Of a stretch of DNA of 64,000 nucleotides, positions 1 through 64,000 are shown one piece after another; position 1 is the first letter of the stretch; each line of letters starts with the position of its first letter. A program made the position numbers and the translations under genes. The notes under the pieces were generated by a model, which was given only the letters and a program-made list of their open reading frames with translations, searched no databases and was not told the origin of the DNA. This stretch comes from Chiloscyllium plagiosum (lineage: Eukaryota): positions 93,964,039-94,028,038 of the forward strand of contig NC_057718.1 in assembly GCF_004010195.1 (NCBI RefSeq), written 5' to 3'.

Positions 1-19
1 CGGGCTGGAAGTTTTTGTT

Positions 20-59
20 GCAAACGTTTCGTCCCCTGTCTAGGTGACATCATCAGTGC
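20..59 (-). ncRNA. minimal hammerhead ribozyme motif (family C)
   Basis: Reverse complement reads gca-CTGATGA-t-gtcacct-agac-aggggac-GAAACGTT-tgc. Confidence 0.75.
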
Positions 60-546
60 TTGGGAGCCTCCTGCGAAGCGCTTCTTTGTTGTTTCCTCCG
101 GTGTTTATAGTGGTTTGTCCCTGCCGCTTCCGGTTGTGAGTTTCAGCTGTCCGCTGTAGTGGTTGGTATGTTGGGTCCAGGTCAATGTGTTTGTTGTTGG
201 AGTTTGTGGATGAATGCCATGCCTCTTGGAATTCCCTGGCTGTTCTCTGTCTGGCTTGCCCTATGATAGTAGTGTTGTTCCAGTCAAATTCATGTTGCTT
301 GTTGTCGCAGACATGAATTCGACTGGGACAACACTACTATCATAGGGCAAGTCAGACAGAGAACAGCCAGGGAATTCCTAGAGGCATGGCATTCATCCAC
401 AAACTCCATCAACAAACACATCGACCTGGACCCAATATACCAACCACTACAGCGGACAGCTGAAACTGACAACCGGAAGCGGCAGGGACAGACCACTATA
501 AACACCGGAGGAAACATCAAAGAAGCGCTTCGCAGGAGGCTCCCAA

Positions 547-586
547 GCACTGATGATGTTGCCTAGCCAGGGGACGAAACGTTTGC
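547..586 (+). ncRNA. minimal hammerhead ribozyme motif (family C)
   Basis: gca-CTGATGA-t-gttgcct-agcc-aggggac-GAAACGTT-tgc; stem I gca/tgc, palindromic ACGT in place of stem III. Confidence 0.75.
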
Positions 587-660
587 AACAAAAACTTCCA
601 GCTCGGCGAACAGAACCACAACAACAAGCACCCGAGCTACAAATCTTCGTACAAACTTTG

Positions 661-1410
661 TTCCTTCAATGTGTGACTTGCAATCACCAGGTCATCGACA
701 TATACGACACAGTTGGGTAATCTGGCAATGACAGCATTGGTTAGTCTCTAAAATGTGGTTGGCGTGTTTTTCATGCCAAATGGCATGACTTTAAACTGAT
801 ACAGTCCATTCGGCGTTAAGAAAGCTGAAATTGCCTTTGCTCTTTCGGACAAAGGTATCTGCCAGTATCCTCTGAGCAAGAGTATGGTGCTGGAAAAGTA
901 CAGCAGGTCAGGCAGCATCCGAGGAGCAGGAAAATTGACATTTTGGGCAAAAGCCTTTCATCAGGAACACATTAAAAGTGTTGTGTACTCACTTTAACCT
1001 CCTCTGAGCAAGTCCACCTTAGAAAGTTGTTTGTCCCATCTTCTCAACAAAGTCTTCCAACCACCGAATCGGATATGCATCAGTCTTTGTAACTGGATTG
1101 ACTTTGAAATAGTCCACACATTACCATTGGGTACCATTTGGCTTTGGCACCATTACTATGGGAGTGATCCTGTCACTGTAACTCACTTGTTGCATGTCAT
1201 CTTGGAGCATGTGTTCAATTTCCTTTTGAACCTGTTCCAACTTTAGAGGGTTATGCCTATAAAGATGTTGCTTAATTGGAACAGCATCTCCTATATCTAC
1301 GTCATACCTACTTAGGTTAGTACTTCCTAACTTATTTCCACATATCTCCCCATGTGATGGTAATAATTCTTTCAAGTCATTTTGATTTTCCTCAGGAAGG
1401 TAACGCAATA
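661..1410 (-). pseudogene. Gypsy reverse transcriptase fragment
   Basis: DIGDAVPIKQHLYR, TPIVMVPKPNG, KVDLLRGYWQ, VMPFGMKN; YVDD at 691-702. Confidence 0.9.
881..999 (-). mobile_element. PLE family A pLTR fragment with degenerate hammerhead, inserted in Gypsy RT
   Basis: Family A sequence (gctggaaaagtacagcaggtcaggcagcatcc...tttcatcaggaa); 13-bp TSD tcctctgagcaag at 868-880 and 1000-1012. Confidence 0.85.
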
Positions 1411-1579
1411 ATTAATCCCAATTTTGACAACTTACTCATTGTCCAATTTAATTTGAGAAGTGTCTAATTCAGAATCCTTTGAACTTGGTTCTTCTTTCTG
1501 CATTGTAATTCATAACGCATTCTCCTCTTGCTTTCCTCCCCTGTCAAAATACCTTTTGCACATGACACACACTGCGAGA

Positions 1580-2700
1580 TTATTTTCTGTCTGGAGTCCA
1601 TATCAAGTAGTTCACCTCACTCCATTTCCTTTCAACTTGATAAGGTCTACTAAACCTTGCTTTTAAAGATCCACCTATCACTGGAAGTAATACTAATACC
1701 TTTCCCCAAATAGCAAAATTGCAAATTTTTGATTTCTTGTCTGCTTCCTGTTTCACTGTATGCTGTGATACTTTTAAGTGCTGTCTAACCAACTGTCTAG
1801 CCAATGATTAAACTCTATTTAATTGTTCCCTAAAATTTGACACAGAGTCCAAACATGTGCTCTCTGAATTCTGACTTACCAATTTCTCCTTAATCAATCC
1901 TCTCACTTCACGCCCCAAAACTAATTCAAATGGACTGAATTTGGTTGATTCATTTGGTGCATCACTGATCGCAAAAGGCAAAATGAAATTCCCTTATCCT
2001 AATCATCTGGATATTTTTGACTATAAGCCCTCAACATGGTCTTTAATGTCTGATGCCACCTTTCTAGTGCTCCCTGTGACTCAGGATGGTACGCTGTAGA
2101 TTTGAATTGTTTTATTCCTGAGCTGTCCATAACTTCCTTGAATAAATTTGATGTCAAGTTTGCCCCTTGATCTCAATACATCTCTATTGGTAGCCCGTAT
2201 CTAGTGAAAGATTTGAGCAATTCCTCTCAAATCTTTTTTAGCTGTAATATTGCATAATGGGACGGCCTCTGAAATCTAGTTGATACATCCATTATTGTTA
2301 ACAAATACTGATTCTCACTTTTTGTTTGAGGTAGAGGACTTATGCAATCAATTAAGACTCTTGTAAAAGTTTCCTCAAATGCTTGAATAGGTATTAAAAG
2401 TGCAGGTTTTATTACCACCTGTGATTTTCCAATTACCTGACGTGTATGACATGTCTGGCAAAATTCAATCATATCTTTGTGCAGTCCAGGCCAGTAAAAA
2501 TATTTTTGTATTTTAGCTTGTGTTTTCCTCAATCCTAAATCACCCCCCAGTGGTAGTTCATGTGCTGTTCACCACAACTCCTTTCTATACCCCACTGACA
2601 ATACAATTTGATTAACTTCTGCCTATTTCTCACCTGCCTGAATGTGTGATGGTCTCCATTTCCTCATTAAGACATCATTTTTAAGGTAATAACATATAGG
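1580..2700 (-). pseudogene. Gypsy integrase fragment
   Basis: Zn-finger region (HELPLGG...YFYWPGLHKDMIEFCQTCHT), core VLIDCISPLP, DQGANLTS, YHPESQGALERWHQTLK, and C-terminal GPY-like LKARFSRPYQV. Confidence 0.9.
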
Positions 2701-3054
2701 GATACATTTGGATTCCTTTCCTGAGTGTGCCCTTTGATACAATTGCTTTAAAATCGCAATTTCTGCTGTAATTCAGTTAATTTATCTGAGCTAAAGATAT
2801 CTACTTTGTCATCTATCTGCTCCTGCTTTGTGTCAACCATCTGATCAAACAGGGTCTCTGCTAATTCCATTTCAACTTTCTTATCTGTACTTTTTATCTC
2901 TCCTGTTTCATGTGGTGACTTTGTGACCTCATTACCATGCAGTCAGGAAAGATTCCAGGATGTGGGTCCTGCTTTATTTCAGTTGCCTGAATTTCAATTG
3001 ACTTTTCAACCACGGTAGACAGCACTCCTACTGGTGAATCAGCTATATCATTAA

Positions 3055-3365
3055 GTATGTAAGTTAGCTCGCTGAGCTTGAAGGTGTTTGCAGATGTTTC
3101 ATCACCATACTAGGTAACATCATCAGTGAGAGTCTCCAGTGAGGTGCTAGTGATATGTCCCACCTCTCGATTTATAGGTCTTGGTTTCTTAAGGTGGGTG
3201 GCGTCATTTCCAGTTTTTTTTCAAGGGTAGGTAGATGAGATATAAGTCGGTGTGTTTATTGATGGAGTTCTGGTTAGAAATGCCAGGCTTCTAGGATTCC
3301 TCGTGCACCTCTTTGTTTCGCCTGTCCCAGGATGTGTGCACTGTCCCAGTCAGAGTGATGGCCTC
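3055..3365 (-). mobile_element. older PLE family C-like 3' fragment
   Basis: HSDWDSAHILGQAKQRGARGILEAWHF, then a degenerate hammerhead (ctgatgatgttacctagtatggtgatgaaacatctg). Confidence 0.8.
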
Positions 3366-3721
3366 TTTGGCTGTATCTATAGAACCTAGAGAGAGTGGGT
3401 CTAATGGTGTTTCCAGCAGATCTATTGCTGTAATGATCTCTTCTTTCCTCATGGAAGGAGGCAGCTCCAACTCCAGCTTGTCCTGCAAATTCCTGCAGTT
3501 TGGTCTTAACCACCTTTTGTAAATCCGTACTGTCACTTCTACCACCTCCAGAAAACTCTTGGTGACTGAAAGAGCCACTGCTGTCCCAAGCGCTGTTTAA
3601 ACCAACCGAATTCAACACCCAGAATGAAAGACACTAGGACCTACCATTCGCTGCCTTCGAGTCCAACAACTCTAATTCCAATTTGGAATGACAAAACAAA
3701 TCCAGCAAAGAACCGTCAACC

Positions 3722-4331
3722 TGTTATGGATCAGGCCAGACCCTCTCAAAACATTTCAAGAAGGTAGCCAAGACCCTAGCTATCTGATTTAAGCAGGTCT
3801 ACAGTGGGTATTCCAGGAGAGAATCAGCTGGTTAAACCACTTAGTTTTAAACAAAACAGGATTATTTACAAGATTACTGAATAAAACACAGAACCGAAAA
3901 CAGAATACCGAATAACTTATCCTATCCAAACTCCCAACAGGCTATCTCAACTTAATGATGCTGTTCCAAAATACTTGCAATAGTCCGCATAAACACCCCT
4001 TGGCACAACAGGAAAAATCAAACAAGTTCTTACAGGAGAGACATCAGAGAGAGAGAAAGAGTCCAGCAGCCTTTCTACACACACACACACTGCTGCAGTA
4101 AAACCCAAACCAAAGAAAAAACTGAGCTGCGAGAACAGGCCACCCCCCTTTCATTGTACAGGGGTTTGTTTTAAAACTTGAAAGCCATCTGCCTGAGGCA
4201 ATATCTGTTGTTTGTCAACAGATTGGCCCTAAAACCCATCCAAACTCAGACTTTTCAGAACCCGTGTAGTTTGCAACCTCTCTGAAAATATCCAAGGACA
4301 ACCAAACCTCATTAAAGGAACAGCTTCAACA
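3722..4331 (-). repeat. putative 5' LTR of the Gypsy element
   Basis: Bounded by tgtt...aaca and lies just upstream of the gag start. No second LTR in the window to confirm it. Confidence 0.6.
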
Positions 4332-5544
4332 CAGCAATCTTTGAGCTGAAAGTTAGCATTCTGTGAAAATTGCAAAATTCTAATATTCAAGGCTGTAGAG
4401 TAGTTAGATGTCAACTTTCTATTCTGCTCTGATGGGGCAGGGCTTATTGCAAAGTTTTTAAATGGTCATTGAACAGGACCGTTCTGGGGTCACTGAAAGA
4501 CAATTCCAGGGCAGTTCATTGGCTAAAGAGACCGATTTAATCTCGGTGCCCACCACCCACACCCACCACCATTACAATCGTACCAGCTTCAGCGATGGCA
4601 TCTACCAGCACACCAATTGAGGCTCTTTAAGTGGACAATTAACACTCACTTAAGAGGCCTCTCCCACCACTGCTGGCATTTCAGACAATAGGAGAGACTC
4701 ACACTGAAGAGTCAACTCAACAGGTGACCCTACAAGGGCTGTCTGTAGGTCGGGGTGAGAGTACCCTTCTGCTATTTCACCCTAAGTCCATAGGAGGGTT
4801 CCCCGAAGGGTAATAGATACACATTGCCCTACCCCACTTCCATGGCCTCTCAAATCCTGCCCCCATCCCCTCCATACTTCTGGCTCAGCCCAAATACTTC
4901 CGAAGTTCCAATAAACCATACTTCACCACCTCATCATCCAATTGCAGTACCTGCTGTGGCCAGCATTCCCCTTGGCACTACCAAGAGCTGCCAGCCTCTG
5001 ACTTTCCTGCAACTTGAACCTATAGGCCCACTTAGAGTCTGCAAGTAGTCAGATGGCCATTAATTGATGACATTTGGTGGAGTAATTTTGCCTTTAGCTG
5101 CCATGTGGCAGAGATCAGGGAACTCCGTATAATTCAGCCCTTCAACTGAGGTGCCTGAGGAGGTGACATTGGTGGTATTAATGCTCAGGCTAAATCACCT
5201 CTGTCACTTCGATTCAGAAATCAACCACAAATGGGTCTAATTTGTTGATGAAACCAAACTCAGAAGGGTATTGTCATTGAAGAAGGTCATCCAGAATTTA
5301 CAGACTAGCTTGAGCTATTTGTGAAAATTGACAGAACATTGGCAGATTAAATTATATACAACTGATAGAATTTACGAAAGAAGCGTGGAAAAACAATTGG
5401 AAAGCTAAGGATGAAAGTGAAAAAGATCTATGTGCTTGTAGAGTCAACAGTTAATTTGTTCATCTGTAGAGCAGCGATCTCTCTGATTAGTGATCCTGAA
5501 GGTATTAAGAATCAACCATGCAGAACAGGGCTGAAATCACATCT

Positions 5545-6420
5545 TAGTTTGAATGAAATGCGAGGTACTGCCTTTTGGGAAAACAAATCTTAGCAGGACT
5601 TATACAATTAATAGTAAGGTCCTAGGGAATGTTGCTGAGCAAAGAGACCTTGGAGTGCAGGTTCATAGCTCCTTGAAAGTAGACTTTGCTGTGCTCTTCC
5701 AGCACCACTGATCCAGAATCTGGTTTCCAGCATCTGCAGTCATTGTTTTTACCTCACCGGTAGACAGTATAGTGAAGAAGGCGTTTGGTATGCTTTCCTT
5801 TATTGGTCAGAGTATTGAGTACAGGAGTTGGGAGGTCATGTTGCGGCTGTACAGGACATTGGTTAGGCCACTGTTGGAATATTGCGTGCAATTCTGGTCT
5901 GCTTCCTATCGGAAGGATGTTGTGAAACTTGAAAAGGTTCAGAAAAGATTTACAAGAATGTTGCCAGGGTTAGAGGATTTGAGCTATAGGGAGAGGTTGA
6001 ATAGGCTGGGGCTGTTTTCCCTGGAGCATCGGAGACTGAGGGGTGACCTTATAGAGGTTTATAAAATCATGAGGGGCATGGATAGGGATAAATAGACAAA
6101 GTCTTTTCCCTGGGGCGGGGGAGTCCAGAATTAGAGAGCATAGGTTTAGGGTGAGAGGGGAAAGATATACAAGAGACCTAAGGGGCAACATTTTCCCACA
6201 GAGGGTGTTACGTGTATGGAATGAGCTGCCGGAGGAAGTGTTGGATGCTAGTACAACTGCAACATTTAAGAGGCATTTGGATGGGTATATGAATAGGAAG
6301 GGTTTGAAGGGATATGGGCTGGGTGCTGGCAGATGAGACTAGATTGCATTGAGATGTCTGGTCAGCATGGACAGGTTGGACTGAAGGGTCTGTTTCCATG
6401 TTGTACATCTCTATGACTCT
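5545..6420 (+). mobile_element. CR1 (HER1-like) LINE 3' part
   Basis: YRTLVRPLLEYCVQFWS...LRGDLIEVYKIM, VWNELP; tail ctctatgactc. A PLE family A tail is inserted at ~5685-5755. Confidence 0.95.
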
Positions 6421-7239
6421 GTGAGTACAGATATCACCTTTACTTGAAAGTATTCAAGGGGTACGAGTGAACCAGTTGGATTTTGATGACCGTGTAACAG
6501 CCTCAGTGGCATGTGTTTTCACATCTGGTGCCAACTCTCCACTCAGCAGCAACTTCTTGCATTTGCACAGTGAGCATTCATGAGAAATGTCATTTGAATC
6601 CAAGACACTTTAGGAGATACTGGGCAACAGTGACTCAAAAGCTTAGTCAAAGATGTAAGTGTTAAGGAGCACCTTAAGTAGGGTGGGGGGTGGTCAGAAT
6701 GACACAGAACGGCAGCAAGATTTCACTGTGGGGATTTGAACCCGTCACCAGTAATTCTGGCGCTCTAATCATGAGGGCACCACACTGCACATGGCGTGCT
6801 GCATGTTGTGAATTATCTGATAGTGTGAGGTCCCATCTATAAAGTTTTACGGCACTTTTATTGCTTGTTTTACTGTCTGCCAGAAGAAAGCTCTTTTGAA
6901 ACTATTACAAACATGTGGCCAAGCTTTTGTCAAACCTTATTTTTTATTTATTTTAGAGTGACTTACCTCTTTGTTGCCAGTTCACCTGACTTGCAGCTGC
7001 TAATTGCACGCTGAGGAGAGAATGGTTCCGAGTCACTGGCAGGTGCTGAATAGCTGGAGTGTTCCCAGCAGCTGCTTTCAAAAGTGTCCACTCTGCCAAT
7101 CCAACTGCTTTGGCATTATCTTATATTTTTATTGCATCACATTTTACTTCAGTCAGTTTCATTATTTACCCAGAAGCTTTGGACTGAATTGTAATGTATA
7201 ATCTTTTAAGCATCAGTGTGGGAGGCATATTAGGAAAGA

Positions 7240-7860
7240 ACGTGCTTTCGTGCAGTGTCTTTTCGAGCGCCAGGAAGTTGCAAAGTGTTTCTTGAAGCAC
7301 TTATTGAGGTGTAATCACTGCTGTAATGTAGGAAAGGTGGCAGTCAATTTCCACACAGTGCACCCTTACAGCAATGTTGATAAAGGCCAGATAATTATCC
7401 AGAGATGTTGGTTGAGGAATAAATGTTGACCAGGATCAATATTAACCACAATTTTAATTTTGCCCTGCTTCAAATGAGTGTGTGGACTCTTTCACTCTGA
7501 AAATATTACAGGTGGGCCTCAAATTAATACCTTGTCTAAGGGAGCCATGATGTGGCGGAGCCAGTGTTAGACTGGGGTGGACAAAACTAAAAATCACACA
7601 ACACCAGGTTATAGTCCAACAGGTTTATTTGGAAGCACTAGCTTTTGGAGTGCTGCCTGATTGAAGGAGCAGCACTCTGAAAGCTAGTGCTCCCAAATGA
7701 ACCTGTTGGATTATAACCTGTTGTGTGATTTTTAACTTTGTCTAAAGGGGAACACCTCTGACAGTGCAGCACTCCCTCAGCACTGCACTGGGATGGCAAT
7801 CTAACTTTTTTTCTAAAGGCTAAGAAGAGAGCTCGAACTCACTGTGAATGTCACCATTGA
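7240..7860 (-). mobile_element. DeuSINE-like (SacSINE1/AmnSINE-type) SINE, interrupted by a PLE
   Basis: Motifs gtaatcactgctgtaatgtaggaaa, gatgttggttgaggaataaatgttgaccagga, cacctctgacagtgcagcactccctcagcactgcactggga. Confidence 0.65.
7546..7741. mobile_element. PLE family B fold-back element with degenerate hammerheads
   Basis: aaaatcacacaacaccaggttatagtccaacaggtttatttggaagcactagc mirrored by gctagtgctcccaaatgaacctgttggattataacctgttgtgtgatttt; ttgtctaa repeated at the flanks. Confidence 0.8.
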
Positions 7861-7934
7861 GTAAGATGAGAGCCCCAAGTCAGGCAATTAGTGAGACCTG
7901 GAGGAGCAAATGTAAAAATAACCCCCAGACAGGC

Positions 7935-8410
7935 AGTCACAAACATAGATAGATGAGTGCAGTTCAAACAAGACTCAAGAAACTTGAGAGCATCCAGGAC
8001 AAAGCATACTGCTTGACTGGCATCGCATCCAAAAACATTCATTCCCTTCACCACTGGCACCCAGTAGCAGTAGTGTGTACCATCTGTCAAAATTCACCAA
8101 AGATCCTTAGATAGCACCTTCCATAACCCAGGAGTATATCCATGTAGAAGGACAGGAGCAGTTGATACATGGGAACACCACCCCCTGCAAGTTCCCTCCA
8201 AGCCATTTGCCATCCTGACTTGGAAAGATATTGCAGTTCTTTCAGTGTTGTTGGATCAAAGTCCTGGAGTTCCTTTCCGAAGCAGCATTATATCACATGG
8301 ACTGCACCATTCAAGATGGCAGCTCACCAGCACCTTCTCAAGAGCAACTAGGGACAGGCAATAAATGTTGGTTAGACCAACAACGCCCACATCCCATGAA
8401 CTAATAAAAT
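7935..8410 (+). mobile_element. second LINE family (CR1/L2-group) 3' part
   Basis: RLKKLESIQDKAYCLTG, followed by the recurrent 3' region ...ttcaagatggcagctcaccagcaccttctcaagagcaactagggacaggcaataaatg...cacatcccatgaa. Confidence 0.75.
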
Positions 8411-8412
8411 AG

Positions 8413-8540
8413 TTTGCTATAAATTCTGTGTCTTATGGTCCTGCTCCACAGCTATCTGATGAAGGAGCAGCGCTCTGAAAACTAGTGCTTCCAAATAAAC
8501 CTATTGGACTATAACCCAGTGTTGTACAATTTTTAACTTA
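8413..8540 (+). mobile_element. PLE family B single arm with hammerhead motif
   Basis: ctgatgaaggagcagcgctctgaaaactagtg...aaacctattggactataacc. Confidence 0.8.
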
Positions 8541-9029
8541 ATAAAATAAAATTCCACACACAATCATAATCTGCCTTTTTCATTTGAATGCTGATTCACT
8601 TACAAGGCATTCAGAGTATTGTGGAGACATAAATCACCAGCTTTTAAGCCTGCATCTATCCTCTTCATCTTGTATCCTTTATTGTTTAGATTTTCTTTCA
8701 TGCTGTACGTGATTCTCTGTAGATTAATGCAGACCTTCCACAATCTATTGATCATTTTCTTGCAGGACTCCACAAGTGAACTTTTGGAATTAAATCCCTC
8801 TTGTTAAAATTAAGGTGAGAATTTGTCTACATTTTATAGCATTGAAACCACTGAAGTATTCCATCCAGTCACATTGTCCAACATTTGGATCCAGGCTTGA
8901 TTCATTATTTAAAAGATGTTTGTTGAATTTTACTGAAGGTGTTAATCTCCTATTTCAAATTTCAGCTCAGCTGTGTTCCATCCTCTGGGATTTAACATAA
9001 AAATTTGCACTGACCTAGATAGGTTTGCA

Positions 9030-9350
9030 GCTCACTTGTGCTTCAATGTTCAATAATTCATCTGTCCATTCAAATCCTCCCATGACTCTCGCCCTTCCAT
9101 ATTTCTGTAACTTCCTCCAGCCACATAACTCTCCTGAGAAGTTGGTTTCTCCAACCTTAACTTCTGGTTTCCATCCCACCCCTCCTCCCCATCTTTCTTC
9201 ACCCTCCAATTGACTGCCCAGCTTTCAGGTGTCAAAGCCCGAGATCTGGAATTTTCTATCTTTCACGTCCCAACCTCTGCCTCTTACTTTCTTCAAGATA
9301 CCCTTTCTGACCACCTAGTCACCTGCCCTGATTGTCTTTCTAATTGCAGT
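9030..9350 (+). mobile_element. old L2-like LINE 3' fragment
   Basis: ctcgcccttccatatttctgtaacttcctccagcc...atctggaatt...ttcaagatac...tcacctgccc resembles L2 3' ends. Confidence 0.4.
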
Positions 9351-9949
9351 CAAATAATGGTGCCAGATGGGTTGAAAGGTTGAAAAAGAAGTGGACAGGA
9401 GAGGTGGAGGCTGAGATCACAGTCATGATCATATTAAATGGTGGAGCAGTCTCAAGGATTGGCTACTCTTGTTCCTATGTTCAAATATTTATGATTACTG
9501 TCCCATGAAGTGCTGCAGGCTAACACATCAAAGGTATCATTCAAATTCAAGTTGTGTTGGAGAGTTCGGGCTATGAACACACCCTGGTAGATGAGCTTTG
9601 TAGGATCATTACCTGCATTGTGTTTTGCAGACTGTATGTGTTACTATATTTAGAGACTTGAGTCACAAATTGCACATCAGAGCTGACCTTCAGCAGCAGT
9701 TCCCATGGATACAAGATCTTCAGGATCACACTGCAACCCCCCCCAACTCCCCTTTACAGTCAGGAAAGAAACAGCTATAGTGAAATGCCAATTGTCTGTT
9801 GGCTTATCATTGTGTGTTCTGTCCGCTTGCAATCTGAGTTCACTTTGCCTGTCTCATCACACCTGAAACAGTTTGCTGAGAGCACATTGCAGGTGTGATA
9901 TCTTAGTCTATCACCAAACTTCACAGGTAATCTGGGGACCACTGTTACA

Positions 9950-10275
9950 AGATGATTAGGGTTGACCGTGAGAACCTTTTTCCACATATGGAGCCAGCTA
10001 TTACGAGGGGGCATAACTTTAAATTAAGGGGTGGTAGGTATAGGACAGATGTTAGGGGTAGATTCTTTACTCAGCCAGTCGTGAGTTCATGGAATGCACT
10101 GCCAGTAGCAGTGGTGGACTCTCCCTCTTTATGGGCATTTAAGCGGGCATTGGATAGGTATATGGAGGATAGTGGGCTAGTGTAGGTTAGGTGGGCTTGG
10201 ATCGGCGCAACATCGAGGGCCGAAGGGCCTGTACTGCGCTGTATTCTTCTATGTTCTATGTTCTATGTTCTATGT
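9950..10275 (+). mobile_element. young CR1 3' end with (TTCTATG)n tail
   Basis: TRGHNFKL...FFTQPVVSSWNALP; terminal ttctatg repeats. Confidence 0.9.
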
Positions 10276-10424
10276 CCTCCATTTCTCAATATGTCTGACC
10301 ATCATTGACTCACCCGATTAAGATGTCCTAACCAATAAAACAGAGCTAATTTTATAGATCTAAGAACTTCTTTGTACTTTTCTATGTTTAAAAAAAAAGT
10401 TAACACCAATCTCAGCTTTATTAG

Positions 10425-10890
10425 TATGTGTACAAGAGCAGGAAGCAGATGTCCAATTTGGATAAGAGACTTGTTACATCTCAGCTGGAGTATTGTGTAC
10501 TGTTCTAGGACCTACATTACAGGAGGCATGTGAACACATTGGACAAAGGCAAGAGAGGTTTACAAGAAAAGTTCTAGGAAGGAGGAACTTCAATTATGAG
10601 GACAGGTTGAAGATGGGGGGGGGACTGTCCTTGTTGGAGAGATGAAGGCTGAGAGGAGATTGGATAGAGGTTTTTCAAAATGATGGGAGGGTTGAATAGA
10701 GTAGATAGAGACCAACTGTCCCCATTCGTAAAGGGAAAGGATATAGATTTAAAGTATTCTGCAAGGGTGAAGTGAGGTAAAACATTTTCACTCAGCAAGT
10801 GATTACGTTATGAAATGCAGTGCCTGGAGGCAGGTTCATTGTCGCATTCACAAGAGGGCCTTTGGATGATTATCTAGACATAAGCAATAT
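10425..10890 (+). mobile_element. old CR1 fragment
   Basis: cagctggagtattgtgtactgttct and aggctgagaggagattggatagaggtttttcaaaatgatg. Confidence 0.7.
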
Positions 10891-12744
10891 GCAAAAAACA
10901 GAAGATTGGTACGAGGTCATGATACTCATTTAATGAATCATTCCTTCTGCACCACATCATGGCTATGGTCCTGCAAAAGTATTGGAATTGAGTCAAAAGA
11001 TTCCATGTCACATCTGCATCTAATCTACCCGACCTGATTACTTTCTCATTCATTCCGAGGATGTGGGTGTCACTGATTACACCAACATTTCTTTGAGAAG
11101 GTGATGGTGAGACACCTTGTTGAACAAGTGCACCCATAAGTACTGTTAGGGAGAATAATAGAGAAACTAGATTTCAGCTCCAGAAGGACACTGCTGATCA
11201 CTTCCACCTACATTGTCATGCATCCATGACAAGTATGTTAGTGAGAGTGAGGGCAAGTAACAATCTGCTGCTGACCTATACAAAACTTCAGGGCTCAGTC
11301 AGTAGGGGTGTTAATAAGATGATGAACTTTGAAGTTCATACACAAATGTTCCCTGCCCCCAACATCACTCATTCACCCCAATGCGCGCACGCAGGCATGT
11401 GACCTAGCTACCTTCAAGTACTTCTGTCAAGTGGTTTTTCACACACAGGAGCACTGATTCATCAGATGAAATCGAGCTGTAGCTGGTAATCAGCAGGAGG
11501 CTTCCTTGTCCATGTTTGACCTGATGCTGAGACTTCATGAGGTTCAGAGACAATGTCGAGCATGTCCAAGGAAAACTCCCTCTGGGCTGAATACCACCGC
11601 AGTGCCCATGGTCCAGGACATACCCAGCGATGGTGACATTGACTGAAAGATACAACTTTCTAAGTTTAATTTTACACAAATGACTGTGTCAGACTGATGC
11701 TACACCAGTTTGTGGTGCATCTGTCTCAATTTGGCATGAGTTCCCAGATATTAATGAGGAGGATGTTCCAGCATTCAGAAAGCCTGATGTTCCTTTCTTC
11801 TTCTTACATCTCAATTGATATTGTGTCGTGTAATTTAGTCAAACTATCCAAAGTGCCCAACTTACCTGACTGATGACCTCCAGCTGAAAGAAAAAACTCA
11901 CTGGGTTTCAAGACTTAACAGGAAAATAACTGTTTCCTACAAACAAATTGTCTTTAATCTTTGCTTAATTAGATAACATGAATTGCCAGATTACAACTCT
12001 GTAATGTAACCTCTATCCCTTTTCAAATTTAAAGCCCTTAAATCTTAAATCCCTTCACCAACAGACAGACACACAAAGTCAGACAAGATGTGGATATTGA
12101 GGGTGGAAAAAGGATCGGGAAGGATCAGTTCAATAGCACCAGTCTTGCCCATTGGATGCAATAAGTTGATTTTGTTCTCTTCCTTTGAGTTCCTTTTTGC
12201 TTCTTTGCTGTTGACACAAGTTTATTTCTGCACTGATGCTTCCTTCATTCACTGGTTGAGAATTCATCCTTCAGGACACTGAAAATGATCGCGATATGAA
12301 TGAGCAGATTAATCGGAGGTGGAGGACTTTGTCTGCCTGGTGGAATGACCCAAGCTCAAAGCAAAGAAAAGTGGCTAACCAAGAGCAAAGGCAGTGGCAC
12401 AAGGGAGCAGCTATAATGCCACAACAGAAGATGGGCAAAGGGAATTCAACATCTCACTGATGCAAAAGAGAGTTGTGGCTTCTTCACAGCCATGCAGTCC
12501 ATTTCTGGCCCATCTAACTGAGGAAAGAGCAGGAGTGAATATTTTTTGGAATGATCCTTTTGAAGATTTTTTTTAAAGGTCAAGAATTCATTGTGGATGA
12601 GAGTGTTTTCAACTCCACCCCACAACACCCGGAGCTGAGATAAAAAGTCCACCAATAGTTATGGAGCTAATGGAAGCCATCATACAAAGCAGAAGGAGGT
12701 GACGGAGCTTCCACTGGAATATTTAATGCATGGAGGAAAGGGGA

Positions 12745-13065
12745 GGAGATGGCCTAATGGTATTATTGCCAAACTGTTTATCCAGAAACTCAGACAGTGC
12801 TCTGGGAATCCGGATTTGAATCCTGCCATGGGCTAATGGTGGAATTTGAATTCAATAAAGGTTATTTGGAATTAAGAATCCACTGATGGCCATGAAACCA
12901 TTGTCAATTGTCAGAAAGACCCAACTGGCTCACTAATCTCCCTCAGCAAAGGAAATGTGCCATCCTCACCTGGTCTGGTCTACACTTAACTCCAACAAAG
13001 TTCTTGACATGGGCTATAAATGATGCCATAACCAGTCACATTCTCATCCTCTAAATGAGTGCAGA
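12745..13065 (+). mobile_element. LF-SINE-like tRNA-derived SINE
   Basis: Head with B-box-like ggatttgaatcc; core cccaactggctcactaatctccctcagcaaaggaaatgtgccatcctcacctggtctggtctacac; tail shared with LINE family 2. Confidence 0.7.
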
Positions 13066-13111
13066 AAAGGAACTGATATCCCAGTTCTTCTTCTTCATCC
13101 TGAGATCTAGA

Positions 13112-13260
13112 AATTTACGGAGGAGGCGGTGTTGGACTGGGGTAGACAAAGTTAAAAAGCACACAACAGCAGGTAACCGATGAAGGATGAAGGAGCAAGA
13201 CTCTGAAAGCTAGTGCTTCCAAATAAACCTGGTGTTATTACCTGGTGTTGTGTGATTTTT
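13112..13260. mobile_element. degenerate PLE family B fold-back
   Basis: ggtgttggactggggtagacaaagttaaaaagcacacaaca...gatgaaggagcaagactctgaaagctagtgcttccaaataaacc...gtgtgatttt. Confidence 0.75.
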
Positions 13261-13624
13261 ATCCGATCCGGAATGACAAGAAAGTCCTAAGTGGCTTCAA
13301 GATTCTGTCAATCGTCAAGAAAGGAGATAAATCCGACTGTGAAAATTACAGAGTGACCTCCCTGCCCTACCTTCCAGGAAATAACTCTTCTGAACTGACT
13401 CATTACCTGTTCTGAACAGCTAGTCCTTAAATCCCAATGTGGGATTAGGCCATCAAAAGGCACAACGTGATTTTAACAGCTCACCAACTGCAAAAAACAT
13501 GTTGCAAACAATATCAACCCTTCCACATAATATTTTATGACTTTATAACGGTCTTGACTCAATAAATCATTAAGCATCTGCTAATAGATGTCCTCCAAAA
13601 TCTGTTATCACTTCACTTGCCTCA

Positions 13625-14075
13625 TGTTTCCTCCGGTGCTCTTCCTACAGTCCAAAGATGCGCAGGTTAGGTGGCTTGGCTATTGGAAATACCTCCATAG
13701 TGTCCAGGAGTGTGCAAGCTAGGTAGTTAGCCATGGGGAATACAGGGATGGGGTAGGTCTGGGTGGGATGCTCTTCTGAGTGTCAATGTGGGCTAGATAG
13801 GCTGAATAGAGCTGAAAATGTGTTGCTAGAAAGGCGCAGCAGGTCAGGCAGCATCCAAGGAGCAGGAGAATCGATGTTTCGGGCATGAGCCCTTCTTCAG
13901 CCTTTCCTGAAGAAGGGCTCTTGCCCAAAACGTCGATTCTCCTGCTCCTTGGATGCTGCCTGACCTGCTGCGCTTTTCCAGCAACACATTTTCAGCTCTG
14001 ATCTCCAGCATCTGCAGTCCTCACTTTCTCCTAGATAGGCTGAATAGCCTGCTTCCACACTGTATGGATTCTGTG
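13625..14075 (+). mobile_element. HE1-type V-SINE 3' part, split by a PLE palindrome
   Basis: tttcctccggtgctc...cagtccaaagatgcgcaggttaggtgg...gcctgcttccacactgta. Confidence 0.85.
13810..14030. mobile_element. PLE family A fold-back element, two opposed hammerhead motifs
   Basis: Arms of ~85 bp centred near 13893; 17-bp TSD ctagataggctgaatag at 13793-13809 and 14031-14047. Confidence 0.92.
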
Positions 14076-14504
14076 GTTCAATGATATTCGGGATCTTAGC
14101 AATGGATCCATCACAGAGTGCAATGAGGTTAGTACAGGAGATGAAAAAGGTTGCGTGATTGCCCCAACTCTGTTTTTCTATCTTTTGCTCTGTCAGACTA
14201 GAAACAAGCTCCCTGATGGAGAGCTGCTTATATCTTGAATGGACAGTGAGAAATTCAATTTCAGTCAACTCCAATCAAAGATTAAGACCACCTCAACTTC
14301 AACCAATCAGTCTTCCATTTGCAAGCACACACTCCCAGCTCCATTGATAAGGAATTGGGTGAATATCTGAAAAACATGGAGCACTTCCAATAATTTGGGA
14401 GTTATCTCACAGCAGGCTGGTGATGATGAGATCCAGCACAGTGTGAAATCTAATGGTGCTGCCTTTAATGCCTGAAGCAGATAGATATGTGAATTGGATT
14501 TTGG

Positions 14505-14945
14505 GATTTGGGTGTTGCTGCATTTCTTGTCTATTCCAAATTTCCCAGAGTGCTGTTAAGAATCGAGTGCATTGCTATGAGTCTGGTGTCACATGTGGTC
14601 TGTGACAGATTTCCAGTATATTAATGGAACAGATGCATTTTTATGACAATGGCTCGACTACCACCTGATGAAGGAGCGTCGCTCCAAAAGCTAGTGTGCT
14701 TCCACTTAAACCTGTTGGACTATAGCCTGGTGTTGCGTGATTTTTAACTTTGTACACCCCAGTCCAACACCGGCATCTCCAAATCATCCATAATCATCAT
14801 TAGACTAGCTTTTTTGTTATTGTAGATGTTTATTGATTTCAAATTTCAGCAAATGCCATGATGAGATTTGAATCTGTATCTTTAGGATATTGCCCTTGTG
14901 TTCTGGATTATTAGCCCAGTGACATAACCATTACGCCACTACATC
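14505..14945 (-). mobile_element. LF-SINE-like element containing a PLE family B arm (14660-14787)
   Basis: Reverse complement of the LF-SINE-like head and core; insert cacctgatgaaggagcgtcgctccaaaagctagtg...caccggcatctccaaatcat. Confidence 0.7.
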
Positions 14946-15194
14946 ATCTCATGACTGAAACACCAGCATTGAACCAAACTCACATGGTCATTCTACCTAC
15001 TTCATCATACCAGGACTGAAACGTGCAGAATGTACAGGAGTCAACTCAAAGCACTGGAGTCATACCAACACTGCCTGAAGATGAACTTGCACAGAGAAAG
15101 ACACAGCAACATTAGCACCCTCTCACAAGCATAGAAGCTGTGATCATTCATCTTCAGCTTTGTTAGATGGGTTGAATGTCAAACGATTCAAACA

Positions 15195-15510
15195 TCCACT
15201 GCCTTCACCACTGATGCTCAGTAATAGCATTGTGAACCATGGACAAGTCCCAATACAGAAATTCATCAAGGTTCCTTAGACCTTTCAGATGCAAGACCAT
15301 TAACATCTCGAAAGATAATGGCAATAGTTACATGGGAACACCATCCCTTGCAAGTTCCCCTCCAAGCTACTCACCAACCTGACTTGGAAATATATCGTCT
15401 TTACTTCAGTGTCGCTGGGTCCAAATCCTGTAACTCCCTCCTTAAGGACATGGGTCTACCAACACAACACGGACTGCAACAGTTCAAGAAGGCACCACCT
15501 TTTCAAAGGC
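15195..15510 (+). mobile_element. LINE family 2 3' fragment
   Basis: catgggaacaccatcccttgcaagttcccctccaag...ggactgcaacagttcaagaaggca. Confidence 0.75.
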
Positions 15511-15967
15511 ATCTACCTTTTGGGAGATTCTGGGACCAAAGTGCAGAAAATCAGAAGAAAGTGTCACAAATTTAAAAATAAGGTGAGGAGGAATTTCTAC
15601 TCAGATACTTCTGAACTTGTGGAATTCTTGAACCTAGAGGGCTCTTGAGGTGCAGCAGATTTGATAAGCTGAATGGCCTATTTCTGCGACTACATCTTAT
15701 GATCTGATCTAAGATTGGGCAAAAATTACAATGCCCCATTAATGAATTTTAAAAAATAATTATTTAACATTTTTTTTGAGTCCAGCAGTAATGCTCACTT
15801 CTGCAAAAATGCAAGAGTGTTAAGAATAGGAGTATCCATATGTTGCCTAATATTTGACAACAATATGCTTTTTCAAAAGTAGGGATGCAAACTTGCAATA
15901 TGAACCAATGATTTTGGGTGTTTAGACTTGCGCTTGTTCAATCTTTCCAAAGATGACTCAAGAATTG

Positions 15968-16190
15968 GGATGGCATGGTAGCTCAGTGATTAGCGCTGTT
16001 GCCTCACAGCAGTAGGGATCTGGGTTCAATTCCTGCCTCATGTGACTGTGTGGCGTTTGCACATTTTCCCTGTGTCTGCGTGGGTTTCCTCCAAGTACTC
16101 TGGTTTCCTTCCACAATCCAAAAAAGTGCAGGTCAGGTAAATTGCCCATAGTGTTAGGTGCATTAGTCAGGTGAAAATATAGGGTAAACT
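15968..16190 (+). mobile_element. HE1-type V-SINE
   Basis: A/B boxes (tagctcagtg, gggttcaattcc) plus V-domain. Confidence 0.9.
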
Positions 16191-16223
16191 CTAGTGGGCA
16201 GAGTCTCAACCCATTTAACCTTC

Positions 16224-16522
16224 GGGCAGCACGGTGGCTCAGTGGTTAGCACTACTGCCTCCCAGCATCAGGGTCCCAAGTTTAATTCCAGCCTTGGGCA
16301 ACTGTCTGTGTGGAGTTTGTACATTCTCCCTGTGTCTGCGTGGGCTCCCTCCGGGTGCTCTGGTCCAAAGATGTGCAGGTCAGGTGAATTTGCTAAATTG
16401 CACATAGTGTTAGGTGCATTAGCCAGAGGGAAAAAGGTCTGGGTGGGTTACTTTTTCGAGGGTCAATGTGGACTGGTTGGGCCGAATGGCCTGTTGCCAC
16501 ACTGTAGGGAATCTCATCTAAT
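16224..16522 (+). mobile_element. HE1-type V-SINE, near full length
   Basis: gggcagcacggtggctcagtggttagcac...tgtgtggagtttgtacattctccctgtgtctgcg...ggcctgttgccacactgtagggaatctcatctaatc. Confidence 0.9.
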
Positions 16523-16537
16523 CATAAGACAATCCAG

Positions 16538-16659
16538 AGGAGAAAGTGAGGGCTGGAGATCGGAGTCAAAGAGTGTGGCGCTGGAAATGCACAGCAGGTC
16601 AGGCAGCATCCGAGGACCAGGAGAGTTGACGTGTTGGGCATAAGCCCTTCATCTGGAAC
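16538..16659 (-). mobile_element. PLE family A single arm
   Basis: Family A sequence ending ...gggcataagcccttcatctggaa; agacaatcc repeated at 16527-16535 and 16660-16668. Confidence 0.85.
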
Positions 16660-17844
16660 AGACAATCCCTCCATACCAAGGATCATCCGAATAAACCTTC
16701 TGTGAACTGCCTCCAGTGAAATGATATCTCACCTTAAATAAGGGCATAAATGCTGATTGTTCTTGTATAATGTGTAATGAACACGACACACTTCCCCTTA
16801 CTTAACTCAAATAAAATGTTCCCTATAAATTTCCGTAAGACTTTCACTAATGTTTTAGTATCTGGTCTGATTCCTACATTTTAATCTTTATTTTATGCCA
16901 CCTTTTATTCACCGTCAGAAAGAACAGCCAACCTAATGGGCATGGTGTGCTTTATCATTGTTCAGAGAGAAATGCTTCTGACTTAAAGTATAGGGAAGAC
17001 AATATCAAAGTTAATGTTGATTAGTTTAATAAATCCATTGACATATTAAACACCCATTACCTCAGTAGCCTCTTTAAAACTTGCATCGATATGCACTACT
17101 CTCAGAAGCAAGCATTTAAAGTAGCCTTGTTTTTCCTGAATCTATTCTTTTGAAATTATCAGTTTGCAAAAGATTGTTGGGAATGAGTCAGGAGCTAAGT
17201 TTATCGATTATTGGTTCAGTAACAGTGAGTTCAGTGTCATGTAAAATGTCCAAAGAATGACAATTTTAATCCAGGAATAACTTTAGGGCATACATCTACC
17301 AGAAGCATTAAAAATAAATGAAGAGACTCTTAATTCAATAAAAGGAAATCAGAATACCTCAAGAATATACAGGGTAGAATTTTCCCAGCCTCTGAATGAT
17401 ATGGGCAATGGCAGAAAGGTTGAAGTAATTGAGTGAGAAGAAAAAGGTGTGATTCTCAACGTTGGAAAGTTAAAGTCAAAGGACAAGATGAAACACATGC
17501 TAGAGAACAGTTCACTAGTACCTTACATTGGAATGCTGCTGGCAGTTTGATTTGTGCGTAGGGACAGACAGCCATCTCCTGCACATGGGGTATCTCAGGG
17601 CTTTTGTCTTGCTTCCTCAGCGCTCACAGACTTTGTGCCTATTTGGACGCACAGCATCTCTGGGCCTTGCCCTGTGTTTTTGCATAATGCCACTTCATTC
17701 AGAACTTTCAGGATTACATTAGGAAAACCCTCCTACCCTGCCACAGCCTTTCATGGCTGTCAGCAGTGACTAGTCAAGGGGAAGACATTTGTGACGATGC
17801 TCTCACTTCAAAAAGGTTACCTTGTCCTTGATTTAACCGTACAG

Positions 17845-18025
17845 AGAACATACAAACATAAGAACTGAGGGCAGGAGTAGGCCTTTTGGGCCTTTGAGCC
17901 TGCTCCACCATTCAATAAGATCATGACTGATCTTTTTGTGGACTCAGCTCCACTTACCCACCCTCTCACTGTGTCCTTTAACTCCTTTATTGTTAAAAAA
18001 AAATCTACCTTAGCTTTAAAAATCT
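17845..18025 (-). mobile_element. CR1 3' terminal fragment
   Basis: cataagaact...ggagtaggcc...gagcctgctccaccattcaataagatcatgactgatct. Confidence 0.7.
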
Positions 18026-18792
18026 ACCGTGCATTCCCCCCATCGCTGTATTTGTCCTAAACCCCAGATAGATTGACTCACTCACTCACTATGAGGCAAA
18101 CTTTCCTTTGGAATTGAGCAGGATAATTGAGCGAGGATTAAGGCAGCTGACAGATAGGCAGAAAACACGAGCCTGGGCAATGTGAGATGGGATCCATACT
18201 TGCCTGCCCTTTTTTAAGGGACACGCACCTGTTGACTGTCTACCAGATCGAGGGAAGCATGTCAAATATCAGATATATATACACATTCGAAAAGTCATGT
18301 GCCTTTACAAGCGACTTGCTGTTAAAAAAAAAGGCAGATAAAGCAATTGGGGAAACCGAAATGAGCAGTGAACCTGAATAGCTTCAAGTAATGAACCAAT
18401 AGGTATTGTTAAGATTTTATTTCATGCCCTTGTGGTTTGTCTGACTGTTAAAACCTTAGCATTGTGGCTTTGAACAACACATATCAAAGAATCCTTTTTG
18501 TTTTGTTTCAGAGATAAAAGTTGATTGTCCTTTCAGCTTTGAAGTTGCAGCTTGTCTCATTTGAATAAGCTTACACATGTTTCTTGAAAGGCTAAATTGG
18601 ACATTGTCATACTGGGAAAAATCGAGGCATAATGAAGAAGTGAACAGAAAAAGCCGACCTCTCTTTCATTCTACGGATTGTGAATGATGGCCTATTATTG
18701 TTCAGTTGAACTTATGACACACTGACTGATATGTATTGAATGGACTTGAAGACATGAACTCCAGGGGAAGGCTACCTGGCTTTATGTGGGAG

Positions 18793-19170
18793 CAGGAGCA
18801 AGTAAGGACTGCAGATGCTGGAGAGACAGAGTCAAAAAGTGTGGCACTGGAAAAGCACAGCCAGTCAGGCAGCATCCGAGGAGCAGGAGAGTCAACGTTT
18901 TGGGCATAAGCCCTTCATCAGTAATGGGGGAGGGGGTAGGAAGGGGGCTGAGAGATAAAGAGGGGATAAATAGGGAATAATAGGGGAATAATGGTAAATG
19001 GCAAAAATGGGGCTGGGGAAGGGTAGGTGGGGAGGTGATAGGTGGATGCAGATGGGAGGCAGAGGTGGCTTGGGGGATGCAGTGAGAGAGACACACACAC
19101 TGAGATTCTTGTGGAGGGAGAAGGAGAACTTCTTCATGGTAGACATCCTTGGAAGAGGCTTCACAGTAAT
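18793..19170 (-). mobile_element. PLE family A pLTR with purine-rich upstream segment
   Basis: Family A tail and hammerhead (cccttcatcag ~18920), then a G-rich tract like that at 45660-45880. Confidence 0.8.
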
Positions 19171-19382
19171 GTTACAGAGACTAAGAGAAAGTGATGCCTG
19201 AAGACAGAAGCAAAAACAGCAGCTATGGAGGCAGAAATTTCTGGAAGTATCTTCTTTTTTTTCACCATTTGTTCATAGGTGTGAGCTTCACCAGCAAGGG
19301 CAACATTTTTGGCCCATCCTTAAATGCCTTTGAGAATACTGGGAAGAAACTACCTTCTTCGTTGCTGCAGTCTCTCTGATTT

Positions 19383-19578
19383 TGTAGAATCCTTACAGTG
19401 CAGAAAGAAGCCATTTGGCCCATCAGGTCTACACTGACCCTCTGAGGGGCATCCCACCCAGACCCAGCCCCCCACCCTATGCTCGTAACCCCACATTTCC
19501 TATGGCTAATCCACGTAGCCTGCACAAGCCTGGGCACTCTGAGTGATTTAGCATGACCAATCCACCGAACTCGCACAT
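19383..19578 (-). mobile_element. HE1-type SINE 3' part
   Basis: tagaatccttacagtgcag...gccatttggccc...atttagcatgaccaatccacc. Confidence 0.85.
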
Positions 19579-20676
19579 CGAGTCAGAGGGATGTACAGCA
19601 CAGAAACAGACCCTTCAGTCCAACCTGTCCATGCCGACCAGCTATCCCAATCCAATCTAGTCCCACCTGCCAGTACCCGGCCTATATCCCTCCAAACCCT
19701 TCCTATTCATATGACCAATTGTACCAGCCTCCACTACTTCCTCTGGCAGCTCATTCCATACACGTACCACCCTGGGTGTGAAAAAGTTGCCCCTTAGGTC
19801 TCTTGTATATCTTTCCCCTCTCACCGTAAAACTATTCTTACTCATTCTGGACTCCCCGACCCCAGGGAGAAGACTTTGTCTATTTATCTTATCCATGCCC
19901 CTCATAATTTTGTAAACATCTATAAGGTCACCCCTCAGCCTCCGACGCTCCAGGGAAAACAGCCCCAGCCTGTTCAGCCTCTCCCTGTAGCTCAAATCCT
20001 CTAACCCTGGCAACATCCTTGTAAATCTTTTCTAAACCCTTTCAGGTTTCACAACATCTTTCCGATAGGAAGGAGACCAGAATTGCATACAATATTCCAA
20101 CAGTGGTCTAACCAATGTCCTGTACAGCCGCAACATGACCTCCCAACTCCTGTACTCAATACTCTGACAAATAAAGAAAAGTATATCAAATGCCTTCTTC
20201 ACTATCCTATCTACCTGCGACTCCACTCTCAAGGAGCTATGAACATGCACTCCAAGGTCTCTTTGTTCAGCAACACTCCCTAGGACCTTACCATTAAGTG
20301 TATAAGTCCTGCTAAGATTTGCTTTCCCAAAATGCAGAACCTTGCACTTATCTGAATTAAACTCCATCTGCCACTTCACGGCCCATTGGCCCATCTGGTC
20401 AAGTTCCTGTTGTAATCTGAGGTAACCTCCTTCTCTGTCCACTACACCTCCAGTTTTCATGTCATCTGCAAACTTACTAACTACACCTTCTATGTTCACA
20501 TCCAAATCATTTATGTAAATGACAAAAAGTAGTGGACCCAGCAACAATCCTTGTGGCACTCCACTGGTCACAGGCCTCCAGTCTGAAAAACAGCCCTCTA
20601 CCACAACCCTCTGTCTTCTACTTTGAGCCAGTTCTATATCCAAATGGCTAGTTCTCCCTGTATTCCATGAGATCTC

Positions 20677-20816
20677 CTGAAGAAGCCCTTCCTGAAGAAG
20701 GGCTTATGCCCGAAACGTCGATTCTCCTGTTCCCTGGATGCTGCCTGACCTGCTGCACTTTTCCAGCAACACATTTTCAGCTCTGATCTCCAGCATCTGC
20801 AGTCCTCACTTTCTCC
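20677..20816 (+). mobile_element. PLE family A single arm inserted in CR1 RT
   Basis: 13-bp TSD tccatgagatctc at 20664-20676 and 20817-20829. Confidence 0.92.
20690..20721 (+). ncRNA. minimal hammerhead ribozyme motif (family A), intact core
   Basis: tc-CTGAAGA-a-gggc-ttat-gccc-GAAACGTC-ga. Confidence 0.8.
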
Positions 20817-21204
20817 TCCATGAGATCTCACCTTGCTAACCAGTCTCCCCTGGGGAACCTTGTCAAACACCTTATTGAAGTCCATATAGATCACATCTAC
20901 CGCTCTGCCCTCATCAATCCTCTTTGTTACTTCTTCAAAAAACTCAATTAAATTTGTGAGATGTGATTTCCCACACACAAAGCCACATTGACTATCCCTA
21001 ATCAGTCCTTGCCTTTCCAAATACATGTACATCCTATCCCTTAGGATTCCCTCCAACAACTCGCTCAATGTCAGGCTCACTGGTCTATAGTTCCCAGGCT
21101 TGTCCTTTCTACCCTTCTTAAAGAGTGGCACCACGTTAGCCAACCTCCAGTCTTTCGGCACCTCACCTGTGACTATCGATGGTACAAATAGCCCAGCAAG
21201 AGAG

Positions 21205-21580
21205 CCAGCACTTTGGACTTATGCTGTTAAGGAGGGAATTGGAGATTTTTAACTCAATGACAGCAAGTGAATGATGATATCTTTCTCAGGCAGTCTGGTG
21301 GGATGCCTGGAGGGCAGACAGCATGTGAGGTATTTCTCTGGGCCTGATGGCCTCGTCTAGGTGGCAGAGGTCACAGGTTTGGAAGGTGTTGTCAAAGACA
21401 CTTGGGAATCTGCAACAGTGCTTCCTACGGGTAGTACACACTGAGGCGAATGTGAGCTGGACAGTGGTTGAATTGAAGGCAGTTTAAGCTGGCCGATGAG
21501 GTTCCAATCAAGCGGGCTGCTTTTCCCAACACAGAGCTGAGTTTCTTCATTGTGTTGAGAGCTGTACTCATCCAGGCTGG
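21205..21580 (-). mobile_element. old LINE family 2 fragment
   Basis: ggtttggaaggtgttgtc and ccaatcaagcgggctgcttt...gagctgtactcatccagg mirror the family 2 copies. Confidence 0.6.
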
Positions 21581-21710
21581 ATGTTCATTAATCCAGTTGG
21601 GTGGATGGTTGGTTTACACTGCAGAGTGATGCCATCAGTATGGGTTCAATTCCTGCACCAGCTGAGGTTATTATGAATGGAGGAATGGAGACCCAACTCA
21701 CCATGAGTTG

Positions 21711-21759
21711 CTTCCAATTAAACCTGTTGGACTATAACCTGGTGTTGTGTGATTTTTAA
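21711..21759 (+). mobile_element. 49-bp PLE family B fragment inside a tRNA-SINE (~21590-21800)
   Basis: cttccaattaaacctgttggactataacctggtgttgtgtgatttttaa; 17-bp TSD caactcaccatgagttg at 21694-21710 and 21760-21776. Confidence 0.85.
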
Positions 21760-21887
21760 CAACTCACCATGAGTTGTCTGTTTCTATAAGGGAGTGGTAC
21801 TACGGTGCCTTCACTGACAAGTGAGGAGCATTCATATAAACAGGTAACCTAGCAGTGTGTGGATCCTATAGCAAACACTGATGCTGA

Positions 21888-21990
21888 CAACGAAAACAGA
21901 TGTTGCTGGAAAAGCTCATCAGGTCTGGCAGCATCTGTAAAGAGAAATCAGAGTTAATGTTTCTGCTCCAGTGATCGTTCCTCAGAACTG
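21888..21990 (-). mobile_element. older family A-related pLTR fragment
   Basis: gttgctggaaaagctcatcaggtctggcagcatctg...gtttc...ttcctcagaact (degenerate CTGAGGA...GAAAC on the minus strand). Confidence 0.65.
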
Positions 21991-22564
21991 GTCGCAAATG
22001 TCCAGCATTTTGATATTTTTATTTCCAATTCTCTGCATGTATGGTTTCCCGTTGTAACTTGACCAGTGGATTTTGATATTGCTTTGAGTACAATTGAATG
22101 AAAAGTCAATCAGTGTGTCATTTGACATGAAAAGAGGCAATCTGGAATGAGTTTTGATTGCAGGTTAACTATGATCATTGAAGGACTCAATTGCCATCTT
22201 TTAAAATAATGATTTTGGTTATTATAGTTCAGGGAAACCATATTTATATATTTGTGTAATGAAGGAAGAAGTTGCATTGATGTCCTGATATAGCACGCTT
22301 GACAATCTAATGATGACCCAAAGCTCTTCAATTAACCCCTTTTGAAACAAAAACTGCAAATGTTGGAAGCACTCACAGAATCAGGCAATACCTGTGGAGA
22401 GTCTAACAAGGCTAAAGTTTCAGATTGATGATGTTTCTTTAGAAATGACTCTGTTGCACAGTGTGCAAAATATTCCTGCATTTCGATTTTTATTTCAGAA
22501 ATCCAGAATGTTTTACTTTTGTTGCTGTTGCGACAGAGTGAGACATTGCAGCCAATACACACTC

Positions 22565-22800
22565 AGTGTTGAGTTAGATTATCTGTTTTGAGGGTGTTAA
22601 CTGAGGGATGGATGTTGACCAGGACACTCAGAAAGTTTCCTTGCTCTCCTACAAGTAATGCTATGGGTCGCGTTCATCTGAAGAAGAGATAGCAGCTTGG
22701 CTTGTTGTTATTCCTTCAAGATAGCACTCTCTGAAAGTGCAGCACTCCCTCCCGCAAGCCTGGAGCATATGTCCAAATATCTAAAGTCTAGCTCAAATCC
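22565..22800 (-). mobile_element. DeuSINE-like fragment
   Basis: tgagggatggatgttgaccaggacac...gcactctctgaaagtgcagcactccctc. Confidence 0.55.
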
Positions 22801-23364
22801 ATGAAGCTAACCTTATCTCTTTTCACTCAGCTTCAAATTTTGTTCTATCTCCCAATCACGAGCCAAACGTCTGAAAATGGAAGGAAATTTGACAGGTCAA
22901 CCAGTATTGTAAAAAATCAATAAGTGACAAAATCAATCCCTCACAGATAGTCTCACTTTCTTCACTGATGATTCTGTGATATCTAATATATATAATATAT
23001 GTATATATATACCTGGTATTGATGCAGAACAGAAGGCCGTGTCACACCAGGCTGAGCACACAATCTACCTACAGTGTAGGCTTCACACTCATTCAGAATA
23101 CATTGCAGACCTTTTAAACTTATTGTGCACTTCTTTTGCAACATGAAAGTTTCTTTTTGTTAATATGAATATACTGCACCTCCCATTTATAATGCAGGTG
23201 GTGGAGCGAACAAGCAAAACAGGACAAGGGAGCGCCAGAGGCAGTCACATGTCTCAAGTTGCAATGATGTGTAAAACACAAGACTTAAAGTTGCAAGCTA
23301 CCTCTTGTGGTCTCAGGACATGCAATGCCTTTTTCAGCCAAAATCTTTTGAAGTGCATTCACTA

Positions 23365-23790
23365 TGAGGTTGTCGTCTTGCCCGCTGAGCTGGTAAGCTT
23401 GCTTGCAGACATTTCACCACCATTCTAGGTAACATCATCAGTGTTGGTATATGTGGGTCCAACTCTACATGTTTGTTCATGGAGTTCCAACTTGAGTGTC
23501 AGGCTTCTAGGAACTCTCATGCATGTGTCTGTTTGGCTTGTCCCAGGATGGAAACATTGTCCCAAATACCAACCACTAAGAAACAGAACCAGCAACAAAA
23601 CCAGAATTGACACCACCAAAAAGCACACAAATAGCAAGTGGGACAGAACATCAACGTTTCACCAGTGTTGATGTTCTGATGATGTTACCTAGCATGTTGA
23701 CAAAACATCTGCAGAGAAACTTACCAGCTCAGTGAGCAAGTGAACCACCTCATCCACAACCCGAGCTACAAATCTTCTTGAATTCTTTGC
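23365..23790. mobile_element. older PLE family C-like fold-back
   Basis: ctaggtaacatcatcag (minus) versus ctgatgatgttacctag (plus); tail cccgagctacaaatcttc on the right arm only. Confidence 0.8.
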
Positions 23791-23813
23791 AGTCTCTATT
23801 CTACACAAGAACA

Positions 23814-23910
23814 ATTCTTGATGAAGAGTTTGTGCCTGAAACATCGACTCTCCTGCTCCTCGGATGCTGCCTGACCTGCTGTGGTTTTCAAGCGCCACAC
23901 TTTTCGACTC
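23814..23910 (+). mobile_element. PLE family A single arm
   Basis: ttcttgatgaagagtttgtgcctgaaacatcgactctcctgctcctcggatgctgcctgacctgctg. Confidence 0.85.
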
Positions 23911-24757
23911 CCACAAATAGCACTTTGGCAATGAGCAAATAATTGATTAGTCACGTTGGTTGATGTTAAACATTGGCTTGGACACTGGAGGAACTCCAGC
24001 TGTTTTCCTTCATAAAATGCCATGGAAATTTGAATGTGCACCTCAGGGAGAAGACAGGATATCGGATTAGACCATGTGCAACATTCATGCAATGATAAAT
24101 CCCTTGAATTGTCCATGCTCTGCGAATTGGCATTTGTAATACTAGCGTGGAGATGGTAGGAGGCCTGTTTTATGCGCAGATTCCAACAATAATGAATGCA
24201 TTGACTTTACAAGTTAGTTTTTCTCCTTGGAATATTTGTTGCTTTTCTTTCCATTCTATTTTGTCAGTCATGCTATCCCATGCGACAATTACTTGAGCAA
24301 ACGATTGGATGCAGTGCTCTTGCAAGTTCCCCTTTGTTTTATTTAGCTTCATGGGGATGTGTTTTGAGGTGATTTCAAAATCCAGTTTGCACTTTCATGA
24401 ACTGCTTGACCATACCATTTGAGCCCGTAGTTCGGTTGCAATCAATATACCAGGTAACCAGCCACCAGGAGGCGTCTGTGCCTAAGTGGCTCAGAGGTCA
24501 TGATCAATCTGGCAAAATGGACAGCATTGGATCAGGCAAAAATTTAGAACAGATTCACAGAACTGTTACAGTACAGAAAGAGGCCATTCAGCCCATTGTG
24601 CCTGCAACATGAGCATTATGATTTAGTGCCATTCTCCTGCCTTTTTCCCATTATCCTGAATATTCTTTCTATTTGAATAATCAGCTCCTACCTTTTTAAA
24701 GCCCTCAATCAAACCTGCCTCCATCTCATTTCCAAGAAATGCATTCCAGGCTGTTGA

Positions 24758-25052
24758 TTATCATAGAATCCCTACAGTGTAGAAGGAGGCCATTCAGCCC
24801 ATCAAGTCCACACCAACTCTCCAAAGAGCATTTCATCCAGACCCACGCCCCATAACCCCATATTTCCCACGGCTAATCCACCTAACCTGCACATCCCTGG
24901 ACTCTATGGGCAATTTAGCATGACTAATCCACCTAACCTACACAGACATGGTGAGAATGTGCAAACTCGACACAGTCACCAAAGAATGGAATTGAACCCA
25001 GGTCCCTAGGGCTGTGAGGCAGCAGCGCTAACGACTGAGCCACCGTGCCACC
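24758..25052 (-). mobile_element. HE1-type V-SINE, adjacent to a CR1 3' fragment (~24545-24750)
   Basis: Head on the minus strand ggtggcacggtggctcagtcgttagcgctgctgcctcacag; tail catagaatccctacag. Confidence 0.9.
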
Positions 25053-25774
25053 GATTATGGTGCGTACAATTGCCAAAAATGTAAATTGCCTCCATTCTCT
25101 GTTCAATCTGAGAGATTTGAAGGCTAAAATCCATGTCTAACTCATCATGTGGTGATTCATAGAGCTAAATATTTTTCTTAGCTCACCAGCCAGAGACTCA
25201 GCCCAATTGAATGCTCTGACATCCCATGGTACACAGTGCATTCACAGTTTCGATTAGCAATACGTTATTACACATCAAAAACAAAAGTGTTTCTTACCAA
25301 TAGCAACATAAAGAAAAGCTTCTTTTATGCAGCAAGTGGTGAAGGCAAATTCAGTCACAGCTCTCAAAATGGAATTGTATCAGTCTCTGAATGGCAATCA
25401 ATTTGCATGTTTATGTAGAAAGAGAGGGGAGTGGACTTGTTGAATTGCTCTTGCAAAGAGCTAGCACAGACATGATGGGCCAAATGGCCTCTTTCTGTTC
25501 TGGGTAAGCAGTCTATAATTTTATAATTGAAAAATCTGCTTCTAAATCTAAAGAGCATTCACCAATGTAAAGAGATTAATGTATCAATCGCTGGGTGGGT
25601 ATGTACAAGTGGATAAAACAACAATGTTTAAAAAGTTGCCATAGAGGACTATAGAACCATAGCACAGAAGCCTGAATATTGTTTCTATTTGAATAATCAG
25701 CTCCTACCTTTCTGAATGGCTCAATCAAACCCACCTCCATCTCATTTCCAAGAAGTGCATGACCAGCTGTTGAT

Positions 25775-26097
25775 TATCATAGAATCCCTACAATGTGGAA
25801 GCAGGCCATTCAGCCCATCAGGTCCACGCCAACCCTCCAAAGAGCATCCCACCTCTCCTACCCTATTCCTGTATTTCCCTTGGTCAGTCCACCTAGACTG
25901 CATATCCCTGGTCACTATTAGCAATTTAGCACAGCCAATCCACTTGAGCTGCTCATCTTTGGATTGTGGGAGGAAAATAGAGCACCCAGAGGAAATCCAT
26001 GCAGAACATGCAAACCCCATGTATACAGTTGGCTGAGGCTGGAGTTGAACCCAGGCTCCTCGTACTGTGAGGCAGCAGTGCTAACCACTGAGCCACT
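25775..26097 (-). mobile_element. HE1-type V-SINE
   Basis: gtgaggcagcagtgctaaccactgagccac head on the minus strand, with V-domain. Confidence 0.88.
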
Positions 26098-27888
26098 CAA
26101 TGCTTCCTGACCTGCTGAGCATTTCTGGTATTTTCTATTTCAAGCATTCACTGTGTTTTCCCTTAGTAATACTGTTCTTTTATGTTATTGTCACCATTCC
26201 TTTTTCCCTGAAAAATAGGCCATTGGTTGGGTCATGACCCAATCTAAACGTTGTGGGAAGCAGTTCATCAAATTCAGCGTATTTCACTTCCCCAGATATT
26301 TTCTAATTGACCTGACCAGGGTGTTATTTCACACATCTGAAGCAGGAGGGTCTTGAACTCAGGTCTCCTGGCTTAGAGGTAAGGACACTACCACTGTGCC
26401 ACAAAAGCATAGGGCTGCCTTCTCATGAGAGAGAGAGAGAGAGACACTGGTGTTTGTTTAACCATACCTCAGCCAAGGGGTAAAATTGAGAAGGAGACTC
26501 CTTCATTGTAATCTTAGCCAGTCTGGGAATGAAGAGAATTTCCTACATTAATTGAGATATGTGATTGATTAGATCCTCGCCTTTCATCTCTGGGACCTAA
26601 GTTCGTAATCTCGGCTCATGGAATGAAACTGGCCCTCGTTCATTAGTTGCTAATGCCATTGGGCAGTGTCCCAGTGGACAAGGGTTTACAACACAATAAA
26701 TCAGCAATAAGTGAGCAATATCAGACACAAAGCCTATAAGATGGCTGGAATGAAAGAAAGGAAAGGTGTCTTACTGATGCCTTAGAAGATGCCTTGCCTT
26801 GAGATCAAGTATTGAAGCAGAGGGAGCTCTGTAACTATCTCCCCTATGAGATGACTAATGATCTGACAATATAAAATAAAAATTCCTGCTGCAATATACC
26901 ACAATCAAGGACAAGAACTGTAAGATGACAGAAATAATCACATAAGCAACTAAGAAAAAGAGGAAACATTTTGGTTAAGGATTTGAAAATGACAAGACAT
27001 TAATTCAAGTATTTGCACTCTGGGCATTTAGTCCAAATCAACTGAGAGGGAGGTAAAATATATATCATGTACAATGATGCAATCAGAATTAGGGTTTCGT
27101 ACTTGAAATAATACAACTACTTATATGTTGTGAGTTTTGTCAAATGTGACATTCATTGAGCATTTCTAGATATTAGCTGTGAGGACTCTATCTATAATTA
27201 AAAAAAAGAATGAGAGCAGAATGGACTGGAGTGGAGTGGGGAAGGAGTTTAGCAGCAAAGATCAATGGCAGACATTTAAGATTATAGTTCATGGCCATGA
27301 TGAACGCATATTTTAGTGAGGAAGAAGGATACTGGGAAGAGGATAAGCCAATCACGGTTAACCAGGGATGTTAAGGCTAGTATCAGATTGAAACAAAAAA
27401 GATACAATGTGGCAATGGTTAGTGGTAAGCTTGGGGATTGGTAAAATTTAAAAACCAACAGAAAATAAAAAAAGGGAGAAAGTAAACTTTGAGTGTAAAC
27501 TTGCAAGTAATATCGAAACAGATGGCAAGAGCTTCTTTAAATATATAAAAAGGAGAGGACCCAAAATGACCGTTGGGCTCCTTAGAGAATCAGACTGGGG
27601 CCATCAAAATGGGGAACCACTAAATGGCAGAGGAGTCAAATAAATACATTGTATCAGTCTTCACTGCAGAACACACTATAAGTATCCCAAAATGACTAAA
27701 TATTCAAGTGGTAAATGGACCGGAAATAAATACAGCCGCTATCGTTACATAAAAAATGCAAGGGAACCTAAAGGAGATAAAGACCATTACGTCCCTTGGA
27801 CCTGATGGAATGCTCAAAGTTTGTGCGAAGATTTGTAGCTCGGGTGCTCGTTGTTGTGGTTCTGTTCGCCGAGCTGGAAGTTTTTGTT

Positions 27889-27928
27889 GCAAACGTTTCG
27901 TCCCCTGGCTAGGCGACATCATCAGTGC
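27889..27928 (-). ncRNA. minimal hammerhead ribozyme motif (family C)
   Basis: Reverse complement gca-CTGATGA-t-gtcgcct-agcc-aggggac-GAAACGTT-tgc. Confidence 0.78.
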
Positions 27929-28118
27929 TTGGGAGCCTTCTGCGAAGCGCTTCTTTGATGTTTCCTCCGGTGTTTATAGTGGTCTGTCCCTGCCGCTTCC
28001 GGTTGTCAGTTTCAGCTGTCCGCTATAGTGGTTGGTATATTGGGTCCAGGTCGATGTGTTTGTTGATGGAGTTTGTGGATGAATGCCATGCCTCTAGGAA
28101 TTCCCTGGCTGTTCTCTG

Positions 28119-28192
28119 GGGAGAAAGTGAGGTCTGCAGATGCTGGAGATCAAAGTTGAAACTTTATTGCTGGAACAGCACAGCAGGTCAGG
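28119..28192 (-). mobile_element. PLE family A tail nested in the family C element, running into the gap
   Basis: ggagaaagtgaggtctgcagatgctggagatc...cagcaggtcagg. Confidence 0.85.
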
Positions 28193-28613
28193 NNNNNNNN
28201 NNNNNNNNNNNNNNNNNNNNNNNNNNNNNNNNNNNNNNNNNNNNNNNNNNNNNNNNNNNNNNNNNNNNNNNNNNNNNNNNNNNNNNNNNNNNNNNNNNNN
28301 NNNNNNNNNNNNNNNNNNNNNNNNNNNNNNNNNNNNNNNNNNNNNNNNNNNNNNNNNNNNNNNNNNNNNNNNNNNNNNNNNNNNNNNNNNNNNNNNNNNN
28401 NNNNNNNNNNNNNNNNNNNNNNNNNNNNNNNNNNNNNNNNNNNNNNNNNNNNNNNNNNNNNNNNNNNNNNNNNNNNNNNNNNNNNNNNNNNNNNNNNNNN
28501 NNNNNNNNNNNNNNNNNNNNNNNNNNNNNNNNNNNNNNNNNNNNNNNNNNNNNNNNNNNNNNNNNNNNNNNNNNNNNNNNNNNNNNNNNNNNNNNNNNNN
28601 NNNNNNNNNNNNN
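28193..28613. other. assembly gap (421 N)
   Basis: Run of n. Confidence 1.
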
Positions 28614-28965
28614 AAACACTATATAGGACAAACAGGGAGACAGCTAACAATCCGCATACATGAACATCAACTAGCCACGAAATGACACGACCAGCTATCC
28701 TTAGTAGCCACACACGCAGACAACAAGCAACATGAATTCGACTGGGACAACACTACTATCATAGGGCAAGCCAGACAGAGAACAGCCAGGGAATTCCTAG
28801 AGACATGGCATTCATCCACAAACTCCATCAACAAACACATCGACCTGGACCCAATATACCAGCCACTACAGCGGACAGCTGAAACTGACAACCGGAAGCG
28901 GCAGGGACAGACCACTATAAACACCGGAGGAAACATCAAAGAAGCGCTTCGCAGGAGGCTCCCAA

Positions 28966-29005
28966 GCACTGATGATGTCGCCTAGCCAGGGGACGAAACG
29001 TTTGC
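28966..29005 (+). ncRNA. minimal hammerhead ribozyme motif (family C)
   Basis: gca-CTGATGA-t-gtcgcct-agcc-aggggac-GAAACGTT-tgc. Confidence 0.78.
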
Positions 29006-29214
29006 AACAAAAACTTCCAGCTCGGCGAACAGAACCACAACAACTGATGGAATGCATTGTGGGATATTGTGGGTAGCATTTACAGATATGATAGATGTGT
29101 TGGTGGTAAACATTCAGAAATTCTTTGATCCTGGAAAGGTCCCAGAGGATTGCCAGCGAAACACCTTTATTTAGAAAGAAAAGGTGATTAATAAGCTTAA
29201 TGTCTGTTATTGTG

Positions 29215-29805
29215 AAAATAGAGTCATTGAGTCATACAGCATGGAAACAGACCCTTTTGTCCAACCAGTTTATTTAAATGTTGTAACTGTAGCTGCATCC
29301 CCCACTTCCTCTGAAAGTGTTTTCCACACACAAACCACTCTCTGTGTAAAAAGAATTGCCTCTCATGTCTTTTTAAAATCTTTCTTCTTCCACCTTAAAA
29401 ATATGCCCCCTAGACTTGAAATTCTCCACCCTAGGAAAAAGGCACCTTATCTATATTCTTCACTACTTTATAAACCTCTACAAAGTCACCTCTCAACTTT
29501 CTACACTCCAGTGAAAAAAGTTATCCAGCTTCTCATACCCTCCATTCTCAGAAACATCCTGATAATTCTCTTCTGAACCCTCTCCAGTTTAATAATATCT
29601 TTCCAAGAACAGGGTGACCAGAATTGGGCACAGTACTCCAGCAGAGGCCCCACGTCCTCTGTAACATCCCAACTCCTATATCCAAAGGTCTGATCAATGA
29701 ATGCAAGCATGCTAAATGCCTTCTTAACCGTCTTATCTATACATGATGCAAACTTTAAAGAACTATGTACCTGAACCCCTAGGTCTCTCTGTTGTACAAC
29801 ACTGC
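29215..29805 (-). mobile_element. CR1 3' part
   Basis: QRDLGVQVHSSLK...PLLEYCAQFWSP...KLERVQKR. Confidence 0.9.
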
Positions 29806-31111
29806 AAATGGTTGAGTCTGTTATAAAGGGTGTAAAAAGAGAACATTCAGAAATGTGTGACATGGTCAAACAGAGTCAGTATGGTTTCATAGAGGGAAAA
29901 TCCTACCTGGAAAGGTTATTACAATTCTTTGAAGAGGAGAATAGATAAAATGGCAACAGCATATGTAATACGCTTGGATTTTCAGAAGAAGTTTGATAAG
30001 GTAGCACACATTAGGCTGCATAAGAAGATAAGAACTCATGATGTTGGAGGTAGTAGATCAGCATGGATGGAGGATTGGCTAACTAACATAAGATGGAGAG
30101 TTGGGATAAGAGGGCAGTTTTAGACTGGCAACCTGTGACTAATGTATGTCATAATGATCAGTGCTGGGGCCACAATTAGTTCCATTAGTTGTCAAAGACT
30201 GAGGCAAGTGACCAATGCCTACTTACCTTTGGCCACATTTGCGAATGACAAAAATAGGTGGGATGGCAAGATGTGAGGATGATACAAATGATTTATAGAG
30301 GGAAAGGTACAGATTAAGTAAGTAAGTAGACAAAAACTTGGCAGATTTAATATAAGGTGTGGAAATGTGAAGTTATGCATTTTGGCAAGAAGATTAGAGG
30401 AGCTGGACATTATTTAAATGGAGAAAGACAGCAGAAAGCTACAATATAGAGAGAGACTTTGGAGTCATCATCCATGAAACCCAAAAACCTAGCATCTGAG
30501 TTCAGATGATAATAGGGAAAGTGTTTGCAAGGTCATGGAATATAAAGATAGGTAGGTTTTGCTAAACTGTTTAAGGCACTAATAAGACCACAGCTAGAAA
30601 ACTGCAAACAATTTTGGAGCCCCTACCAAAGGAAAGATGTACTGCCATTGGAGACAGTCCAGAGAAGTTTCACTAGCCTGATCTGACATGTGGAGGGACT
30701 GTCTTATTGAGTAGATTGAGTTGAATCATTGGAATAATAAAGAATGAGAGGCAACCTTATGGATGCATACAAATTCTTTGAGGACTTGACAGGTTAGATG
30801 CAAAAAGATTGTTTCCTGTTGGGGGAGAGTCTAGGAACAGAGGGCATAATCTCAGAATAAGGCATCACACATTTATTAACAGAGGAGGAATTTCTTCTCT
30901 CAGAGGGTTGTGAATCTGTTGAATTCTTTACCACAGAGGGCTGTTGAAAGTGGATCATTAAGCATATTTAAGACTGAGATGGGTAGAGGTTTAGTCAGTT
31001 AATGTTATGGGGAAAAGGAGGAAAGTGCTATTGAGGATCATCGGATGAGCTAAGATCGCATCAAATGGCAGAGCTGACTCGATAAGCTGAATGGCCAATG
31101 CCTGATCCCAT

Positions 31112-31420
31112 ATATGTGGACGTAGAGAAGATTTTCCACTAGAAGGAGACAGAGGGAAGAGAGGGAACAGCCTTAGAGTGAAGGAATGACACTTTTGAAC
31201 TGAGATGAGGAGGAACTTCTTCAGTCAGAGGTTTGGTGAATCTGTGGAACTTATTGCCACAGAAAGCCATGGAGACCAAGTCATTGAGTGTATTTAAGAC
31301 AGAAATAGATTGATCATTAATTCGTAAGAAGATCCATGGTTACGGGTCGAAGGCTGGAGAAACATATAAGCCATGATCAAATGGTGGAGCCTAATTCCAC
31401 TCCTATGACTTCTGGTCTTA
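31112..31420 (+). mobile_element. CR1 3' fragment
   Basis: gaactgagatgaggaggaacttcttcagtcagagg...agccatgatcaaatggtggagc. Confidence 0.75.
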
Positions 31421-31874
31421 GGTCTAGTAGGGCATGTGCAACATTGTGAAGGTGTGAAAAAATCCACTGTTAATGCTTGGCTATACCCAAAGCAAATACT
31501 TGGTATTGCTCTTGGAAGACTTGCCAGAGTAGGAGAGCACAATTGCCATGAGAAACAACACTGGGATGCCCATCTATTCAGGGATTGGCTCTCAGATGTG
31601 GCTTTGTTTGGCAGGCCTTAGGGATCGGATGGATAACAAGGGGAGGGATGTGGTTCCTTGGCTTGGTTAGTAAGGCAGCCATAATGCCTTGGAAGGAAAG
31701 GAAACTCAGCTCATCCTTAGAGCCCAGGCCCCAGGTGGGCACCCTCCAATGAGCCAATATCAAAATACGGTAATGGGCCCAGTAAACTCCTCATGACCTG
31801 TCCATTTACAGAGAGATGGAAATGTGTTGCTGGAAAAGCGCAGCAGGTCAGGCAGCATCTAGGGAACAGGAGAA

Positions 31875-31906
31875 TCGACGTTTCGGGCATTAGCCCTTCT
31901 TCAGGA
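31875..31906 (-). ncRNA. minimal hammerhead ribozyme motif (family A)
   Basis: Reverse complement tc-CTGAAGA-a-gggc-taat-gccc-GAAACGTC-ga. Confidence 0.8.
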
Positions 31907-31914
31907 ATCAGAAT

Positions 31915-31946
31915 TCCTGAAGAAGGGCTAATGCCCGAAACGTCGA
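31915..31946 (+). ncRNA. minimal hammerhead ribozyme motif (family A)
   Basis: tc-CTGAAGA-a-gggc-taat-gccc-GAAACGTC-ga. Confidence 0.8.
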
Positions 31947-32965
31947 TTCTCCTGTTCCCTAGATGCTGCCTGTCCTGCTGCGCTTTTCCAGCAACACATT
32001 TCCATCTCTGATCTCCAGCATCTGCAGACCTCACTTTCCCCATTTACAGAGAGGCCAGGGCCAGAAGAACTCAGAGCGTCATTTATCCCAAGCATCCATT
32101 TCCCAAAGAGACCATCAGGAAATACCCAGACAAATCTGGGATCCAGGAAATCAGGGCAGCAAACCCAAGGTGTTGCTGTTCTGTTATAATCTCACTGGAG
32201 CTATGATGCAAATGTTCCGGGAAAAACAATGGATTTTTGGTGCGATAGTAAATAGCTTCTGTCAACACCTCAGTGCACTGCAACTGCAGGTTGTTGTTGC
32301 TTTGAATTTACCCAGGGGACCAGCCATAGCAATGCCAGAGCTGATCAATTAATGCCACCATTATAATGATTGCATTACAATAATACAGTTTTCATTGCAC
32401 TCATTTAAATCAATCAGCCTTTTGAACTTGGCTGGCAATTATTTGTCCTTGGAGCTTTATTACATTTGGCCATTTAGTATGGTTTCAGCTGCATAATGCT
32501 GTTCCCTTAACCAATTGTGTTGGGCACATTTTCCAGTCACTCTCCTTATGATCTAATTGATTCTTTGTTTACTCCGTTCCCCGCCCTTTCTAATATTCTC
32601 AGCCATCAATATTATTGCCAGCTGTGGTTTATGCCAGGTGCTTATTCTCCCATCAATAAAAATTAACCATTCCAGACTGTACCAGCCCACCCTTAGCATT
32701 ACTTCCTGTGATTTTCCTCCCACACCATCAGTCCTGACCAGGATATAAGAACCACACCTGATTGAAAATCTCATTCTAACCCGTCCCTTTCTCTCCTTGG
32801 TAACCTGCCCCACCCTGCCCCATGATATGAGTATTAATCGGGCTACTCCGCCTCTATACTCTCCTCTGTTAGCCCTGGCACTCCACAAAGAAAAATAATC
32901 TTGCTCTCTCCTGCATTCTGTTTCTCCTTATCTTTGCAAAAGGACAACAACAACCTTGCGTTTAA

Positions 32966-33365
32966 ATGATTTGGAGGTGCTGTTGTTTGACTGGGGTGGA
33001 CAAATTTAAAAATCGCACAACACCAGGTTACAGTCCAACGGGTTTATTTGGAAGCACTAGCCTTCGAGGTACTGCCTCTTCATCAGGTGTTTGTGGAACA
33101 GGACCATAAAACACAGAATTTATAGCAAAGGGTTTCAGTGTCATAGGGCTGTAATGATATAATTAAACAAATGATATATTAAAAATAAGCCAAATTTATT
33201 CAATATATCATTATAGCTGCATGACACTGTAACCCTTTTGCTATAAATTCTGAGTCATATGGTCATATTCCACAACCACCTGATGAAGGAGCAGCGCTCC
33301 AAAAGCTAGTGCTTCCAAAAATCCTGTTGGATTATAACCTGGTGTTGCGTGATTTTTAACTTTGC
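32966..33365. mobile_element. PLE family B large fold-back (~170-bp arms)
   Basis: 33000-33170 mirrors 33195-33365. Hammerhead-like cttcatcaggtg (minus) and cacctgatgaaggagcagcgctccaaaagctagtg (plus). Confidence 0.88.
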
Positions 33366-34192
33366 ACTTCTATGGCAATGTTGAGCAGAGATGCACCTCA
33401 GGCGCTTTGCAGAAGAGCTTAAGGACAGGTGCTGAGCTTGTGAAAAGAGTTCAAAAATTTAAAGACTGAAAGTGTGGCTCAAGAGATGTATTTGGAGGCG
33501 GCTTTGAGGAGGTGTGCTGAGAGGTGGAAAACTCTAAATGGAGGGTTTCTCAGAATAAAGGATGGGGAGGTTATGGCCAAGTGGTGTTACCACTGGACTG
33601 TTAATCCAGAGACCCAGGAGGGGTCTGCCATATTTTCACCCAGGGGGTGATGGCAGCCTGGTTTGGTGTTTAAGGTGCTAATCCTGAGTTCATTTAGAAG
33701 GAGCCTGTATTGATACCTGCAGCTGCAAGGCCCAACTGTTGGTACATTGAATAAGAATGGGCGGTTCGTTTGGCCAGATGGAGCAGACATGATGGTTTGA
33801 ATGGCCTTTCCTGTGCTGTAATGTTTCTATGATTTGGTCTTGGGAAGTGTGTATTGTCAAAATCTGGAGCCTCAGCAGTAAATCAATCATGAAATTCATC
33901 ATATCTGGGTCTGGCTCTACTTGAACCCAATGGCCCCATACACAGGCATCTCAATAAAAACAACCAGATGGCAGTCAAGAACTAAAACCTTCATTAACTT
34001 TCTCTCTTCCCCAGACCAGTAGCCCATAATTAATGTAGAATTCCAATGTTACCTCAGTACAAGGTAGATATTCAACTGGGAACCGTGTGTCTACATGGTT
34101 TAATAATATTGCACTTGTTGCTTCTATCCTTTATAATTAAGAGAACAATCAAGGAACTAGGAAAAGTGTAGGGTGAAATCACCTCACACAAC

Positions 34193-34355
34193 ATGCCCGT
34201 AGTGTTCAGAGATGTGTTGGTAAGGAGCATTAACGATGGGAAATGTAGGGTTACAGGGACACAATAGGGGGATGTGTCTGGGTGGGATGCTCTTCGGAGG
34301 GTTGGTATGGATTTGTTGGGCTGAATGGTCTGTTTCCACACTGTGAGGATTCTAT
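34193..34355 (+). mobile_element. HE1 SINE 3' part
   Basis: tgcccgtagtgttcag...gggctgaatggtctgtttccacactgtgaggattcta. Confidence 0.8.
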
Positions 34356-35039
34356 TAAAACAAAATGTGTGGGCAGTCCTAAAAAGCTAACAGCTACTCT
34401 AATAAAGATGTTTTCATGATTTTGTTTTGCATTAATTGGTTCCTTTTGTTAAAACATTGGATAGCCAACCATCACATGATTCCGTATTTGGTGATTTAGT
34501 CATGTTATTTTTCAATATTTAAGGTTATTTGACTCTTAAAAGGTAAAATTCACTCTTTCAGCTCATAAGAAAGTTATCTGAGGCAACTTAAGTCCTGAAT
34601 TGAGTCAGTAACTATCAATGGTCAACAATAATGGAAGAGAAACCTGACAAATCCATCACTTTATTTTATCATCCTTCACTTTTTCATCAATGTTTTTCAT
34701 AACTTGTAATTTATTTCAGTTGGTGCTCAGAGTTTAACAATGAAAACCAGCTTTGGAGATCTAGAATTCTGCATTTGTTTTATTTATTGTGCATGTGTGG
34801 GTGAAGTTATGGGAGTTCGATGCTAGAAAGGAAATAGATGCTTTCTTCTTTTTCTTCAGCTGTTGCCCACAATGAGTCCGCTTAATTCAGACTGAATGGA
34901 ATGCTGCTACTCATTCTGTTCTGTCCCAACTACAACCTAAGGCCCAAGACAGCATCCCTTTACTGAACGAACCTTGAGTTTTCCATTTCCTGCACAGGTG
35001 ATTGTTGAGTCTGTGCTAAGTCTGTTTTGGCACTGTTTT

Positions 35040-35855
35040 CACAACAATACCCAGGCTTGGACTGACAAATGGCAAGTAACTTGCACATCACACAAGTGCC
35101 AGGCAATGACCATCTCCGACAAGAGAGAATTTAAGCATCATTCCTTGACATCTGATGATTTAACCATAGCTGAATTCCCACAGTTAACATCTTGGGCTAA
35201 CCATTGACCAGAAAATAAACTGGACAAGCCATATAAATATTGGCTACAAGATCAAGTAAGAGTCTAGGTATCTGAAGTACATTATTCACCTCCTAACGCC
35301 CCAAAGCCTGTCCACCATCTACAAGGCACAGGTCAGGTGTGTGATGGAATACTCCCCACTTCTCTGGATGCGTGCAGCTCCAACAATATTCGAGAGGTTT
35401 GGCACCATTCAGCACAAAGTAGCCCACTTGATTGGCACCACATCTTCAAACATTCACTTACTCCACCATGAATGTATAGGAACAGCAGTGTGTACCATCT
35501 ACATAGTGCACTGCAGAGATTCACCAAGGCTTGTTAGACAGCACCTTCCAAACCCATGACCACGTCCGTCTAAAAGGATAAGGGCAGTCAATACATGGGA
35601 ACCACCACCAACTGCAAGTTTCTCTCCAAGTCACTCACCATCCTGACTTGGATATAAATTGCTATTTCTTTTGTGTATCTGACTCAAGATCCTGAAATTT
35701 CCTTCAGAACAGCAATTGGAGTCTACCTATACTCAAATGGACTGCAACAGTTCAAGAAGGCAGCTCACCACCGCCATCTCAAGGGTAACTAGGGATGGGC
35801 AATAAATGTTGGCCCAGTCAGCAATGCCCTCATCCCCAACTGAATAAAAAATAAA
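35040..35855 (+). mobile_element. LINE family 2 3' part (longest copy)
   Basis: QAWTDKWQVT, TIYKAQVRCVMEYSPLLWM...TIQHKVAHLIG; tail agggatgggcaataaatgttggcc...gaataaaaa. Confidence 0.85.
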
Positions 35856-36618
35856 CTTGCCTCATTTTTGGGACTCCATCAAACAGGTCTCTGAGAAGTG
35901 AATCTGATTAATCTGTTTCAAGAACACAATCGGGACGCAGTGAGGTAAGAATTCCAATTTAGTGCCAATGTATTTGGGATAAAGGAGGGTTTTATGCTGT
36001 CGGGAATAGTATGAAGATTTCTCTGAGTCACTTTATGGTCATCCAGTAACACATTTGTCGCATCTCTCACTTGACTAAGTGGATAAACCAGGTCCCAGAG
36101 ATGAAAGTACAACATATTAACACACAATCTGACCTAACCCTGAAATTAATCATTTCTGAAAGCTCTTCTGAATGAGTAAACCTCTCCCATTGAAACATGT
36201 CTTATATTCAGAACTAGCCCAGTGACATCAGGCCTAGGAGCAGGATGTGGATATCCTGTTTCACATGCACTAAGATTTAACTCTGCTTTACACAGTGTGC
36301 CTCTGAACACTCCATATTGTAACTTGGCTTACTTATATTTTTAAATTGCCCACTTCTCTCCAGTGTAAATATGAAGGTTAGTATGACCCTAACAAAGAGT
36401 CTGCCACCTGTTATTTGCAGATAAAGTTATTTGCATGGCAGATTATACTATGGGCGGAAGACCTTTGCTGCGCAAATACAGTATTTTTTCAAAGCAATGA
36501 CATTGAAACAAAGGTGCAATTCAAGCAAACATATACATACATTTCTGACCTTGGACTTACACTACTGAGTGGACAATTCAAGTCCGAAAGTGCCTCTATT
36601 GTGTCCTTAGTGCAAGTA

Positions 36619-36865
36619 CATAGAACATAGAACGTTACAGCGCAGTACAGGCCCTTCAGCCCTCGATGTTGCGCCGACCTGTGAAAGTGATCTGTTGCCC
36701 ATCTAACCTGCACTGTTCCATTATTATCCATATGTATGTCCAATGCCCATTTAAATGTCCTTAATGTCGGCGGGTCTACCACAGTTGCAGGCAGACCGTT
36801 CCACACCCCTTCTACTCTCTGAGTAAAGAAACTACCCCTGATATCTGTCCTATATCTCTCACCAT
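36619..36865 (-). mobile_element. young CR1 3' end
   Basis: FFTQRVEGVWNGLP; catagaacatagaac tail. Confidence 0.9.
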
Positions 36866-36924
36866 TTCTTTGATGGTGACATCCATTAAACCATTCCTTT
36901 GAAATGAGTTGTCTTGAATCCAAA

Positions 36925-37320
36925 TGTTATGAGTCCAGGCCTAACACCAGAAACTAGTGCACAACAGTCCAGAGCAACATTGAAAGGAAGTGCTGAGGGT
37001 GTGCTGCAGCAACAGAGGGGCTGTCTTTCACATTGGGTATTAATCTGAGGTTTTGTCCTCCCTAGGGGTCAGTCATTAAAGAAGGAGGTGAGAGATTTTT
37101 TTTCCTACTGCGCTGATCAAAGTTTGCACCAAAACCAATACCACTTTTAAAAAAAAGACATATTATCTGGCCTTTATCACATTGCTCATTTGGGAACCTG
37201 GCCTCTTCAAATTGGCTGCCCCATTTCCTGCATTATAACCATAACTACACCTCAAAATCACTTACTCATGCAAATTGATTTACAATGTTCTGAGGTTGCG
37301 TAAGGTGCTGTATTCATAAA
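36925..37320 (+). mobile_element. DeuSINE-like SINE
   Basis: gtgctgagggtgtgctgcagcaacagagggg...attatctggcctttatcacattgct...ttggctgccccatttcctgcattataac. Confidence 0.6.
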
Positions 37321-37827
37321 AGCCTTTAGTTTCTGAGAAAGCAGCATGAGGAATTTCAGGTCAACATGTTGACCCCTTGAATGGTACAATCATGCCCATT
37401 TATTACTAATTTCAAGTTATCTACATTATTAAAAAATAATCCACTCCTCTCAAAAGTACTGACTCATGCTCAGGTATGCTTTGTAAGGTTCCAGCAGGTT
37501 CCTAATACAGTACCTTAATTGATGCACAATGGCAGCAGGGTGTATTATCTAGAAAACACATTGCAGCAACTTACCAAGCCTCAAATGACAACCCCTTTCA
37601 CTTTACCAACTGGAAGGATCAGGCCAGCAGACGTATGAGAACACCAGTATCTCCAGGTTCTCCTGAAAGTTACAAGCCATCCTGGTTTGGGATTATATCA
37701 CCATTTCTTCACCATCACTGGAATAAAATGCTGGAACTCTCTCTAACAACACTGAGGAACATCCTCTGTTGGTTTACCACCACCTTCATGAGGACGAGTA
37801 GGGATGGGCAACTAATGCAGATCTTAA

Positions 37828-38140
37828 GATCATAGAATCCCTACAGTGTGGAAACAGGCCATTTGGCCCAACAAGTCCACACTGACCCTCCGAAGAGTGT
37901 CCTACCCAGACCCATTCCCCTACCCATCCCTGAACACTATGGACAAGTTAGCATGGCCAATTCACCGAATCTGCATATCTTTGGACTGTGGGAGGAAACT
38001 AGAGCACCAAGAGGAAACCCACGCAGACACGGGGAGAATGTGCAAACGCCACAAAGACAGTCGCCCAATAATGGAATCAAACCTGGGTCCCTGGTGCTGT
38101 GAGGCAGCAGTGCTAACCACTGAGCCACTGTGCCACCCAT
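37828..38140 (-). mobile_element. HE1-type V-SINE
   Basis: Full head, V-domain and tail on the minus strand. Confidence 0.92.
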
Positions 38141-38569
38141 ATCCTATGAAAGAATTAAAAAAGACACACTAGAGTATTTGGATGCTGAGTAAACAGACCT
38201 GAAACATTAAGTCTGTTTTCTCTCCACAGATTTTGCCGAGTTTCTGTAGCAAGTTCTGTTTTAGTTCCAGATCACCAGCGTCCACAACCATTTGTTTCAT
38301 ATTAGGGTAGAAACCTTAATTGAATTTCTCCACCTCACCGTCATTTTCCAAATAGACCTTTAATTAAAGCAGGGGCTGTTCTGATTTGTGAGACACTGCT
38401 ACTAGACCAGATGGTTTATCAACCCAGTGAAAATGGTTTCATTTGTTAACACTGATGTGTTGCTATTTCAGTCGATTACTTCAAGGCAATACTAAGATGA
38501 AATAAGTCAAATTGAGTTTCTTGTAATCTTATGTGCCATGTAACATAGAAATGGAAGTACAGTGGATGT

Positions 38570-38843
38570 AGATTAGTATGGAAACAGGCCCTTTGACTCA
38601 ACAAGTTCACACTGACCATCTGAAGAATAAACCCACCCAGTCCCATTTCCTTTTGACTAATGCACCTAACAGTACAGGCAATTTCCCATGGCCAATTCAC
38701 CTGACCTGCACATCTTTGGACTGTGGGAGGAAGCCAGAGCATCCAGAGGAAACCCACACGGACAGTTACCTGAGGCTGGAATTGAACCTGGGACCCTGGT
38801 GCTGTGAGGCAGCAGTGCTAACCACTGAACCAACATGCTACCC
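38570..38843 (-). mobile_element. HE1-type V-SINE
   Basis: Head gtgaggcagcagtgctaaccactgaacc with V-domain. Confidence 0.9.
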
Positions 38844-39369
38844 ATCATTCCCATCTCCTTCAAGAACTGAGAGTCACTTCATTTGTCAGTCCCTTCATTG
38901 AAACCATCATTTTGTATGATGCACTGTGTCATGTTTAAAGAGATGTATACTTTGAATTGGATAGAGTCAGGTTGCGGATTATTCATTTAAGGTTCATGTT
39001 TTTGCTTCCTGAATATTGCTGAGCAACCTGTCAGTTTCACTTTTCATTTCACACTCATCAGGACAAATGCAAGAGTGCCAAATTTCAAAGGATCACAACA
39101 ATTTAGATCTCAGCAAAGAAAGTGCTGATTGGAAGTTAGGTGATTTGAAAAATAAGTCCAACTATTTTAGTTGCTGAAGTCAAATTTCCTGATCATTTTC
39201 ACTGATTAGAAATACATATTAAGAACAGTGAGATATAATGGATAGCTATAATTGAGAACCTTATCCCAAAATCTATCTTTATGTTCTAGTATGAAACAGC
39301 CCAGGAGTAGGCCATTAGGGCCATCATACTTGTGCAAGCTCTTTGGAGAGTGATCAAATTAGTCCCAAA

Positions 39370-39787
39370 ACATGGAGGTGTACAGCACGGAAACAGACCC
39401 TTCAGTCCAACTCGTCCATGCCGACCAGATATCCCAACCCAATCTAGTCCCACCTGCCAGCACTTGGCCCATATCCCTCTAAATCTCTCCTATTCATATA
39501 CCCATCCAGATGCCTTTTAAATATTGCAAATGTACCAGCCTCCATCACTTCCTCTGGCAGCTCACTCCACACACGTACCATCCTCTGCATGAAAAGGTTG
39601 CCCCTTAGTTCTCTTTTATATCTTCCCCTCTCACCCTAAACCTACGCCCTGTAGTTCTGGATTCCCCCACCCCAGAAAAAAAGACTTTGTCTATTTATCT
39701 TATCTATGCCCCTCATGATTTTATAAACGTCTATAAGGTCACCCCTCAGCCTCAAACGCTCCAGGGAAAACAGCCCTAGCCTATTCC
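39370..39787 (-). mobile_element. CR1 3' part
   Basis: NRLGLFSLERLRLRGDLIDVYKIM. Confidence 0.92.
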
Positions 39788-40724
39788 TTGTATTTGATCT
39801 TCTAGGAAGGGAGCAGGTAGGATAAAATGCCAAGAAATAAAGAATGTTTTATAGCAAAGGACTATATTTCAAAATTCGTTGTTAATGCACTCTGGGACAC
39901 CCTGAGGTTGTGAAAATTTCTGACATCGGAAGCTTGAAGCATTGATTTCTAATCGGACATGTTTCTGTTTCACCAGAACAACTTCACCGCAATGACGTGG
40001 AAACCTGTACTTTGGCACAGAAGGGGATTTCACTTCTTGATGCAGACAGAATGGGAGCAGCTCAGAGAAACTTGCTCGCTGTCATTCTTAACCAGGTTTC
40101 AACTTTAGAGACAGAAAATTGTGTTTGTTGTTTGGGATGAATTTGAGTTCTACAAATAATTCTGATGCATAACTAAAATGAGATCAAATGCACTTAGTAA
40201 ATACTAAACAATGGTTATATAAAAACAAAGAATCACTTAGGAAGAAAGTAGTCCCATGGCCTATTTATTACCTAGTGTTTTCATTGAATCTTGTATTGTT
40301 TTGCTGCACTGCTCTCGTGAAGTTTGTTCCAAGATTCTGTCCAAGCAAGGCATGTCACATTTTGATACTGAGGTACAAACACCTATTTTTTTTATCAAGT
40401 TTGATATGAACTTTTTCAATGTTTGCTCTTCTCGGTCATGCTTAGAGGTGTTTGAATGCAACCTGATTTGACGACATGAATAATTGACTACACCCAGGTA
40501 CGTTGCTAACCAAAGGGAGAGTGTAATTTCAGGCCAACATTTGGCAGGTTTCACTTTGAGTGAAAAGGGACCTGCTGGGGTCCATAGAAGCAAAGGGACA
40601 GTGGGTAAAGTTGACATAGTCCTACCAGACCAAAGGCTTGCTCTGTCATTTAGAAAGAGAGAGGTGGCTTAACCCAAAGGTCACCACACCTCAGGCAAGG
40701 GGTGAGGTTGAGAAGAAGGAACCC

Positions 40725-41213
40725 AGATAGTCAGAGAGTTATACAGCATGGAAACTGACCCTTCAATCCAACTCATCCATGCCCACCAGATATCCTAAAT
40801 TAATCTAGTCCCTTTGCCAACATTTGGTCCATGTCCCTCTAAATTCTTCCGATTCACATACCCATCCAGATTTAAATGTTAAATGTTGCATTTGTACCAG
40901 CCTCCACCACTTCCTTTGGCAGCTCATTCCATGCACGCACCACCCTCTGCATGAAAATGTTGCCCTTTAGGTCTCTTTCAAGTCTTTCCTATCTCACCTT
41001 AAACCTAAGCCCTGTAGTTTTAGGCTCTCCTAGCCTGGGGAAAAGATCTTGGCTATTCACCCTATCCATGCTCCTCATGATTTTATAAACTTCTATAAGG
41101 ACACCCCTCATCTTCTGACACTCCAGGGGAAAATCAAGCCCCAGCCTATTCAACCTCTCCCTCTCGCTCCAACGCTGGCAACATCCTTGTAAATCCTTTC
41201 TGAACCCTTTCAA
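40725..41213 (-). mobile_element. CR1 3' part
   Basis: RGVLIEVYKIMRSMDRVNSQDLFP. Confidence 0.9.
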
Positions 41214-41667
41214 AATTCAACAAGTCAAAATGCCCCTCTTCTCTCCCTACCTCTGTATACCCAATGAGATTTAAACACAGCTTGACTCAAAGTGCCTGTA
41301 TAAAGGGGGCACCCATATTTGTACTGGGGAACCTCTTGATCTGCAATTAAATGGTCTAACACTGAGCTATACTCTACTAGGTAAACTCAACTGTTGTGGG
41401 AATTGAAGCCACACTGTTGACATCACTCTGTATTGACAAACTGGCTATCCAGCGAGCTGAACCCAATAAGAGTGCAAGGTTAATTGAGATACCTTGGACA
41501 ACTCTCTCACACATGTGTAGCAGGCCATCATAAAAGCAAAGAGTGCTGGTGGGTGGAGGTTACATTACAGCCAATTAAATGCCTTCCAAGTATTGGCAAC
41601 CTTAGCACAAGAAGGCTGTCCAAAAAGCAAAGACATAGGTTTCCAAAACATCTGTTTTGAATGGTAA

Positions 41668-42542
41668 AAACAAAATACCGCAGATGCTGGAGACCTGTAA
41701 TAAAAAGAGGAAGTGATTGAGAAACTCAGGAGGTCTGTCAGCACCCAGGGAGAGAGAAATAGGTTTAATCTTTTGAGTTCAGTATGACCCTACATCAGTG
41801 GTAAAGAGAGGTAGGGATGTGATAGCTACTCGGCTGTTGGGAAAGGCGGTGGGGGAGGGAGCAAGTGAAACAGAAACAATGGTCAATACAGTGTCCTAGA
41901 AGCTGTAAAATGAGACATTATTCCTTTACTTTGAGTTCACCTTCACTGGGACACTGTAAAAGGCCAAGGATGGAAATGTTAGCGTGGGAACAAGATAGTT
42001 CACTGAAGATACAATGAAAAAGTTAGTTGTTCTGATGGATAGAGTGGAGGTATTCCACAAAGCAGCCAGCCAGTGTGCTTTTGATGGCATTAATGTAAGG
42101 CAGATCACACTGAGGAACAGCATTTTCTGTTTAGGCACTTTATAGTCAGTAGAACTCAATACCTTCAAAATATGACCTGTGTACTCTGTTTCTCTTTCAC
42201 CACAGACCCCATAGTCCCCAGCCATGTCTCTTGTTGACTTTGGTCTTATCAAAGCAGACCCTTTTTCTCCTTTTCACGGCTAACATTTACACTTACTTTA
42301 CATCTCTGTTTTGCCATCATTATTACTACCTTTGTCCTTTTCTATGAGCCCGCTGACAGTCTGTTCCACTTGCTCCTCCACCTCAACCCTCCCTACGCCT
42401 ATCGACAGCATAAAAACACATAATTTTACACGCAGCTCTGAAGAACGGTGACAGCTGACGTGAAACAATAACTTCCTTTTTTCCCTTCACAGATGCTGTC
42501 AGACCTGCTGAGGTTGTCCAGCACTTTCTGGTTTTATTTCAT
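41668..42542. mobile_element. old family A-related PLE fold-back with GIY-YIG remnants
   Basis: Minus pLTR 41668-41800, plus pLTR 42437-42542 (ctgaagaacgg...gtgaaacaa); EEQHFLFR-like stretch at ~42110. Confidence 0.65.
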
Positions 42543-42766
42543 TACCGCACTATTTCAATTGCCCTTGTCGTAAACAATAACATTTCATTAACTTTCCGAA
42601 TTATGTGCTGCGCCTGCATCTTAGCCTTTTGCAATTCATGCATAAGGACACTCAAATGTCTCTGCATTTCAGAGTTAAATGCTTTCAAGTAGTAATTGTG
42701 GCCCAATGTCCTTGGCCCTGAGTCAGGAATGCTGTGGATTCAATTCCCATTTCAATCTTACAGCAA

Positions 42767-42941
42767 CGATGTGGAGGTGCCGGTGTTGGACTGAAGTGGA
42801 CAAGGTCAGAAGTCACACAAATCCAGGATGTAGTCCCAACAGGTTTATTTGAAATCACAAGCTTTTGGAGCGCTGCTCCTTCATCAGGTGATTTCAAATA
42901 AACCTATTGGACTGCAACCTGGTGTTGTGTGACTTCTCATT
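42767..42941. mobile_element. PLE family B fold-back inside a DeuSINE-like element (~42700-43255)
   Basis: ggagcgctgctccttcatcaggtg (minus hammerhead) with a mirrored aaacctattggactgcaacctggtgttgtgtgac arm; ttacagcaa at 42758-42766 and 42942-42950. Confidence 0.85.
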
Positions 42942-43449
42942 TTACAGCAAGGCTGATGTCTTGGCATTCAGTTGAGACATTGTTTGCTTTCTCAGTTGAA
43001 TGTAACAGATCTTAGTTCTACTTTGGCATGGAAATTCTTCCCATGTGGTGTGCCCGATATTGACCCTTCAATTACCGGTAGGAAAACTGGTTATCGATTA
43101 ATTCCCACAGTGCCATTTGCTATGTGTAAAAAACTATGTCCAAATTTGCCTGCTGTTCCATTCCTGCAGTGCCTAGACTTCAAAGGTGATTTCTTGGCTC
43201 TAAAGCACATTAGGAGGTGCTGAAATTGTGAAAATAGTAATACAGGTTACTTCTTTCTTTCAATCTGTCTATCAACAGGAGATCGATGCTTTGGCACTAA
43301 GACTAGCCCACAGTCTTTGCCACTTAAGCTTCCTCTCACAGTCTGCCCCCAAAGAAAGCATTTATTTCTAAGACACTGACTCTACGCACTCAACCTCAGT
43401 CTGCAATGTCTCAGCAACGAGGGCAGCGAAGGTGAACTGCTAGGGATTG

Positions 43450-43945
43450 CTTTAGATTCAGTCACTTCCCATAAGGCCTCTGTATCTTATCACAATTCTT
43501 CAAGACAATGGGTGTAGATGACAGCCCACATGTTTGGATCTCTACCAGCTGTGTAAATGCCTGGGACTGACACCATACCTGATAAGACAAGTATTCACAT
43601 TGAACCTGCGATTTGTCATTCCAATCCAGTCAGCTTTTCCGACATCGTTTGAGGGCGATGATCATCTTGAAGCCTGGATTCTGGGTAACCATGGATATGG
43701 TGCCACGCAATGGCTGATGACACCAGCACACAGTTCTGCAGAACATTGTTACAATAAAGTTCACGCAGGCACGAAGTCAGTGATCAAAAGGACTTTGGGT
43801 CTGTGCAAATTTTGATTCTGTTGCCTGGACAGATTTGATGTTTCCCCAGCAGCGTGCCCCTCCAGAGGATCTGCAAGACATTCATTGTATGCTGTCTCCT
43901 TCGTGGTCTGGCCAAACAACGTGACGTTCATCTGGATGTTTCAGA
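43450..43945 (+). pseudogene. PIF/Harbinger (HARBI1-like) DDE transposase relic
   Basis: MGVDDSPHV; WILGNHGYGATQWLMTP...AEHCYNKVHAGTKSVIKRTLGLCKF*FCCLD; ICKTFIVCCLL. Confidence 0.8.
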
Positions 43946-44228
43946 AGAGACTATGTTTGCCTTGGCAACGGTAGATACAGAACTATAGCAGACAGCTCAG
44001 GCAGGTGATGGCTTTGTAGGGTCTGGAGAAATAAGCAAAATGCTGTGAAAAAAATCCCTTTTTATAAGGGTTTATGAACAAAACCTAAGAGCGACATTGA
44101 GACAGTAGATACATCTCATAAAGGAAACAATTCACAAAGTCCTGCCACAGTCACACTCCTTAATATGAATCTGATAGAAATCACACAACAGAATAAAAGG
44201 AGATTTTATTGTCACATGGACTTAAGTA

Positions 44229-44447
44229 CAGGTTGTTCTGCTATAACGCGTGTTTCATCAATACAAATTCGCTCTAATGTGATTGATGAATTGGGGAGGC
44301 TGTTTCTACAGCGCGAACGTCTAAAACGTGCGTTGGCTGTAACACGATTACATTGCCAACACTTTAAGTGCTGTTTCGGAGGTGTGATTTTTCTATAACA
44401 CGGGGTTGCACAAGAATGCAACCATCATGTTATAGAAGAAGTGACTG
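44229..44447. mobile_element. Tc1/pogo-type MITE
   Basis: TA|caggttgttctgctataacg ... tgttatagaagaagtgactg|TA; imperfect TIRs with TA flanks. Confidence 0.65.
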
Positions 44448-44587
44448 TATGGGAATACACGTTTACAGTGAAAAGTGTAAAAGTTGCCATTCCCTGGCAC
44501 CATTTAGGTCACAAAACCAGAATTAAGAAAAAATGGCAGAAATAAAAGAAAGCCAAAAGATAAGAAAAATGCCCAGATCTTAAAGTA

Positions 44588-45068
44588 TTGTATAATATAT
44601 CCAAGTCATACAAATATTAATTGACATAATCTTATCTCCATGAAGGCATTTAGAGCTCTCAACTGTCGACGTACGCACTCGGCCCTAGCCTGGAGTCTGG
44701 GTTAGATTCAACATATAATTTCTCCAAGTCAAGGGTGTGGGGCTGGAAAAGCACAGCTGGTCAGGCAGCATCCGAGGAGCAAGAGAATTGATGTTTTGGG
44801 CAAGAGCCCTTCTTCAGGAACCATTCCTGATGAAGGACTCTTGCCTGAAATGTCAATTCTCCTGCTCCTTGGATGCTGCCTGACCAGCTGTGCCTTTCCA
44901 GCACCACTCTCTCGACCTTGATCTCCAGTTTCTGCAGTCCTCACTTTCTCTGATATAATTTGTCCAAGGCAACTTTTTAAAAGTAACTTCTTTAATATTT
45001 CTCTCTTATGCACAAATTAGACAGGCATATGTCAATTAATATTTGTATAACTTGGATGTATTATACAA
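44588..45068. repeat. 41-bp inverted repeat pair
   Basis: 44588-44628 versus 45028-45068, 39/41 complementary. Confidence 0.85.
44729..44952. mobile_element. PLE family A fold-back element
   Basis: Arms centred near 44821; TSD atataattt(c/g)tccaag at 44713-44728 and 44953-44968. Confidence 0.9.
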
Positions 45069-45532
45069 AACCCACACACTATGATGGAACTAACTTGTAT
45101 TTGCTGCCATAAATATCTATTCCTACAAACATTGTAGATGAGCACTTGAAATGTAATAACTTTCAAGACTATGGGTCAAGTGCTGGAAAGTGGAATCGGT
45201 GTAGATAGATCAGTGCAGACTCGATAGGCCGAAGGGTCTCCTCTGTGCTGTATGACTCAATGACCCTATAACTCTATGGTTGTATAGCTGAGCTGCACTT
45301 GCTGGATTTGCTTCCTGTGCTGTGTGAGATCCCAGTACTTATCCTGTGTGAACTCTTTTCCATTCACAATGTCATTATTGTCGGTGGAGAGCGCAGAGAC
45401 AACAACACTTTCAGTAAAATTCAATACGTTTCTGATAATGTTATCTCCATTGCATTACTGAAAGATGCTGATGAATTAATAAATACAGTTGCCTGATCCT
45501 GCATTAACAACATCTGACTACAGGTAGACATA

Positions 45533-46166
45533 GGAGAAAATGAGGAATGCAGATGCTGGAGATCAGAGTCGAAAAGTGTGGCACAAGAAAAGCACAGCTG
45601 GTCAGGCAGCATCCAAGGAGCAGGAGAATCGACATTTTGCTTCATCCTTTCATCAGGAATGTGGGGGGATGGAGGGGGGCTGAGAGATAAATGGGGCGGA
45701 GTGGGGCTGGGGGAAGGTAGCTAGGAAGGTAATAGGTAGGTGCAGATGGGGGGTGATGGTGATAGGTCCGAGCGGAGGGTGGATTGGATAGGTGGGAAGG
45801 AAGATGGAAGTGTGGGACAGTTCAAGAGGGCAGGGCCAAGTATGAGTGTTGAATCTGGTATGAGGTGGGGGGGGCGAGAGAAGATGAGGAAACTGGTGAA
45901 ATCAGCATTGATGCCGTGTGGTTGGAGGGTCCCAAGATGGAAGATGAGGCATTCTTCTTCCAGGTGTCAGGTGGCTAGGATTTGATGATGGAGAAGGTTC
46001 AGCACTTGTACCTCCTTGGGGGAGTGGGAGGGGTAGTTGAAGTGGTGGGCCATAGGGCGGTGGGGTTGTTTGGTGCACATATCTCAGAAATGTTCCCTGA
46101 AATGTTCCGCGAGTTGGCTTCCCAATGTAATGGAGACCACATCAAGAGCAACGGACACAGTAGATG
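45533..46166 (-). mobile_element. PLE family A 3' part: GIY-YIG endonuclease relic plus pLTR
   Basis: Minus strand LIYCVRCS*CGLHYIG and LEEECLIFHLGTLQPHGINADFTSF, then a C-rich tract, degenerate hammerhead and tail; aggtagaca at 45522-45530 and 46167-46175. Confidence 0.85.
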
Positions 46167-46239
46167 AGGTAGACACAGACAAGGAAGGCCCATTGGCCAT
46201 TCAGCTCATCCAGTCAGAAACACACTGCAATGCCTCACC

Positions 46240-46550
46240 ACAGTATGTTCCTTCCAAAGCCATGGCCACTTCCATCTAGAAGGACAAGGGCAGCAGATAC
46301 AGTACATGGGAACACCACCACCTTCATGTTCCCCTCCAAACCATTCACTATCCTGACTTGGAAATGTATCGCAATTCCTTAACTGTTGCTGGGTCAAAAT
46401 CCTGGAATTCCGTCCCTAATGGCATTGTGGGTCAACTCACAGCTGGTGGACTGCAGCATTTCAAGAAGGCAGCTCATCACCACCTTCTCGAGGGCAACTA
46501 GAGACGGGTAATAAATGCTGACCCAGCCAGTGATGCCCACATTTCATAAT
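46240..46550 (+). mobile_element. LINE family 2 3' fragment
   Basis: tcaagaaggcagctcatcaccaccttctcgagggcaactagagacgggtaataaatgctg. Confidence 0.8.
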
Positions 46551-46593
46551 CTGGAACATTATCATCATTACTTTGCTCAAAATACCATTCAAC

Positions 46594-46820
46594 ATGTGAG
46601 GAGTTTGCATGTTCTCCCTGTGTCTGTGTGGGTTTCCTTCAGGTACTCCAGTTTCCTCCCACAATCCAAAAGATGTGCAGGTTAGGTGGTAAATGCAGGG
46701 TTGCGGGATAGGCGCAGGGGCTGAATCTGAGTAGGACGCTTTTCGGAGGGTCAGTGAGGATTCGAAGGGCCAAATGGCCTCCTTCCAAACTATAGGGGGT
46801 TCTGTGATATGATTCTATGA
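46594..46820 (+). mobile_element. HE1-type SINE, 5'-truncated
   Basis: V-domain gagtttgcatgttctccctgtgtctgtgtgggtttcc plus tail. Confidence 0.85.
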
Positions 46821-47714
46821 ATAAGTCTCTCAATATCTTACAATTTGAGGAAATTGTTCAGCCCATCTTATTTCATTTATTTTGTTCACCACCACTTTGT
46901 GAAGGGCAACTAGGTCTGGGTAATAAATGCTGACCAAGCCAGCGACACCCACACCCCACAAATGAATAAAATTAAAGAGATAAGAATCTTGAAAATCAAT
47001 ATGTTTTAATTAACCAGTTTGGAATGCTATGACACACTGCCAAAGCAGGTGAGATTTGGACGTGTACCATGTAACCCAGAATTGGAGGCAACACCATCAC
47101 ACCATCACCACCTCTTGCAATGACTATTGCGTATACTAGTAACACAATGGAATAAAAATCAGGAGTGTTCTATAATGGGCGTGTATTAGACCTCACCTGA
47201 TCATTATCAAGTTGGTGAAGAGAAACACCTATTGTAAATTAAGAACAGTCTTCTTGGATTGGATACTCCACTTTTTAAGCACAGCTGATCCAGTTGTGGC
47301 TGGTTAGCTCAAATGGCTGGCTTCCCTGATTTGTGAATTAATGTGACGATAGCTATCATTTTCTCTTCCCAATCTTAATCATGATACTATGGTTCAACTT
47401 ATCTTTCCCTCACAAAAGAATGGTTTTCCAGGACTTGAATAACTTTATCTTTAACTCAGTTTTGTATTTGTCCAGCTGAACAAACCTAGCATTCGGTAAT
47501 ACCCAGAAAGTGACCACATCATTTGGGCATGTCACCTTCGCTAGATATTATATCTCCCTATGCTGAAAGTATCCAAGTCTTTCTATTTGCTGTAGGTATT
47601 CAGTACCATTAAGATGTTACCAAAGATGGAGGATGATACACCACCCCCACTTCCATTGGCCACCCTTCATGATCAATTGGATCTATCATCCTGGTGGTCC
47701 CATCTTAGCTCACC

Positions 47715-48100
47715 TTTTTTTAAAAAAGTTCTTTCAGGGGATGTAAACATTTCTGACAAGACCAATGTATGTTGCCTACCCCTCAGGTTAAACCATCACC
47801 AGTCATCTCTCTCTCTAGTGAAAGAGCTCACCTTACTTTACCTCCCTCATTGTCCCTGAACCGAGTGGCTTAATTGGCCACTTCAGAGGGCAGTTAAGAG
47901 AAGGAAATCTGCCACCTTTACTTACTCTGGAATCACATGTGGACCAGACCTCCTGCCCTCAAGGACATTAGTGAAGCAGTTGGGTCATTACAACAATCAA
48001 TGACAGTTGTCATGGTCACCGTGACCAAGATTCATCTTATGTTTCATTTAATGTTCAGGGAATTTAAATACCACCAACTGCAGTGAATGGATTTGAACCC
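47715..48100 (-). mobile_element. LF-SINE-like SINE
   Basis: gagtggcttaattggccacttcagagggcagttaagag...ggaatcacatgtggaccagacc...aaggacattagtgaa...gatttgaaccc. Confidence 0.7.
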
Positions 48101-48104
48101 ATAG

Positions 48105-48275
48105 TATTATAGAATCCCTACAATGTGGAAGCAGGCCATTTGACCCATCGAGCCCACACTTCAGCTCTCCGCTGAAGAGCATCCCACCCAGATCCATCTC
48201 CGTACCCTATTCCTATATCCCTATATTTTCCAAAGCTAAGCCACCTAGCCTGCACATCCATGGACACAATGGACC
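48105..48275 (-). mobile_element. HE1 SINE 3' part
   Basis: atagaatccctacaatgtggaagcaggcc...gcctgcacatcc. Confidence 0.8.
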
Positions 48276-48301
48276 TCACTTCTTTATTTTTCTACATATT
48301 C

Positions 48302-50632
48302 GAGTCATAGAGATGTACAGCACGGAAACAGACCCTTCGGTCCAGCCCATCCATGCTTACCAGATATTACAACCCAATCTAGTCCCACCTGTCAGCACTA
48401 GGCCCAAATCCCTCCAAACACTTCCTATTCATATACCCATCCAAATGCCTTTTAAATGTTGCAATTGTACTAGCCTCCAACACTTCTTCTGAAAGCTCAT
48501 TCCATGCACATACCACCCTCTGTGTAAAAAGGTTGCCCCTTAGGTCTCTTTTATATCTTTTCCATCTCACCCTAAACCTATGCCCTCTAGTTCTGGACTC
48601 CCCAACCCCAGGGAAAAGACCTTGTCTATTTATCCTATCCATGCCCCTCATAATTTTGTAAACCTCTATAAGGTCACCCCTCAGCCTCAGATGCTCCAGG
48701 GAAAACAGCCCCAGTCTGTTCAGCCTCTCCCTATAGCTCAAATCCTCCAACCCTGGCAACATCCTTGTAAATCTTTTTTGAACTCTTTCAAGTTTCACAA
48801 CATCTTTCCCATAGGAAGGAGAACAGAATTGCACACAATATTCCAACAGTGGCCTAACCAATGTCCTGTACAGCCGCAACGTGACCTCCCAACTCTTGTA
48901 TTCGATACTCTGACCAATACAGTGTAACGGAAAGCATACCAAATGCCTTTGTCACTGTCCTATTGACCCTCGACTCCACTTTAAGGAGCTATGAACCTGC
49001 ACTCCAAGGTCTCTTTGTTCAGCAACACCCCCTCGGACCTTATCATTAAGTGTATAAGTCCTGCTAAGATTTGCTTTCCCAAAATGCAGCACCTCACATT
49101 TATCTGAATTAAACTCCATCTGCCACTTCTCAGCCATTGGCCCATCTGATAAAGATCCCGTTGTAATCTGAGGTAACCTTCTTCGCTTTTCACTACAACA
49201 CCAATTTTGGTGTCATCTGCAAACTTACTAACTGTACCTCTTATGCTCAAATCCAAATCATTTATATAAATGACAAAAAGTAGTGGACCCAGCACTGACC
49301 CTTGTGGCACTCCACTGGTCACAGGCCTCCAGTCTGAAAAACAACCCTCCACCACTACCCTCTGTCTTCTACCTTTGGGCCAGTTCTGTATCCAAATGGC
49401 TAGTTCTCTCTGTATTCCGTAAGCTCTAACCTTGCTAACCAGTTTCCCATGGAGAACCTTGTCGACTGCCTTACTGAAGTCCATATAGATCACATCTACT
49501 GCTCTGCCCTCATCAATCCTCTTTGTTACTTCTTCAAAAAACTCAATCAAGTTTATGAGACATGATTTCCCTCGCACAAAGCCATGTTGACTATCCCTAA
49601 TCAGTCCTTGCCTTTCCAAATACATGTACATCCTGTCCCTCAGGATTCTCTCCAACAACTTGCCCACCACCAAAGTCAAGCTCACTGGTCTATAGTTCCC
49701 TGGCTTGTCCTTATCATCTTTCCTAAATAGTGGCACCACGTTAGCTAATCTCCATCATCCGGCACCTCACCTGTGACTATTGAAACAACTATCTCAGCAA
49801 AAGGCCCAGCAATCACTTCCCTAGCCTTCCACAGAGTTCTCGGGTACACCTGATCAGATCCTGAAGATGTATCCACCTTTCTGCATTTCAAGACATCCAC
49901 CTCTTCCTCCTCTGTGATATGGACATTTTTCAAGATGTCACCACTTATTTCCCTACATTCTATATCTTCTATGTCCTTTTCCATATTAAATACTGATGCA
50001 AAATACTCGTTTAATATCTCCCGCATTTTTCTGAGGCTCTGCACAAAGGCCGTCATGCTGATCTTTGAGGGGCCCTATTCTCTCCCTAATTACCCTTTTG
50101 TCTTGAATGTATTTGTAAATACCCTTTGGACTCTCATTAACTCTATTTGCCAAAGCTATCTCATGTCCCTTTTTGCCCTCCTGATTTCCCTCTTAAGTAT
50201 ACTCCTACTGCCTTTATACTCTTCTAAGGATTCACTCGATCCATCCTGTCTTTACCTGACATATGCTTCCTTCTTTTTATTAACCAAACCCTCAACTTGT
50301 TTAGTCATCCAGCATTCCCTATACCCACCAGCCTTTCCGTTCACCCAAACAGGAATATACTTTCTCTGGATTCTCATTTTCTCATTTCTGAAGGCTTCCT
50401 ATTTTCTAGCTGTCCCTTCACCAGCAAACTTCTGCTCCCCAATCAGCTCTTGAAGATTCTTGCCTAATACCGTCAAAATTGGCCTTTCTCCATTTAGAAC
50501 TTCAACTTTTAGATCTGGTCTATCCTTTTCCATTACTATTTTAAAACTAACAGAATTATGGTCGCTGGCCCCAAAGTGCTCCCCCACTTTTACCTCAGTC
50601 ACCTGCCCTGCCTTATTTCCCAAGCATAGGTC
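48302..50632 (-). mobile_element. CR1 LINE, ~2.3 kb, from the end of the endonuclease through RT to the 3' end
   Basis: GEHFGASDHNSVSF, PGNYRPVSLT, QHGFVRGKSCLINL, SGVPQGSVLGP, FADDTK, LRGDLI; several frameshifts. Confidence 0.97.
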
Positions 50633-50689
50633 AAATCCATGAAGATGATGCTAAACCTTTTAAACTTTGTTTCTTTTACTACTCAGCTT

Positions 50690-50795
50690 TTTGTAACCAG
50701 GTACCTTTTTAACCAATGTGTGGCGACATTATACACTTTTCATCGTACTCCTGTACTTGAGTACACATGACAATAAAATCTAAATTGAAATCTAA
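50690..50795 (+). mobile_element. LINE 3' tail (L2/Rex-like); a second copy is on the minus strand at ~44200-44520
   Basis: acttttcatcgtactcctgtacttgagtacacatgacaataaaatctaaat. Confidence 0.55.
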
Positions 50796-51179
50796 TTCAG
50801 TGTGGCAAATCCATCTAACCTGTACATCTTTGGACTACACCCAGAGCATTAACCAAGCCGTCTGTGACCCTCCCATCATGTAATCATCTACTTCCATTCA
50901 GATACCAATTTTTGGAAATTGTTATAATTGGGTGATCAGCTAGGGAGGGAAACAAATGAGATGATTTTAAATTATGATGAGAGTGCAAAGTGGACAGAAT
51001 TGGGTTAGTTGCTTCTGTTACATCTGCTCAAATTACCTCTCCACTGATTTCAGTGGAAGGACAAAAATGGTGAAGACTATAACAGGAAGCCTCTCTGATA
51101 GTCATCTTCTTTACATGGTCAATAAAAGTCAAAGTTACTTCCCCAACAACTTAATTTTTGAATTATTTTACGCAAGAAC

Positions 51180-51482
51180 ATTCTTGTGTCACTGGACTAG
51201 TCATCCAGCAGGTCTGTCTGAAAGGCCCAGAGACATTAATACAAATCCCACCATAGTAATTGCAGAATTTAAAATTAAAACAACCAAAACAAACCAGGAA
51301 TCAAAATCCAGTCTCATTCATGCATGGCAAACATGTAACCATCAAATTGTTATTAAAAATCCATCTGGCTCACTGAAATACTTAAGGGAAGGAAATTTGC
51401 CAAAGTCACGTGGTCCAGCATAAATGTGACCTGAGAGTCATAACATTAATCTTACTTTTAATTACCTCTGGAATTAGGGATG
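51180..51482 (+). mobile_element. LF-SINE-like SINE
   Basis: aaaaatccatctggctcactgaaatacttaagggaaggaaatttgcc...taaatgtgac...ggaattagggatg. Confidence 0.65.
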
Positions 51483-51504
51483 AGTGAAACTCGCAAGTCT
51501 TGGC

Positions 51505-51985
51505 AGCTGAACAGGCTGGAGCTGTTTTCCCTGGAGTGTCAGAGGCTGAGGGGTGACCTCATAGAGGTTTACAAAATCATGAGGGTCATGGATAGGGTAA
51601 AGTGACAAGACCTTTGTTCTGGGGTGGGGGTGTCCAGAATTAGATTTAGGTTTAGGGTGAGAGGAGAAAGATATAAAAGGGACCCTAAAGGGCAACTTTT
51701 TCACGCAGAGGGCGGTGCATGCATGGTTGAGCTGCCAGAGGAAGTGGTGGAAGATGGTACAATTACAACATATAATAGGCATCTGGATGAGTATATGACT
51801 AGGAAGGATTTAGAGGGATATGGACCAAATGCTGGCAAAAGGGACTAGATTAATTTAGAATATCTGGTCTTCATTGATGAGTTGGACTGAAGGCTCTGTT
51901 CCATGCTATACATCTCTATGACACTGTGGTCTTCATGGATGAGTTGGACCAAAGAGTCTGTACATCTCTATGACTATATGACTCA
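51505..51985 (+). mobile_element. CR1 3' part with a duplicated terminus
   Basis: gaggctgaggggtgacctcatagaggtttacaaaatcatg; two successive ...gagttggac...catctctatgac ends. Confidence 0.9.
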
Positions 51986-53427
51986 ATGCCACATTCTGTG
52001 AATGAATAAAAAAAGACAGAGGAAGCAAATCCTGGCGTCTTTGACCACTGGCCAATATTGTTCCGCAAAACCGAGCAAGCCACAAGCAATTTCCTTCAAT
52101 TCTGCTTAAAATTATAGAATCAGTCATGGGTAAGGTGTTACAGGATTTTGTGAATGGTCCTTGACTTGGAGGGGAACTTGCAGTTAACTGCATTCCTATG
52201 CCCTAGTTACTCCCATCCTTCCAGGAGGTTGAGAGTGTGGGTTTGAGAAGTGTGTCAAAGATAGCTAAATACAAAGCAATGAGGGTTTATGTTACATCCG
52301 GGTTATGGATGTGTTGCTTTATATGGCTATGAGACTTGTGGAAGGAGAAGATCAACTAGCTAGCTTTGACATATAGATCTGGAGGAGTTTGGAGAATATC
52401 ATTTGATCCAATGCTGATGAGAGTGAATGAACAATGACACTTGCTGAATGCAATTAGAGAAAGGAAAAATCAGGGCAGGGCACATCTTAAAAAGGAAATG
52501 CATGAGTAAGAAACATCATGGTTGGAGGAAATTACAAGGCAAAGGAAGAAAAGGAGGAAGTTAACGTCAATGCTAGATGGCTTGAAATCTGAACAAACAC
52601 GGAAAAGTGTGAAGACTGAGACAGATAGAGAGACAAGGCATGAACTGTGAGATTTCAGGCAGAGCGCACACGATGATGGATCTGAAATTAGTGACTGGTA
52701 GAAAAGAATGGGTATGTATCACAGGGAGCAGAGTGAAGTGAAAATTCCTGAGTGAGGTGATGTTGGGAATCTCAAGTTTCCGTTTTAATTCAATCGACTG
52801 GATTCTGAAATGCAATGCATTTCAGAAATGGGGCCTTGGTTTCAAATTAGTATAAAGGAAATGCAACATCATGAAAATCTTCATATTACGGGTGATAAAC
52901 ATATGGAAAGGACTCCCACATAGAGTAATGGCAGGGAAATCATTTCAGAATCAGTTAATTTCTGCGATGAATAGGCTTTAGTGTTATCCTCCATTGATAA
53001 ACTGTACTGGAATGGGACTTTTACCTTTCCTCAATCATAATTGCACTCTGACCTCCTGAACACTTCTGTGCTTGAAAACCTGCATAACGATGACAAGAGT
53101 ACTGTATTCACCACTGACAAAACCACCAGTGATGAGATCACCACCAAATGGTAATGGAAATATTACAATTAAGGAAATTGTTAGTCTTCCACAGACAATT
53201 CCAAATTTAGAATTCTCAGATGTCTCAATTTGATTACATGTTGATGTTAACACCAATGTATAGATTGTTTTTATTGGATCGCTGAGCTCACACATTAAAG
53301 AATATTGCAATAATTTTAATATCTGTATTTGGAACAAATGTTATATCCATGTGCAATTTTGTTTCGATAGGGATTGTAATATGAAGCAGAACGTAATATG
53401 ATTTATGCAGTAGTGTGTGCAGAGGCT

Positions 53428-55100
53428 AGTGAGTTTTGAGAAGATTTGTAGCTCAGGTTGAGGTTCTGGATGTAGGTTTGCTCGCTGAGCTGGAAGGTTC
53501 ATTTTTCAGATGTTTCGTCACCCTACTAGGAAACACCTTCAGTGAGCCTCCAGACGAGCCATTGCTAATAATTCCTGCTTTCTATTTATATGTTTGAGGT
53601 TCTTTGGGTTAGTGATGTCATTTCTTGTGGCGATGTCATTTCCTGTGGTGATGTCCTTTCCTGTGGTGATGTCATTTCCTGTTCTTTTTCTCAGGGGGGT
53701 GGTAAATCAGGTCCAAGTCAATGTGTTTGTTGATAGAGTTCCAGTTGGAATGCCATTCTTCTAGGGATTCTGGTGCATGTCTCTGTTTGGCTTGTCCTCG
53801 GATGGATGTGTTGTCCAGTCAAAGTGGTGCCCTTCCTCATCCGTATGTAAGGATATTAGTGAGAGGGGGTCTTGTCATTTTGTGGTTAGTTGTTGTTCAT
53901 GTATCCTGGTGGCTAGTTTTCTGCCTGTTTGTCCAATGTAGTGTTTGTTAAAGTTACTGCATTGTATTTTGTAAATTACATCAGTTTTGCTTGTTGTCTG
54001 TTTAGGGTCTTCCAAGTTCATTAGCTGCTGTTTTAGTGTGTTGGTCGATTTGTAGGGTACCATGATGCCTGAGTAATCTGACAGTCATTTCTGAGATGTC
54101 TTTGATGTAGAGGAGTGTGGCTAGGGTTTCTGGATGTGTTTTGTTTGCTTGTTTGGGTTTGTTGCTGAGAAATCTGCAGACTATGTTCATTGGGTACCTG
54201 TTCTTTTTGAATACACAGTATAGGTGATTTTCCTCTGTTCTGCATAGTTCCTCTGTGCTGCAGTGTGTGGTGGCTCATTGGAATAATGTTCTGATGCAGC
54301 TTTGTTTGTGGATATTGGGGTGATTGCTCCTATAGTTCAATGTTTGGTCTGTTGTTTTCCTGGTTTGAAGTTCCCCACTGGCTGTTCGCTCTACTGCGAC
54401 ATCGAGGAATGGCAGTTTGTTGTTGATTTCCTCTTCTTTAGTGAATTTTATGCCTGTAAGCGTATTATTGATGGTCTTGAAGGTTTCCTCTAATTTGTTT
54501 CGTTTAGTGATGACAAAGGTATCATCCATGTGGTGGACCTAAAGTTTGGGTTGGATGGTTGGCAGAGTTATTTGTTTCAGTCTCTGCATTATTGTCTCTG
54601 CTATGAACCCTGATATCGAAGATCCCATGGTGTTCCATTGGTTTGTCTGTAGGTTTTGTTGTTGAAGGTGAGGTGCGTGGTAAGGCATAGGTCCACTAGA
54701 TTGATGATACTGTCCTTGCTGATGAAGTTAGTGGTGTTTGGTGTATGTGTCTTTGGGTCTTCTAATAGTGTAGTCAGTGTTTCCTTGGCCAGGTTGATGT
54801 TGATTGATGTGAACAGGGAACATCAAAGGAGACCATTATTTCATCCTCTTCTATCTTCGTGTCTTTGATGGCCTTCAGGAATTCTTGGGTGGAGTGGATG
54901 GAGTTGAGTGAGACTTCTATTAAGTGTTTTAGTCTTTGGTGTAATTCCTTGGCCAAACTATCAGTTGGTGTTCCAGGTAGTGAGACTATGGGTCTGAGTG
55001 GGGCTCCTGGTTTGTGAATTTTGGGTAATCCGTAGAAGGGTGGTGTGTTGGATCCATTTGGTTTCATTTTTTGGAAGTTGGTCTTATTTATTTCTCCAGA
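53428..55100 (-). mobile_element. decayed Penelope-like retroelement (RT + GIY-YIG + pLTR), family C-related
   Basis: FYGLPKIHKPGAPLRPIVS, MVSFDV, PMGSSISG, MDDTFVI, LPFLDV, VIYKIQC...HYIGQTGR; pLTR with ctgaagg...gacgaaacatc. Confidence 0.93.
53612..53682. repeat. 18-bp minisatellite, ~4 copies, inside the PLE
   Basis: (gtgatgtcatttcctgtg)n with small variants. Confidence 0.9.
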
Positions 55101-55104
55101 TTTA

Positions 55105-55370
55105 AGGGGCACCAATTTAAGATTGCGATGAGGAGTAATTTCTTCTCTCAGATGGTTGTGAGTCTTTGGAACTTCTTTCCATAGAGAGCTGTGGAGACAG
55201 AGTTCTTGTGCATATTTAAGCCTGTTATAGCTTTTTGAACATATGGGGAATCCAGGATTACAAGAAGCGTCATGAGAGTGGACATCAGGAAAGTCAGATC
55301 AGCCAACATCCTATTGAATGGCAGAACAAGTTTGAAGGGCTGAATGGCGTACTCCTGTTCCTTTTTCATA
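55105..55370 (+). mobile_element. CR1 3' fragment
   Basis: gatgaggagtaatttcttctctcagatggttgtgagtctttggaac...gggctgaatggcgtactcctgttcct. Confidence 0.8.
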
Positions 55371-56209
55371 GGGTGTCATTAAGTCGGGTATATCACAATC
55401 ACTTTAAAACTTATGTATGTATGCACAATTTTTATGTTTCCATCAATTTTGGTCAGAATCAATTTGAAAATCATGCATTTAAACCTGTAAAATGTTGGAA
55501 AGATTGTGTTAAAATATCATATATATTTAAACACTTAAAATGCCAGATAAAGCTTGTTAAAAATTATATACCTTTAAACATTTAAAATAAGATCTGACAA
55601 ATCTTGCCGAAAGAAAACTTACACATTAACATTTTAAACGTCTGATAAATCATTTAGCGTCATAAAAATCTCGTAGTATAAAGCAATTTAAAAAGTTTGT
55701 TAAATTTGAGGAGAGTTAAAACTAGCCAACTTGCTGTTTTGCAAGTTCCAATCATCCCTCTATGTTTATTAAATATTTGTGAACTGCTTTGAGAGGATCC
55801 CTGCCCCTATAAAGGACAAAAGAAAATACCATTATGACTGAGCATTTAACTCAAAGTCTTGGCAATGGTCCCTTGTTCTATTCTAAAGCTGATGTTCATT
55901 GAGCTCAAGAAGGGGCAATCTGGAAGAGCACAGAATAACACGTCAGTTTTGAGGTTTATTTTTTTATATTCGTTCACAAGAAGTGGGTGTTCTTGTCCGA
56001 TGTATTGCCATCAAGGTTTATCATGCTGCAAGATCCATCCGGTAGATTTTCTGCCACATCCTCATTCCTGATAGGTCTCTACAGTGCTTAATTGTGTTGG
56101 AAATCTGCTTGGCAGTCAAAGGAGAAGAGTCTCTTGTCTTAACCAAGATGTGGTTCATTGTATGAAAGCCATTGGGTCCGACACTGGTATGATAGACGCC
56201 AACTGAGAC

Positions 56210-56341
56210 TTCATTCCTGAAGAAGGGCTTATGCCCGAAACGTCGATTCTCCTGCTCCTTGGATGCTGCCTGACCTGCTGCGCTTTTCCGGCAACACATT
56301 TTTCAGCTCTGATCTCCAGCATCTGCAGTCCTCACTTTCTC
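56210..56341 (+). mobile_element. young PLE family A single arm
   Basis: 13-bp TSD cgccaactgagac at 56197-56209 and 56342-56354. Confidence 0.93.
56215..56246 (+). ncRNA. minimal hammerhead ribozyme motif (family A), intact core
   Basis: tc-CTGAAGA-a-gggc-ttat-gccc-GAAACGTC-ga. Confidence 0.8.
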
Positions 56342-56559
56342 CGCCAACTGAGACAATGAAGGAGAGTTGGATGTTAGGTCTTACTCTTTCAGGATTCAAC
56401 CTATCCCACCCCATCGCCCGACTCATGTGACATAGAATCATTGAAGCACACTGCACAGAAGAGACCCTTCAATCCATTGAGTCTGTTATTGAGTGGTGCA
56501 TAACGTACTCAACATTAACCTATTCAGACCATTACATCCTGATACAACAGGCACTATTG

Positions 56560-56920
56560 TTAGACCACAATTTATTGTCCATCTCAAGTAAAACTTGATT
56601 AGACAGTGCTGACCCATCTTCTTAAACTACAACAGTCCATAAGAGGTAATGACACCTGCAGTTCTATTAGGAAGTGAGTTCCAGGGATTTGTATGCAGCA
56701 ACAGTAAGGAACAGCAATATACTTCTAAGTTAGGATGCTGTGGGCCTTGGAGAGGAACTTGCACATTGTGGTGTCCCCATGTACCTGCTGCCCTGATCCT
56801 CCTGGGTTGTAGAGGTATTCAGGTTTGGCAGGTACTGTCAAAAAAGCCATCAACACATGGTGCAGTGCATTGTCTAAATGGTACACATGATTGTCATTGA
56901 GTGTTGAAGATGGAAGAAGT
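56560..56920 (-). mobile_element. LINE family 2 3' fragment
   Basis: gtggtgtccccatgtacctgctgccct...ggtttggcaggtactgtc. Confidence 0.65.
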
Positions 56921-56949
56921 GAATATTGATAGTGGTGTATATATCCTTG

Positions 56950-57350
56950 TTTGAGACTCCCCCACTAATGAAAAAAAAATATTAACATCTACCCTCCGCG
57001 GAATTTTACATGCTTCAGTAAGATCACCACTCATTCTTCCAAACTCTAATGAATAAAGGATTAACCAGTTTGTCAACCTCTTCATCCCAAGAATAAGCTG
57101 AGTGAATCTCTTTTGATTCCTCCAATATGCTTTCTTAAATAGTGGGATTAAAACTGTGCACAGTACTCAAGGTCCGGTCTCACCAACATTCTGTACAATT
57201 GTAAACAAGACTGCCTCTTTTTGAACTCCAATTCTTCACAATAAGGGCCTAAGTTCCATTTGTCTCATAATTACTTGCTGCATCTGCATGTTAACGTTTT
57301 GATTTCATGCACAAGAACATCCAGATCTTCCTGTGCTATAATTTTAACTC
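56950..57350 (-). mobile_element. old CR1 fragment
   Basis: YSLEFGRMSGDLTEACKI; aactgtgcacagtactcaaggtccggtctcaccaa. Confidence 0.75.
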
Positions 57351-57429
57351 TGCTTGTAAATCCACTATTTAAAAAAAGGGAGGGAGAGAAAACAGAGAGA
57401 ATTTCAGATGAGTTAGCCTCTCTTCAATA

Positions 57430-58625
57430 GTGGACAAAATGCTTGTGTCTATCATAAAAGACATCGCAATAGAAAAGTTGGAAAGCTTTAATGAGTCAGC
57501 ATGGGTTCAGGAAAGGCAAATCGTGTTGAACATATTTACTGGTGTCCTTTGAGATGCAAGTTGTGGAATAGATAAGGGCAAACCAATGGATGTGGTGCAT
57601 GTGGATTCTTCAGGAGGTCCCACATGAGGAACAAGTGAGCAAAGCTAAAGCACATGGTACAAGGGGTAATATATGGGCATGGATTGAGGATTGGTTGACT
57701 GACAGGAAACAGAAAGTAGGAATAAAGATTTTTATTTTGCAAGTGGCATTCAGTAAGCTGTGAAATAGATACTCACAATATACTCACTTTCCTGGATGAG
57801 AGAACCAAATGCAACATTTCCAAACTCACTGATCCCAGAACTTCTTTCAAGTCTCATTCCCGAGATAACTTAAGGTCTTCTATCAAAAAAGGGTGCCATC
57901 TTCACATCGCAGTTAAACATGGCCTTGGTGAGACCACACCTGCAGTATGGTGTGCATTTGGTCTCTTTGCCTAAGAAAGGATAGACTCGCTACAATACAT
58001 TCAAAATCATGTCCTTGCAAATTTGCCTGGACAATCACCCTGGCAAAAACTCACATCATTATGTGATGCACCTGGGAAACACAGTGATTTTTTATCTTCC
58101 AGCAAGAATCTCATTTGAAATTTTATGCCAAGCAATAACTGCACGTGCAAACACATTCTAAGAAGGGATATATTCGCCATAGCGGGATTGCAGTGGAGAT
58201 TCACTCAGCTGATGCTAGGGATGGCAAGACTGTTCAACTCACCATGTATTCTCTTGGGGTTAGAGGATTGAGAGGGAATCTGCTGAACATTGATTGTATA
58301 AAATTCTAACAGGGCTGAACAGGTTAGATACAGCAAGAATGTTTTCCATTCTTGGGGAGTCTCCAACCAAGGAACACAGATTCAAAATACAAGGTAGATC
58401 GTTTAGGACTGAGCTGAGGAAACATGCCCTCAGTGATAGTCAGCCTACAGAACCCTCTACCTCTGAAGGCTGAAGTCACTGATTATATTCAAGAAAATGA
58501 TAATGTTGTTAGATTTCAAAGATACTAAGAGATCTAGGGAGAAAATGGGAATATGGCAATGGGATAGAGGATGAGTAATGATCATTCTGATTGGCAGAGC
58601 TATTCCTGCTCCAGGTTTCTATGTC
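57430..58625 (+). mobile_element. old CR1 fragments
   Basis: agtcagcatgggttcaggaaaggcaaatcgtg (SQHGF.KGKSC), ttggtgagaccacacctgcagtat, and the 3' region. Confidence 0.75.
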
Positions 58626-58719
58626 CATTAAAGGCTGCCAAGCAGCCAAGGTTAATAACAAAACCAACTTTTTTTTTGCCTGTTTGGTTAAGAAGCAGAG
58701 CGAGAGACTAAAAAAGACT

Positions 58720-59420
58720 CAGCTGTCCAACAACACATGTCAGCTTGTTCAGTGACATTCAGTTTGGGTTCCGCCAGGGCCACTCAGCTCCTGACCTCCT
58801 TACAGGCTCGGGTCAAAGATGGACAAAAGAGCAGAACTCGAGAGGTACAACCCTTGTCATCAGAGCCGCATTCGAATGAGGAGAATCTGAGGGGTTGTGA
58901 AATGGTGCTGAACATTCTGCAATCATTGACAATCATCTCACTTCTGACCTTATGATGGGGGGAAAGTCATTGACAACAAAGCTGTGAATGGTTGTGCCTA
59001 GGGCACCACCCTGAGGAGATAAGATACTTCGTAGTGTGGTGGTATTGTCCATATCTCTGAGCTGGGAGGCCAAGGTTCAACTCCCATCTGCTCTAGAGGT
59101 ATATAATAACATCTCTGAACAGGTAGATTAGAAAATATCCATGCTGAGGAACTCCTGCAGAGATGTCCTGGAACTGAGACAACTGACCTCCAACAACCAC
59201 AACCATCTTCCTACGTGCCAGATATGACTCCAAACAGTGGAGAGTTTATCCTGATACCCATTGGTTCCAGTTTTGCTGGGGCGCCTTGTTGTCATACTCA
59301 ATCTGATATGGCCTTGATGTCAAGGACTGTCACTCTCACCTCCCCTCTGGAATTCAGCGCATTTTTCCATATTTGAATTAAGGCTGTGATGAGGTCAGAA
59401 GCCGAGTGGAACCCAATCTC
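58720..59420. mobile_element. LINE family 2 internal fragments in both orientations, plus a tRNA-like head at ~59025-59135
   Basis: QFGFRQGHSAPDLL (+, ~58760); GFHSASDLITALIQIW...VLDIKAISD (-, 59300-59420). Confidence 0.65.
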
Positions 59421-61639
59421 AGCAAACAGAAACAGCAGGTATGCAACATTACTATGTGCAACTCTGAGGGATTTCAAGATTGCTGTCTCACTATCCTTTT
59501 TAAACGTTGCGGCTGAGGGAATCACTGACTAAGTCTGCATCATGTAAGCAGATCGTGTCATGAATTTACGATCATGACTTGACAAATAATACAGGAGCTC
59601 ACATTTATATCGTGCTCTGTAAAAGTCTCAAGATGTTTCTGGGGAGCTTAATCAGACAAAACTATGTTGACGCGGAGTCAAAAGTAAGGACAGATGAATG
59701 ACATAGATTTCAAGGAGACTCTTATGGAAGGAGAGCGAGAGATTTGGAAAGGTCTTGCCCTGGGTAGCAAGCAAGATTGACTTCAGCTAAATTTGCCTGT
59801 GCAAACACTTTTGGCCTAAGTTCTGTAGTGTTCCAGGTGAGCCCAGTTCATTTTTTGGATTAAAAAAAAGCCACAGAGACTTGCTCTACTTTATTAGCTT
59901 ACCTATTCAGACAATAATGGACTATATTTCCACTATTACAATTATTCTCAACTCTTACCAAAAGTCAGGCTCTGCTAAACATACAATCACATTTTTCTGT
60001 TCCCAAAAAGCTTATCACTCTTCAAAGTCAGAAGTTTAGCCTGCTATTTTTGGACTGCACAGCTCCAGCATTTGATTAATCATTAATAGTGCCAGCACAA
60101 TTTTCTTCAAATCCAACTGCAGAATATAAAAAAAGGTGGGTGAACTCTTCAAACTGAGAAGCTAAAAGAATTGTTATTCATTCCACCTTCAAAATAAAAC
60201 TTGGAAAGCTGCTTCAGTTTTATTTTTGCAATCATGGAACATTTAAACTGCCAGATTTTTTTAACTTCAAAAACATATACTTTGTTCATAAAATAAACTC
60301 TTTGGGTAGATACATAGCCACAAACGCAGTTTGGTTTTGTATAGTAATGTATCAAGGAAACAAAGAAACATTTGAGTTTGACTCTATCCAAACAAACAGG
60401 ACACCTCTTGTACATACAAGACTATGTTTACATGCATTTGAGGTGCTATGAGGGTCTGATAATTGAACAACCAGTTTGAAAGAAAACCCTATCATACAAC
60501 TGCATTCTTTGCAAGCAGTTTATGCAGAGTTTCATTCAATAGTTGGGCCTTCTCCCAGTACAGTTGAAGCAATATTTTATTTACTTATTCAAAAATTTAG
60601 TGGCGTGTTTATATTTTAAGTGACTTAGCTCCCAGCTGATTTAAATGGTGTTATTTAGATATAATTAAGCTCCTGTTGTCCTTATTGTTTGTGTACCCAG
60701 TCCATGATATGCTGATTGTTTTCAGTCCTTCTGCAACTTTTTTTTAATATCTTTATTTCTTTTCCTGTTGGTTCTTAGTATTGACTCAGAACTCTTTTAT
60801 CATCTTTCACTGATAGACTGTATTTTATTGGCCAATTTAATTGCAGAGGCTTTGGATTTGAACACATTGCAGTAATATATAAATATAAATATTTGAACAG
60901 CGTATGACAGTCTGGAGTCTAGTTGCAGCCCAGAGTAAGGAGTAAAGATTCCTGGCACCACTAGGTGGACTGTGGAGCACCAATTGTTGACCTGGTCGCC
61001 AACTTGTGCAGAGACTGTCAGTGCTTTAGCCAAACCGTTCCCATGTTAAGCACATTATTTAATTTCACCACAATCCCTTCACTTCTCCTTTAAGAAATAT
61101 CAGAGGCAAACAGCATTTTCTCAAATAAAGGTTGAGAATGGCTGATGGCACAATTTGTTGGGGTACATGCAATGTCATTAAATTTGCTTTTGCCTGCCAG
61201 TCTATATACACGCTTGACGGATTTTTAAGACTTCAGTTAACCTGGGTCCTGTTTGCATTTTGGAGCACGCCAAAGGTTTGGGGTGCCTTTCTTCTTTCAA
61301 GAAGGGGAAAACGAAATAATATTTTCTCTCTCTGACTCTGTGTGTGTGTGTGAATGAAGTTGGGACCAGAGAATGGGGGTGGTGTGTGTAATGGTGAGAG
61401 GCGTCGGACTTGAAATGCGTGATCGCCAGGAAGCAGAAAAGGGAGGCAAACAGTGCAGCTAATTTAGCCAGGCATAGCTAGTGCTGTTTGTGGTTGTCCC
61501 TGACAGCGGTGCTGACTCTACAGCACCTGTGTTTGCTCACTAGCTTTTCTCAATCTTCTGGAAAGTAGCCTCAGCATGTCACATGGCGACGAAATAGTCC
61601 ACGCACCATGGGAATACAAAAGCTAGGGCTTTTAGCACA

Positions 61640-61652
61640 GTTAATCATTAAC
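61640..61652. promoter_or_regulatory. perfect HNF1-type palindrome in repeat-free sequence
   Basis: GTTAATCATTAAC matches GTTAATNATTAAC. Function not shown. Confidence 0.35.
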
Positions 61653-62715
61653 GCAGCTTTTCCTTTTGTTCCCATTCGGGGTGCTGACAAGCTTTGATAT
61701 TTCATATTTGCCAGCAGGTCAGTTACAGAGGAGACACTCAGGTACTCATTTGTACAGCTCGCCTCCTATCCAGACGTGGAACGACCTCACATATTGCCAG
61801 AGAAGCATGTATGTGCCGGATGTGGCAATATTGTAAAGTTAATCTTTTTTAAAAGAAGTTGCATTCACCTGGAGAATTAACAATAAAAAATTAATAACAA
61901 AAGACAATGAAAGTGTCCCTATTTTTATTTTACCCAGCTTCATTTTCTGTTGCCTTCAACAGTTGTTCATTTTGTTTAAGATACTGCTTTTCTCAGATGA
62001 AACAGGGCTGTGTCAGTCTATTCATACCATGTAACAATAATTTGCAACACGTCAAATGTTTTTTTTTAAATGCTACCCGGATTTGAAGCCCCACTTTCCT
62101 CCATCTGCTCCCATCTCCCTTTCCCTTTGCACACCTCTCCAGTCTGTCCTCTTGCCTCTCCTTATTCCCAAACCCAGAACTCTCCCCCCTGCACCTTCTC
62201 TCCCCTCTGTCCAAGCCTACCTCCTGAATGCACTAATTCACTGCTTTTTTAATTGTTTTATTTGTACTGATCAATTTTGTTTTGGATCATAATGATGATC
62301 AACGCAGATTGTTTCTCCAGAGGGGATATGTCTACCAGATCAACCCTGTCCTGACATTACATCAGACTCTTGCACTTCCATTCAGAGTTTTCACTGACTG
62401 TTGCGAGTTCTGGATCCCTCTCCACTTCCCTTGACCTCACTCGATCAGGAAAGCAATATTGAAGCTAAAATTAACATTCAGTTCAGTGTTAGTTCTGCTG
62501 CTTCCATCCTGCCTGAAATCTTTGGGCCAAATTTTAACTGGAATCCTACCATTTGTACAGTTATATGCCAGCTCCCAGTCTGTATAGCTACCAGCAGAAG
62601 CACTGGAGAAACTTCAAAGTGCCGATAATTGTAGTTAAAATATAGCAGAAACTTATTGTGGAATAACTTCAACTGGAATGTTAGATTTGGCTCATGTCAT
62701 GACACTGTATACTAA

Positions 62716-63236
62716 GTCAGAAGTCACATGACACCAGATTATAGTTCAATAGGTTTCTTTGAAATCACAAGCATTTGGAGCACTGCTCCTTTGTCAGTTG
62801 ACGTCACTTCGCCTGATGGAGTAGTGTTCCGGAAACGTGTTATTTCAAATAAACCTTTAGGACAATAACCTGGGCGTCACGGTGGCACAGTGGTTAGCAC
62901 TGCTATCTCACAGCGCCAGAGACCTGGGTTCAATTCCCGCCTCAGGCGACTGACTGTGTGGAGTTTGCATGTTCTCCCCGTGTCTGCGTGGGTTTCCTCC
63001 TGGTGCTCTGGTTTCCTCCCACATTCCAAAGATGTGCAGGTCAGGTGAATTGGCCATGCTAAATTGCCTGTAGTGTTAGGTAAGGGGTAAATGTAGGGGT
63101 GGGTTGCGCTTCGGCGGGTTGTTGTGGACTTGTTGGGCCAAAGGGCCTGTTTCCACACTGTAAGTAATCTAATCTAATCTGATGTCATGTGACTTCTGAC
63201 TTTGTCAATCCCAATCCAACACCAGCACCTCCACAC
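62716..63236. mobile_element. older PLE family B fold-back, split by a SINE
   Basis: Mirrored gtcagaagtcacatgacacc / gtcatgtgacttctgac arms; TSD cactgta(t/c)actaa at 62703-62715 and 63237-63249. Confidence 0.8.
62872..63180 (+). mobile_element. full-length young HE1-type V-SINE
   Basis: A box tggcacagtgg, B box ggttcaattcc, V-domain, CR1-like tail and (taatc)n end. Confidence 0.95.
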
Positions 63237-63689
63237 CACTGTACACTAATACATTTCAAGTCACAAAAACAGTTTCAAGCAGATTAATGTGAAGACTGAT
63301 GATTTGACAGTCACAGAGAAAATTATGCATTCATGAACAGTCAACATGGACAAAACAGTTCCACAAATATGATTGAATCAAAAAATATTAATTGATCATG
63401 GATATGGCAAATCAATGGCTATGTCTCCAGACATGGCTTACAGATTATGAATTCATTTATTATACCACCATATTGAAATTGGATTCAATCATCTGTTCAT
63501 TTGTAGCTAACAGCAAAAAAAATGGCATGATAACTAACAGCTTGGAGAACTGGGTGGATTTTTCAAATCAATGTTAATCAGGAATATACTACCCCCAACT
63601 ATCTTTGCCTCTATATAACTGCAGTCCCACACTGTCCCTTTGATTCTTCGTATCCTCAGGGTCACCAGGGATACAAAGAAAATTTAAAT

Positions 63690-63965
63690 CCCAGGAACAG
63701 GCCCTTCGGCCCTTCAAGCCTGAGCCGATCCAAATGTACTGTCTAAACCTGTCGGTCAATTCCTAAGCATTTGTACCCCTCTGCTCCCCACTTACTCATG
63801 CATCTGTCCAGACACATCTTAAATGAATCTATCATGCCTGCCTCTACCACCTCTGCTGGCAACGCATTCCAAACGCCTACCACCCTCTGTGTTAAGTACT
63901 TACCACTTGTATCCCCCTTAAACTTTCCACCTCTCACCTTGAAAGCATGACCTCTCGTTATTGAT
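63690..63965 (-). mobile_element. CR1 3' end
   Basis: YLTQRVVGVWNALPAEVVEA. Confidence 0.9.
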
Positions 63966-64000
63966 GAACAATAATAACAAGCAACAAGTGCTTCAATTCA

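Follow-up and report, generated by a model that had tools for sequence, protein, structure and literature searches.

The 224-bp insert at positions 31816–32039 of the window, by which we mean the whole 64-kb stretch of Chiloscyllium plagiosum DNA analysed here (host genome of 3.56 Gb), arose by a recent insertion of the 5' part of a Penelope-type element (PLE). We consider it probable that this fold-back and its many relatives each arose in one insertion event from twin-primed cDNAs, which would have started at two internal sites of the RNA, run off at its probably capped 5' end and been end-joined. The architecture as such is already published (PMC8557442, PMC3846280).

The focal fold-back and its neighbours in the window

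All element positions are counted from +1, the A of ATTCC at window position 31913, which lies 4 bases 5' of the hammerhead core CUGAAGA. The focal fold-back is enclosed by identical 14-bp target site duplications (TSDs), and its inverted arm pairs with the direct arm starting at 31913 over 93 bp with one mismatch (Table 1). The insert is predicted to fold as one hairpin of −203 kcal/mol (z −27), and none of 200 shuffles was equally stable. The last bases of the left TSD also match the element template, so that the tail-less arm shows microhomology where its outer end meets the TSD. We infer that this arm is a cDNA primed by the top target strand and that the tailed arm represents the first-strand cDNA. 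The first C of the CAGA filler between them is likely the complement of an untemplated G at −1, i.e., of a copied cap.

A contig of sequencing run X5, which carries the same organism label and comes from another study, joins position 31801 to 32040 with one TSD copy and has 73 and 561 letters on either side of the join, so that the focal insertion is real and likely polymorphic within the species. Contigs of run X1 enter the element only 21 and 18 nt from its flanks, too short to bridge it, and no sequencing record among those listed spanned the whole element. The TSD-flanked, near-perfect palindrome described in the first-pass annotation is thus confirmed by its arms, its TSDs and the empty site. 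Many copies in the genome contain gaps of the short-read type, as might be expected if the palindromes were assembly artefacts, but the chance of this is negligible in view of the empty allele, the TSDs, the mismatches between arms and the varied centres. Raw RNA reads point the same way, as 11 of them (10 starts) contain a strand switch at +1, though library artefacts can mimic such joints.

Table 1. Fold-backs, arms and related features located in the window.
Feature	Position	Strand	Remark
Left TSD, 14 bp	31802..31815	+	Single copy in the empty allele of run X5
Tail-less inverted arm, element +1..+93	31816..31908	-	Outer end within the +91..+99 cluster
Minimal type I hammerhead core	31877..31904	-	Core pattern match
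Junction filler CAGA, 4 nt	31909..31912		Focal centre
Tailed arm, element +1..+127; putative 5' end of the PLE transcript, with the ORF lying downstream	31913..32039	+	
Minimal hammerhead core	31917..31944	+	Core pattern match
One-sided PLE tail, 34 nt, unpaired	32006..32039	+	As long as the interval between the two putative RT starts
Right TSD, 14 bp	32040..32053	+	Identical to the left copy
Second fold-back, related subfamily, older than the focal one	13793..14047		Arms +5..+97 and +2..+130; TSD of 17 bp (13793-13809/14031-14047); cores decayed
Third fold-back, oldest of the three	44713..44968		TSD of 16 bp with 1 mismatch (44713-44728/44953-44968); cores decayed
Single-arm copy starting at +2	20689..20813	+	13-bp TSD; preceded by a short, partial duplicate of the core
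Single-arm copy starting near -2	56211..56339	+	13-bp TSD

The same design had been suggested for 13810–14030 and 44729–44952. Both places indeed harbor a palindrome with TSDs of its own, but the intact hammerheads expected there were not found, as none of the four arms matched the core pattern. Two intact cores are kept only by the focal locus among the three fold-backs. Apart from these, another family with hammerheads, whose helix II is longer, is present in the window (1–605, 27805–28118 and 28719–29044) and probably belongs to another PLE clade; its piece at 1–605 folds back on itself, each arm measuring about 295 bp (95%). Further fold-backs of other hammerhead-like families were noted at 7580–7742, 33001–33364 and 42808–42937, the one at 33001–33364 having a long, AT-rich inner part.

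Source element and hammerhead ribozymes

The 30 best matches of the arm included single arms, fold-backs of several lengths and copies running upstream into a 3' UTR. Longer copies revealed a GIY-YIG endonuclease domain upstream of the unit (PF01541, E-value of 8.5e-5, 23.2 bits at a cut-off of 22.6), which is accompanied by a CCHH-type motif with CxxC before YIG and two later His residues. On the other side, an ORF starts near +166, downstream of +130. One copy (L213) displays the order unit, ORF, unread interior, 3' UTR, unit, and another one (L211) likewise carries units on both sides of the ORF; the interiors of young long copies read N. A CX4CxxC linker was identified in the older relatives L076, L065, and L097, and an older related copy with the linker was 87% identical over 54 aa. 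Linkers of the type CX2-5CxxC before the endonuclease mark the clades Neptune and Nematis (PMC8557442). RT-like motifs in L097, an older related copy that is frameshifted, were read by eye only; Pfam detected no RT domain in its frameshifted pieces and gave no match to the N-terminal ORF parts.

Based on the endonuclease upstream, the ORF downstream and the linker, the unit appears to derive from an autonomous PLE of Neptune type, of which it forms the pLTR and 5' end. As judged from these sequence features, its first 93–127 nt are what the arms consist of, and the source is an endonuclease-bearing element of Neptune type, the linker being a trait also shared with Nematis. Altogether, the following features of EN+ PLEs were found: a C-terminal GIY-YIG with CCHH motif, pLTRs flanking the ORF, a one-sided tail of 30–40 bp with TSD and, by motif and helix II, a minimal type I hammerhead in the pLTR. 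The PLE origin proposed in the first-pass annotation therefore holds by virtue of the endonuclease upstream of the unit and the ORF start downstream, as do its minimal hammerheads, whose motif and helix II were both found in the arms.

The core of the ribozyme comprises CUGAAGA, a helix II of GGGC/GCCC, GAAA and a palindromic ACGU helix III, with a predicted cut after GUC at +32. The focal core pattern matched four times in the 64-kb window and never in 100 shuffles; an Rfam scan of the window at the gathering threshold resulted in no match. Minimal PLE hammerheads with a palindromic helix III need dimerisation and cleave poorly in vitro (PMC4209133). In the predicted fold of the whole fold-back transcript, the cores were paired with a probability >0.99 and formed no helix II, which a single arm does form. 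As had been surmised, the hairpin is thus predicted to mask the ribozyme, and the hammerheads of fold-backs would be locked in the hairpin of a read-through transcript.

Hammerhead-cut RNA was also considered as the main template and rejected, as a hand tally of the first 100 of 769 asymmetric junctions listed showed no peak at +33 (one junction at +33, five at +31..+36). In three older fold-backs (L120, L131, and L154), one of the arms begins at +33, which hints weakly at an occasional copying of cut RNA.

Ends of the fold-backs and the proposed insertion reaction

For the analysis of ends, we used a young set of 37 loci, which was obtained from 45 pairs of at least 88% identity by dropping duplicates (by TSD sequence) and pairs without TSD, 18 older pairs having been filtered earlier; inner ends in this set were partly selected by the search patterns. 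TSD lengths ranged from 13 to 19 bp. In all 37 fold-backs, the tail-less arm ended at +91..+99 (mode 94) and the tailed arm at +127..+141 (mode 130). The tailed start site itself (+118..+133, e.g., in L198) lies in a pyrimidine tract, which ends in CAG in some copies and resembles a splice acceptor.

The two arms are independent in several respects. At 10 of the 37 loci, the tail-less arm extends beyond the tailed arm by 3 nt or more on the 5' side (6 loci show the reverse and 21 are level); at three loci (L087, L098, and L126), the arms barely overlap or do not overlap at all, and tail-less single copies with TSD exist as well (L169 and L180). This further reach, the lack of overlap and the solo occurrence indicate that the tail-less arm was not copied from the tailed one. 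Moreover, its microhomology to the TSD averaged 1.4 nt compared to 0.58 nt in 5000 shuffles (p 0.0002, 35 of the 37 loci). All this, including the fixed outer end of the tail-less arm, makes it unlikely that a single cDNA or antisense template folded back and copied itself into the inverted arm, a self-priming that has been proposed for inverted PLE arms (PMC3846280). Such a snap-back would account for the single haplotype shared by the arms of a locus, and the common asymmetric junctions would fit the 3' end of a cDNA annealing to its own stem-II region.

With regard to their source, arms diverged by 2.0% within loci and by 3.6% between loci, and rare variants were shared within loci. Loop markers were discordant at 44 loci, compared to 409 and 2824 concordant ones. 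Two templates from different subfamilies were rejected as an explanation for the discordant loci, since all 16 inspected cases turned out to be point changes, deletions or truncations on a non-TAAT background, and none was a subfamily chimera. On the strength of these comparisons, both cDNAs stem either from a single RNA or from sister RNAs with a common source. The earlier claim that the arms were copied from one template can thus be kept in the sense of one source haplotype. Priming from one RNA would imply that the RT displaces its own cDNA.

Two loci deserve separate mention. One long fold-back (L011:1500-2560) has arms that differ, by eye, at several linked positions of the 3' UTR, and it shows no visible TSD; possibly two different templates or a nested insertion are involved. 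Another (L065:1547-1720) is tail-less, with both arms ending near +92–96; no TSD was found there. Just outside this fold-back, the outer end of the arm is repeated as a short copy.

The inner ends were just as sharply bounded. Among the first 100 of 6347 TAAT-type arms listed, a hand tally placed 61 inner ends at +6..−4 and none at −5..−11, the remaining 39 arms continuing upstream, all of them with C at −1. Among the first 100 of 323 loci listed with A at −2, a requirement that excludes templated upstream sequence, a hand tally of the base at −1 gave 47 G, 29 C, 21 A and 3 T. G thus made up 47 of the 71 non-C bases, compared to 28% expected (p 4e-11). A master copy with G at −1 was rejected, as none of 39 long copies carries it. 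Of 30 G loci examined, three (L164, L166, and L170) revealed a clean TSD followed by G or AG and the element start. In at least five (L158, L168, L181, L173, and L183), the G was shared with either the TSD or the second arm, and elsewhere it was part of filler, so the excess is partly a matter of microhomology, which would be favoured by a cap-derived base. The sequence surrounding +1 agrees with YYANWYY, the initiator consensus. An untemplated extra G marks capped full-length insertions of L1 and SVA (PMC11702581, PMC3287187), and the pLTR of D. virilis Penelope contains an internal TATA-less promoter (PMC2377424).

Poly(A) single-cell reads covered the unit on both strands hundreds-fold, compared to 1–3-fold in the ORF. 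No pile-up of read starts was seen in these reads; they are mostly read-through of scattered copies, with 95% running into unrelated sequence, and base changes in them may equally be variants between copies. Independent evidence for +1 as a physical RNA end came from the 12 top-ranking ORF-start loci (L195–L206). In 11 of them (10 of 11 if the locus of the query is left out), a 5' ORF fragment ending at +385..+648 is fused without any spacer to another unit at its +1..+3, a share that gaps in long copies may inflate. Six of the 11 fused loci had a TSD, and the joins often involved a short microhomology. These loci are likely template jumps after run-off, which suggests how partial tandems arise. 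Taken together, we infer from the positions of these ends that +1 is the transcription start and the extra G a copied cap.

Alternatively, the stop at +1 might be set by RNA processing or structure, namely by a ribozyme cut, a splice boundary or the base of helix I. The 5' strand of helix I falls on position +1, an intron end of D. virilis maps to the 5' end of this helix (PMC4209133), and among older copies of the 1-Mb sample, three of the 14 inner ends lying past +20 were at +33, the predicted cut. This cut is nevertheless 32 nt away from +1 and was met at a single one of the 100 asymmetric junctions tallied above. In addition, the sequence upstream of +1 is CTC or CCC, without an AG acceptor, and a cut or spliced end would add no G. 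We therefore regard a stop of this kind as improbable and retain the transcription start.

The reading that we prefer starts with an RT/GIY-YIG protein, which, following known PLE biology, would nick both target strands about 14–15 nt apart and so give rise to the TSD. The two arms are observed to start near +130 and near +94, respectively, which leaves a tail of 30–40 nt; two priming sites on the RNA would be the enzymatic cause of these ends. For most arms, the observed copy runs to +6..−4, where the cDNAs would have reached the transcription start and copied the cap as G. Finally, the two cDNA 3' ends would be joined by host end-joining; the fold-back centres carry microhomologies of 1–4 nt or short fillers. 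Twin priming and cap run-off with subsequent joining or jump are, as far as genomic ends can tell, well supported.

Whether two-sided priming is even the default mode of PLE integration appears evenly balanced to us. Each half of an enzyme dimer would then serve one target strand and one RNA start (+130 or +94), and uncut capped RNA would be copied to its first base. Depending on whether the cDNA end meets its twin or the target or jumps downstream, a fold-back, a solo stub or a partial tandem would result. If true, one reaction would explain inverted pLTRs, the tail and the regeneration of pLTRs without hammerhead cleavage making the template.

Probably separate products and comparison with known systems

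Abundance was estimated by sampling contigs C1–C12 at fixed steps, with 100 stretches of 10 kb each (959,905 readable bases). The sample contained 26 close fold-backs and 81 unpaired arms, along with 10 distant pairs that are unverified. Extrapolation from this 0.96-Mb sample suggests roughly 1e5 fold-backs among 4e5 insertions. By exact patterns, 409 TAAT-type and 2824 TT-type fold-backs (TTAT group) are centred just before the core, and 769 TAAT-type ones are asymmetric. The arm variants that had been called private to the focal locus are rather subfamily markers: the arm was matched at 99% at six other loci, and the TAAT-loop pattern had 6347 matches genome-wide.

The first-pass annotation further regarded the units as a non-autonomous class, and a family replicating as a whole palindrome would fit their density of about 27 close fold-backs per Mb as well as the recurrence of their centres. 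Among the first 50 of the 409 TAAT-type loci listed, a hand tally gave 12 centres of the GGAATCC type and 10 of the type GGAATTCC; 3 and 2 loci share two other centres, and 23 centres were unique. However, the same common centres recur in the TTAT group. The focal centre was found at 9 loci, which span the TAAT, TTAT, and TCAT subfamilies and have different tail-less ends (+93..+99), and of 7 resolved ones, 4 have the centre oriented one way relative to the tail and 3 the other way. Centres shared across subfamilies, outer ends and both orientations speak for a recurring hotspot and not for descent from a palindromic master, and a symmetric joining hotspot can explain them. By analogy, the units would also lack the sequence downstream of the RT start that the Anolis element PAc needs for binding (PMC11167929). 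Replication as a unit is therefore largely refuted, and we consider it very unlikely. Sharing of palindrome centres between loci had been proposed as a check on the family question, unique centres being taken as a sign of one-off by-products. Centres do recur between loci, yet their uniqueness cannot decide the matter, since they are often shared through recurrence, and a test based on haplotype and orientation was used in its place.

There is a gradual transition from the short units to longer 5'-truncated copies, which contain 3' UTR and endonuclease, and likewise to long fold-backs. Most likely, the thousands of fold-backs were each made separately, and the units are likely dead ends. What they offer is a genome with thousands of young, cleanly bounded products, which give exact predictions for an existing in vitro PLE assay: starts near +130 and +94 on opposite strands, an RNA 5' end at +1, a cap copied as G and jumps after run-off. 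If the hairpins, roughly 1e5 by extrapolation, are transcribed, double-stranded RNA would also arise from them in large amounts.

The PLE cycle has been called 'still undefined' (PMC8557442), and no obvious mechanism was seen for pLTR regeneration (PMC2377424). Our literature search, which covered few subscription papers and no Repbase/Dfam entries or supplements, did not find cap run-off or twin priming for PLEs. Insertion units of EN+ PLEs are described with an inverted, 5'-truncated pLTR, a one-sided tail of 30–40 bp and a TSD, and the accessible portions of these papers leave the mechanism open or propose self-priming (PMC3846280, PMC8557442). The units studied here resemble them in the head-to-head inverted copy, the one-sided tail of 34 nt, the TSD and the minimal hammerhead in the pLTR, as well as in the C-terminal GIY-YIG and the Neptune/Nematis-type linker in relatives. 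In contrast, both halves comprise only the first 93–127 nt and are ORF-less, in roughly 1e5 units by extrapolation.

With PAc, a Poseidon element of Anolis, both target strands were cut and extended in vitro and uncut RNA served as the main template, with two internal RT start sites bounding the tail (PMC11167929). Two putative sites bound the tail here as well, but they lie on opposite sides of the insertion, whereas PAc, a member of another clade, showed no strand bias in its start site. Also, priming by PAc needed no homology in vitro, compared to the microhomology in our fold-backs (PMC11167929). In twin priming of LINE-1, the second target end primes by microhomology, the TSD is preserved and the junction is end-joined (PMC11702581). 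Microhomology at the second end, TSD, end-joining and the extra G at the full-length 5' end are all shared with our units (PMC11702581, PMC3287187). L1 inversions, however, combine adjacent RNA segments with 1–10 bp of overlap or gap, whereas both cDNAs here copy the same segment to the 5' end, which results in a palindrome.

Dual minimal hammerheads on opposite strands are known from Schistosoma as well, where they lie 100–700 bp apart and are tied to truncated PLEs (PMC4209133); the accessible portion of that paper, unlike the present study, holds no analysis of TSDs, junctions or origin. Non-LTR retrozymes, finally, are likewise ORF-less, PLE-derived and equipped with a type I hammerhead (bioRxiv 10.64898/2026.07.22.740005). 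They are defined by head-to-tail tandem units each with a hammerhead, whereas the units of this study are arranged head-to-head, with no descent among them.
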